Shown here: one piece after another, positions 1 through 64,000 of the stretch
How the letters are laid out: the number at the start of each line of letters is the position of its first letter
How positions within the stretch are numbered: position 1 is the stretch's first letter
DNA from: Camelus ferus
Lineage: Eukaryota
Reading direction: 5' to 3'
NCBI RefSeq assembly: GCF_009834535.1
Contig: NC_045696.1
Coordinates: 66,900,001 to 66,964,000 of the forward strand
DNA: 64,000 bases
Made by a program: the position numbers and the translations under genes
Notes under the pieces: model-generated
What the model saw: the letters and a program-made list of their open reading frames with translations, nothing else
Database searches by the model: none
What the model was told of the DNA's origin: nothing

Positions 1-3000
1 GAGGAAACTGGAGGAGAAAGGAACTGTTAAGGCAATCTTTGGAAATCAGCTTCCTGGAGTCCAGAACAAGAAGGATGAAGGGTGGGTGTGGAGGGGTAAG
101 TGGAGGACACTCAACGCAGAACTACATCTGCCTTTATGTGACTGTATTTGACGAATAAAATCATCTCCTCTGTACGTTCACTGTCACCATCTCCCTGTCC
201 TTTGGGGATATATTTAGAAAACACAGTTAATAAAGTTGACCTTTAAGTTACTAAAGCACAAAATTCACAATCAATATGGAATTTACACAGGAAATACTTC
301 TTACTCATCCATACAGTGCTTTAACAGTTTAAACTTCTGAGTAGAGAGTGACTGAAAAAATAACTCAGAATCATTTTGCAAGTGGTTCAAATTGTCGTAT
401 GTTTTAGTTTCTCTTACTTTTAGCGTTCGGCTATCAGTGTTTCAAAATTTAATCTTGATTCAATTTTATCATTTTAACTAGTTGACTTGCAAAACGATAC
501 TTGGAAGAATTTAATCTTTCAGAATTACTTGGTTAAAGAAATGTATGTTAAAAACTAGGTGTCAATTCTAAAAAATGAAAGGATGCAAGAAGGCCCAATT
601 TATAACCCAAACAATAAATTAACGAAAGTTTAACTTCTCAAATGCCAAATTTTAGATTCATTTTGAGTACTTACCAATAAAAAATAAATAGAACTCATTG
701 TATATAGTTTTCATTTACAAGGAAATGATATCTTACCCTTGGGCTCTTCTTTATTGATTTTGGATATTTTCATCTATTTTTGTTAAAATTAAGCTAGCAG
801 TAAAATGACAAAACTTGTGATTTTTTTTTCCACCTTGTCTTCTTGTAATGGTCAAAAGCATTAAAGAGGAAATCTAAGCTTTATAGTTTAAGGACTCTTG
901 GTTTTCAGAAAAGCTTTTTGCAAATACTAAAGTAAATTAGCATTCATATCAAAGAACCACTAAATGCATAATATGCCAGTATGTTCAGGTGCAAAGGGAA
1001 AAAAAAAAAACAGAGGGTGAAATCTCAATTTTAACTGAGAGAGTGATTACCATCGCACTTTGAAATGTGTATTAAAATTGGCTTTTGGGGAATGGCATTA
1101 ACATTCAGTAATAAATGGTAATAGCATCTCTCATTTATTCTATTCTGTGATATAAGGAAATTCATGCATTAAGGTAGCTTAGAGTTAAAAATAATAGGAA
1201 ATCCTGTTCTTTCTGTTTTTTTTAATAACTACCTTTCATGACTTCTTTCTAAAGACAAGGTCAGGAAAAAGACAAATTTAACTATGTAGATGACTATGAT
1301 TATGGAATGATTAAATTTGGTCTTACTTAAAATAGATTTTGTAAACTGAGAACGGCAAGGGTTGTCTGCTTAGAAAAACCAGCTCAAACCCATTCACTCC
1401 TTAGGCATACAAGAGAATATCATTCAATTCTTGCTTTGACAAGGTACAGTATCTTAGCTTTCTTATAGTGGTGTTTCACTTATTCATTCCTTCATTTATT
1501 CACTGAGGGGTATAATCGAAAAGCAGCAAGAATTCAGTCCTTGAAATAGCTGACGAAACAGTTAAAGTATATGAGGAAAATATATGTTATTAAATATATA
1601 AGGACTATTGAGTTATATAAATGAACATTACAGCCATACCTTATTCATTTTTGTATTTCCAGTGCCTTACTCAGAGTAGATGATGAGCAGCAAATATTTT
1701 TCTTTAATTTGTTTGCCAGTTCAGTTTTTATGACAAATGAAAAGTGCATAATCTTGCCTAAAACAATTTATTTGGCAAATAAACGTTCCCTAGCACCCTT
1801 GCACCACAATCTCACAGCTCCCTGCGTCTCCCCCAAAAGTGGCACTCACCATGATAAAAGTTCAGGGATTCAGCAAAATTTAAAGCGTTTTGAAAGTACT
1901 AGTATGATTTTAAATTTTACCATCTGTTCAAAAACTGAGATATTTGCTCCATGAATTAACAGGTTGTTGAGACACTATGAAAAGCAATTTCCTCATGTGT
2001 TCATATTTACAGGCGTCTCTCATCAATCACTAGAAATACCTCTGGACAGAGGTGTACATGATTGACGTGTGGGTTGCTAGTCAATAGAAGAAAGTTTCTC
2101 CTGGAGCGGAGGTAGATCCAAGTACCTACTTTTAAAAAGCTGCCCTCCAGAGAAGCATTACACAGCGAATGTTTCCTCAGAACTATCCTCTTAGAAATAC
2201 TTATTTCCAAGATTTTGTTGGAATAGGCAAATTAGAGGCTGGAAAAAATGTTGAGAACTAGAAAATCTGCAGTGTTTCGCTCGTCATCCACCCACTCCCC
2301 AACTGCAAGGAAATCTAATTTTTGAGTTATCTAAGAACATCAAGCCCAGAGCCATTCATTTTTGCTAACATTGCTGTCCGTGGCACACAGCAAGGCAGGA
2401 ATCAAATCATCGCATTCCAACCTGGAAGACCACAATCATGCTTCCTCTCTCTCTTTCTTTCCTTTTTCTCCCTCTCTTGTCTTACTTTCTCCACCATTCC
2501 ATTTCCATTTCTACCTCACTCTTCCTCTTGGGCTTTCTCACACAGCCCACCAGAAACCTCCCAGGAAAAGAAGCTAAGTCTCCATAGTTCACATGAATGT
2601 TTACATGGTGACAAATCATATTCACAAATGAAAAATCACACATCTTCCTTAACTGCCTGGGCAACTCCACAGTGATCCCTGGCCAGGGAGCCCCCTCCAC
2701 TGTGGGACTGAGGCTCTACCAAGCACCCGTGGTGAATGACAAGTTAACCCCTTTGGAACCACACCATTTTCAACACTCAGAGGACCTCCCTCATTAGTCT
2801 TATAAAATAAAGTATGAAATTCCAACGTCAGATCTCATGCTGTTAAATTAACAACATCACACCACGACATAACGACCTGAATTTCTCCCATAACTTTATG
2901 ACTGGAAAACACTCTTCACGTTTCATTTACCAGTTTAAAAATAGCCAACTCTAATTTGAAACACACACACACACACACACATCGTGCAGGCTCCCTAATA

Positions 3001-3593
3001 TCCCCTTTTAGTGCTAGGCAAATGTTTCTTCCTATAAACAGAAAGAAAATTCAGTAGCATCGTAAGTTTTTAAAAGTCAGATTTGTCAAAAGATGATGTT
3101 TGTTGTCAAACAAATCAAGAAGAAAATATGCCACAGAGCCAAAATGACAAGCCACAATCTGTTTGGTATAACAATGGCTATTTATCTATTTTTTAAGGAA
3201 GGGATGCATCAAAATTATTGTGTTTATTTTGGCAGGAAGAACCTCCACAGGCTAATCCATCCCCTGTCCAATGAAACGTCTTCTTCTTGGGTGGGTGAGG
3301 GCTGAGCCAGGCAAGTAACAGATTTTAAACATCTTAAAATGGTATGACAAGTTTTTTAAGAAACCATGGGAAGACTGTCTTCAAACTTTGTCACTTGGTA
3401 GATCCGGATAGGAACTAGAAAAGAACATTAGAAAAGATGCCCACAGACCACTTTAAGTCCACAGAAAGTCCAAAATAACATCACCGCGCTCATAAATGAG
3501 GAGAGGTTGCTCTTTGCACCAGGCAGAAGCACTCGTCATACACAAGGCACTCCGATTAAGCTTTGAGAGAAGTTACGTCACGTTTAAACTCAC
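1..3593 (-). other. TP63: Start of TP63 intron 1
   Basis: Follows the gtgagt donor. No exon 2 sequence (FVETPAHFSWKESYYRS) is seen in the window. Confidence 0.9.
2961..2980. repeat. (AC)10 microsatellite
   Basis: Directly visible. Confidence 0.95.
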
Positions 3594-3655
3594 CGCTGGA
3601 TGTAAGGGTCGGGACAGTACCGTAGGGTGGCACACCGTGAAGTTTCAAAATTCAT
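3594..3655 (-). CDS. TP63: Tumor protein p63, exon 1 coding part (TA*p63 N-terminus, 62 nt, phase-2 donor); the rest of the gene lies beyond the left edge of the window
   Basis: Minus strand reads ATG AAT TTT GAA ACT TCA CGG TGT GCC ACC CTA CGG TAC TGT CCC GAC CCT TAC ATC CAG CG|gtgagt = [21 protein letters not shown]. This matches the recalled human/mouse TA*p63 start [21 protein letters not shown] at 20 of 21 residues, with the expected 62-nt length and a canonical donor at 3588-3593. Confidence 0.97.
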
Positions 3656-3782
3656 TGCCTTCAACTCTCTTTGATATCAACAAGTGGAGAACAATTTTAT
3701 AACATATACACATCTACCTGTGTATATGTAGATATAGAGCCAGGAGGCTAAAAGCAATAGGGTCAAATGCTATCAGACATAG
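3656..3782 (-). other. TP63: 5' UTR of TP63 exon 1 (TA transcripts); TSS approximate
   Basis: CTATGTCTGATAGCATTTGACCCTATTGCTTTTAGCCTCC...GTTGATATCAAAGAGAGTTGAAGGCA-ATG closely resembles the recalled human TAp63 mRNA leader. Confidence 0.8.
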
Positions 3783-4330
3783 AAGTGTAGACAATTCCCC
3801 CCCTTCACACACAGTTGCCAAGAGGCGGAGCGTTTCTTGATTTGAGCCAATGAGATTCATCAAGTGACTAAAACATCAGAAACGGTTGAATCTTACCAGC
3901 TGGGCATCCTCTCTAACGTTGTTCTTTCCCTTCCACGACAGCTTTAGAGTCCTTGACGTATAGTGGCCACACTTGCTGGCAACTTGGAGTCATCTCTGAG
4001 CTTCTGGTCTCTCTGGTGATTGGATGCTGGCATGAATGGCATCAGAGTTTAATTTCAGCAGCCTGGACTTTCAGAACAGAGCAGAGCAGATGAGTGTTCA
4101 CCCTCTCCAGCTAATTAATGTTCCCTTGGATCTGCATGCTGATTTGATTTGACGACTTCTGTAACTGCTTCTGGAACTAAATATCTCACAGAGCTGCTTA
4201 GAGAGTTGTTTTGTTTTGCTGTTTTTTTTTTTTTTTTCATCTCCACCTTCACCCTCCCCTTTCCCCCCTTCATTCTCCCTTTCAGCCAACCGCCTGTTGT
4301 GGTCACAATCTCAAATAGCAAAGACAGGGA
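3783..4330 (-). promoter_or_regulatory. TP63: TP63 TA (P1) promoter region
   Basis: Repeat-free sequence directly upstream of exon 1. GC-box-like GAGGCGGAG at 3822-3830, CCAAT at 3847-3851 (inverted relative to the gene) and 4019-4023, CRE-like TGACGTA at 3954-3960. No CpG island. Confidence 0.75.
3897..3907 (-). CDS. TP63: Alternative upstream first exon of TP63 (coding part ATG CCC AGC TG, MPS[C]-, TA1-type isoform)
   Basis: AGG-ATG (A at -3) followed by a strong CTG|gtaaga donor at 3891-3896 in the same phase (2) as exon 1. Joining to exon 2 would give MPSC-FVETP. An MPSC N-terminus is recalled for rat TA1 p63/KET isoforms. Confidence 0.7.
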
Positions 4331-5447
4331 AATTCCTTGATTATATTTAACCTAGAACTCACTCTTCGTCTCAGCTAAAAGAGATACCCATTCACATCCC
4401 CTTAGAAGTTTTGCCTCCCCTAAATTAAAAAACAATAAGAATAACCTTTATTGAGGCTTTTAAAATATCCTACCTCAAACACACACACACAATTTCTTAA
4501 ACTAATATTAAAGTGGAAAATATACTATTTTACACTATTTTGAAACTTACAAAATTATTTCAAATTGTCTGTTACTGAAAACGTTTCATTTTCCTCTCTC
4601 TCAGTCCCTCTCACCCTCTTCTTTATGTCGTATTGTTTTTGCTGGTTTTGGTTTTGCTTTGGCTCAAGCTACTTTGGAGTAAAAACTGTTGTCTTTCGTA
4701 TATCTAAAAATTAATATAGTATCAAAAAAGTCTACATACAGAATAATTCACTTCCTTTATGAATACAAGCTGTAAACCTATCCTGGTTTTGTGGATTTGG
4801 AAATTGAATGAAATATGATTCAGAAGCTAAATTAAAATAGACTCCAACAGAAAAAAAAAACAAAACACAACCCTGTAAGTGTGCCCAAGTGTCACTAACA
4901 CGGCAAGTTCACATCCTCCACTCACCCCCCAATCACAGGTCACCTATAACCTGGTGACATCAGAAGTTGTCAAAGTTGTGAGATAATCTAAAGTCCTTTT
5001 CAGAGGAATTTGACATTTCCTTTTGAGAAATTTTGGTTCAAAATGCATCTCATAAAAATATTTTATTTGTTGCTTCAGCCAGGATAGAAAAGAGAAGCTA
5101 TTTAAAACCTGACATTCTCTTCCTTACTTAGCCTGAGAGTGTCTAACATCTGTGAATTGTGAAATTCACAAATATGCCGGCCTGAGCCCCAGCCAATTCA
5201 AACAGCTTGTTCTACAAAACGGGAAACTTGAGGGAAGATCATTTTACTAATTAATTATAGATTTGTTAATTGGAGTTAAAGTGTTTGGCTTTATTCCCTG
5301 CTATTGGCAAATACGGATGACCGGAGTATACAGCGTTCTTAAATTGAAAATGCTCCGTTTCCTTCGACCACGGCCAAGTTGTTCCATCACTCAGTGCCTT
5401 GCTTTTTCCCATTTGTACCACGAGAGGTGAGATCATGACCTCTAGTG

Positions 5448-5583
5448 CGGTGCTTCTCAAATGTGGGTGCACCTGTGAGTCACCTGGAACTCTTGCTAAT
5501 GCAGGGTCTGGTTCAGTCGGTCGGGGGTGAGCTCCCAGGCGATGCCCGGGCTGCTGGTCTGGCATACCCTTTGAGTAGCAAGG
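5448..5583. mobile_element. MER5A-like hAT-Charlie MITE
   Basis: CGGTGCTTCTCAAA...CTTTGAGTAGCAAGG termini, with degenerate CTAG-centred 8-bp TSD. Confidence 0.75.
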
Positions 5584-6914
5584 CCTAGCGCTCTGGACAA
5601 GCCTGCTGTTTATTTACTGCTAGGAAATAAGCAGAGCTCTTCTAAATATTTTAAATCACCAGCAGGGGCTTTAGACTCCCAAATACAGGATTAATTTGCA
5701 AATATTCCTTACATCTTTTTCATTTCAAAAGGTTTCTAGCCCCATTTATAAAGAAGACCATTTAAACCGTATGCCCTGACATCAATAGTCATTGTTTTTT
5801 AAAAAAAAAAAAACCCTAAATTTACTAAGGGGGACGGGTATTAAATGGCAAAAATTTATATAAATAATTATGAAAAATACTGATTCCTCTTGCATTGTGG
5901 AAATAAATGCAGACAGCTACCCTAACCAAGGGCAAAAGCAAACTCTTTAGGGTTCAACAACCTACCAATAGCACACAGCCATCCAGCGCCTGGGAAAGTA
6001 AGTGACAACTATCCCATAATCATCATAATTGCCACTTATATTTATATTACATCCCTCTTCACCCGGGGGGCTCAGGTTACTGTAAAAATGTATAAAATAT
6101 TTCTTTGGTGTGCAAATTAGAGGCTTTTCTAACACCTTCCTTAAGTCTTTTAGGCAGAGATTGTAATAGAATAAGGTACACATTAGCCTGGGAGAAAGCA
6201 ATTGCCTTTCTGACCATGACTCACAACTTTGAATGGTGTTGTTTGTGAAGATTTTTGATTCGCATGAAGAGGAGGAGAAAATAAAAAGCTTAGGGAAACA
6301 GCAGCATTTAAGACCTGGAACTCTGGACATAATGTGAGATAAAAGGACACTTTCTCCTTCCAGTGCCTCGCAGGTGTACACTTTGCCAAACTGAGGTATT
6401 CAAAACACAAAACCCTTCTCATGTATATCCATGTGAATTATTTCTTAACTGCTCCCCTTCATGTGGTCTATTTCCTGGGTTGCATAGTTTTCTGGTAGCG
6501 CCCCTGCCCTGCGTTGCATTTTGTCCTCCATCCAGAATGTTTTTAAACCCTGCGAGCATACATCTGCATCTCACAAATATGTCAAAGAACAGGAAGCTTT
6601 TCTCATCCTTCCAGGTAAAAGGAAGCTGCCCTACCTCTAATGTCTTAAGTCATTTGATTTTCAATTCTATGAGGGCACCTGCTTCTTTCTTCCTGAATTT
6701 GAACTATTTTTGCATTAGACCCATCTCCTGTACTGAATCATAAACAACTTGAGGGTGGGTGTGCTATCTGATTCATCTCTGTATTTCCAGAGACTAGCAA
6801 AATATGGTCCGGTGGACAAATAACATGTTTATTATCTTTGTAAAGATGATCTACTAATTATTATAAGCAGGTAAAAAAGAACTTCCACAAAGCCCTTGAC
6901 TTCTTAGAACCAAC

Positions 6915-7480
6915 GTCATTTAGATATAATTTGCATGCAATGGAATTCACTAATTCTAACTGTTCCATTTGAGGGATTTTGACATATTATATACTGTGTA
7001 GCCCCCACCCCAACCAAGATAGAGAATATTTCATTACCCCCTAAACCCCTCATTTTGATTACCCCCAAATGCTCCCCTTTGCAGTTAGTCCTTCCTCATC
7101 ACTGGCCCTAGACAGTCTTTTTTTTTCATTATGTGTTAGATGTTTTCTAGAACAGCATTATCCAATAGAACTTCCTGTGATGAAGGAAATGTTCTCTATT
7201 TATACTAACATGGTAGCCACTAGCCACATATGGCTGATTTGTCTGAGAAACTACATTTTAATTTTTATTTAATTTTAGTCAACTTACATTTAAATAGCCC
7301 ATGTGGCTAGTGGCTACTGTGCTGGACATCACTGTGCTAGAATGTCACATAAATCGAGCAGGTGTTCTTTTGTGTCTTGTAGGTTTTTTACACTCAACAT
7401 ATTGTTTTTGAGATATACCCATGTTGTTAAGTATGTCAATAACTTGTTCTTTTTTTTTTTTTTTTTCATCGCTGTTGAGC
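6915..7480 (-). mobile_element. Old L1M 3' fragment, interrupted by MER3
   Basis: Antisense L1 3'-UTR motifs (...agaatatttcattacccc...; ...ttgagatatacccatgttg...) on both sides of the MER3. Confidence 0.7.
7153..7334. mobile_element. MER3-like hAT-Charlie MITE
   Basis: CAGCATTATCCAATAGAAC...GTGGCTAGTGGCTACTGTGCTGGACATCACTG with 8-bp TSD TTCTAGAA (7145-7152) / TGCTAGAA (7335-7342). Confidence 0.85.
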
Positions 7481-7792
7481 TTGTGGATTGCTCCTTTTTT
7501 TTTTTTTCATTATTAAGGACAAATTATGGTCTCACATCTTCAATTATGGCCAGAAGCAGAAAGCTAATGAGTTCATAAGAGCTCAATCATAACTCATCCC
7601 GCAGAGTCCCACAGTGACGTGGGGTAGCTCGGTCCCTCCAAGGCTGCCGCAGTCCTAGACAAGGCAGCGATGTGACAGAAAGAAACTTACTAACCCAGCT
7701 CTAGTCTGGGCCCTGGCCCCAGCTTCCTCCCTGACTTTAGCAAACAGCCTTTTTTCTTCGGGTCTTACATTCTTGATCTTTAAGAGGAAGGA

Positions 7793-8233
7793 TGTACCAG
7801 TGAGGATTCTTCTGTTATTAGTGATAGAAACTAACTCCAGGCTAAATAAAGCTAAAAATATGAAAATAGGTTAAAAATAGGAAAATCTACAGACTGGAAG
7901 AGAAAGATGAAAAACAAGATTTGGGAAAGGGCTGGGACCAGAGAAGCTCCAGGGCTCTAAGCAACAGGCATGAACAGAGTCCCTTCATAGTGCCACCGTA
8001 GGGGTGCGTCAGACCCAACGGTTTTTTATTTTTTATTTTTTTGAACTTGAGTCGTTTACCTTAAGATTCAAATTCTCAGAAACAAGAGGACAGGTGTGGC
8101 CAGCAGAGGTCTGAACACCTTGATTGACAGCTCCACCGAGACTGGGGCAGAGAGTTTCCAAAAGAAAACAGTTTCTATTAAGCTAAGGAAAGGGCAGTAG
8201 GCTCAGGGCAATTGAAAACAGCAGATGCCACCA
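7793..8233 (-). mobile_element. Old MLT1-family (MaLR) solo LTR
   Basis: tgtaccagtgaggattcttctgttattagtgatagaaactaactccaggct resembles the antisense 3' end of old MLT1 LTRs. Confidence 0.55.
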
Positions 8234-9134
8234 TGCGGGGCTTAAAGTGGACGACCTCGCACATTCCTTAGAGCTCTGGCTGTTGGTGGCTCTGTGATTG
8301 GAGAAGCTGAATTTCTTGTCGGGGTAACTGAACCTCAGGTCCTCTCCATCTTGACCGTCCTCTCTTTTGTAATACAGGGATCAGAAGAGAATCTTCTAGC
8401 ATCAGATGTGCTGGAGTAATGAATTCATCCTATGTCACCACAACCGAAAGGACTGAGGAGTTTGGTGATTTCTAGTTTTAAGACCCTTTTCTGTACATGA
8501 CTTCAGTTCAACCCCACGATCTCTGATTTATAGAAGTAGAAACCAAGTTCTGTTTTGAAGAGGATCCTGCTAGGCCTTCCAACGTTGTGCCCTGTGAATC
8601 TAATACTTGCTGAAGAGGGCATCCAGTCAGAGTCAAGCTGGGCCTAGAATTGAAGTGTGGTGGGTTAGGGTCAAATGCTTTTTTACATCAGTGGAAAAGC
8701 CAACGCAATGCAAGCTTGGCCACATGCTTCTTCTGAGTTGACTTCCACCTCTTTACAGGTCACTGGAATTCATCCAGTAGAAAAAAATGCATAAAGCTAA
8801 CGTCTCACAGTCTACTGAGAAGAAAGAAGATTCCTCAGGGAAGTGTCTGAGGAAAGGGACACCTCTATTCTCTTCAGAGGGCAGGCGAGGAAACACAGAG
8901 GCCGACTGGGGAGGGAGGAGGTTGGCAGTTTCCCTAACAGACAAACCTGATGCCCTCCGAGTCACACCCAGTGTCCTAGCGCAATGTGGGTGGGCTTCTT
9001 GTCCAGACATCCCTGAACAGCTGTGAGGGGGCTGCTCCTCACTCCCACCCCTCCTTTGCTCCGTGCCCACGTGAGTGAGAGATAAATAAGGAGACACAGG
9101 AAGTCCTTATTTGGCACCTTCCAGATTTTTGTTT

Positions 9135-10000
9135 TCCCCTGAACCATTTGTCAGTTGCAGATCCAGTGTACCCTCACTCTAAATGTCTGGGTGTGTATGA
9201 GACAATCGCTTACATAATCACAGTTTAATAAAGAAATGAAATTAACATTGATAAAATATTATCATCATCTCTACATATCTTACTTGGATTTTGCCAATTG
9301 TCCCAGGGATGTTTTTTTATAGCAAGAGAAAATCCTGGCTCTTACATCACATTCCACTAGTCCCTGTTTCTTTACCCTTTTTTATACTGGGAACCGTTCC
9401 TCTGTCGTTGTGTTACATGACGGATAGTTTTGAAGCATTCAAGCAAGTTATTTTGTAGAATATACCTTAGTTTAGCTTTGACTGATGTTTCCTCATACTT
9501 AGATTGAGTTATCTACTTCTGGCAGAAACATCACAAAATTGATACTGTGTCCTTCTTGTTACCAGGCAGGGTTCTTGGACTCCATAATCAATAGAAATTG
9601 GTAAGAGGCCAGACGAGAGAAGTTCAGGCAAGGCTTTACTGGGACTCGTGCTGCAGCACAAGGGAGTGAAAACAAGTAACAGGTGCCCTTACTCACTCCC
9701 TGTGGGGGGTTGGGGGGTAGCTGGTCCCGTAAACGGGGTGAGAATAGGAATGAATCCGTGGGTCGGGCTGGTGGGGTGGCTTGGGTGGTCTGCCCACCCC
9801 CTTGGTGCTGCTCTGGGCAGCATCACTTGCAGCACCCTGCTTCTGTTCCTGACACTTCAGAAGCCGCAGTTGGGAGTTTGGTCTTTTTGTATCTTGTTCA
9901 TAATTTGCCCCAACTGCACATGCACACAGTTATTTGTAGTCCCTTTTAGTTTCTTTGTATTCGGTCCCAGCCTGTCTCCATCTTAATGCATCATATCAGG
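9135..10000 (-). mobile_element. L1MC-type fragment interrupted by a solo LTR
   Basis: The L1MC-like motif gtgtccttct...tgcatcatatcagga is split exactly by the LTR at 9557-9980. Confidence 0.6.
9557..9980 (-). mobile_element. ERV1-class solo LTR
   Basis: TG...CA termini. Minus strand ends with AGTAAA poly(A) signal then ...caatttctattgattatggagtccaagaaccctgcctggtaaCA, typical of an ERV1 LTR U5. Confidence 0.75.
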
Positions 10001-10050
10001 AATTGCTCAGTTTATAAACCCCACCAAAGGGTTTTCCCCAGGCCTCATCT

Positions 10051-10775
10051 CAGGAGCAGGATTTACTGTGAATCTAATACAGTTTAAATGTCAAGACCTC
10101 TTCTTTGCATATACAGTCCCTTCTGAGGTCCTAAGAACTATCTTAGTACTATGTATACATGGTCATTATGTTTCTGTAAAATATACAAACATGAGGCATT
10201 TTAACTACAATCTTCTAATATTACCGTTTCTTTCTACTCCAATTTCTCCTTCATCACCATTCATCTCAAATAAATGGTGATAGAGAAGCCATGGGATTTT
10301 TAGGATCCAGCCAAGAGCAAGCTGAATAGCGGATCCTTTTAGTTTGAGTTTGGGGGTATACATTCATGTAGTCATAGTTAGGTTTGTGTAGAGTTACGTT
10401 ATCGCTACTCATCCCAGTATAAGAATAGCTTCCAAGAATACTCCTCCTGCCTATGGCACTAGGCACAGTGTCACTGAAGACCCAGGCTGGAGATTCACAT
10501 CACACTACGGGTATCCCCGACAGTCACTGTCATGGAAAATGTGTGACAAGTGCAGGAGAAACAGAGTTCAAATTGCACAGAGCCAGAAACCACTCTGCAA
10601 ACCTCTTCCTCCTGTTACCAGGCATGCAAACTTGTCAGCAGAGGAGTTAATATCAAAACCAGCTTTTCTCCAGTATTCAGCTCATTCAGTGATAAATACC
10701 TCACACAATGTTTTATCTTTTATGATAGAGATGCAGTAAATAGAACTTATCCTTATACTTGTTTTCCTGTGTAGG
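10051..10775. mobile_element. hAT-Tip100 DNA transposon relic (Zaphod/MER115-like)
   Basis: Begins CAGGAGCAGGATTTACTGTGAATCTAAT..., resembling the recalled terminus CAGGGGCGGATTTACCGTGAAGCTAAT, with collinear similarity for ~700 bp. Confidence 0.65.
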
Positions 10776-11054
10776 AACTGGAACGTGTGGCAGTGCTGCC
10801 AACAGCAAGTGTGTCTGGTCCGCCTTAGACTGGGGCTGCTGGGGACAGGGCTGTGGTAGACAGACACGGCTATAGACATGACGTGAAGATTCAGCTCTAA
10901 GATTCCATGATTCTATGACTACACTTGTAGGTTACATTTACATATAATCTACCTATTTATCTATCTACATGAAGTCTCCTTTTTCCAGAATAATTTGAGG
11001 TAGCTTATAAAATCCATAGACTTATAAGAAGATTTAAAAATACAGATGCAAGGT

Positions 11055-11265
11055 AACTAGGGGCAGAGAGGAGGAAATGGTGAGTTGTTGTTTAATGGGG
11101 ACAGGCTTTCAGTTTTGAAAGATGAAAAAAATTCAGAGGAGTCAACAATTTGAATAAAATCATTTGAATTTAACACTACTGAACTGTATATTTAGAAATG
11201 GTTATGCTGGTAAATTTTATGTTATGTGATTGTTTTTAACCACAATTAAAAGTTTAAAAAAATTA
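11055..11265 (+). mobile_element. L1MB-type 3' end
   Basis: ...gtttaatggggacaggctttcagttttgaaagatgaaaa...gaactgtatatttagaaatggtt...taaattttatgttatgtg followed by an A-rich tail. Confidence 0.8.
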
Positions 11266-12032
11266 AATGTGTAGATAAATGAGAAAATCAGTAACCTGTA
11301 TCAACATCAAGAGTAAGGAAAATAAGAGGAACCCAAGAACAATATTTTCACACAAAATGTATTTCATGATATTTTACACTGAGCTAAAGGGCCATTTGAC
11401 TGTGAACTTCTAAGCAGCCAATGTAAGGAGGACTTACATGCGATTTTCTAAATCTACAATAATAGCTTAGACTCTTGTTACAAATAGCGCATTGTTGGTA
11501 AAAAATGTGTGTTTGTTGAAAGAATACAGAAAAAAAGATAATATATAAAATACATTAACCCTCTGGTTTCTAAATTTAATGCATTTGTTTGGTTGCTGAT
11601 CACAAATAAATGACAACAGATGATATTGTAGTGAGACCTGAATTTCTAGTGGTTTCCAGTATAATCCTCTTTCAGGACTCTCTGGTACTTACTGATTTGA
11701 TGGTCAATTAATAGATTCAACATACATATTCCTTGAGGGCTTCTGCTGTGTGCCTGTCAGCTTGCTGGGTGCTGTGGGCAGCAAGTAGATCAATACGATC
11801 TAGTCTCTGCCCTCAAATAGCCCCCAGTAGAGTTGAAAATGACATTCTTTTCATTTTTGTATTTTAAGCCATGGAGAAAAAAATGACTCTTGCATAGCTG
11901 TGTCCCTGAGTTGCTGATGATCAACTTGCCTGCTGGGGTATCTGGTGCCTGGTAGATGCTAATGAGATAAGAATAGGTTTGCTAGAATTCGTGAAACCCG
12001 TGGGTAGGTGAAAGAGCATAGAATGTAACGTT

Positions 12033-12289
12033 CTTTTTTTTAATTGACATACAGTCAGTTACAATGTGTCAACTTCTGATGCACAGCATAAAGTCCCAGT
12101 CATGCATATATATATACACACACACATACACATATTTGTTTTCATATTCTTTTTCATTAAAGGTTATCACCAGATACTGAATATAGTTCCCTGTGCTATA
12201 CAGAAAAACTTAGTTTTAAAATCTATTTTTGTATATAATGGTTAACATTTGCAACTCTCGAACTCCCAAATTTATCCCTTCCCACCCCT
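12033..12289 (-). mobile_element. Younger 5'-truncated L1 (camelid/artiodactyl-type 3' end)
   Basis: Poly(T) then an antisense L1 3' UTR. 15-bp TSD GAATGTAACGTTCTT (12021-12035) / GAATGTAGCATTCTT (12290-12304). Confidence 0.85.
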
Positions 12290-12719
12290 GAATGTAGCAT
12301 TCTTATTTGCTTTCCTGTGGTTTGAGCCCAAGAGGGACAGCTGTGGCTGAACCTTGCCTTGGACACACATTCACAAATTTGTGCCTTATTGAGTACTGAT
12401 CATCAGGAAGTCATAAAAGTCATCATTTGTGGAAGAAACTGGGGGAGTGGGTGTGAGCTAAGAAAACAGGCCTGATCTGTGTACACTAAAGACTACCGAA
12501 AACTACGGCACGATGTTTTTCTAAACCACCAACTGCTTTTCTGATGTGCAGCTTCCTGAGATACCCTGTTTACCTATGCAGCACAGCTCCCGAAAGAGGA
12601 ACTGAGAGATGTTTATAATTTTTTTTTTGAAAATTAGCTATACTCCAAGTTAAAAAGGAATTTAGAGATCATTTGCCTAGAAATACATCCCAGCAAATAG
12701 AATGACTTAAAAATAACAT

Positions 12720-13270
12720 AGTCCTGGGTACAGTGGTTTAAATTTTACAGAACACAGTCACAGGCATTATCTCATAGGAGTCTCCCAAATGTCATGAAGA
12801 CGTACCCGCACGAGTGGTGTCATTTCCTCCATTTTATGCACGAGGAAGCTAAGACTCAGGCAGCATAGGAAACAAACTCATAACCATCAGTACAGTGGCC
12901 TGTCCTGGACCCAGCTCTTCTTACTCCCAGACATCAGTCTACTCCCTCAATAAGATAACATGAATTAAATGCCTATGGTATGCCTGGTGTGGTGTAGGGC
13001 TCTGGGAAAATGAAGGTAAATAAAACACAGTCCCTCTCTTCCTTACATTATGTCTACAAACACAGAATTTTTTTATAGCATTTGGCATTTACTAAAAATT
13101 TGATGTCCATTATCTATCTAGATCTATCTACCTATCTACCACTAAAAACCCCTAGGAATCCATCAACTTAGGTGTTATTCTCTCCATGGTACAGAGGAAG
13201 AGACAGCTGGTGGCTCTGCATTAATCATTCAGCTAGACAGTGATAGAACCCTGATGGGAACTCAGGGAAA
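12720..13270 (-). mobile_element. MIR / L2 / MIR fragments
   Basis: MIR core ccattttatgcacgaggaagctaagactcag; L2-like tgcctatggtatgcctgg...cagtccct; second MIR core near 13180. Confidence 0.6.
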
Positions 13271-13984
13271 CAAGTTTCCCTGAAATTATCATTACACTTA
13301 TGACACGCCCCCTCCCCCAGAAGGATGCGTTGTGCACATTGTTCTGTCTTGAAGTCCTATGATGGTCTCAGCACACGTCTCTCAGTGCCTTTGTCCTGGG
13401 CCAGTCAGCCCGTGATAACAGGAGCACCACAAATGCCAACCCCCAAAGGAAGGCATGAGCTCATGATGAGCACCCACATTCAGGGCCGGGAGTCAAGAAT
13501 GTTAACGCTGCTTATTTTGAAATCTGGATTGTACACACAGAGCATGTGGGAGTGGAGGCACTGATAAAATGCGTCTGTGGGATGGGAGCGATTCTCAGGG
13601 CATCCTTACAGGGGAATCCACATGGGATGACCCTTGAATGGATCTTGTTGACAGCAACATCTCTGTGCCAAGTTTCTAAGGAGGACAGTTAAAGTGTGAC
13701 CTTGGAGGGGTAACATCAGTCTGAAAACACAACTGCTCTTGGCTGCCTTTGGGCAGGTAACATACTGTTCTGCCGCTCGGTTACAGATCTGTTTAAACCA
13801 TCTGGATCCCGATTCGGCAGCGCTTATGTTATACTTCTGAAGAGAAGAGATCATTTTTCCCATGGACCTGAGCGACCATCTATGTTAGGATAATGAGTTC
13901 AAGAAATGTATTTTCAAAGTAAAAATCATCTTTCTTTCTCAGATCTTGCGATTCTGACTACACAGTCATAAAAAGAAATATGTG

Positions 13985-14200
13985 GAGAGAGAAAAGAGAG
14001 AGAGAGAGAAGCTATAGAGATGATATATAGATATGTGTATGTGAATATGTACATATATATTTACACACAGATATATGTGCATATTTACAAATACTGCCTA
14101 TAAAATGTGTATACACTTACCTATAATATATGTATACTTCTATACATATAATATATTTCTAATAAATATATATTTGTATGTATACACAATATCTATATAC
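13985..14200. repeat. (GA)n plus TA/TG-rich low-complexity tract
   Basis: Directly visible. Confidence 0.85.
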
Positions 14201-15933
14201 AAAAAATACTTACTAGATAACTTTCTCCTCTAAATTGCTTCTTTTCCTCCTTGTAAACAAGGCAAAAAAATCAAGGCAAAATTATTCTAAAAATAAATTT
14301 TTAAAATGCTCTAATGGAAGAAATAAAACAACGTGGACAGTATATTCTCATGGTGTGGGAAGATTCATATGGATACTAGCACAAAAGCAAACCAAGGGAA
14401 AGGAAGTTAATACACTCTTAACAGTTCTTATTTCTGGGTGGATGGGGTTATGGAGTGGAGAGAATATTTTCTTGCTAAGACCTTTCTGTAATTTTCAAGT
14501 TTTGTATAGCGAAAATCCTTCCTTTTTATACTTGGAAGCGACTCACAAGAAATAATCATTAAAAATACTTTCCTGTAGAATTTGTCTCTGGAAGGTGTGT
14601 CTAATAATATGCCAGGATGAATGGACGTCAAAGAACGTGTCTTGATTCCCTGACGGGTTTGTTTCTACATGGATAATTTCTACTAAGAAATGGGAAATAA
14701 ATTCTCACCCTGTTTTGAAATACGGCTGGAAGTGTGGCTTTAGGGGTTGAATGGAACTCAGAGAATTTACGTGGGTTGGTTGGAGGAGGGTAGAATTGTG
14801 AGGCCCAGAGTCGCCAGGTCAGGGTGCAGTGTTTCATACTGAGTCCTCTCCATTACCAAACATTGGCTCAAGAGGGGAAAAAAAAATGACTTTTACGAGA
14901 CATCTGTGATGCAGAGCGTGGCAGCCATAGAAATACACAGCTCAGCTCTTCTAATGCGGAGCACGTAACTGACTGACAGTCGCAGCTGCTGCTCCTCCCC
15001 TCCACGGTGCCTTCTCCCTGAGGCCACTGCACATCCAGGCTCCTCGCAGACAAGGGCTGAGCCCGTGGGGCTACTAAGCCAGACCCATTCTGACGGCACA
15101 TGGAACACCTCTGGTGGGTGATTTTGACTCAAGAATAGCTCACTGGCCTGACTAAACCTTTCTTGAAGCCGCATTTCAGCCTGAAACTCTTTCTGCTGAA
15201 TTCTTCTTCTTCTCTTCCTTTTGGTTTCCAGAGAGAGAACTTATTACCCTCTGACATAACCCCTTTCTTCCGTTTTCTTCTTCTTTATGCTCCAAAGGCA
15301 CTTTCCTAGTACATCTCTTGCACATCTAATTCCATCTTGGGGTCTGTTTCTCAGAGAACCTAGAGTGTGATGCAAGCAGTCCTGAGAGTGGTTCAAGAAT
15401 GCAGATAGAAGATGGGTATTTAGGAACGACTCCCTCTCTACCTGTCAAGCAAGTAGGATGGCATCCAGAGCTATGTGGAGTATGGATGGTTTTCTGGCCC
15501 AAGATAAGGACCCAACTGCTATAGATTTCACCAATGCTGACCCGCGAAAATGTCCACCATGGGGGCAGATTTGCTGGTTCTAAGACTCAGGCTTTTAGGA
15601 AGATGCAGGAGGAACAGTGCCTATGAGGAAGTAGCGTTGGCTACTTCTAAGTTGTACTGACCCTCTGCAGAGGGATACTGAGGAACTGAGGGCTCTTAAC
15701 AAGCAGTTAATGGCTGATTGTGGGAGCCAGATTGCCTCCTTGATCACTTACAAAAAGATGAGAGCCTCTGTGAAAACAAACACAGCTAAGCAGCAGATCG
15801 AGCACCTGATCACGTCACAGGGCTCAAGAGACATTCGAATGCTCAGCCAAGGCCGGTTGGAAATCCCTAAGGCCCTGAAATGCGGGCTGGGGACATGAAG
15901 GGGATGCCTTTGGTGAGTTGGTTCTGTAGACTT

Positions 15934-16262
15934 TGTCTTATTTGAGGCTATTATAACAAAGTACCATGGACTGGATGGACTATAAACAATAGAAATTTAT
16001 TTCTCAAAGTTCTAGAGGCTGGAAGTCCGAGATCAGGGTCCCAGCCTGGTTACGGAAGGGCTCTGGTCTGGGTTACAGACGTCATTCTGTCTGCACGTGG
16101 TGAAAGAGGCTAGGGAGCTCAGTGGGGTCTTTTTCATAAGAGCACTGCCCCACTCATGAGGACTCCAGCCTCATGACTTAACCACCTTCTAATACCATCA
16201 CACTGGGCAGTAGGCTTTCAACATATGCATTTTGAGGGAACACAAACATTCAGACCACAGCA
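15934..16262 (-). mobile_element. MLT1A-type MaLR solo LTR nested in the ERVL gag
   Basis: Minus strand starts TGCTGTGGTCTGAATGTTTGTGTTCCCTCAAAATGCATATGTTGAAAG, matching the MLT1A 5' end; AATAAA near the 3' end. Confidence 0.85.
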
Positions 16263-17436
16263 CTCCCCTAAGCCCTCAGAGCCTGCAGAATGGACAACTC
16301 TTTCCTAGCAAGAGCTGCCTTCACACTGAAAGGTGCTACAGAGGCCTTTGCTAGAAAAGCAGTGAGAATCCAACCTCAGGAATGCCTTTACCGTCTCTGT
16401 TGGCTGCAATGGCCCTAAATAGGGCAAAATCCTAGCACAACCCAGCTGGTCATACTATGGGAAAAATTAATATATATCAAAAGAGTACCAGAATTATCTA
16501 GCATGTACTAAAAAAAAGTCAAGGAAATATCCCTGGCTTTTGAGGATACCTGATTGGGGGGGGCTGGAATATATGACCACAAAAGAAAGAATGTATTGAC
16601 CTCAGTGTACTTTCTCATGGCATGGGATTTAAAATCCTCATGAGGACAAATGTAAATGGGGCAAGATCACTGCTGTAGTGGTTCTTATAAGTCTGGAAAA
16701 AGTGATGATCAATGATGAGTAAGAAAGAACTGCTTGAGTTTTTCTGGCAAATGATAGAGAAGGAATAAAGAGGCTAAGAGAAGTAGACATGCTAGAATGG
16801 AGGCCAGAAGCCAGTGTGAAGCCAGAAGATTCCCAGGAGAATATATTAGATGGGCAGACCGAGAGGACACATGAGTCTCCAAGGCCATCGGGAATGTGCC
16901 AGGGAGAAGAGAAGCAGCATCACCGAGAAGGTCAGTGCGGGCTCTCCTCTGCAGCCCAGGGCTGCGGGTAGTGGAGACTGGTCACAGGACTGGACTCGGT
17001 GATATTCATGGCAATGATGTCCATTTACCACCAGGTAACAGAGGCCAGATGGTAACACCTACCTTCCAGATTCCAGGGGATCACAGTTACCATAATCACC
17101 AGCAAAGTCAGAGGTGCAGCCAAGTGGGTTTGGTCTTCACGGAGCTTTGGGGATGGTCAATAGAACACGGCACACCTAGGGGGGAAAATAAATGGATTGC
17201 CAACAAGGGTTATGCTTAAATCTACAGCCAGAAAAAGGCAAGAATGGAAGATTTAAAAGTGGTCACTCAACACAAAGTCATAAACTCTTGCTTAATTTGT
17301 AGACCTGAGTCAGTTTTTAGACCTATGATCTATTGACTGAAGAGCTGGCTGGATTTCTGGGAAGAAGAAACCTCTAACACGATGGCAAATACATGTCATG
17401 GCAGTGCCTTCAGGATTCCCTAGAGAAACCTATAGT

Positions 17437-17575
17437 CGGGGCCATTCAGGGATGGTCTCTGTATCCAGAAGGGTTCCTAACTTAATTAATGCTGTGTTGT
17501 CGTCATCCTGAAATTCTTAATAATTTTAAACATTTTCATTTGTACTGGACTTTGCAAAATCTATGGCCAGTCTTG
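17437..17575. mobile_element. MER45A-like hAT-Tip100 MITE nested in the ERVL
   Basis: CGGGGCC...cttaattaatgctgtgttgtcgtcatcctgaaattcttaataatttt...GGCCAGTCTTG with 8-bp TSD CCTATAGT/CCTACAGC. Confidence 0.75.
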
Positions 17576-19124
17576 CCTACAGCTATTGACCTGGGTACAG
17601 AGGTCTGAGTTGACACTGATACCCAGAGACCTTAAGAGTAATCATGGTACCCTGTTGAAGGGGGAGCTCATGTTACCAGGTAATAAATGGAATCTAGTTC
17701 AAATCCAGCTCACAATGGGGTCCACTGTGTCTCAAAACCCACCCAGTGGTCCTTTTTCCAGTCACGAAGTAACTGGAATTAATATACTTGGCCTGTGGAG
17801 TGAGAACTATCAGAGTGGGTTCAAGTGAAAATCTCTGAAACTGCCCTCTACTTCACTTGACCAAAGGCGTAAATAAAACATAATATCACATTCCAGGAAG
17901 GATGGTGATTAATGACATCATTAAATAGCTAAAGGAGTGGAACAGTGATGGAGGGAGTATCCTGATCAAGTCTCTGTTTAATTTCTCAGTATGGATCCTG
18001 CAGAACTCAGGTGGGTCCTGGAGACTAAGCACAGACTCTCAAAAGCTCAGTCAGTTAATATCCCTGATTGCAATGCTACACCAAGGTGGTATGTCTGCTA
18101 GAGCAGTTAACAAGATCTCAGGTACTTGATATGCACTTACTGATTTGGTAAATGCATTCTGGTTTATTCTGTTTATAAAAGAAGATCGTAAGCAGGTCAC
18201 ATTCATGTGACATGCCACAATATTCATTTATAGTTTTGCCTCATGGCTATATTAACTCTCCGGCTCTTTGTAATATTGTAGAATGAAGATATCTGGGCTG
18301 CTTAATCAACCCACAGAACATCACACTGATGCATTATATCAATAACATCACACTGATCAGGTAGGAAAAACAAGAGATGGCCTTGCTAGAAACCTTGATG
18401 AGGCACATGCACTCCAGGGCTTGAGGGATAAGCCGTACAAAGATTCAGAGTCCTGATACTTCAGTGATGTGTTTAGGGATCCAGTGGTCAGGAGTTTGCC
18501 GAAACATGCCTTCCAAAATGAAAAAAACAAAACAACTCTGCATCTTGCATCCCCTGCCACAAAGAAGGAAGCAGAAGAGCCTGATAGTTCTTTTTGGATT
18601 TTGGAGGAAACATACCCCATGACTAGGAATAGTGCTCTGGCCCATGCACAGGGTAACATGAGAGGCTTCAGGTGTCTGATGCAACATGGATTTTATGGCA
18701 AACCCCAGTGAGAGAATCACAGTGCAAACCCTGATATTCTGGAGTAAGTGTACACCACCTACAGCAGACAAAATAATTTGTCTTTTGGTAAAATAGCTCC
18801 TGGTGTGTAACTGGATCTTGATAGCAACAGGATACTTGACCGTGGGGCACTAAATGGCCATGTATCTGTAACTCCACATTAGCTGAGTCATTTCTTCTAA
18901 ACCATAAAGCTGGCCCAGCCTTGGTCAAGCAAAAGATGCAGATGGTACACCCAGACCGGGAGGACCAGCGCTTGGTAAGTCAGGCATCGCTGTCACTTAC
19001 AGTGGTTGTCCTAGCAAGCCTCATCTACTTTGCGCCTGAGACCAGCTGAAGGAAGTGGAAGAGACTGTCAGTGCCCTCCAGCCACAGACAACCAGCTATG
19101 CCTGTAGCTGAACAAGTAGGACGG

Positions 19125-19670
19125 ATTGCCGTAGTAAAGATGGATGTACATCGTGGGGATCGAAGGGACGTCTCAGCCAGAGAGTGTTAGAAAGAACTTG
19201 CTAGAGGATTTAGGTTTGTGTCGGCCTAGCTGGGGAAGTGTTCAAGGGCACTGGGGCTTTGCATGTACTGGATGCTGTCGGGAAGCGGAGCAATTCTATG
19301 AACGGCCTTCTTGAGCAGTCTTATCCCTCAGACGGGATGAATGAAGCTAAAGGTGTAACTGGGCAAAGAAGCCACACTCGTTCATATCAGCTGGGATAAG
19401 GGGTTGTGTGGTCACTTCCATGGTTTGAACAACGTTCATCATTTTTATTGTGTTTATAAGTGATTTCAGACTGGTCTTACTTTTGTCTTGACCTTTCAAA
19501 GTCATGGGAGGCCTTGTCTAATGTTGATGCTTTGTGAAATTGTGTTACCGTTTAATAGGAGGATACCAAGACCCAGGTGGGAGTTTCAGGACGTCTTCTT
19601 CGCAGTTCCAAGGCTTGACTGCTAATGCCCCATCAGTTCCTGTCAGGGGCTGCTTTTCTCTTTCTTGAGA
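19125..19670 (-). mobile_element. ERV1-class LTR (MER90-like)
   Basis: Minus strand begins ...AGAAAGAGAAAAGCAGCCCCTGACAGG, resembling a recalled MER90-type LTR start. Confidence 0.5.
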
Positions 19671-20029
19671 TAATACATGATTTATGAACTGGGTAAGTGG
19701 ACGAAAGTCACAAATGGACAAGTGGCCGCCTTCCAGCACATTTGACAGTTGGTTTTGAAAGCTGCCAGAGAGAGGAAATCTTCCAAAGAGTGGAGCTGTG
19801 AATAGTGAGGAAGGAGAAATGATGTGAAGTAATAAAATAAATAGATGGGGAAAATGCCTGGGCAGTGAGCAACGGCCTGGCTGTCTTGTTAGGGGTCTGG
19901 AAAGAAAGGAGCAGGAAGACTGGAGACAAGGAGGCTGAGAGCAGAGGCATAGGCATGTGGGGTTGGGCACAAAGTGGGAAGTTTTTCCTCACGTGCCAAC
20001 TTCAAGAAGAATTCAGGAAAGGAGACCCA

Positions 20030-20560
20030 ACAGGTAAACAAATAAAATTATGTAAATGTGACAAATACCATTAAAGGAACCAGTGAAGAGGCAGAATTAG
20101 GAATAACGGGAGGGAGATGGGGGAGAGATGATGTGAACCTACTTTAGGTCAGATGATTGGAAGAGGTCTTTTGAAGAACTGATGTTCAAGCTGAGATGTG
20201 GGGGACCAAGGGTGAGTCATGTGAAGCGGGGGAGGAGCATACCAGGTGGAGGGAGGAGCATATGTAGGACTTTGAGGCAGGAAAGCGATTGGAGTATTTG
20301 AGAGACTGAAAGAACACAGTGTGACTAGACCAAGGAGATGGCTCAAGAGGAGAGTGAAATATTTAGGAGCCAAATTTGACCAAGGCAGGAAAGGAGTTTG
20401 GGTCTTATTCTAAGAAGCAAGAAAACCTTTTGAAAGGTTGCACACAGAGATGTGACGTGATCCAATTAATGTTTTTTAAAAGATTACTCTTTCCTGCCCA
20501 TGGAGAATGGACTGAAGTTGGGGCAAGAGGAGAACTGGGAGATTAGTTAGGAAAGTACCG
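20030..20560 (-). mobile_element. L2 LINE fragment
   Basis: Purine-rich antisense L2 motifs (...aagctgagatg..., ...ttttaaaagattactct...ggagaatggactg). Confidence 0.75.
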
Positions 20561-22340
20561 GAATCATGTAAATTAATACCAACCCAAATCGAGGCAAGCT
20601 TTCACCCTACCTTGTGAATGGCTCACATTGTCTACCCTTGAGTGGGAAGTCGTTGTGTAGGTGGATGACACAGTCTCTCTCTTACAGCTGACATTCCAGT
20701 GTCTGGCGTTCTGACCAGCTCAGATCCCAAAATACATGTGGTATGTTGTACATATAGTTCAGCAGGGTCAGTACAGGCTTAGTATTAACAGCTTACCCCC
20801 CACACCGTAGCCTCTCAAACATCCCCTCCCTCTGTATCTTGTCTTTTGAAAGCCAACTGCTGTAGTCAATTTCAATTGAAATAAAACCAGAAAACCCAAA
20901 TCATGAAGGGAATTAAATCTCTGTGTGTACATATATCTGTATACATAGAATTTCTTACAAGGGGCTGAATGCAACGAAAAAGAAAGAGTAGTTAAGTTCC
21001 CATTTCACTTTGTTGAGCCAGTGAGTTTGCCTGGGATGCTCGACATACAGGGCAACCCTTTCCCAAAGAACACAGAATCCTCAAGAACATTGGCCAACCC
21101 TGACTTCAGTCAATTTGATTGCTCTTCTAAACAATCATCAATGGGACATTGAAACAGCCATTCCACTGAAAGTATTATAATTCAAGCTTTATTTACTCTC
21201 TGCTAATGGTGTCAACACATTGAATATTACTGTTTTCCAAGAGAAAAAAGGAGAAATATTCTCTTACATAAACTGGGCTCACAAATTTGTTCTCTGCTAT
21301 GTGAAACTTACCTGTCATTCAAATATAGAAAGAACTTTAAAGAGAGTTTAAAAAAGATAATTAAGATTTATACAAAAATGATTTCTCATTTATGGTTTAT
21401 AAGTACTTTTCATCAAAAATCTGCACTTAATGCTATGAATTCAGAAAATATAAAAATGCAATGATATGGTCAGGCTGATGGTATCTCAACTAGATGGTAA
21501 GAGAAGGGCAAAGAAAAAAATAATCTTCAGAAACTACAGTAATTTTCTCCTGAATCCTAAGATTGAAATTATTCATACCCATTTATTAAATCCATACTGG
21601 ATGCTCTAAATGTTGGGGGAAAGACTATTAAATCTTACTGAAAGGCAGGAATTGTGTGAAGTTTTTAAAATGCACTCTTTTGACTTTAATATTAAAGTTC
21701 TGTGAATGTGGGTTTCTTTGGAAAGATATTAAAATAATTATAATCCTGACAGAATAATCGGGGCTTAGTGTTTGGGTAACAAATGATGAAATTGCTGATT
21801 GGAGCTCTAGCATCAAGTTGAAGAAAAATAAGTGGGATAAAATGCCTTCACGGACAATTTATGTAAATAACTGATAATGTATTTAATCCACATTCTGCCT
21901 TAAATTTGTTTGAAAATGAGCTACAAAATGAACGAGGCCAAGCTGAAAAAACAGCCCAAGAAAATAAAATACATAAACATTTTTTACATCACCTGCACTC
22001 TGGGATTTTGACCTGTCATGGTCTAATGCCTTAATCATTGCCTGTCTCCTTGGGTTTCTGACTGTGAAAGACATACGGCCTCAGCCACCCTGGTTTATCA
22101 CGTGTTCAAGAATTCAGGCCCATGAGCTGAAGGATGAATCACAAGGAAGTTCATTTCTAGAACTCAGATGACAGATGAGTGTTAAGATGAGAATTAATGA
22201 ACTAAAATTCTTACAAGGGACTCTGCCCACTGCTCTAATTCCTTACAAAAGCTTTTCACTTGGTCTGATGTTGTACTTAAAAAATGTCTCTCCCCAAGAT
22301 TTTTTAGGGGTTTCAAAAGTATCCACATCATCTACCCCAG

Positions 22341-22409
22341 CATACACACACTCACTCACACACACACACTCACTCATGCACACACACTCTCACACACACA
22401 CACACACAC
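22341..22409. repeat. Imperfect (CA)n microsatellite
   Basis: Directly visible. Confidence 0.9.
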
Positions 22410-22689
22410 CTCTTTCTTCTCCGCTTTAACTAGAAACAGGAACTCTATTTGTTATGTAATAATTTTATTTTAAAAAGCCAGGTTCTAGTTATGAGTCAGT
22501 TAACTCATAACCTACAAATTTGTTGTGATCATAGATCTTTATATCTTAAGCAATTTAAAACTTTTGCCTACTTTTTATAAGGGCTAAACATCCCGAGTTC
22601 ATTGTACTTTCTTCAAGTCAAATGAAGTTTTGAGTTATGTTTGCCAGCCTTTCATTAAAATTTGCCACCAAACAATAGAATATTAGAAT

Positions 22690-24960
22690 CATTAGTTTTG
22701 AAAGCCTGTATGTAGTATTCAACAATATTTTACGCTGATCTTAAAAACTATATAAATACATTAAAGTGAAAAACATTACTATCCTGCTATCCACTATTTT
22801 ATGTTTTGGCATTTCCTTCTAGATTTTGTCTAAAAGCATACAAATATATGTATATAAGATTTCTGAATATACATATGTGTATATACTTATAATGACATGT
22901 ACATTATTATTATAATATATTCTGTTTTTTCATTTAAGTTTATATTAAAAGAAATTTTTATATACTCACAATAGTCATAATTATCAGCTTAAACTACTTT
23001 CTGTCTATTGACTTAACATGCTCGCACTTATTCAGCTACTTCACTCTAACAAAAATTTTAACTTTTCTTCAACTGTTTACAATTGGGAAAAATTATATGT
23101 AATAAGAGATAAGACTGCAATGGATACCTTCTCACAAATAACTCTTGTCAAGTTAACTTTTTTGAAATCATTTCGAGTTACAGAAAAGTTGCTAAAAGAG
23201 GAGAGATGTTCCCATACAGCGTTGCACCCGACTTCCCCAGGTTAACATCTTGCATCACCATGGCGTATTTGTCAAGATTAAAGACATTAACATTAACTAA
23301 ACTGCAGACTAGATAGATTCACCAGTTTTTACACTAACGATCTTTTTGAAACTTTCGGTTGATGTTTTTCACTAGCTCTGGAAAATTATCAGCCAGTGTG
23401 TTATAAGATACTGAGTGTATTCCATTATCCCTTTCTTTTAACTTATTTTTTATATTTTTATGTCTGTCCCTCTATGCTGCATTTTGAACCATTTCTTCAA
23501 GTTTATCTTCTAATTTTTTAATTCTGTCATCTGCTATGTCAGTCTGTGGCAAAGCTCATCTTCTGATCTTTTGTTTTATTTTTTGTCTCTAGAAAGATTT
23601 ATTTGGTACTTTTTCAAAATCATTTGGTTTCTCTTTACATTTTTTTTTTATTCCCACATGTATTTTTCACGCTTGCCTTCATTTCCTTAAATACAGGAAC
23701 GTGTTCATTATCTATTGCATAAGAAATTGCCTGAAGACGTCTCAGCTTGAAACAACACACGTTTATGAGTTCCCGTTTTCTATGGGTCAGGAATCCAAGT
23801 ACAGCCCAGCTGGGTCCCATGCTTCAGGGATTCTCACAATATTGCACTCGTGGTATCAGTCAGGGCTGTGTCTCTATCTCAGGCCTTGACTCACGGTTGT
23901 TTGCTGGACTTGCTAAGGGCTTCAGTTTCTCCCTGGCAGTAGGCTGGGGGTCATGCTCAGTTGCTTGGCACATGAGCCTTTTTAACACCACAGCTTGCTT
24001 CGTTAAAGCAAGCAAGTCAAGGGCATGAGACAGAGAGGGCTGGCAGGCAGAAGGTACAGCGACGTTTAATCATGGAAGTGCCATTCCATCACTTTTGATG
24101 TCTCCCATTCCTCAGAGTAAGTCACTACATCCAGCCCCTCCACTCAAGAGGAGAAAATTATACAAGTATGTGAATACTTAGTGGTGGGAACAATTAAGGA
24201 CCATTTTAGAAACCTGTCTATCATAATTATACAGTTTTTTTATAGACTCTACCTAATAATTTCAGTATCTGAAGTCTCCTCAGGGCTAGTTCTGCTCTGT
24301 TGTTTTTACTGCTCCTCCACTCGTGGTGCCTTGTCTCCTTGTGCGTTTTGTTATTTTTGACTGTGAGCAGTTCATTTTAATCAGTTTTATTTGTGGGGAA
24401 AAAAAATGTGAGGTCTGGAATGAAGGTGAGTTTTCTAAGGACGATTTGCATTTGCTTCTGTCAGGTGCCTGTGAGAATTACCAATCAATGTGCAATTAAG
24501 TTTTCATCTTGATGTGTTGGGATCAATAAGATAGTATGAATCTAGGCTAAAACTGGCCCAAGAGTTAGCTTAAGATTCCAAACTATGAGCTGTGATGTTT
24601 TCTTCCTCTATTCTGTGTTGAGTGTTTGTGGCCTTTAATTTCCTTTAATGTCATCTGGGTGAGAGGGGATATATGTTTAGTTTTGTTTCAATATTTTGTA
24701 TTGGGTATACTGTCTGGTACCCCAGTTTAATGGCAGGATGACATCACTGTATACTTCTTACATCGGGTAGACATTTTGCCTTTTGTTTTCTATATCCTTT
24801 GAAACTGTGAAAAATATAGCTCAAGGTCACGTTGGTCAATAAATACCCTCAGAGTGAAATTTGTCTTTGGAACTCCATCATACCCTTGAGTTCCCACCTT
24901 CATTTATTTCTTTATCCAGAGGTACTTTACTTTTTCTCCAGCTTACTGATGCATGTAAGA
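22690..24960 (-). mobile_element. Cluster of old L1M/HAL1-like fragments interrupted by an MLT1 LTR
   Basis: T-rich antisense LINE1-like sequence (...ctggaaaattatcagcca..., ...aataatttcagtatctgaagtc...). Confidence 0.55.
23700..24224 (-). mobile_element. MLT1E/F-type MaLR solo LTR
   Basis: tctattgcataagaaattgcc...gcttgaaacaaca...tatgggtcaggaatcc...ccattttagaaacctgtctatcata. Confidence 0.75.
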
Positions 24961-26329
24961 TTAAAAACATTTTTTACTAGAAATAGAAAACTTGAGGGTT
25001 TCTCATAGTTCTTCATTTTGTTGCACAGCTATTTATAGATCTGGTATTAAGTCCCAGCACCTATGCTGGACTTTGGAAAATCAGACACTGCTCTGTCTTC
25101 AACGAGCTCACTGTTTAACAGGGAGATAATTATGCGAACTGTGACATCACATAGTGTAAATTCATAGTTGAGGCAGAGATATTACTACAGGGGCACAGAG
25201 GAAGGTACAGATGGCTCAGGCACAGCGGGACTCCATGGTGTGCATCTGGCTTTCACATTTTGAAGGATAACTCAGATATTCTTGCCTTTTCTCCAAATGG
25301 CAGCCACAGATCTTTGACAAAAACATACTTCTGATAAAGTGTTTACTAATTATATGAAACCTCTTGCCAAATTTAAGCATCAGTATGTTGATTCATAATG
25401 AGCAGAGGTCTAGTGTTAATAGCCAGAGTTTCCCTCTTGGCTTTGATATCCGTAGACCAGGAAGCCATCTTTGTTTTCATTTTATTTGTAAGGAATTGAG
25501 CCCCCAGGAGGTCATATGCCTTTCCCTTTCAATTCTGTGTGTTGTCCCAGTGAGGACAAGTGATACCAATAGAAGAGAACCAAGCTTCTAGAAACTCTGA
25601 ATGCCTGAGTGGGAGTTACTGGAGGGAAAATGCAACAGCAGAGCCTGTTCACTGGCATGATCAATGGAAAGAGAAATAGGATGTTTGTAGGCGTGTGTTT
25701 GAGGAAAGCCTTTCTGCTTACGTCTTCAGTGGCGTTGGAAGGCGGCATATTCTCTTTGCTTCTCAGGTAAATAAAGCCTGTAAAGTGAACTTCTGACTTA
25801 TCTGCACCTCAGGATTTTTGGAGGATCAAACAAGATGATTAATGGAAAGCTTCGCAAACTTTACAAACTGCAAAAGTGGTTTTCTCAGTTTTGTTTTATA
25901 TTTTGCCTAGGAACTAACATAATAAAGTACAGATGAATTAAATGGCTCATTTTCCAAACTTAATCCCAACTCTTTCTTCCACACAAGCAATCAAAACCTT
26001 GCTAACTCAGGCTTAAATTTTGGATTCTTTTCAGCCTAGAGATCCTGTTCTACCATGCTCTTAACCAGGATCTTGTCTGCATCTCCCTAGAGGTTATCTT
26101 CAGCTAAATATCAGTGAAAGGAAGTTTGCAGAGTCTTAGGTTTCTCCTTAACCCATCCGAATTTGTGTAGATAGTTCCCAGCCTTCATTCTATATCTTGA
26201 TTTTTACCAAGAAGTCTCCTGATTTGGCTGGATGGGTAAAGGATTTGGGTGGGGGAGGGTGGAGAAAAAGAAAGAAAACATTTTTAAAAAGTCTGTCGGA
26301 CAGATGAGAAGTAGACAGTAGAGAGAATT

Positions 26330-26550
26330 TAATGACTGCCTGTTTGCCAAACACATTATATTTACTGGTTCTAATCCTCTCACTTACTTGCAGTCTAGGT
26401 TTATTGTTTCTGTTTTATAGATGAGGACAATGAAACTTAGGTGAAAAAAAAAACTTGTCCAAGTTCACACCACAATGAAGTGCCATTTCTAAAATTCAGA
26501 CTCAGGACTTGCCATAGATCATGTTCTTTGCAAAATGCTTCCCTAGCATG
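26330..26550 (-). mobile_element. MIR SINE
   Basis: ctgttttatagatgaggacaatgaaacttag...acttgtccaagttcacac core. Confidence 0.7.
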
Positions 26551-26837
26551 GTAAAATAATTTTGTTTTTTCTACTCATTCTTTGTGAAGGAAAATAGATT
26601 CATTATTTCCCAGGGCTCCATTAACCTGTTCATTCAATCAGCTGACCATTTAGTTTAAGATAAATTGTCAGTAGGTTCTTAGCTGGAAAATTAACTGTTG
26701 GGGCTGATCTTAGAGAAGGAAGGACCTTTGATTGTTTGTCCCTGGTTTCTTTTCGTTTAGTTTTTCTGACGGGAGAATGAAAAGGAAAACATGTTCTTTT
26801 CGAGGTAAGGGCTGGAGTTCTGGAACACTGAGTGATG

Positions 26838-29177
26838 TTGCATTTTGCTTTATTTTGCTTTGCAAATTGAAGGTTTGTGGCAACCCTGCATGGAATGAGT
26901 CTACTGATGTCATTTTGCCAACAGCATTGCTCATTTTGCGTCTCAGTGTCACATTTTGGTAATTCTCACAATATTTCGAACTTTTTCCTTGTTAGTGTAT
27001 TTGTTATGGTGATCTGTGACCAGCGATCCTTGTTGTCACTACTGCAGTTGTTTGGGGACACCCATACAAGACGGTGAACTTAATTGATAAATGTATGTAT
27101 TCTGACTGCTCCATCTACCGGCCCTCCCCCCATGTCTCTCTCCTGGGGCCTTCCAATTCCCTGAGACACAACACCATTGAAATTAGGCCAATTAACAATC
27201 CTACAGTGGCCTCTAAATTTGAAGTGAAAGGAGGAGTCACATGTCTCTCGCTTTAAATTAAAAACTAGAAATGGTTATGTTTAGCGAGGAAGGCATATTG
27301 AAAACCAGGACAGGCTGAAAGCCTGGCCTCTTGCACAAGTTAGCCAACTTGTGAACGCAAAGGAGAAGTTCTTGAAGGAAATTAAAAGTGCTCCTCCAAC
27401 AAACTTGCGAATGATACAGTGAAACAGCCTTACTGCTGATTTGGAGAAAGTTTTAGTAGCTAGAAGATCAAAACAGCCACACCATCCCCTTAAGCCAAAG
27501 CCCAATCCAGAGCAAGACACTAAGTCTCTTCAAGTCTAGGAAGGCTGAGAGAGGTGAGGAAGCTGCAGAAGAAAAGTTTGACGCTAGCAGAGGTTGATTC
27601 ATGAGGCTTAAAGAAATATACTATTTCTGTAACATAAAAGAATGAGGGGAAGCAGCAGGTGCTGATCTAGAAGTTGCAAGTGATCCAGGAGATCTAGCTA
27701 AGACCACTAGTGAAGGCAGCTACACCAAACAACAGATTTCAATGTAGACAAAACAGCCTTATACTGGAAGAAGCTGCCACCTAGGACTTTCATGGAGAAC
27801 AGAAGTCAGTGCCTGACTTCAAAGCTTCAAAGGACAGGCTGGCTCACTTCTTGAGGGCTAATCCAGATGGTGACTTTAAGTCGAAGCCAATGCTCATGTA
27901 CCATTCCAAAAGGGCTAGCACCATTCAGAATTACACCAAATCTACTCTGCCTGTGTTCTATAAATGGAAAAATAAAGCCTAGATGACAGCACATCTATTT
28001 ACAACATGGTTTACTGAATATTTTAAACCCACTGTTGAGACCTACTGTTCAGAAAAAAAGATTCCTTTCAAAATACTGCTGCCCACTGACAGTGCGCCTG
28101 GTCACCCAAGAGCGCTGAAGGAGGTGGACAATGAGATTCATGTTGTTTTCATGTCACTTAACACAACATCCATTCTGCAGCCCATGGATCAAGGAGTAAT
28201 TGAGACTTTTAAGTCATATTATTTAAGAAATGTATTTTGAAAAGATATAGCTGCAGAGATAGTGATTGCCTCTGATAAATCTGGGAAAAGTCAATTGAAA
28301 ACCTTCTGGAGAGGATTCACACTATTCTATATGCCATTGAGAACATTTGTGATTCATGGGGAAAGATCAAAATATTAACTTTAACAGGAGTTTGGAAGAG
28401 ATTGATTCTAACGCGTATGAATGACTTGGAGGGGCTCAGGACTTCAATGAAGGAAGTAACTGCAGATGTGGTAGAAACAGCAAGAGAACCAGAGTTAGAA
28501 ATGGAGTCGGAAAATATGATTAAATTTCTGCAATATCTTCATAAAACTTGAACAGATAAGGAGTGGTTTCTTACGTATGAACAAAAAAAGTGAAATGAAA
28601 ATTATTCCTGGTGAAGAAGCTGTGAAGATTGTGGAAAGGACAGCAAAGGATTTAGAATATTATATAAACTTAGTTGATAAAACAGCAGCAGAGTTTGAGA
28701 GGACTGACTCTGGTTTTAAAAGAAGTTCTACTATATAAATAAGGGAAATGCTGTCAAACAACACTGCATGCTACAGAGAAATTAGTCCTAAAAAAAGAGT
28801 TAATTGATGCAGCAGCCTTCACTGGTGTCTTATTTTAGGAAATTGCCACAGCCACCCCAGCCACCAGCAACCATCACCCTGATCAGCCAGCAGCCAGCAA
28901 CACTGAAGCGAGACCCTTCACTAGCAAAAAGATTACAACTTGCTGAAAGCTCAGATGATGGTTAGCATTTTTTAGCAATAAAGTATTTTTTAAATTAAGG
29001 TGCATACATTGTTTCCATAGACATAAGGCTGTTACACAAAATAGATTGCAGTATGTGTAAACATCACTTTTAAATGCATTGGGAAACCAAAAAACTTGTG
29101 TGATTTTCTTTATTGCAGTATTGGCTTTATTGCAGTGGTCTGGAGCTGAACCTGTAATCTCTCCAAGGTGTGTTTTA
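26838..29177 (+). mobile_element. Tigger1 (TcMar-Tigger) DNA transposon, near full length, transposase disrupted
   Basis: Collinear with the recalled Tigger1 (caaattgaaggtttgtggcaaccctgc ... ctttattgcagtggtctgga...ctccaaggtgtg). ORF 27983-28240 is the DDE region [40 protein letters not shown]...[13 protein letters not shown]. Confidence 0.95.
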
Positions 29178-30586
29178 TACACTGTAGTTATAATAGCAAA
29201 AAGGAATTTAATATTTAAAGACAAAGTATGTGGGTGAAGTGCCTAATAAGTCCGAGGCCAGAAGGAAGACATCTGGGGCTTTGGGACTGTACCCCTTTTG
29301 GTCATGAAGGCAACAGCAACCAGGGTGGAATAAACCCTCCAAAAGTGACCACCTGCTGCTTTCATGGGGTGTCCAGTGACTCCTGGCAAAAGAAAAGCAG
29401 AAGTCAGTTTGAGTCACTAATCTCTCACCTTCTTTGGCAAACAAAACCAAATGAAATAAACTCTCAAAGAAGAAACCGTCTCTCAAGAAAAATCAGAATT
29501 AGTAATAGTGCATTTACTATAAATGAAACAGGCGGGGTGGGGAAAGGAAGAAGAAAACAGAACTTGAAAGGACCACATTAATCATGTAGTCCAACTTCTT
29601 CCTTTTGTAGGTGAGAAAAGAGGACAAGAGAGGGGCCGTAACTGGCCTGGAAGTGCACAGGAGTCAGAAGCCCAGTTGGGATTAGCACCAGAGCCTTCTA
29701 TTTCCAGCCCAGGGATGGTTTCCCATTATTGCTTATGTAGAAGGGAGGAGAAATCCACATACAGCATTTTAGGATTTAGCACATGTGCCTGTCCTCCCAC
29801 ATAAATGGTTGTCCACCTTCTTACGTGCCGAGCAACTGAGCCCAGGGCGAGAGACTGTTCTTGTGCGTTAGATGTTTATCCTTCAGAGCTAATTTCCTAG
29901 TGCGGCTGAAAAGTGTATAAATGAATTCTTAACCCAGGAACCTGTATCTTTTGCAGCACACTAGCTCTGCGCTATTAAAAAGAAGCATGTGCCTCTGTTT
30001 TAACAATAGAGTGTTCATCATAAAATAGCAGGCTCTGTGAGCTATATAATTGAATACAGGGCAATCCAGAATTTGCAAACGGAACTTCTGGTACAAAAAG
30101 AGTGTGTGAAATCAGTGTCATGATGCAACAGCCATTCCCTGCAGCCCAAGAAGAGGCTTAAAAGCACAGATGAAGAGAATCAGTATTTTCTGGCACAGAT
30201 GCATCACTGGCTGCGCAAGGTGGTTTTACTGTGTATTATACTTTAATTATAACTGCACTGGAGCCATCTGTTCCACTTCATTCCCTAATTATAGATGCAA
30301 AAAGCATTTCACAACTCCCACCCGTAAAAAAGATCTGAGGGATTTCATGGCAGGCTTGCTGTGAGCTCCTCCCTCCTTTCTTGGCCTGTGGACTCTCCCT
30401 TCAACGGTACATTTGACTAGACCAAGGAAATGTTTGTGGTGCTCTGACCATCTCAGAAGGTCTGGAGTGTCTGAGCTTGTTCCAGCCATAAATAATTCTC
30501 TTCCACTGTTATTATACACACTTCGGCTGGCTAGCTCTTCCAATGCCACGGTCATATGTGACTTCCTGTTCACATATCCTCTCCTT

Positions 30587-30725
30587 TCTTTTTTTTTTTT
30601 TTTTTTTTAATTTTAACCATTTAAAAAAAAGAGCTGTAATTGACATACAGCATTGATAGTTTCAGGTGTACAACATAATGATCCAATTGCAAAATGATCA
30701 CAATAACCCTAGTTAACATCCAACA
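30587..30725 (-). mobile_element. Short L1 3' end with poly(T)
   Basis: Poly(T) then aattgacatacagcatt...tttcaggtgtacaacataatgat. Confidence 0.7.
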
Positions 30726-31027
30726 TATCTTTTTCTATATCTACTCTCCTCCCCCACTGAAAATAATTTTTAAGTAGTCATTTTACTGTATTATCTTCAG
30801 TGCTATCCTTTCAAGCAACTCTTGAACTCCTTCTGAGAACCCTACCAGAAAGTTGCTTTTGTCCTCATTTTTCAGTGGAGCGGAGCGATTAGAGTTTAAA
30901 GGTTTTCTTTAAGGTGTTACAGTCAGCAGCAGAGTAAGGCTTGAAGCCACTTCTTGTGATATGGATTCCCACTCTCTCACACTCATTACTGTCATGCATC
31001 ACTGAAAGTGGTATGAAATTCTCATTC

Positions 31028-31222
31028 CAGAGATGCACTGGGGCAGCTCATACAGCCTCACCAGAGCAAATGGTAGGCAACTCTTTCCAACCTCATGTTC
31101 AGTGACTCCTGTCGGTAGCTTGAGGTTGGCCATGGGGGAGTTTGAAATTGACACACCCTGCAAATCAGAGCTCCCCCTGCCTCTCCAAGAACCAAGTATT
31201 AATCACTCAATAGACTGTCACT
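31028..31222 (+). mobile_element. MER63A-like hAT-Blackjack MITE
   Basis: CAGAGATGCACTGG...gttcagtgactcctgtcggtagcttgaggttggccatgg...caaatcagagct matches the recalled MER63. Confidence 0.7.
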
Positions 31223-32364
31223 ATGTATGGGAAATAGATCTATGTATTCTCAGAAAAATAACATAATTTGGATCACAATGCCATCTTCATCTCTGAACTT
31301 GAATAATGTGTGTATGAAAACTATTCGTGAATGAGGAAAAGCTTAGCTGTTCATGTAGACTTTCTCTCATTACTCTTTCAATATTCTAAAGATGGGGTAG
31401 TCACCTGAGAGAAGGAGGACTTTTACTCGGTGGTAAATTCAGAATTTTTGAACAAATCCTTTAGTTTTCAAAATTTTTATGCATTTCAAAGTAAACAGTG
31501 AATTATGAGCTTAAGTGCCCAGGAAGTCTTGAGGTGGTACACAGTCCTAAAACAGGAGGCTCCCAGAAAACAAGTGATTCTTGGCATCTGACACGTGAGG
31601 CATGTGAGGGAATGTTTTCTGGAAGCTAGATCTGGACATTTCTGAAAAAAAGTAAATGAGCTCATGTGGCTTTTTTTATAAGTGCTGAAAGGGAAACAGT
31701 TTAGAGATTCCCTACTTGCCTCTCACCAAAAATTCCTGGACTTTCACAAAAGAGCAAATTCACGAGATTGCAGTTCAAATCCAAGAGCAAAGTCCAGGGG
31801 AAGGAAAAAAAAAGAAAAAACAAACAAAAAAACCTCATCAAACCTGAACTGAACTGAAGAAGGATTTAAAACATCAACTGTGGGACCAAAAATAAGCACC
31901 AACTTTCTCAACAGAAAATGAAGCATAAGCTTTTTACAAATATCTAGTGCAAATCTCAGATCACAAAGTAATAGAAGCACAACAGTAAAATTCAGCACGT
32001 GTTCTACTGATTAGAGATTCAATTAGGTTCTCTATATAGCAGAGACAGCTGCATCAGATGGTGTGTATGCTTCCTAATGGACATTTGAATTTATATATGT
32101 GCTGATCTTAAAAAATTTACTTGTGATGACCTCAAAAGCTGGTAGGAAGATTAAATACTAATATTTAATTGCCAGATTCTGCAGATGTATTTTTGCCACC
32201 CATATTAAATCTCACTTTGGAAAGTCCTTAAAAGACAAGCTTATTCAATTAATAGAGTAGTCTTCACAATCAGGAGTTTTGGTCATTTTATATCTGACAT
32301 TAATGAGAATAAAGGCTTTAGAGACCATTGAAAACAGTGGGGAGAAGTATAAAGAGGCAGAAGA

Positions 32365-32725
32365 GCAGAATAACTAAGAGAATGGATTTGGGAGCTGGAC
32401 TAATTTGCCCCCTTAGGAGCTGTTAGACTTTGGGTTAATTACTTAAACTTTATGTCCTGTGGTCTCCTCATCTGCTAAATGGTTCAGTAACAGAACTGCA
32501 TTCCTCTTAGGATTATTGTAATAATTAAATAACTTTAATATAAGGTGCTTAGAATAGTATCTGACATGTAATGTCTCTAATAAATGTTAACTTTTAACCG
32601 AGTCAGCGTTCTCATTTTACAAGAGGAAAGACTGAAGCCTATAGAGATTAAATGCATTGTTCAAAGTCCCAGAGCCAATTAGAGGTAGGCTTAGAATTAG
32701 AGTCCACGACCTCTCTTCCATTGTT
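32365..32725. mobile_element. Two adjacent MIRs in opposite orientation
   Basis: Plus-strand core (...ctcctcatctgctaaatgg...aataaatgtt) then minus-strand core (cattttacaagaggaaagactgaagcct). Confidence 0.7.
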
Positions 32726-34389
32726 CCAGCACCTTCTCCAGCCAGTGCTGCAGAGGGTATTTGTATACAGCCTGATTAAACAAGTATTATCAAACTCTCC
32801 TGGGACTGCCAGCCACTAAGCACTTCCTCCAAAGTAAAAATAAAAGACAAATTTGATTCTCAGACATAAGGTCTTAGGACTCCAGATGATTCTTTTCACC
32901 TCTTCCACATACTGCTCCTCCTCAGCTGTGTGTTTTGGGGATGAGATCTTATCCATTTGTTCATGATGTTAAAAAAAATTCTTCCTTCAACAATAGTCCC
33001 AGAAGCTTATGCATATGAATTATATAAAGGTGTTACAGTCATTGTTGAGGGAAATAAATACATTCAAAAATGAGGAAAGCACAAAAAGTTGCATAATCAA
33101 TTTTCAAATTCAGTATTTTTCCCAGGCAATGACAAAACCAGCTACCAAAGAGATTGATAATGGGGCCTGGCTCAGTGCCCCTCAAGACAGGAAACTCTCT
33201 TGAAAGAACTCTAAAATATGGACCAGCACTACAGAACCAACTCATGATTTGGCTTTGGAAATCTCCTTAATCTGCAACCCCCACAGCAGCTCATAAGGAA
33301 GAAGTTCCCAGGCTTCACTGAACGTTTCTTTCACTACTGCCAGCACTACTGCCATTCCTATTACTGGTTTGAACTCGCATCATTATTCACTCAGGGTGTT
33401 CTTCCGCTTCTGAATAATGGGTTATTAATTCATTATTTTCTCAGAGTACTCCAGGTTCAAAATGAGGATAGTGGTTTAAAAAGAGCAGAGGGGTCCTCCT
33501 CTGAGAAATCAGGCCATGGTGATAAATCCAAGGCCCTGGTAAATTATGGGAACTGATGGGTCTAGAGAGTTCATAGAGTCTGAAATCCAAGATTTTTGAC
33601 TACATTTTTAGGCCAAGTTGAATACAGGTATGAAGTTGAGACAGTGAAATGGCTGGTAGCAGCCAGGAATTAGTCAAAATTTAGACAGGAGGCAAATTCT
33701 AAAAACAAAGACTGGGAAAATAAGAACCAATCAACAAGATAATTAGGCGTGCAAGATTGAAATAGAAGTAGGGAGAGATGGAGATCTGAGGAGGTGAATA
33801 TAATGTTGAAGCAAGTTCCAAATTTAAAGACTGGACAGTGGAAAGAAGGTTGAGGAGCTAGAGGGACTCAGAGGTACACTTGGGTAATATTTAAATCTGC
33901 TTGAGCTTTGCTGTGATCTAGATCATGCTACCCCATACAAATCCTTAGCAGTTAATGCCTCTAAACCTTGAGATCTTCTTCTAGGATCTGCCTTCTACTT
34001 GGCACCTCCCAAGAGCTGACTCAATCTGAGACTTCCAAGTACCATCCCATAGATGCATGGAGATCTAGGAATCTGATTTCTGCCTTTACACAGACTATTC
34101 AGATAAATGCCTTACCCCTGAATATGGTCTTCCAGGTTCCTTTGACTTCATACGCCTCAAACAACTGGCCAGGCTGATCCACAGCTTCAGAGGCTAGAAT
34201 TCTAGTTTAGGTCCAGCCCTCCAATTCTCACTAGATAAGATTGTGCTAAACATGGTGGTTTACTAGAGGTATTGCAGCAGCTTTTTAAATCCAGGCTCAT
34301 ATCTGGTCTCAAGGTGCTATGTAATGCTCCACAGTGTTGAAATAAGCTTACATACCATGAGCCCTGTGCTTCCTCCTGTGAAATTAGAT

Positions 34390-35800
34390 ATTCTTCTTTG
34401 ACTTTATGTGGTTTGAGGTTCATAGAGTTGATTGCATCTGTGGTTTCATGTCTTTCACTTGTTTTGAAAAATAGCCAGAGTCACTTGCAATATTACTGAT
34501 TTTTTTTTCTTTCTTTCTCTCTCTCTCCCTATTTCCCTCCCTCATAAACTCTACTTCTGTATTCCAACTATTTGTTATATATTTTTTTAAATGTTTCTCA
34601 TATGTTTCTTTTTTATCTTTTTCTTTATGGTGTGTCGATTGGATATTTTCTACTGATCTGTCATTTAGTTCACTGCATTCCATTATTTTGGATCTAATCT
34701 GCTATCAATCCCATCCATTAATGAATTTGTAAGTTCAGTTTTGTATTTTATAGGTCTACATTTTTCATTTGACCTTTTTATAAATTTTAAGTTACTGGTG
34801 AAATTATTTATCTTTTTCTCTATTTTCTTACATATTAATTCTAGTTATAAATCTCCAACTGATAATTACATTATGGCTTTGCTTTAATTATCTGCTTTTT
34901 TCTCTAAGATTTTGGTCATTTGATTCTGTTTTTACCAGGTTTTGTCATTTTTAATTTGATTTCAGATATTTTGGGTAAAGCACTTCAGAGATTCTGAATA
35001 ATGTTATCTTTCTCTAAAGAGGAATAAGATTTTCTCTGGCAGACACTTAGAGCATCTGCACGTCCCCTTGATCCTGTCAAGGACTGGTTTCAGACTTTGT
35101 TAGGTCGGGTCTATCTCAGCTTTGCCCGTACCATGAAGGCATAGCCCTTGGTCTCCATGCATAGTCCTTTCTCCTAGTCATGGTCCTTTCTGGGCTCTCA
35201 ACTGAAAGCCTGAGTATTCACCAAGGCTTCTTCACCTGGGTGGGGCTTGAACCTCAGTCTCTGTGTTCCCGACACTTTATGGTTATTTAAATCACTGACC
35301 ACGTCTGTAGTCTCCAACCTACTGCTTTCTTCTGCATTTTTTCCTTCTGGACTTCAAGTCATACACGTGTCCAGCTTTGGAGATGGCCAAAATTCCAATG
35401 ACATATTTATATTATATGCTGGAGTTCATTTGTAGAGTTTCCACTTCTCTGTAATTTTTTAACTTTCAATGCTAACCACTTTGGTAGCCACAGACTCCAA
35501 CCCCTGGCTCCTCTACCTGCTGAGACTGTTGCTCCCTGCTCAGGCGCTTCATCACCCACCCCCAGCTGCCCTGCAGTGCAAATGAGAACGTCTTTCCAGG
35601 GAAACTACCAGGTGAACTTGAAGCTGAATACTTGTGCTTTTATTCTTTCAGGGTTCATTGCCCTCAGATCATGCCTCCATTATTTGTCCTTAAATGCTTC
35701 TGAATACTTGTTTTATATATACATATAAAATGTACTTATTTTAATAGTTGCATTTATCTTCAGTGTAATAGAAACTATTCTATCATGACTGAAACCCAGA
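34390..35800 (-). mobile_element. Old L1M 5'/ORF1 fragment
   Basis: ORF 34420-34683 (SELNDRSVENIQ...FSKQVKDMKPQMQ) resembles the L1 ORF1p coiled-coil/RRM region. Confidence 0.7.
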
Positions 35801-38800
35801 AGTTATTAGACAACTTTAATGTGTAACACATGTTTATTTTCTAATCTATATTCATTTAATTTATTTTCAATTTTAGTTAGATTTTGAGATGGCTTAGAAA
35901 GAAAAAAGGCCATTTGTGAAATTTATTTACTAAATATAAATACAAAATTCAGTAGCAAGTAAAAATATAACAAATGTTTAAAATGGAAGGGTTGATATGT
36001 TTCTATGAATAAGCATAGCATCCCATCTGAATCTGTATCCAGGCAGCCAAGGCAAAAAAGGAAACATTATCCAATCATAAATCTCATTATCAAAAAGAAA
36101 AAAGCATATATGTTACTTACACAAAAAAAAGTTTGATAATATGGAATTTTTCAATAAAACATTTCATTTGAGATTATCTAGAAAGATTTTATCTAACATG
36201 CTGAGATAATTTATTACAACAGACATTAAAAGCCAAGGTGATAGCATGACATGACAATAGAATAAAAATATATTTGCATTGACAACAGATGACAATGACC
36301 AAACTATTTACCAAACCTTGAAGGATAGTATAAATTTCTGCTATCTTTTTCTTTTGTTATATTTTTTCTTATATCTTTCAAAATATCAATAAAATAAAAA
36401 TGAGGAATGGAAGTCCATATTTACTTCATTATGCATTTAATTTTTAATGATAATATCTCAAGGCATTCGAGTACTGAGGAAATGCTACCATAGATGAGCA
36501 CTAATCTGATAAACTTAGAAACAAGTATGTAGGTAGACTGGCATCAAGAACACATTGCTAACAGAAAGATTATATAGAAGAGGTCTGGTCAAACTTAGTA
36601 CATGCCAACTGACTGGGGCGGGATGTAACGACGTTTCTAATATAAGTATGTTGTACTTGTTGAATGAATGGATAGATAAATGAACGGATAAACACACGGA
36701 AAAGTGAACGGACTCTGGCCCCAGACTTGGGGACAGTGCTCACCTCGCAGACAGAGTTAAATGACCCCAGCTGTGGGATTTGAAGAGCTTGGTGGGTGAT
36801 GAACCAGGCATCTTGGTACTATACTTTCCAAATTCATCAGGCATCTTTTATAAGCCATCTGTAACATTACAGTGATGCCTCAATTAACAAAGCCTTTGGA
36901 ACAAAGCTCCTTTATAATCAACTTGGCAGCATTGACAATAGCTCATAAACATGCAAAGTATTCTACCATGTGTCAGTCAGCTCAGTGACAATGTTCCAAT
37001 TAGGCTGCACGTATGCACGTGGCAAAATACTGCCGTGCACCCCTACCGTCGGCACGCACAGTCAAAAGAACTGATCCCTGTGGTATTATTTAGCTTGTCC
37101 TTTCCCCTTGGTTTTTTTTTGCTGACCTTTGTTCCACATTTAATGGGAATCTCCTTCCCAATCACAAGTCTGATGTCCTTCTGTTCTTTAGCTACTTAGC
37201 CCGACCTTGTCAAAAAAGCCCCCCAAAACAAAACAAAACAAAACAAGTCCTGTGGGTAACTATTTACACTCACGGACTTCCCTGACTGCACTCAGTTACT
37301 GCGCAAGTGTATACACTAGGTGGTACGCATCCTAAAACCACACCTGCCAGTAGTGCTGAGCATGGATGACAAACGTTTTAGAGCGAGCCGTGGGAAGAGC
37401 ATCGAGCGATCTGTGTCATAAAGGCTCCTCGGCCGATCCCCGTGCTCCTCAGCAGTCCGTCTTTCTTGCTGAGCCTCCGTTTCCACCCTTACAGAGTGAG
37501 ATCAATGGTCTCTAAGGATCTTTCCAGATCTAACTTTCTAAGATGCAACGTTCCTAACTGAAAATGTATGGAGAAAATGTACAGTCTCTCTCCAATCTCC
37601 AAGAGTTAGGAGAATGGAAAATGTAAATTCTGGGTGATGCTGTTTTATGGGTCCGAGTCACAAGGAAAAAAAATTTCTTTGATTATATTTCTCTTGAAAT
37701 ATAAAAGATATTCTCTCTGGAATGCTTAATAATCCCTTGGTGGGGGTGGGATGGGAAAGCGGAGAATTACCAGACTAAGTGCTGTGACACCACTGCTATC
37801 TTCCGAGAATCTGGGCAGAAGTTTCAAGAGTCAGGACATGATTCACCCTGTTCTTCTGTTGTCTGTGCAGTCCTGGAAGTATGTATCAAAATGTAGCTTC
37901 CATCAGCCTTTGTCCCCAAGTGTCTGTGATGAACATAGCTCTTCTGTCCACTCACGTCATGTGCATAATGAATGAGAGTATAATTCGGTAGTATTAAGCT
38001 ACTGAAAAACAAACAAGGCAATATGAAGAGCTATGAGTTGTCAAACCCAGCTTTCTCTCTTTCTAGTTCTCCTGTCCCCCCACCCACTCCAGACATTTGG
38101 AAAAGTGGGAAGAGGAAGTCCAAGTGCATTATTTGGTACTAACCTAGAATGGTCCTGCTAGTACAACAACACTGGGCATCTCACCTGTCACCTTTCAGAG
38201 AGGATATCCCAGGGGCCATTCTTGAGCTTAGAATTTTGCTACCATGAAGGTGAGGGTCTTAAAAGGTAGAACATGTATTTTCGCTGTGCCACAATACGTA
38301 AGTGTTTTCTTTCTTCTCCTTTCCTGTTTTTCCACCCCTACAGAGTTCCTGAATTTCGGAGTGATAAGGACCTTATAGGAAATGTTATCAAATGTTCTTT
38401 CTGATGCCGAATCTTCCACATAACCTTTGAAATGAAATCCAGCTTCTGCCTGAGCTTGTTCTTTGATCAGAAACTCATCTTTCTGCAAGGCAACCGGCAA
38501 CACTTACACATAGCACTGCCTCTGCTGGAGTTCTTTTCTCTATATTAAAGTGAAATATGGGGCACTGTAGTTTCTACCCAATAAAGTTCTTAATCCATCT
38601 TGAGGCCACATTTTATTCCTTACTCTTGATAGCTCTGAAAATATTTTTAAACAAATTCCCTGAAATGAGGTTCCTTGAAATTTTCTCCCAAAGAAGGAAC
38701 TTGATTCACAAAATTGGTTTACAGAGGAGATGGTAATTATGGGGATGTGAAATGATTTCCAGGTGGTCACAACATTATTATTATTATCATTAGTGCAGAT

Positions 38801-40399
38801 GGAGTGAAAATTAGATGGTAGGAGAGAAGTGAAACCTTTAGGCCCTCATATCTTAAATGCGTTGATGAATCAGGTCGAGTCATCAAAAGCAGCAAGAACC
38901 AAAAGCGGCTGGCAAGAGCTCTGCTTTGGCAGGAGGAAATCTCAATTTCACATTCCCCTTCTTTACTCCCATCTCCTCTGGCTCTCTTTGTAGCTAAGTG
39001 CCTGAAATCAAAGTTTTGCTGCAGGCTTACAGATAACTAAAAAGAAAAGAGGGAGAGAAACCGATAAAGTTACAAAGTTACAAAGGATAAGCTCAGAGAT
39101 AAACAAAGGATGGCATAGAGGGTGACATGCAGGGCCCAAGGAAGCATTTCTCAGGAAGGAAAACAAGTCACATCTGATATTTCAAAACTTAAAAGGGACC
39201 ATGAAACTGCTCTGCAGTTAGATCATAAAAAGAGATGCAGAAGCACAAAGGGAGGTAATGTGATTAGCAGGAGGCACAGGTGAAAGATTCAGGGCATTTT
39301 TTTGTAAACCGCAATGGTGTGGTCACTTGAAAAAAAAAATTGTACACATGTAGGCTACATTGATGGTAGGGCGTTCCCAAACAGAGGAAGTATGGCATGT
39401 TGTGGTCAGACCATACCAAGGGAATAGTTCTAGCTACAAGATCTTTCAAGAAAAGCAAACATCCGGGAAAGTTCTAGGAGGAATTTGGTTAGGTAGCTAA
39501 GGTGACAAAACCGTGCCTGAAGAAAAAGGAATGAAGGCTTTCAAGGATGTTCTAGTTGGATCAGATAGAGCTCATGCAGAAATGTAAATGGCTCTTTGGG
39601 AAAAGAGAAATTAGAACTAACACTAACGGGAGAAAGTTTCAGGAAGGCAAGATGAGGTTCAGTATAGAGAAGCACTTTATAAACAATAGAAACCATCTAA
39701 CAATAGAAAAGACTTCTCAGACAGCATCAAAACTGAGGCTAAGCTGAGAGTCCATTGCTGATAATGCTTTAGGGGCAATTCAGGCATTTGGATGAACATT
39801 CCAACTCAGTAGATTCTTAAAATATAAAAACTGACCCTGGAACAAAATGGTACCTTGAAATTTGGACTGGCTGTAGACTCAGGACTGAGGCTCATTTAAG
39901 TAGGAGAAATGGTCCTAGAGCTCTAGTTTGTGCTTTCCAAGAAACATCTTCTGTGACTCTAGGCAAATTACTTTCCCTCTCTGGGCTTGTGCTTCCTTCT
40001 ACAAAAGACTGGGGCTTATTCTTGGATCAGTGGTTTTCAAACTTAAAATATTACTCCTAAGTATAAATAATTAAAATAAGTTAACTTTTTTAAAGTATGC
40101 TTGAATTGCAGTAAGGATGGGATCTCTCTTCTCTTCAAGACTCATCAAGGCAGCCTCTGTAGGGACCTCTCACAATCCTTAAATCGTCTAGGCAGTAAGA
40201 ATTGCAAGTCATCTTCCCACTGATCCCTGAAACCCGAGGGTTTCTTGTTCTAAGTGGGATCTGGCATTTTCTATCACAGGGAACCAGGAAAAGGACTCAG
40301 GGCTTTACGCATTGTGAAGATGGTTCCTTCAGGACTTGAGATATTTAGCACACATTCGGACACAGTTCCTTGAACAGTGTCTAGATCTTATGATTTCTG

Positions 40400-41200
40400 A
40401 GCCCTTGTTTATTCTTTTCCCCAGGTCTGGAATATAGTCCCACTTTCTTGGACTGGCTCAAATTTTATATACTCTTCAAAATCCACCTCAAATTTCCTCC
40501 AGGAAGACTTCTTAAATCAGTGCCCCTCTCCCCTTTGCAATTTCTTGGACCACTGTATGTTGTATATGTTTGCTCTGTCATCCCAAAGGACCTGTGAACT
40601 GCTTAAGACAGCAGAGTGAAAAGGGCTTGGGGCTGGAAGTCATAGATTCTCTTGCTAATTGCACAACCTTGGGTAGGTAACTGGACTTCTTTGAGGTTCA
40701 GTTGCATCACCTGCAGAATGGAAATGGATATACCCACTTAAAAGTGGTTTTGTAAGGATCACATGAAATAGTGCATGCAAAACACCCCACACACGGGAAA
40801 AAATATCAGTTATTAATCCCATTTACCATTTCCTTTGCCCCAGAGGAAAGGAAATTTAAGCTTTTATTGGAGGAAGATCCTTTCACTTTTTTATTACTTA
40901 GATATCTCTACTCCCTGCCTTCATTTGACTTAATCATCATTCAGTATTTATAAACACTGAAAATGAGTGAAAAAGAAATTGGCTAAGTTAGGAGGAGAGA
41001 GTAATCTCTCTCTCATTAGCAATGCTTTATAGAGTGTGTGTTCACATATCTGGTCTAATTTGATCCTCACATCAACACCCTGTGGTAGATTCACTCTTTC
41101 CTTTGTAGCTGAGAAAATGGAGGCTGAGATTAAGTCACTCGCCTGAAGTCACTTGCTAGTTAGAGAAGAACTGAGATTCAAAACCGGTTTTTCCTTATTC
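40400..41200. mobile_element. L2 fragment followed by two MIRs
   Basis: L2 ...tcttcaaaatccacctcaaatttcctccaggaagactt...; MIR cores at ~40690 (+) and ~41110 (-). Confidence 0.6.
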
Positions 41201-42519
41201 CAAAACTCATGATTTGACTGCTTTGTTTTGCTACATAAGTGGATTCTTCTTTGTTCCTGCCATTGGGAAAGTCTTGATGCTTCCTCTTAGTGTGGGTGCG
41301 GGAGAAGAGGAGGTGAGATCTCACTTTAGATAAGATTGGGCAAAGAGCAGCTGAGTCTTCCTCACTCTTACAGAAAACAGTCTGATCCAGCCACACCTCA
41401 TCTGTGGGAACCCTTCCTGGTAGAGCTGCTCTGGAACATCAAGGTTTATAGCCAGATCCTGTGCGAATAACCATGTTCTTCCCTCGCTCTCAACACCCAT
41501 GTCTGAGGAGTTAAACTCTTCTGCACGGGAGTTCCTTATTTGTTGCAGCCTTGTCCTTGCTTGTCTGTAGATGGATCCATAGCTTACTCTCCACTCCCTA
41601 TACCCTGGATTTTGCAATCCCCTTCAGGCCTTTTAAGGAAGACTCCTGTTTCTTCATGGGGTTGTCCCTGAAGTTCATCAAGGGCTGTTTCCCCTGGCAC
41701 AGAACTTACAATGTCCCCTGAGCCCTTGGCTGAGACCTGCAGATCCAGACTGATCATTGAAATAAACCCAGGCAATTCAGTAACCCAAATTTGGGAGGTC
41801 TGGGTATAGGAAAACCCATAAAACTCTTGATGCAACCATTGCTGACAGATTTTACCTACCTCCCTTCTCCACACACCCAGCCACCCATGCCTTACCCTGA
41901 TATGTAGTACAGGAGAGTCACACACGTGCTCTTGAAGGGGGAACTTGGCAGCAGCCATTCCTTCCCCAGGGCATGGCTGGGGATTATGTATAACCTGTAA
42001 CTCACCGCCAAGGGTGAACGCATGAAGACAACCATTCAGGCAAGGGCAGGTTTCTTCACTCCAGCTAAGTTTGTGACATGAGACCAGACTGTTGGCTCCA
42101 CCCTGACCTAATAGGAGCACACTGACCTTCCTTCCTCTGTGTGAAAGATAGAAATATGCCCAGGAGCTTTTTACAGTGACTCACCATTATCTCCATCCTT
42201 GTCTTGATTTAGTTAGAAAAAAATGGCAATCTAAATTAGAATTGAGAAAAACCCATGGGCTTTGCAGGAGCCCCTTCTTCTTAAAAAAAATAAAAAATAA
42301 AAAATCAGAGAACTGCATATTGATGAATAATTTCAGACAAAGAATGTGACAAAATAGAAGCATCAAGCTTGGTTCTCTCTACCTGCCCAACATATTTGGC
42401 AAAGTTGCAAAGAACAAAAAACTCACTATGACTGTTGGGGTCCTTGCCTTCCAATAACAAGGAAGTTGCAAGGCATTTTTACCTGTCTCCTCTGAGGCAA
42501 TATGGATAGTAGGATTTAT

Positions 42520-43620
42520 TGCTTGAGTACCTGCTATTTGCCAGGCATTGTGCACATGGCTTATCCGTTCGCCTATTTCATCCTTGCAACAACATATGAA
42601 GTAAATATTGTAATGACCATTTTCTGATGATGAAATTGAGACTCAGAATACCAGTAAATACAGGAATCTGGATTTAAATCTAGACTATTCCATGCCTAGT
42701 ATGCAGCCATCACATTCTAGATCTCTAGTCCCTGCTAATCTGTTACATTCCAGGTCTTCCTGGGAGTCATTGCTGTGAGCTGATAGTGAGAGTGTGTTGA
42801 GCACTGTTCACATATCAAGCACTTGAGAGGATAGGATAGGAGTAGAAAACAGCTGAGATCCTCTTTTTGAGACATTTCAAACCAATTACGGAGAACTAAA
42901 TGCAAGGAATATATATGTAGGTTCAGAATTATAAGGTGAGATGCAGACTGCACTTAAGTGCCAAGGGGACAGTCAATGAGGGAAGAATGGCCATAGGCTT
43001 TACTCTTCATGGAAGACTTCATAGACGAACTGGTCTCTGGAAGAGAGACCTGCCTTAGGCAAAACCTAGGCCTAAGGAAGATTGTGGGTCACCCTTATGC
43101 ATCACTCAACTTTTTTTTCCTCATAGAAAATAAAGAAAACAGATTTCTTTCCAAAGTCTTTATTTTGCAATGTATAGTTATCATTACAATGGTTCTACTG
43201 GGCACATCCATGCTCTTCAAAACAACAGGATCATTCACTCTTGAGGTCTGGCTCTAGAAACCATGTTATAGTGGACAGGTTACTAGAGTGTCAACTGGGG
43301 CTCTCATCCTAGCTTAGCTGTGTGACCGTGGTTAAGTCTTTTTTCCCTACTGGTCCTCAATTTCCCCAACAATAAAATTGTGGGGTTGGAGGAATAGTCT
43401 ATGAAGTTGCTATTAATGTTGACAGGACATATATCCTCTTCAGAAAGCCCCTGTTTTAGAGTACAGTGGAATGAGTACTGGAATGAGAGTTAGGAGCCAT
43501 TGGTCCCCAAACTGGACCAGTCCTAACTAGGTGTGTAATCTTGGAGAACTCTATTTCACTCCCTAGGTTTCAGTTTCCCTCTCTATACAGTGTCCAAGCT
43601 AAAGGAATTCCATAAATCCT
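42520..43620. mobile_element. MIR/MIR3 fragments
   Basis: Cores at ~42620 (-), ~43320 (+) and ~43560 (+). Confidence 0.55.
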
Positions 43621-44911
43621 CTTTCCACCATGTCCTTGAATGAATCTAAATATCCTATCTACCGTTATTCCTAATAAAAGCATCCATTTGGATAAGAAAA
43701 TAAAAGAAACAAAATAGACCTCCTGAAGGCACCAAATTGAGTATTTGATGTTATTCAATTAAATTGGTTTTGACTGGAATATAGCGTCTTTCGCAAAAAC
43801 AATGACTCAGAAAATTAATTAGACTCTGCTTTAATTAAATAATAATTCTATTTAATGCCAATTAAAATACCACATCTGAGTCAATTCACTGCAGCAAGGT
43901 GTATTTACTGCAGGAAACATGCTCCTTTGCCGTGTGGAGCTGGGTTGATGACTGAGGTGCTGGAGCTCTTGATTTCCAGATAGGCACCCAGGGCTCTGAA
44001 CCACAGGATGAAAATTCCCAGAGGCCATGGGTGCAGCCTGCTCTGATGAAATCTTGCATACCTTAGCTTTCTCCATCAGATTATTTTGCAGGTCCTAGTA
44101 TTAGCATTAAAGACACAGAGAAAATCTAATACCTGGACTGAATTGTCCAGATGCATTTCCAGAAGCCAAACCATTTTTGCCCAGTGTAGTATCATTCCAG
44201 AAAACTCCACTTATGGCTGGGCTGAAGAGACTTTCTGACTTCTCTGAACCTTAGTATGGTATCACCCATGAGGTTCCTGCATAGCTGAGACAGTGGAATC
44301 ACTGAATAATAAGAAGAGAACGTTCCCCACTGTTGCGACTAGATACAGTCTGTCTCTCTTTTGAAGTGACATAACTTTGGCTTATGCTAGTTTAAGGCAG
44401 CTGCTATATCCCATATTAGATATTGTGTGTGTGTGTCTGATTGTGTTATACCGCACTCCAATTGGGTCCTATTTTCTTGACGCAACAGCTACATTGATAA
44501 AGGCTGCCTTTTAAAAAGTACTCTATAATATTTGCCCGTGCATTAAGAACATGTTTGGAATTTCATAAGAACTTTTGAACCTTGAGGAGGTATTGTTATC
44601 CCTTTTTTACAGGTAAGAAGATTAACACTCAAAGAGTTTAAAAGGTTTGTCCAAGTTCACAGATCTAGCCCTCCCTCTGCCAACTGCCCCTAGACACTAC
44701 TCTGTACACAGTAGAAACTCAGTAAGTGTCAGAATGAAAAGATGGGAAATGTCTTCTTCCTAAAGACAACCCCTAAGAAACATTAAATTTTATGGCTATA
44801 TAAGGAAGATCTTCTTTGTTAGCTCTTTATAGAATAGTCAAAAATTGTCTAATGGGAGACCTGAAAGAAGTAGCCAGCAAGGAGGTAAACAAAACTTTTT
44901 TCAGATATAAA

Positions 44912-45457
44912 ACTAGTTGATTAAAAATAGCCCCCAAACACTTGCTACTTCTCTCCCTGAAAGAAGGAAACTAATTATTCTCGCCTTGAACCTAAGTTGG
45001 TCTCGGTCTCAGTCACTTGCCTGGCCAATGCATTTGGCAGAAGTGACATTCTGGGACTTGCAAGATTAGGTCATAAAAAGTCTTGCAACTAAGCCTCTTG
45101 GAATATTTCCTCTGGGAGACCTGAGTTGCCATGAGGAAGATCAGCTACCCTGAAATCACCAGGCTGGTAAGGCCACATGTAGGTACAATTGTCAATAGTT
45201 CTAACTAACCTTGCCAGCCATCACTGCCAAGGCCTAAGACATGTGAACACAGCTGTCTAGGGGCCTCTGAACTGCCCATTTGCCAGTTAAATGCTAGTAA
45301 ATGACTTCAGTTAATTCCATGTGGAGCAGAAATCTTGCTCAGTTGAGTCGTTCCAGAATTCCTGACCCACAAAATCATGAGATATAATAAAATGATTGTT
45401 GTTTTAAGTCACTTAGCTTTGGGGTAGTTTGTCACTTGGCAATAGATCACTGGAACA
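44912..45457 (+). mobile_element. MLT1G/H-type MaLR solo LTR
   Basis: ...ggcagaagtgacattctgggactt...aattcctgacccacaaaatcatgaga...ttttaagtcacttagctttggggtagtttg...gcaatagatcactggaaCA. Confidence 0.8.
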
Positions 45458-45744
45458 CAAAATTATAAATAAATGGGATAAGGGGTAACCACAATACCGT
45501 GAAACCTGCTGTTTGTTTCTTCAGTGACGTTAGGAAGCTAAAATTTACAAGTCATGGCACTTTAACTACTCAGTCTCTCCCAAAAGCCCAAAAATCAATT
45601 GCTATTGCACAAGTCCGGGTCCTTTTTCCCTCTCTTTATAAATTCAGTACACCTGCTTGGAATCCCATGTGCTAGAGAATGAGCTTAAAGCCTCCTATGG
45701 TACAAAAATGTATAAATTAATAATCACAGTAGAGATAATTGCCA

Positions 45745-45950
45745 CAATGTTTAAGTACCTGGACTCTGGAGTTAGACTACTGGAATTCAGATGGCTGTTG
45801 CGCACTTTCTAATGATCTTGGGAAAATGTTCAGCCACTTCAAAGCTCAGTTTCCTCAGCTCTAATATAGGGATAGAGTCTTCACTTAGAGACCATTTTTG
45901 AGAATTAAATGACATAAGGTATATGCAAATAACAATCATTAACTGTAAGT
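45745..45950 (+). mobile_element. MIR SINE
   Basis: ggactctggagttagactactggaattcaga...ctcagtttcctcagctctaatataggg. Confidence 0.75.
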
Positions 45951-46039
45951 GATCATCCAAGTAAACAATTTCAACACACTGAATGAGACTGGGGGTGTGC
46001 AAAGGAGAGACCCACCCCATGGAGGGTGTGTGACTTCAC

Positions 46040-47510
46040 CGGGGTGTCAGACATAGTGGAGCCAGCTGAGGTTTGACATACAGAAACGCAAATCCACGCC
46101 TGAAGTAGATACATTTCCTTCTAAGACAAACTGCTGGCCCTTCTAATGTGGAAGGGGCCCAGTGTAGTCAACCTGCCACCGATGTCCAATTGGTCTCCTG
46201 GAGGAACAGTGCTGTATTCAGAGGTTAGTGTTGGTCTCTTGCTGACACATTGGCTATTTAGAGGCAGCTGTAGCTAAGTCAGCCTTGGTGTGTGGGCATC
46301 TGTGTTTGTTGAGCCCATGTGTAAACTTCATCTCTGCCATGCACGTGCGCTTTGTGTCCATTCTGGCGTGGTCAGTGACAAAGGCTGCTTAACTTCCATT
46401 GGCCAAATTATTTTGTCTGCTTTGTTGTTTAGTGCCTCTTTAGGCTGTCTGGTGGGTGTTTAACATGTGATGTCACATGTCCACTCTTAGTGGCCACACC
46501 TGTATATCTATCCCCATTCCCCACCAGGTCCATGCTGTAGGTCTCTTCTGTCCAGTACTGTTGACCATACAGCAGGCCATCAGCCAGTACCCAGGGATCC
46601 ATGTATTTCACTCACTGAGCCACATCATCTTCCACATGAAAAGACATGCCCAGGTGCAGGCTCAGCTCCATGCAGTGGGAATATTTTCCTTCTCAACTGT
46701 CTTTCAGGGCTGCCCCTGAATGTGGTTGTAATACAGCATCATCTATTTCTGTTTTATCCCCAAACCAAGCTGATCCACCTATGATCAAGCTTGGGTTCTT
46801 TTCCTCCTCATTTAGGAGCCCTCATATGATCATAAGTGCAAGCCAGAGGAGGGTCACTGGTACAATTGTGGGGAGTGGCAGGAATGGTTGGACTATATAC
46901 TCATGAAATGTGTCATATCCCCTGTCCTGCTCGGCCTCAATTCCGGATATACCACTTCCAATCTGTAATGACTATTGCTGGGCCATCTGACTTTATTATT
47001 TGGTGGGAATCTGAAAACCCAGCTCATGATGGATAGCTCCAGATTTATGCTAATGTGGTGAGTCATAGTTAAACATTCTCTACCAGGGTCCAGTAAGGCA
47101 CCAAGAGCTAATTTTCAAAGGGTCCATAATTATTGCTGGTGACATAGCCTGGTTTCAGAATCCAAAGAGCTTGTGCTGCAATTCTGTAACTTAAATTTAC
47201 CCTAAGCTCCATACTGTATCTTTTGCCGCCACTGACATTTCCAACAGCCTAGAGCCTACTGGATCATTTGGCCCAAGTGGCAAAGCTGAGGCTACCGTGG
47301 TCTGGATCTGCTCTCTGCTCTAGGCCCTACTCAAGGCTGGCAGACTTCCATGTCACACAGCATATGGGTCAGAGTAGTGTTCCTAGGTGCACAATGTCTT
47401 GCCTACAGAACCCAAAGACGCCTGCCATCTGCTGTGCTTCCTCCTGTGCAGTATGGGTGATAAGAGGCAGCAGTTTTCTTTTTTTCAGTTGGAGGAATAT
47501 CCTGCATAAT
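46040..47510 (-). mobile_element. ERVL internal pol fragment (RT thumb, RNase H, integrase), decayed
   Basis: Minus-strand relics HGRDEVYTWAQQ / TKADLATAAS / WQVDYTGPLP match the ERVL integrase (HGGRDGGYAWAQQ..TKADLATA..WQVDYIGPLP). Confidence 0.85.
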
Positions 47511-47524
47511 TCTAATCAACCCCA

Positions 47525-47896
47525 AGTGAAAGAAGAAGAGATGGAGAAAGGAAGAATGATTAGGTGGACTGAGGAGCTAATGTATAACACAATGACTATA
47601 ATTGATAACACTGTATCATATAATTGAAATTTGTTGAAAGAGTGACCTTACCTGTTCTCACTAAATATATACGGTGATGAGTATGTTAATTACCTAAATG
47701 GGAAGAATTCTTTTATCCTGTATACCTTATATTAAATCATCATGTTATACACTTTAAATACCTTAGAATATTATCAATTACACTTCAATCATAGGAAAAT
47801 GAATATATCTATGAATATGCATGACTGGGCCATTGTGCTATATACCAGAGATTGACACATTGTAATTGACTGTACTTCAATTAAAAAAAAAAAAAA
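47525..47896 (+). mobile_element. Two tandem L1 3' ends (older L1MA-type, then younger camelid-type with poly(A))
   Basis: ...atgactataattgataacactgtatcatataattgaaatttg...; then ...gcatgactggg...acacattgtaattgactgtacttcaatt(A)14. Confidence 0.8.
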
Positions 47897-48110
47897 GATC
47901 TCCTACCACTCTGTGGAAGCCTATTAGAAAGAGCTAAGGTCAGAAGCAGAGTGATGAGCTAGGAAGATATTGTGGTACCCAAGGAAGGTGATGGTAGCTT
48001 AGACAAGGGTCATGACAGCAAAGATGGGGTGTCATTGAGAGATCTGGGATATATTTTTAATCAACAGGACCTTGGTGAATTATTGGAAAAGACGGCATGC
48101 TATCTATTAC

Positions 48111-48449
48111 TGTTAGGTAGTTGGGTAAGTGGGGGCACCAAGGCAGATAGGGAGGGACATGCACAAAGGAAACAAACATTACTAGGCATTCCAGGAGCAA
48201 GAGCCATCAATCAATAAAAAGACCACCCCTAAGCGAGGGCATAAGAGAAAGAACAAAACAAGGACCACCGCTCTTCCTCCCTCGGATCAGGCCGCCCTCT
48301 CGTTCTTGGAGGTGTATTTTTCTTTTCCTAAATAAATCCTTTAAAATCTTTTGCTGCACAACACACTCCATCTCCTGTCTGTAATCTCATCTTTCAGGTA
48401 AGACAAGGACTGGGGTCTTTCCTCTTTACCTTTTGGGGTGAGGTTACCA
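48111..48449 (+). mobile_element. ERV1-class solo LTR
   Basis: TG...CA termini, AATAAA at ~48331 and U5-like ...caggtaagacaaggact...ggttacCA. Confidence 0.6.
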
Positions 48450-49234
48450 TATCTATGTACTATGACACAAGGAAAGCAGTTAGTAAAAACTTGACTCAGT
48501 GATTAAGACCCAGAAAGGTGAAGTGAGGTTATATGGTCAAGAAATACAGAGTGCCATCTAGAATTAGGTTTCTTAACTCTCATCCAAGAGCTGTTTTCAT
48601 TCTACCTTTCTACTCCTCTGCCTTATCAGCAGTAGAATGTTAGCACAGTAGTTCTCCTATGCAAATGAAAATGTGTACACTTTTATATCAGCTAGGCCTA
48701 AGGTGGGATTCGGTCTCCTTGACTTGTTACTCAGGTGACCGATGAATACATTTCCTCATATAAAAAGCACTTATTAAACAAAAATTTGTTGAATGAGTAT
48801 TAATTGTCAGATTTGGTTCTAAAACTAGGAAAATAATAGGGAAAAAAAACCTGTCAAAATCACTTCAATCATGGAATTTATTTCTTTTGTTAGGGAAGAA
48901 TAAATGTGCAAGTTATTGTCTCTGCTCCTTCCCTGCCCCTCCCATAATGTGAGGGTTGGAAGCCGACATTTTCCCTACTGCCTTGCCAGCTGATCACTAT
49001 CTAGGTTCTGTGAATGGGAGGCATTGGTGGAAAATTGGGAACTATATATATTTCCAACAAAGAAAGTTTATTAGAAGGATTTAGTTGCCTTAACAAAAAA
49101 GAAGTTGAAATACCTGGAGGAACCCTGACACAGTCATTTTGCCAAAAGATCGGACTACAGCAAAGTTATGATACAGAGATGAGCACTTCAGTCCATCAGT
49201 GTTCCGGGCTGCCTTGCAGGTCTCCAGAACTCAT

Positions 49235-49565
49235 GGGGAGATATTTGATGTTGATGTCCAAACACCCAGTACCTCAGAAAGTGCCTGTATCTGGAGATAG
49301 GGACTTTAAATGGGGTGCAAGGTAAAATGAGGCCATATGTGTGGGCTCTGATCTGATTAGTGTCTGTACAGGAAGAGGAAATTAGGACCTAGAAACTCAC
49401 AGATGGAAGGCTATTCAAAGACAGAGGGAAAAGATGGCCACTGACAAACCAAAGAGAGGAGCCTCTGAATGAAGCCAACCCTGCTGACACCTTTACCTTG
49501 GACTTCTAACCTCCTAAGCCACTCAGTCTGACACTTTATTGCGGCAGCTCTAGCAAACTAATATA
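49235..49565 (+). mobile_element. MLT1B-type MaLR LTR
   Basis: cccagtacctcagaa...tggagatagggacttt...ccaaccctgctgacacctt...ggcagctctagcaaactaatata. Confidence 0.8.
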
Positions 49566-50133
49566 ATCAGAAAAGTACTCATCTTGTTCAGAAAGCTCTA
49601 GAATTACTTCCTCATCAGAGGCTTAATAAACTATCATCAAATGTCCCTGAATCCTTTAATAGGCAGGTTTATTCCATTTTTGCCTGAATAGTTAACTGTA
49701 TCATATAATCCTCTTTTTGAGAGACTCATAGTCTAGAATAGGATTCTATGAAATGAGTCAAGATAGGTTTGGATAAGTGCCATGAGAGGGATTTGTTTAA
49801 AGGTGTTACAGAGCTCCTGAGTAGGAAGGGAGTATTACCAGGCAAAAGTCCTGAAATGGTTCATGAATGATAAGATTTTAACCATGGAGAAGAGGGCAGA
49901 AGGTCTCTGAAGTGTGTATGCATAGTGGTACTGAGGTTGGAAGCACGTGTCATGTCGCGGAAGGACAGAGTTCCTATGTGACCTATACCCAGCATGGAGG
50001 AAGAAAAGGGGAAACTTGGTAGCTGAGACTGGAAAGAGAACAGTTCTTAGTTAGTCAGTTTTCTTCCAGAAAAAAAAAAAAAAAAAAAAAGTCTTTAGAA
50101 AGTGTGATAGAAAACAATTTTTTTTTAAAAAAA

Positions 50134-50211
50134 GGGGGAGAGTATAGCTCAGTGATAGAGTGCATGCCTAGCAAGCACAAGGTCCTAGGTTCAATCCCCA
50201 GTCCTCTCCAT

Positions 50212-50264
<53 letters not shown>

Positions 50265-50300
50265 AAACAACCTAATTACCAGCCCCCCCCCCCAAAAAAA
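50134..50300 (+). mobile_element. Vic-1-type camelid tRNA-derived SINE with expanded (TAAA)n
   Basis: GGGGGAGAGTATAGCTCAGTGATAGAGTGCATGCCTAGC...GGTTCAATCCCCAGT (Pol III A/B boxes), (TAAA)n at ~50218-50265, then acctaattacc and a C-run. Confidence 0.9.
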
Positions 50301-50569
50301 GGGGAAAAAAAGGAAGTGTGGTAAAATCTGGACATACAGAAATCAAGGAAAAGTCAGGTTTTGCCAGGGAGAGTCTCCTGATGAAATGTTAGGAGAGTCA
50401 GAGCCTGAAAAATACCAAACTGGAAATTCAGCTGTAGCCGTGGAAAAATCCAACATAGTCTATATGCATCTTTACTACAGTTAACACTATTAATGGCCAC
50501 CTATCAATCTTCGTTTCTCTAAGTTAATGAGAAACACCTGGACATGAGACTCTGCAAACATATAGAGGA

Positions 50570-51000
50570 AGTGTAGTAGCAAAGAGCAAGGGCTAGGAAT
50601 CAGATGGACCTAGACTTGAGCCCCATCTTTGCCAAATACAAATGATCTGATCTTGACTTGACTTCATTTCCTTATCTGTAAAATGGGTATAATGATAGAA
50701 CCTACATTCTAGAATGGTGTAAGACTGAAATTAAATAATGACCATAAATTAATTCACGTGTTTTCTATCACATGTTAAGTGAGCATACAAGTCAGCTTGC
50801 CTGGCATACATTCCAGCCTTCATGCTTTAGTCTGTGTGAAGACGGGCCAGTTATCTAACTATTCAGCCTCAGATTCCTTCTCTGTGAGATAGACATGATG
50901 AAGGTACACAATCCAGAGGATTGTTGTGAAGGTCAATATAGTTGCTACATCTAACACTTAGGTACAATGTCTAGGACATAGTATAATAGATCAATAATGT
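50570..51000 (+). mobile_element. Two tandem MIRs
   Basis: Cores tttccttatctgtaaaatggg and gcctcagattccttctctgtgagatag. Confidence 0.7.
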
Positions 51001-51552
51001 GATAGAGTTGACGGTAGTAGTGGTAATTGTGTCTGATGGAAATGAAGGCAATGCAAATGTGCTTAGCAGAGAGCAGTTTTTAATTTAATCACTGGGATTG
51101 TTGCAGAAGTTCTGGAAGGTTGTAGGATAATATGCAGAGGCCATCAGTGAAGGCAGTACAGTGAAAGAGTTACAATTCTTCCTAAGAGAATGGCCCAAGA
51201 ATGATGGATAAGATTATGAAACATTGTGTTTCAGGAGGTTTAGCCTTCTCCCCACTCTTCCAGGCCCAGTCAGCTTTCTCACCCTCCACGGTAGCCTCTC
51301 ATTTATCCTGTTAGCAGATTATTACATTAGCATATGCCTTGGGGTATGGTCAGGACTCTGAATAAATGCTTGAGGCAGTAATTACTGCATTGTCATGATT
51401 GAAAGGGACAATTAGAAAATGATTGAAGACAATTAACTTAATCCAAGAAGCTAAATGTGTAAACACTGGTACTTTAAACCAGCTTTCAACAATATCATAA
51501 GAATTAAAGGATTGTTGAAACACTTGCTTTTTATTTTGTGTACGTGTCATTT

Positions 51553-51775
51553 ATTTTTTATTTTTAATTGCAATTTAGTTGACATACTATATTATTTCAG
51601 GTGTCCTACAAAATCATTTGACATTTGTATGCATTATGAGATGATCACAACGATAAGTCTAGTAACCGCTTGTCCCCGTACAAAGTTATTCCAATATTGC
51701 TGACCATATTTATGCCATGTATTGCATCCTCATGACTTTATCATATTACTGGAGGTTTATGCCTTCAGTTTACCT
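51553..51775 (-). mobile_element. L1MA-type 3' end
   Basis: T-rich tail then ...ttgacatttgtatgcattatgagatgatcacaacgataagtctagtaacc. Confidence 0.75.
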
Positions 51776-52315
51776 ATTTATCATAACAATTATTATTAAA
51801 AATCAATCAAAGTAATTGATTAAAGTAGGCTTGTCAATGTCAATATTTTAAAAGATTCCTTTGTTTTAGGATCCCCGGGGATCCTTACACCTTGGGGTAA
51901 TGCACCATAGATAGATGGGGGAGAGTTATCTCTTGTTGTTGTTAGTAAGAGAAAGGTCAGAGTGAAAGGGCCAGAGTCACAGGATAACTGCCTGGTGTTC
52001 TCAGCTCCTGGACTTTTCCTATGGAGAAAGAGGAAGTGTGAATGTTGAGGATCTAGAAATTGACTTGCTAAAAATTCTTCATTCTCTGTGTCCCTTATAT
52101 TGCTTTCTGTGCCCCTAGGGTTAATTGAACCCCAGATTGCATACTGCTGCTCAAAGAGAGTTTTTAGTTTTCACTTTCTACTTCTCACTGAGATGGGACT
52201 ACATATTATTTTGAAATAAACACCTGTTCTCTCTTCTCTCTCTCTCTCTTTTTTTAAATAGTAATAGTCACAACTAACATTTGTACTTCACTTTTTAATT
52301 TATGTCACTTTAATG

Positions 52316-52714
52316 TGTGAAAATCAATAAATGAGGAGAAACCTCAATTAAAATGGAGTCAGGAAGACCGAAGGGGGAGCTCTCCTGCCCTGTGATGATA
52401 GCAGAGCCCAACAGGAAGAAGAAAGACTTCCTCTTCTTGCCTGGCAAGGCCTCAGCCAATGAGAGAGATACTGTAACAACTCAGCCAATGAGAAGCCACT
52501 ATACGTCAAACTCTCAGTTTCTCCAGTGGACTCTGTTTACTATAGCCCCAAGTTCCTTTTCCCCCTTTTAAAACTGTTGCCCTCTCCATTTTTGCTGGGG
52601 ATTTGCACCTGGTTGGCCATGGTTGCAAACTTTGAATTGCAAATCTTTATTGGTCCCAAACAAACCCATTTTTGCTGGAGAAATAACTGGCAGTCTACTT
52701 GTTTCAGGTCAACA
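52316..52714 (+). mobile_element. ERV1-class solo LTR (MER34/MER39-like) inserted in a MIR
   Basis: TGTGAAAATC...TTTCAGGTCAACA with perfect 4-bp TSD AATG (52312-52315 / 52715-52718). MIR sequence resumes on both sides. Confidence 0.85.
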
Positions 52715-53313
52715 AATGTATATTGCTTAATTTTCATCCTCACAAACTTGCAGATGTGTAGGTAAGGCAGATATCATTGTGATTATTTCACAAGTAAGGA
52801 AATAATTTCCAGGGAAAAAAGTGAATTGCCCCGTGCCACAGAGCTGGTAAGTGACAGAGCCCAGCTTCAAATCACCTTCAACTTGAGTTCTATGAGTTTT
52901 AATTGCATTGCCTCAAAGCCAGGTTTTAGTTGACAGACAACGTATTGAATAATGCCAGTTCTCCTCCTACTCAGGGAGAAGGCCTTTAGTGTCAGATAAT
53001 GAAGAACAGTTAACCCTGAGAAAGTACGCTGAAATAAAGGCTGGAGAGTAGCCACCAGAAACAGCAGAGTCATGACTTTGCTGTTCTCCGTCATCCTAGG
53101 GAAAGAGCTTGCGACCCCATCCTTTGCTGTCAGTCCTTCAAGTGTCACCTTACAAATCTCCCTCCCCTCCTTGAAAGCAGTAGTGGGCACAGGGATGAGG
53201 GGCACCCTGAGTGTAGTTTGGAAGGACTGATGGCAAGGCTGTCACAATAGCAATGAGGTTTTGACACTAGAAACTTTTAAATTAAAATCCTCTCTCTTCT
53301 AAAAAGAAGCATC

Positions 53314-53710
53314 TTTGATGGACTGAATGTTCGTGTCCCCCAAATTCATTGATTGAAGCCTTAATCCCCAATGTGATGGGATTTGAAGATGGAGCCCTTG
53401 GGAGGTAATTAGGGTTAGATGAGGTCATGAGGGTGGGGACCTCCTGAAGAGGTTAGTGCCCTTATAAAAATGGACATCAGAAAATTCAATCTTTCTCTGT
53501 CCATGGGCACACACCAAGAAAAGGTTATTTTAGGACACAGCAAGAAGGCAGCAATCTACAAGCCAGGAAAAGAGCTCTTGCCAGAACCCAACCACAGCGG
53601 CACCCTAATCTCAGACTTTTAGCCTCCAGAACTGCAAGAAAATAAATTCCTGTTGTTTAAACCACCCAGTGTGTGGCATGTTGTTGTAGGAGTCCCAGCA
53701 GACTGAGAAA
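53314..53710 (+). mobile_element. MLT1A-type MaLR solo LTR
   Basis: tgatggactgaatgttcgtgtcccccaaattca...aataaattcctgttgtttaaaccacccagt...cagactgaga. Confidence 0.85.
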
Positions 53711-55624
53711 GTACCTTAGTTTAAATATTGAGTATGGAGTGAGAGCATTGCATTAACACAACCTATTACAATGTAAAATTTTGTAATAGATTTTCAATGT
53801 AAAATCTTTGAAGCACTTCCTTAGATCTTATCCAGAAAGATTTAGCCTTGGAGCAACTTGTAGCCCTCCTGTAATATTTCTTTGTTACTTTAATCATGTT
53901 CTGTAATCAGCTTCTCCAAACAAACAGATCAGCTTCTCCTTCCAGCAAATCTTCGGTGAGCATCTATGATGAGAACCGGAAGACTAACCTAATGGTGATG
54001 TGAAGACGGACAGAGGTGCCATTTAAGGTTGACGTAACTGCAAAGTCAAGGAGAGAGATCGTAAAGGCTTAGATAATGGAAGATGCTGCCGATGTGGAAA
54101 GAAGGAACTGATTAGGGATGACATAGTGCAGCTAGAATTCACAGGCTTTGGTTATTGAAAGGATGTAGGGTGGTTCCATGTGAGTGAGGTGCAGAGATGA
54201 TGATTGAATTGAATGGAAGTTTGAATTGGACTTGAAGTTGTCATCTTCGTTTGGGGAGCTTTACTTCTTGCCAGAGGAGTGAGGAGTTATTCTCGCATTT
54301 TCCATTTCAGATGAGTCTGCTCATTTCTGTCTTCTGTTTCATTCAGGCAGTTTTGTGGGCTCCTTCTGTCCCGGGCTACTGGGAGGAGTAACAAAAGCTT
54401 ATGCTCCAAGCCTGTCACACTGCTCAGTGGCTAGAAACACATCTGCAGGTAGAAACAGTGTAACACAGCATTGCTCTTGTTTAGACACAGTGTAATGCAG
54501 CATTGCTCGTTTTGGAAAACATGGATTTGTGTCAGGATGCCACTGTTTACCAAACGTCATCACCACCAAAGTTCACAAGCTAATAGGTGAGGATGAAATA
54601 AGATAATGAAAAATAAACTCTTGGCGAGATGTCATGTAAACAAATATTACTAGTTTTAGAACTCTTATGCTTTATGTTTTTTTCAAAGAAAGCGATAAAA
54701 ATGCTTTGATAGAACAGGGGAAATAACAACAGAAACCTAGGTTTGAATTCACTCGGAAAGGCTGAAATGAAAGAGGCTTTTTATTCTTAAATGAGTCTTG
54801 ACAGGTCACCCTGTCAGCTCAATAGACCCTTTCTAGCCAACGACAGCAAACAGCAAGTTTTCTGATTTAAGATTCTTCAGGGGAGGTTTACTGAAAATTG
54901 TAACATGACAAAATAGCAACATTGCTTTGAAGGAAGCCGACAGCGTCGCTGCTGGCTCCAAATGAAAGGCTGCCATGGCCAAGCAGTCCTTGTCATTTCC
55001 TTTTCTCGGGGTGCTTTTCTTTGCCTCCCAAGAGTCAAAACAATGGTAACTGAGAAGCTGGCATCAGCGTGAGTGACAGTAAGTGTCACAAGACAGCTAG
55101 CTGATTGATTGATGGAAGATGATGAATGTTGTCTAAAAGAACAGAAAGCTATGTTTCCTTTTTGAAACCATTCAAATTTGGACAACATAGGCCAACAATC
55201 AGACATTTCTAAATTTAATGTGCACACCATTTCCAAATATGCAAACGACGATCAAAACCGCCACCCACCAGGACTCACATACATTAATAAGTGTCAACGG
55301 ATTTCAAACATCAGAAAGCTCCTTTTCCACCTGCACAGATGCCACAAGTCCCTGTTGATGATATGACACTGAAGAGAACATGGGTATGCAAGTTCTAGCT
55401 AATGATAATCATAGTAAAATTTCACACCTGTACAATAATTTCTTACTCTACTCTATGGTAAACTCTAGAGCTGGCAGCTGGGGGATGTAACTTTGAGATA
55501 ACATAATCTAAAATTTTCATTTTACTTTATGTAGAGAAGACTGAAGCCTTAAGGAAAGTCCCTTGACAAAGGATTGGCAGAGACATGGCTAATTTTGGTC
55601 CCCTCCAGTGTTTTGGTGAGCTAG

Positions 55625-56108
55625 TGTATCAGTAAAGGTCCCAACAGGACATGGATGTCCCACTCAAAATAGGATAATTCAAAGTGGGTTTATCCTCAAA
55701 AAGAATAGATACAAAGCTGTAGGCAGAGTTTAGGGGAAACACAAAGGTTAGTGCAGAAACAGAGCAGCAGCAGTGGCAGGGGCCCATCCCAAGATCCAAA
55801 GTGTCACAGGGTGGGAGCAATTCACCTACAAAAAGAAAACCCTGCAGAGCAGCTGCCTTCAAAAGAGGAGGTGACCTTCTATGAAGGGGCACAGCCAGCC
55901 TGTGTAGATTTCACAGGAAGTGGGGACTAGAGAAATAAAGAGTCTCACTTCACTCTCCCTCCCCACTTCTGACTTCCAACTGGAGCTACCTACTGGCTGA
56001 ACTCAACTGGAAGGTAGAGACATGTTTACATATTCCATGGTGTCAGGCTCCCGGGACAAAGAGTGGATGGAGAGCAGATATGGGGGGGAAAGGATGATAC
56101 TTGGCACA
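55625..56108 (-). mobile_element. Old ERVL-group solo LTR (LTR16/LTR33-like; family uncertain)
   Basis: TG...CA termini and tgtatcagtaaaggtcccaacagga...cactcaaaataggataatt; a similar end is seen at window positions ~50-120. Confidence 0.55.
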
Positions 56109-56929
56109 AATGCATACATTATGATTTTGCATATGTTTGAGAGCAAGGAAAAGGTACACAGGAAGAGACAGCAGAAAAGAAATTGATAGAGCAGAACCTC
56201 ACTATCGGAGGCAGGCTAAAAATAGCCGTGCAGGGGACTTATGGGAATTTCCCACTGACCACCTGCTTTTGAATGTGTATGGGGGAAATTCTAAGAGGCT
56301 TTAGGATGCGGGAGCTAGAATCAAAAACAACCTTTAAAATTGCAGCTGCAGTTTATTTTTATTTGAGCAACTTGATACAAATATTTCGCCCCACGAAAGG
56401 GCTTGCTGGCCGGCAGACAGGGCTGCAGAAGAACTTCTAAAACACACAACACTGTGGTGCTGTCTGAGTACAAGTTGGCATCCACCTTGGAGACATCCCA
56501 CATCATAGAGAGAAAAGGAATGATTTAGAATAATACTAAGTTTTATCCACATAAAATTATATGATTTCTAAAGTGTTTCTATAGTCATCATCTCCTAAGA
56601 GTCCTATGAGACAACTGAACCAGGCATTTTTATTCCCATTTTATAAAGTGGGAAATCCCAGGCAGAGGAAGCAGTAACCGGATGGCGTGCAGGTGGAGAG
56701 GGGCCTCGAACCTAAGCCACTGATTAAAGGTTCAGGGTTCTTTGCTCTTTACTCCCCACTTCCTCACTTGCACGTGTCCACAGCGTCAGGAGGTGCGATT
56801 TGGCTTGCACAAACTCAGACTCTGACGTAGTCAAGTGTTAGCTGTAGGCAACGCTCCCTACACCTTATCAGTCTCTCACATGACCCTGGCAGGGAGCTTG
56901 GGACTTCGGGCTAGCAATTTGCAGCTTGT

Positions 56930-57830
56930 GGAGGCACCATTTGGAAATGTGAGAGGAGGTGTTCTGGTTTGTCACAATGACCAGGGCATGTTATTAGCAT
57001 TTAGTAATCAGAGCCAGGGCATTCTAAACATTTCCCGATGTGTGGGCCAATCAGTGTACAAGGAAGGATTGTCCTGTCTAAATAAATACCAAGAGGTCCT
57101 TCAATGAGAAATACTTAAATTTAGATTGCTCTTCTAGAGTTAGCCAGGACTCATAGACAGGCACATATTAAACTTTAGTACATATCACGTTCTCCTGAAC
57201 CATGCATTGAAGATGCAGATTACTTGGCCTCACCTCTAAAGATGATCGTTCAGGATGTGGAGTGTGACCGGAATCCATATTTTAAAATGTGTACTCTCCT
57301 AGTTAGTTTGCAGTTGATGCTTGTATGAAATGCTGGCCTGAGCTGATCCAAAGGGAGCACATCCCAAAGGTTCTGATCAAAATTGTAGATGTTTCTCTCA
57401 TGGTCCTCTAACTTCTTCTTATCCATTCATCCACCCATCAGCCTGTCCATCCATTCAATCTGCATTTCCATTGATTTCTGACAGTGAGGACCTGTTTCTT
57501 GGTGACAAATTTTCCTGATTACCTCTCCTGTCTTCTGTCCTTTGATGTTCGAACCCCACCAATTAAATCAGAGTATCTGCTAGTAAGTCCCGGAGATCAG
57601 AGATCAGGATTTCTTAAAACCCCCTAGCTAATTCCAGCAGACATCCAAATTAGAGAACCAGCAGCGTAGACCCTTGATACTTAAACTCGAAACATGTGCT
57701 CTGTAGACTAGTAGCATATAGTCATCTGAAGATCTTGCTGAAATGCACATTTGCGTTCTTTAGGCCTGGGATGTGGCAGAAAATCTGCATTTCTAACAAA
57801 CTTGCAGGTGATGACAGGTGAGCCTCTGAG
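56930..57830. mobile_element. Cluster of hAT-Charlie MITEs (MER20/MER112-like at ~56930-57115, MER5-like pieces after)
   Basis: tttggaaatgt...tggtttgtcacaatgac...ctaaacatt...gagaaatact; aaatctgcatttctaacaaacttgcaggtgat. Confidence 0.6.
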
Positions 57831-60280
57831 ATTCCTCCCCAGGATTCTACTCACCCTACCCCCAGCCCCTGATGCTGGGGCTTTGATTCTATTCTACTGC
57901 ATTGTTCCTCATAGACGTCAACTGAACAGAGCCCCCAGGACTCAGGCTCAAGAATGTTGGCTCTAGAAATTCTCCTGTCAGACCCCAGCCCAGCAGAGGA
58001 CTATGCCAGGTACTGTGTAAGACTCCACGGGTATTTATCATGAATCTGGTAGCATTGGAAGCCTCTACAGATTATCAGTCAGGCACATCTCTGATCTGCC
58101 CAAATGCTTCCTAAATACAAGCTGCCACCCCTGTTAACTGCCTAGCCCACCCCCTGAAGATACATTAAGTATGTTTCCTGCCAGCATCCATCTGATGATT
58201 GTCAGACCTCTGGCTGCCAGCGGAAGGTCATGAATGGAAGGAAATGGGCACCATGATCTCTCCAGTTAGTTTTCAATACCCCAGCCCCTCCAACCCCAGT
58301 CAACAGTACACTGCATCTTCACTCCTTTGGAAGTTCTTGTGACAATCCTCTACAAGACCAGAGTCTGTTCCTACTTTCAGTGTTGTTTCCTTTACATGGA
58401 AAAACTTTCTCATTACCTTGACCTTATGAACATCTACGCATCCTCTAGAACTCTATTTAATGTTATCTTCTCTCTGTCTCTTTCCCTGACAAGCCTCTAC
58501 CAGGCAAAATTAATTACTGATTGGAATCTAGGGTCTGACTCACACTGTCACCACAATACTTATATTGTATTCAATAAGGTGCCTATTAAGTCTGGAGATA
58601 TAGGTAATAATACATAGTTGGTTTTATGTATTGGTGAAATTCTTGACATTGTGCATATATTATTATATATTTCCTATGTTTCCAGACATTATGGACACCC
58701 CATATTCATTCACACAAAGTCCTTTGTGGCTATGTTACCAGAGTTGACCTCTAGATTTTATCTAATTCTTTTTTTTTTTTTAATTCTCAGCATCTAGCAT
58801 ACATCCTGAGCCATTTTTGAAGTTCAGTATAAGTTGTCAAATTGAAATGTACATTGATTGTTCTTAACGATACCTTTGTCAATATATTCAACTGAAGAAA
58901 TGATGGGAGATTGTTCATAACATAGAACATAGATCTTATCAAACGAGACTTCACATCCAGATGTAGAAAAAGCCTTCTCAATGTCTTAGGCCGCAAAATC
59001 CACATTCTCATTTCCAAAAGCAACCTTTGTGTTGGACCTTTCTCAGTAGATGTATAGAGATCTCTTTAGGATTATCTTAAAGGATAGAAACATAGAGATG
59101 GTTTAAATATGTCATTATCCTGCAGTCAAAATTCCAGTTTTGGAGTCAGAAGCCTGAGGCTTTATACCCAGGGATGCCAAAGAAGGGCACAGACCCAGGT
59201 CAGGCTGTCCCAATCCTTGTAAATGGATGTAAGTGAGAGGGTATGGTCTCCCTCCCTGTCATTCACAACCATTCACTTGGGCTTGAAGAGCCTCTGCTAA
59301 CATGTTTAAAAGAAAGAAAGGAAAAAAAAACTACCCCAGGATATTCAATCAGAGCAGGAATGCTGTGGGTAACCAAACCCAGGGTCACATACCCAGTAAA
59401 ATGATTCAGTAAAATGAGTCAGTCTCTTCACATTTCCACACCGAGACACACAGAGAGCAGCCACTGCGGGCTGCTCAAGTCAGCACAGCATTTGCACAGC
59501 CAGAAAAAGTGCAAACACACAGAATTCTCCTTCCTTCCAGGAGTGCCCTCTTAGGTCATACTTATGCTACGGAGTTGCTTCCAAACGCATCTTAGGCAAA
59601 ACAGCTGCAATTCCAAAGCACTAACAAGTCCTTGAATCACCTGGTTATGAAACTCATAAAGTGCTAAATAGTGTAGAGATGGTACAAGTGATGCATGCTT
59701 CGTGCAGAACAATTAAACACAAATAAGCTAAAAAAATGAAAACATAAGAAGGAAGTAAAAGACCTGAAATAAAAGCTCTGTTCATAATTTTTAGTGTGCA
59801 TTTCAGTATTTTTTGATTGTGTGTATGTGTATCTGCATGTACATAATAAATATTTCTGTCAAAGATTAGCTGATAGTGCATATAGTTTTAAAATCTGCTA
59901 TTTTTCACACCAAAATTATACAAAGTTATGTATCATTAATCATTCCAAGATAATTATTCATATTTCATTACATAATAGTTATGATTGCTTAGTATTCAGT
60001 ATGTAGAGAAATAGTTTAACCAATCATTATTATCAGATTTATAAATAATTTAAAGTATTATAAATAAAATTTGTATTGAATTATTAGATATTAAATATGT
60101 ATATATTTATAATTATAAAAACAAAGTTGTAACAAACATCGTCTTAGCTACATTTTTCCACATGTCCTTAACTACTACCTTAATATGAATTACTAGATGT
60201 GGAAATGTAAGGTCAAAAGTTGCAGAGAACACTGTCAAAGATTCCTACAGAAAATGTGAGCCAATTCACTTCCATTGAAG

Positions 60281-60418
60281 AATATACATACATATATATA
60301 TATATATATGTATGTATGTATGTGTGTGTGTGTGTGTATATATATAGAGTCACCATGCTGTGCCCTAGAAACTAACCCAACATTGTAATAAATCAATTAT
60401 ACTTCAATTTTAAAAAAA
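60281..60418 (+). mobile_element. Short L1 3' end carrying a (TA)n(TATG)n(TG)n microsatellite, inserted in an older antisense L1M
   Basis: Microsatellite 60282-60346 then gagtcaccatgctgtgccctagaaactaacccaacattgtaa...caattatacttcaattttaaaaaaa. Possible TSD AAGAATAT/AAGAGTAT. Confidence 0.75.
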
Positions 60419-61269
60419 GAGTATTTGAGGGTCCTTTTATTTCCCCATATCTCATTCTCCAAGAGCATCATTTAAAAATCTTCAAATTTAAAAGTGAATA
60501 TGACATCTTATTTCAGACTTAATTATTACTGGTGAGATTGTTATTGCATTTTATTGGCCACTTGTATTTCTTTGTGAAATTTATGTTCATGACTTTTGTC
60601 TGTTTTTTCCCCTATAACATCATCTTTTTCTTATAGATATGCAACAATTATTTATAGATTAAATCTACTAACTGTGAAATATTCACTGCATCTACTTTCC
60701 TTATTTGTCATTAGCTTTTTAAACCATGAGTGATGTTTCTTATACTACAAAAGCATTGCTTTTTTAAAAAAATTGTTTTTCATTGAATGAAAGATTCTTT
60801 AAATTCTATAGTGTTTTACAATTTTCAAAAGTTTCACACACATGATTTCATATAATCCCATAATAATCCTTTTGCTTTTTTTCACATAGCAAATTTATCT
60901 GTCTATTCATATAGTTTCTGCCTTTGGTGTCTAATTTATGTAACAGGATACCTGTTGAAGATGAAAAAGCAATGCCAGAAAAACTGCCACTTTTAAAGTT
61001 AAGATTTGCCTTGTTTTGAGAAAATTATTCCACGGGACTGATTAGTTATGGAAATATAAATAAAATATCCTTATTCATGGTTCACACTTCATGGACGGGC
61101 AACTCCCATTGGAGGGAAGAGAACTGGCGCCTACAACCTAACGACCGGAAGGGGCCAAGACAAAGATGCCCAGAAGGAAAACCTCTGAATAGGGTCTGGT
61201 TTACGCACTGTGGAAGTAGCCCAGTGATATACCCTTAAATGTTTTGCTGTTGACTTTGAGGAAAAATGA

Positions 61270-61900
61270 ATGCATATTTTCATGTACTTAAGTTTACAGT
61301 AAATTTTAATGATACCATGTTTTTCTTTACCTAGCCCAAATTTACAAATAATAGTAGAATATACAATGGAATACTTCCCTTGGTTTTTGGTAAACTCTTG
61401 TATAGCCAACTCATGTTTGCAACTGATGAATGGACATAGTTTCAATATGGATGTTGGTTGATATTTTTGCCTTTGTTAATGTGTAGGACAAAATTGAAAC
61501 AGACAATAAAACATTTCTCACAACTTTGATTTGCCGATTACCAAACCAATTTATTTGCTGAATCAGATAAATAATTTTCAAATACTGGAATATTTCCTCA
61601 AATTTATTATGCTATTCACAATATAGTGACTATGAACTTGATAAGTTTTAATTTAATCTATATCACTGACATTTTCTTCATCATTTTCTTAACCATCAAC
61701 AGAACAATAAACCAAGCCCTTATTTGTAGTATTTGCTGATTTCAGTGGTAAGTATTTTCACCACGATCGATTTCAAGCTATAAACATGGTGTCACTGCAT
61801 GTGGAATTGGGAGAGACGGCAACCTCAACAGCACAGACAGCAGTGAAGACAGCAAACTAGAAAGTGTGGATTTTGAGTGTTTATTACCTCTTGTATTTGT
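61270..61900 (-). mobile_element. Long MER63-family hAT-Blackjack element
   Basis: aagcccttatttgtagtatttgctgatttc...cgatttcaagcta...gtcactgcatgtggaattgggagaga is the reverse complement of the MER63 core also present at 31028-31222. Confidence 0.65.
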
Positions 61901-64000
61901 TCGTTTTCTGTGATGTCTTACATGTTGGATAAAATTTGCCATGAAGGCATCTGAAACTAGAATGTAGTTGTGTGTGGGGCGGGGCGGGGGGGATGGTTTT
62001 CACTAGCAATTCAATCTGTTTTATTGAAAATTCAATAAATACATACATTTGATTTTTTTTTTAACTTCAGGTTAGGTAATATATTAAGGTTGTGCATTTC
62101 TCCTTGAGTGAGCTGTGGTAGCTTGTATTTCTCAAGGAATTCGTCCATGCCATCTAAGCTGTTGAATGTACTGGCATACGTAGTTCATAATAATACATCC
62201 TTCTTATCCTCTAAGTATCTGCCAGATCTGTAGTGATGGTATCTCTCATGTTCCTGATATTGGTAGTTTGTGTTTTTTCTCCTTTTTTTTTTTTTTCTGG
62301 CAAGTCTGGCTAGAGGTTTATATATTGTATTGATTTAAGAATCAATTTTTAAGGGGGTAGGGTATAGCTCAAGTGGTATAGTGCATGCTTAGCATGCACA
62401 GGGTCCTGGGTTCAATCCCCAGTACCTCCACTAAAAATAAATAAATAAGTAAAACCTAACCACCTCTCCCCACCAAAAAATATAATTGAAATAAATTTCA
62501 AAAGAATAAAATTTTTTTAAAAAATAATCAATTTTTAGTTTCATTAATTTCCCTATTTTATTATTTTTGTTTCATTGATTTCTGCTCTGATCTTGATTAT
62601 CTCCTTTCTTGTTCTTCCTTTGAAATTCATTTGCTCTTCCTTTTCTAGTTTCTTAAAGCTAACGCTGGGGCCATTGATTTGACATCTTTATCTTTCTTCT
62701 TTTACAATGTAGACGTTTGTGTTATAAAACACCACTACCAAGTATAGTTTAGTGTCATCTCACACATTTTAATATATTATGATTTCATTGTATTCAGTTG
62801 AAAATACTTCTTAATTTCTACTTTTATTTTTTCTTTGACCCACAGTTTATTTAGAAGTTTGACCCACAGTTCATTTAGTTTCTAAACGTTTTGGAATTTT
62901 CCAGAAGTCTTTCTGTTATTGATTTATCATTTAATTTTATGTGATCAGATTGCATACTTTGTATGACTTAAATCCTTCAAGGTTATTGATCCTTGTTTTA
63001 TGGCTAGAGTATGGTCTATCTTGGTAAGTGTTCCATTCATACTTAAAAAGAACATGTGTTCTGCTGTTGCTGTGTGGAGTGTTCTAGAAATGTTATTTTG
63101 GTCAAGTTGGCAGATAGTGTTACTCAAATAGTCTGTGTTCTTACTGACTGTCTGCTTATTTTATCCATTACTGAGGAGTGCAGTGATAACAACTATTTTA
63201 GTATTCTGTATATGTGTGATAATTCTATAGTCTCTGCCGCTTTGGGTCAGTTTTGATTGATTGGTTTTCCTTTCGTTATGAGTTGTATATTCTGGCTTCT
63301 TTGCTTGTCTTGAAATTTTTTATTGAAAAATTTACCTTGTTGGGTACTGGATGGTTTTGCATTCTTAAAAATAAACTTTGGCTTTGTTCTGATATGCAGT
63401 TAAGTTACGGGGAAACAATTTCATCTTCTTGGGTCTTACTTCTAAGCTTTGTTAAGTGGGACCTACACAGCATTCAGTCTGTTAATTTTTCCCCACTACT
63501 AAGGCAAGGCTCTTCTTAGTAGTCTTATATTCCCCTGAATTATGAGGATTTCCATCCTGCCTGCAGAGAACAGACACTATCTCCCCTTACAAGATTTAAT
63601 TACTTTCCCCTGTAATACTTTCAGATGTTTTCAACCCCTGGCTTCAAAAAGTTTCCCCATATGCATATGCTAATTAGTGCGCTGGTAAACGCTTGCCGGA
63701 AACCATCTGCACATCTTCAAAACTCTCTTCTCATGTAACCATTTTTACTCTGACATTCTGCCCCATGAACTCTAGCATCCTTGGTTTCCTCAGACTCCCA
63801 GTTCCATCTGCTCAACTCAGGGAGACCTCTGAGCTCTGCTTGGATCCCCTTTATTGCAATGCAGCCTGGAAACTCTCAGGGCAGTAAGCTGGGATAATTA
63901 CAGGGCTCACCCCATCTATTTCCTATCTCTCATCCATCACTGTTCTTCATTTCCTGACACCCAGTGTCTTGAGTGCCACTGTGTTATGTATTTTGTCTGT
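61900..64000 (-). mobile_element. Old L1 (ORF2 endonuclease region and 5' fragments), runs off the window
   Basis: ORF 62945-63127 NTICQLDQNNISRTLHTATAEHMFFLSMNGTLTKIDHTLA matches the L1 endonuclease (DIYRTLHPTTAEYTFFSSAHGTFSKIDH). Confidence 0.85.
62353..62525 (+). mobile_element. Vic-1-type camelid tRNA-derived SINE inserted in the L1
   Basis: GGGGGTAGGGTATAGCTCAAGTGGTATAGTGCATGCTTAGCATGCAC...GGTTCAATCCCCAGTACCTCC with perfect 12-bp TSD AATCAATTTTTA (62340-62351 / 62526-62537). Confidence 0.92.

Follow-up and report, generated by a model that had tools for sequence, protein, structure and literature searches.

Does the TA promoter region of TP63 in Camelus ferus hold a second coding first exon 5' of exon 1? 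The DNA analysed here, called the window below, is a 64,000-nucleotide stretch of the genome of this species. On the minus strand, the coding part of exon 1 occupies 3594..3655. It opens with the TA* start codon and comprises 20 codons followed by CG. Its end, at 3594, is of phase 2 and carries the donor GCG|GTGAGT (intron side GTGAGT, 3588..3593). At 20 of 21 residues, the TA* peptide encoded there is identical to two human TA* tryptic peptides detected by mass spectrometry (PMC6746776). Judged by this match, the gene is TP63 and the region is that of its TA promoter. Pfam and PDB returned no match to the exon-1 peptide, a short query of 21 residues. Two further ATGs are present on the minus strand ahead of the TA* start codon: the one at 3713, whose context is weak, starts an out-of-frame ORF of 22 codons (3713-3645) that crosses the TA* start codon, and the one at 3705 opens an ORF of 2 codons. 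Both could reduce the translation of TA* in this species.

The initial annotation had proposed, upstream of exon 1, a phase-matched first exon encoding an MPSC N-terminus, with a near-consensus donor some 250 nt 5' of the TA* start. All elements of this anatomy were found on the minus strand. The start codon occupies 3907-3905 and is flanked by A at -3 (3910) and C at +4. Its frame continues through the remaining codons of M-P-S to TG and the donor CTG|GTAAGA, so that the coding part of the upstream exon spans 3897..3907 and the intron side of the donor (GTAAGA) spans 3891..3896. With C at +4, the context of this start is adequate but falls short of the optimum. The TA* ATG (3655) lies 252 nt 3' of the upstream ATG, and the upstream exon has its own donor 5' of exon 1, with the exon end at 3897 located 242 nt 5' of the TA* ATG. 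The phase match also held: the upstream donor and the exon-1 donor are both of phase 2, so the upstream exon would be in frame when joined to exon 2. To complete the fourth residue, one base from exon 2 is needed; exon 2 falls outside the window, and this base was taken from human mutagenesis primers. In these primers codon 21 reads CGT (PMC6746776); exon 2 would then supply a T, and TG plus T would encode Cys. Left unspliced, the frame from 3907 reads M-P-S-W-stop. An unbroken frame from 3907 to the TA* ATG is ruled out by this stop at codon 5, and a longer upstream frame is ruled out as well, since the frames opened by the ATGs at 4042 and 4033, both in frame with 3907, terminate after 32 and 29 codons and do not reach 3907.

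We scored donors with an approximate weight matrix, which is not a published tool. On this scale the upstream donor reached 9.15 bits, a score equalled or exceeded by 42 of the 6566 GT sites on both strands of the window, and the exon-1 donor reached 9.68 bits (33/6566). The upstream donor ranks first among minus-strand donors from 4300 to the TA* ATG. For the chance level, a module was defined as an ATG with a purine at -3 whose frame reaches, free of stops and in phase 2, a donor of at least this strength. The controls were 251 tiles of 500 nt from the window, with minus-strand tiles overlapping 3400-4200 excluded, and 2000 dinucleotide shuffles of 4155-3656. Modules with an ATG-donor distance of up to 70 nt occurred in 8/251 tiles and 41/2000 shuffles; at a distance of up to 15 nt, the numbers fell to 1/251 and 17/2000. 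A donor of such strength, irrespective of the ATG, was found in 36/251 tiles and 303/2000 shuffles. The chance rate of the module is about 2-3% of 500-nt stretches. The module exceeds chance modestly; at this spot it is unlikely to have arisen by chance, but not decisively so.

Promoter-like elements are present 5' of the upstream exon. The CCAAT box reported earlier was located at 4019..4023 (minus), 116 nt from the upstream ATG when measured from 4023. As the window has about 0.7 CCAAT per kb on each strand, the box is weak evidence by itself, and we set it aside as independent proof. A weak TATA-like element, by consensus match only, lies at 3957..3962 (minus), 61 nt 3' of the CCAAT box and 55 nt 5' of the upstream ATG. 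If the element at 3962 places the start of transcription about 30 nt further on, then a short putative 5' leader would occupy 3908..3935 (minus), with the start near 3930-3935 and an exon about 35-40 nt long. The ATG at 3993 would lie outside such a transcript.

These data bear on the possibility that a donor-like 9-mer and a nearby ATG merely coincide in a promoter and are never used. We regard this as highly improbable, even though donors of such strength occur in 36 of the 251 tiles and the full module in 8 of them. The tight spacing recurred in a single tile, the module sits in the TP63 promoter at a fitting distance from CCAAT and TATA-like elements, and its predicted product agrees with a reported rat isoform. 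Upstream exons have moreover been published. A review (PMC3562299) describes three human ones, U1, U2 and U3, each joined to exon 2, and Beyer and Dobbelstein 2011 (Cell Cycle 10:1905) state a conserved upstream exon in non-hominids in their title.

Some other features of the region and of the window were recorded. An NF-kB-like site, GGAATTTCCC, is present at 4327-4336 (minus), about 430 nt 5' of the upstream ATG; TAp63 is an NF-kB target. Among the sixteen 500-nt bins of the first 8 kb of the window, 3501-4000 showed the highest CpG observed/expected ratio (0.55); with only 45% G+C, it is not a CpG island. Two related tRNA-like copies with A-rich tails lie on the plus strand at 50132-50233 and 62351-62453 and are 87.5% identical over 104 nt. 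Rfam reported the first of them as tRNA (41.9 bits), and ARAGORN reported none; both copies are SINE-like and appear to be tRNA-derived SINEs. An inverted pair of 79 nt (12031-12109 and 47815-47893, 83.5% identity) probably derives from an old interspersed repeat that is present twice.

The upstream donor may have two uses, joining exon 2 directly or joining an acceptor ahead of exon 1. Of 24 sequencing runs listed, 19 contain part of the window and none is listed as an RNA source, which speaks neither for nor against either use. The initial annotation stood as to anatomy, phase match and likely product, in which 4 exon-specific residues replace 21, but it overlooked the second splice route. 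The best candidate for a 3' splice site in the interval from the upstream donor to the TA* ATG is at 3748..3776 (minus), with a branch-like CTGAT, a pyrimidine fraction of 0.75 and a TAG ending at 3748; 143 of the 9048 AG sites of the window pass the same filter. Paired with the upstream donor, the candidate acceptor 3748|3747 would delimit an intron of 149 nt. In an mRNA joined at this acceptor, the upstream ATG would, as read from the genomic sequence, open a 14-codon uORF out of frame with TA*, and the stop codon of this uORF ends at 3714, which leaves 58 nt to the TA* ATG. Such a uORF-bearing mRNA would produce TA*p63, or TAp63 from Met40 by further scanning.

The same acceptor could also delimit a cassette. 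From 3748|3747 to a weaker donor (7.19 bits, among the top 165 of 6566) there are 30 nt, 3718..3747 (minus), which may speculatively be taken as a cassette exon. The segment 3747-3718 has no stop in the phase-2 frame, and its inclusion would keep phase 2 and add 10 codons in frame. A transcript that starts within 3718-3747 and uses the donor after 3718 would have no ATG before exon 2 and would yield plain TAp63 from Met40.

When joined to exon 2 directly, with exon 1 skipped, the upstream exon would give TAp63 with an N-terminal extension of 22 residues, compared to 39 in TA*p63. These would be 4 residues of its own and the 18 exon-2 residues common to TA* and GTAp63. The 18 residues hold a helper transactivation motif, and longer N-terminal extensions stabilise the closed dimer and add the p300-binding motifs Y18*/F22* and W31*/Y35* (both PMC6746776). 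The 22-residue form would retain W31*/Y35* and F22* but lose Y18*. Accordingly, its dimer stability and activity might fall between those of TAp63 and TA*p63. The string 'MPSC' had 0 occurrences in the papers listed by a literature search (20 of 22) and in the text and supplement of PMC6746776, and the isoform is not mentioned in sections 5-7 of PMC11551734.

The upstream exon might instead be real but serve as 5' UTR only: nearly always spliced to the 3747 acceptor, it would tune the translation of TA* and TAp63 through the uORF, with negligible MPSC protein outside rodents. We consider this unlikely. The good candidate acceptor 149 nt 3' is the nearest partner of the donor, and a protein of the expected length is absent from human Ensembl: none of the 14 TP63 transcripts of November 2023 (supplement of PMC11551734) encodes 663, 538 or 470 aa, the lengths expected with the upstream-exon N-terminus. 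The same 2024 review cautions that many p63 isoforms are PCR-level events. On the other hand, the phase of the ATG fits exon 2 exactly, as it would by chance in one case out of three, and a rat cDNA with such an N-terminus is reported. Skipping of exon 1 through an upstream exon joined to exon 2 is also documented (PMC6746776, PMC3562299).

A coding role could extend further. The upstream exon may be a major TA first exon in non-hominid oocytes or muscle and account for a hidden share of TAp63; together with the cassette, it would provide graded extensions of 0, 22, 32 and 39 residues that set the level of DNA damage at which p63 switches from dimer to tetramer. We think this quite unlikely. 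Were it so, the 22-residue form would have gone unseen because the antibodies in use cannot tell TA N-termini apart (PMC6746776).

The upstream-exon form would be of use in the study of TAp63 N-termini. The function and expression site of even TA*p63 are unknown according to a 2022 review (PMC9091270), and the 2019 biochemical study of N-terminal extensions (PMC6746776) did not mention the 22-residue form. As a natural variant with the exon-2 peptide only, the form would isolate the part played by the 18 shared residues in p300 binding and in the locking of the dimer. Where the TA* start codon is lost, the form could also provide a way around it; an example is the cleft-tongue family with c.3G>T, for which only Met40 was considered as an alternative start in the passages covered (PMC8821562).

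The remaining question is whether the upstream exon corresponds to one already described. It has probably been known from mouse, rat and human reports, with its protein under-studied. Murine U3 is reportedly located 5' of the known start and conserved in many mammals. A pattern for exon 1 had 0 matches in metagenome, genome and viral contigs, and one for the acceptor region had 0 in metagenome contigs; as these collections are not mammalian, the blanks carry no weight for conservation. U3 is said to splice into exon 1 or to exon 2, which gives two start sites, and to show no preference for testis. The exon in the window resembles U3 so described in lying 5' of exon 1 in a mammal and in the two start codons that would be possible; its donor might likewise join either an acceptor near exon 1 (the candidate 3748|3747) or exon 2. 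On this description and the local anatomy, we consider it likely that the upstream exon, as a short alternative first exon in the region of the TA promoter, is the orthologue of conserved TP63 exon U3. Camelus ferus was probably not among the species tested by RACE for U3. If the exon is U3, the finding extends the list of mammals with an intact copy by one and contributes little beyond that.

It is very unlikely, in our estimate, that the window contains a real coding first exon distinct from the published U3, separate and either unreported or reported from rat only, with U3 itself elsewhere upstream. The term 'exon U3' had 0 occurrences among the papers listed by the literature searches and the coordinates of U3 were not found there, which leaves some room for a separate exon. 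Against it, the description of U3, with splicing to exon 1 or exon 2 and two starts, closely fits the anatomy found here, and no donor on the minus strand from 4300 to the TA* ATG is stronger than that of the upstream exon.

Its identification as U3 can be compared with what is known of rat p63. The rat p63 UniProt entry reportedly contains an isoform with MPSC in place of residues 1-21, as the upstream exon would encode. We take the rat labels to be TA1 for the MPSC form and TA2 for the form of 680 aa. The window gives M-P-S-TG, which would fit the MPSC N-terminus reported for rat KET/p63 variants, for which the label TA1 is uncertain. PMC3886889 credits alternative TAp63 N-termini to Bamberger and Schmale 2001 (FEBS Lett 501:121) and equates 'TA1' with full-length TAp63, contrary to the rat label given above. 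The passages covered in PMC11853044, PMC4204435, PMC3185768, PMC10046157 and PMC5085097 yielded nothing on the upstream exon.

The probable U3 exon also resembles the first exon of GTAp63. In GTAp63, the LTR12-driven exon U1 is spliced to exon 2 in phase, so that exon 1 is left out and the 18 shared residues are retained (PMC6746776, PMC3562299, PMC9091270). GTAp63 differs in carrying 19 LTR-derived residues (PMC9091270) and in being hominid-only and testis-specific, whereas the exon in the window, at a distance of about 250 nt from exon 1, would contribute 4 residues. Its identity with exon U1 was rejected: it has 3 codons and 2 nt compared to 19 residues, and U1 derives from a hominid LTR. 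TA*p63, with its start in exon 1 and its 39-residue extension, has its first coding exon in the window at 3655-3594 and would share exon 2 with the upstream-exon form. Compared to TA*p63, the upstream-exon form would start at its own ATG and lack the 21 residues of exon 1, among them Y18*, which belongs to one helper motif.
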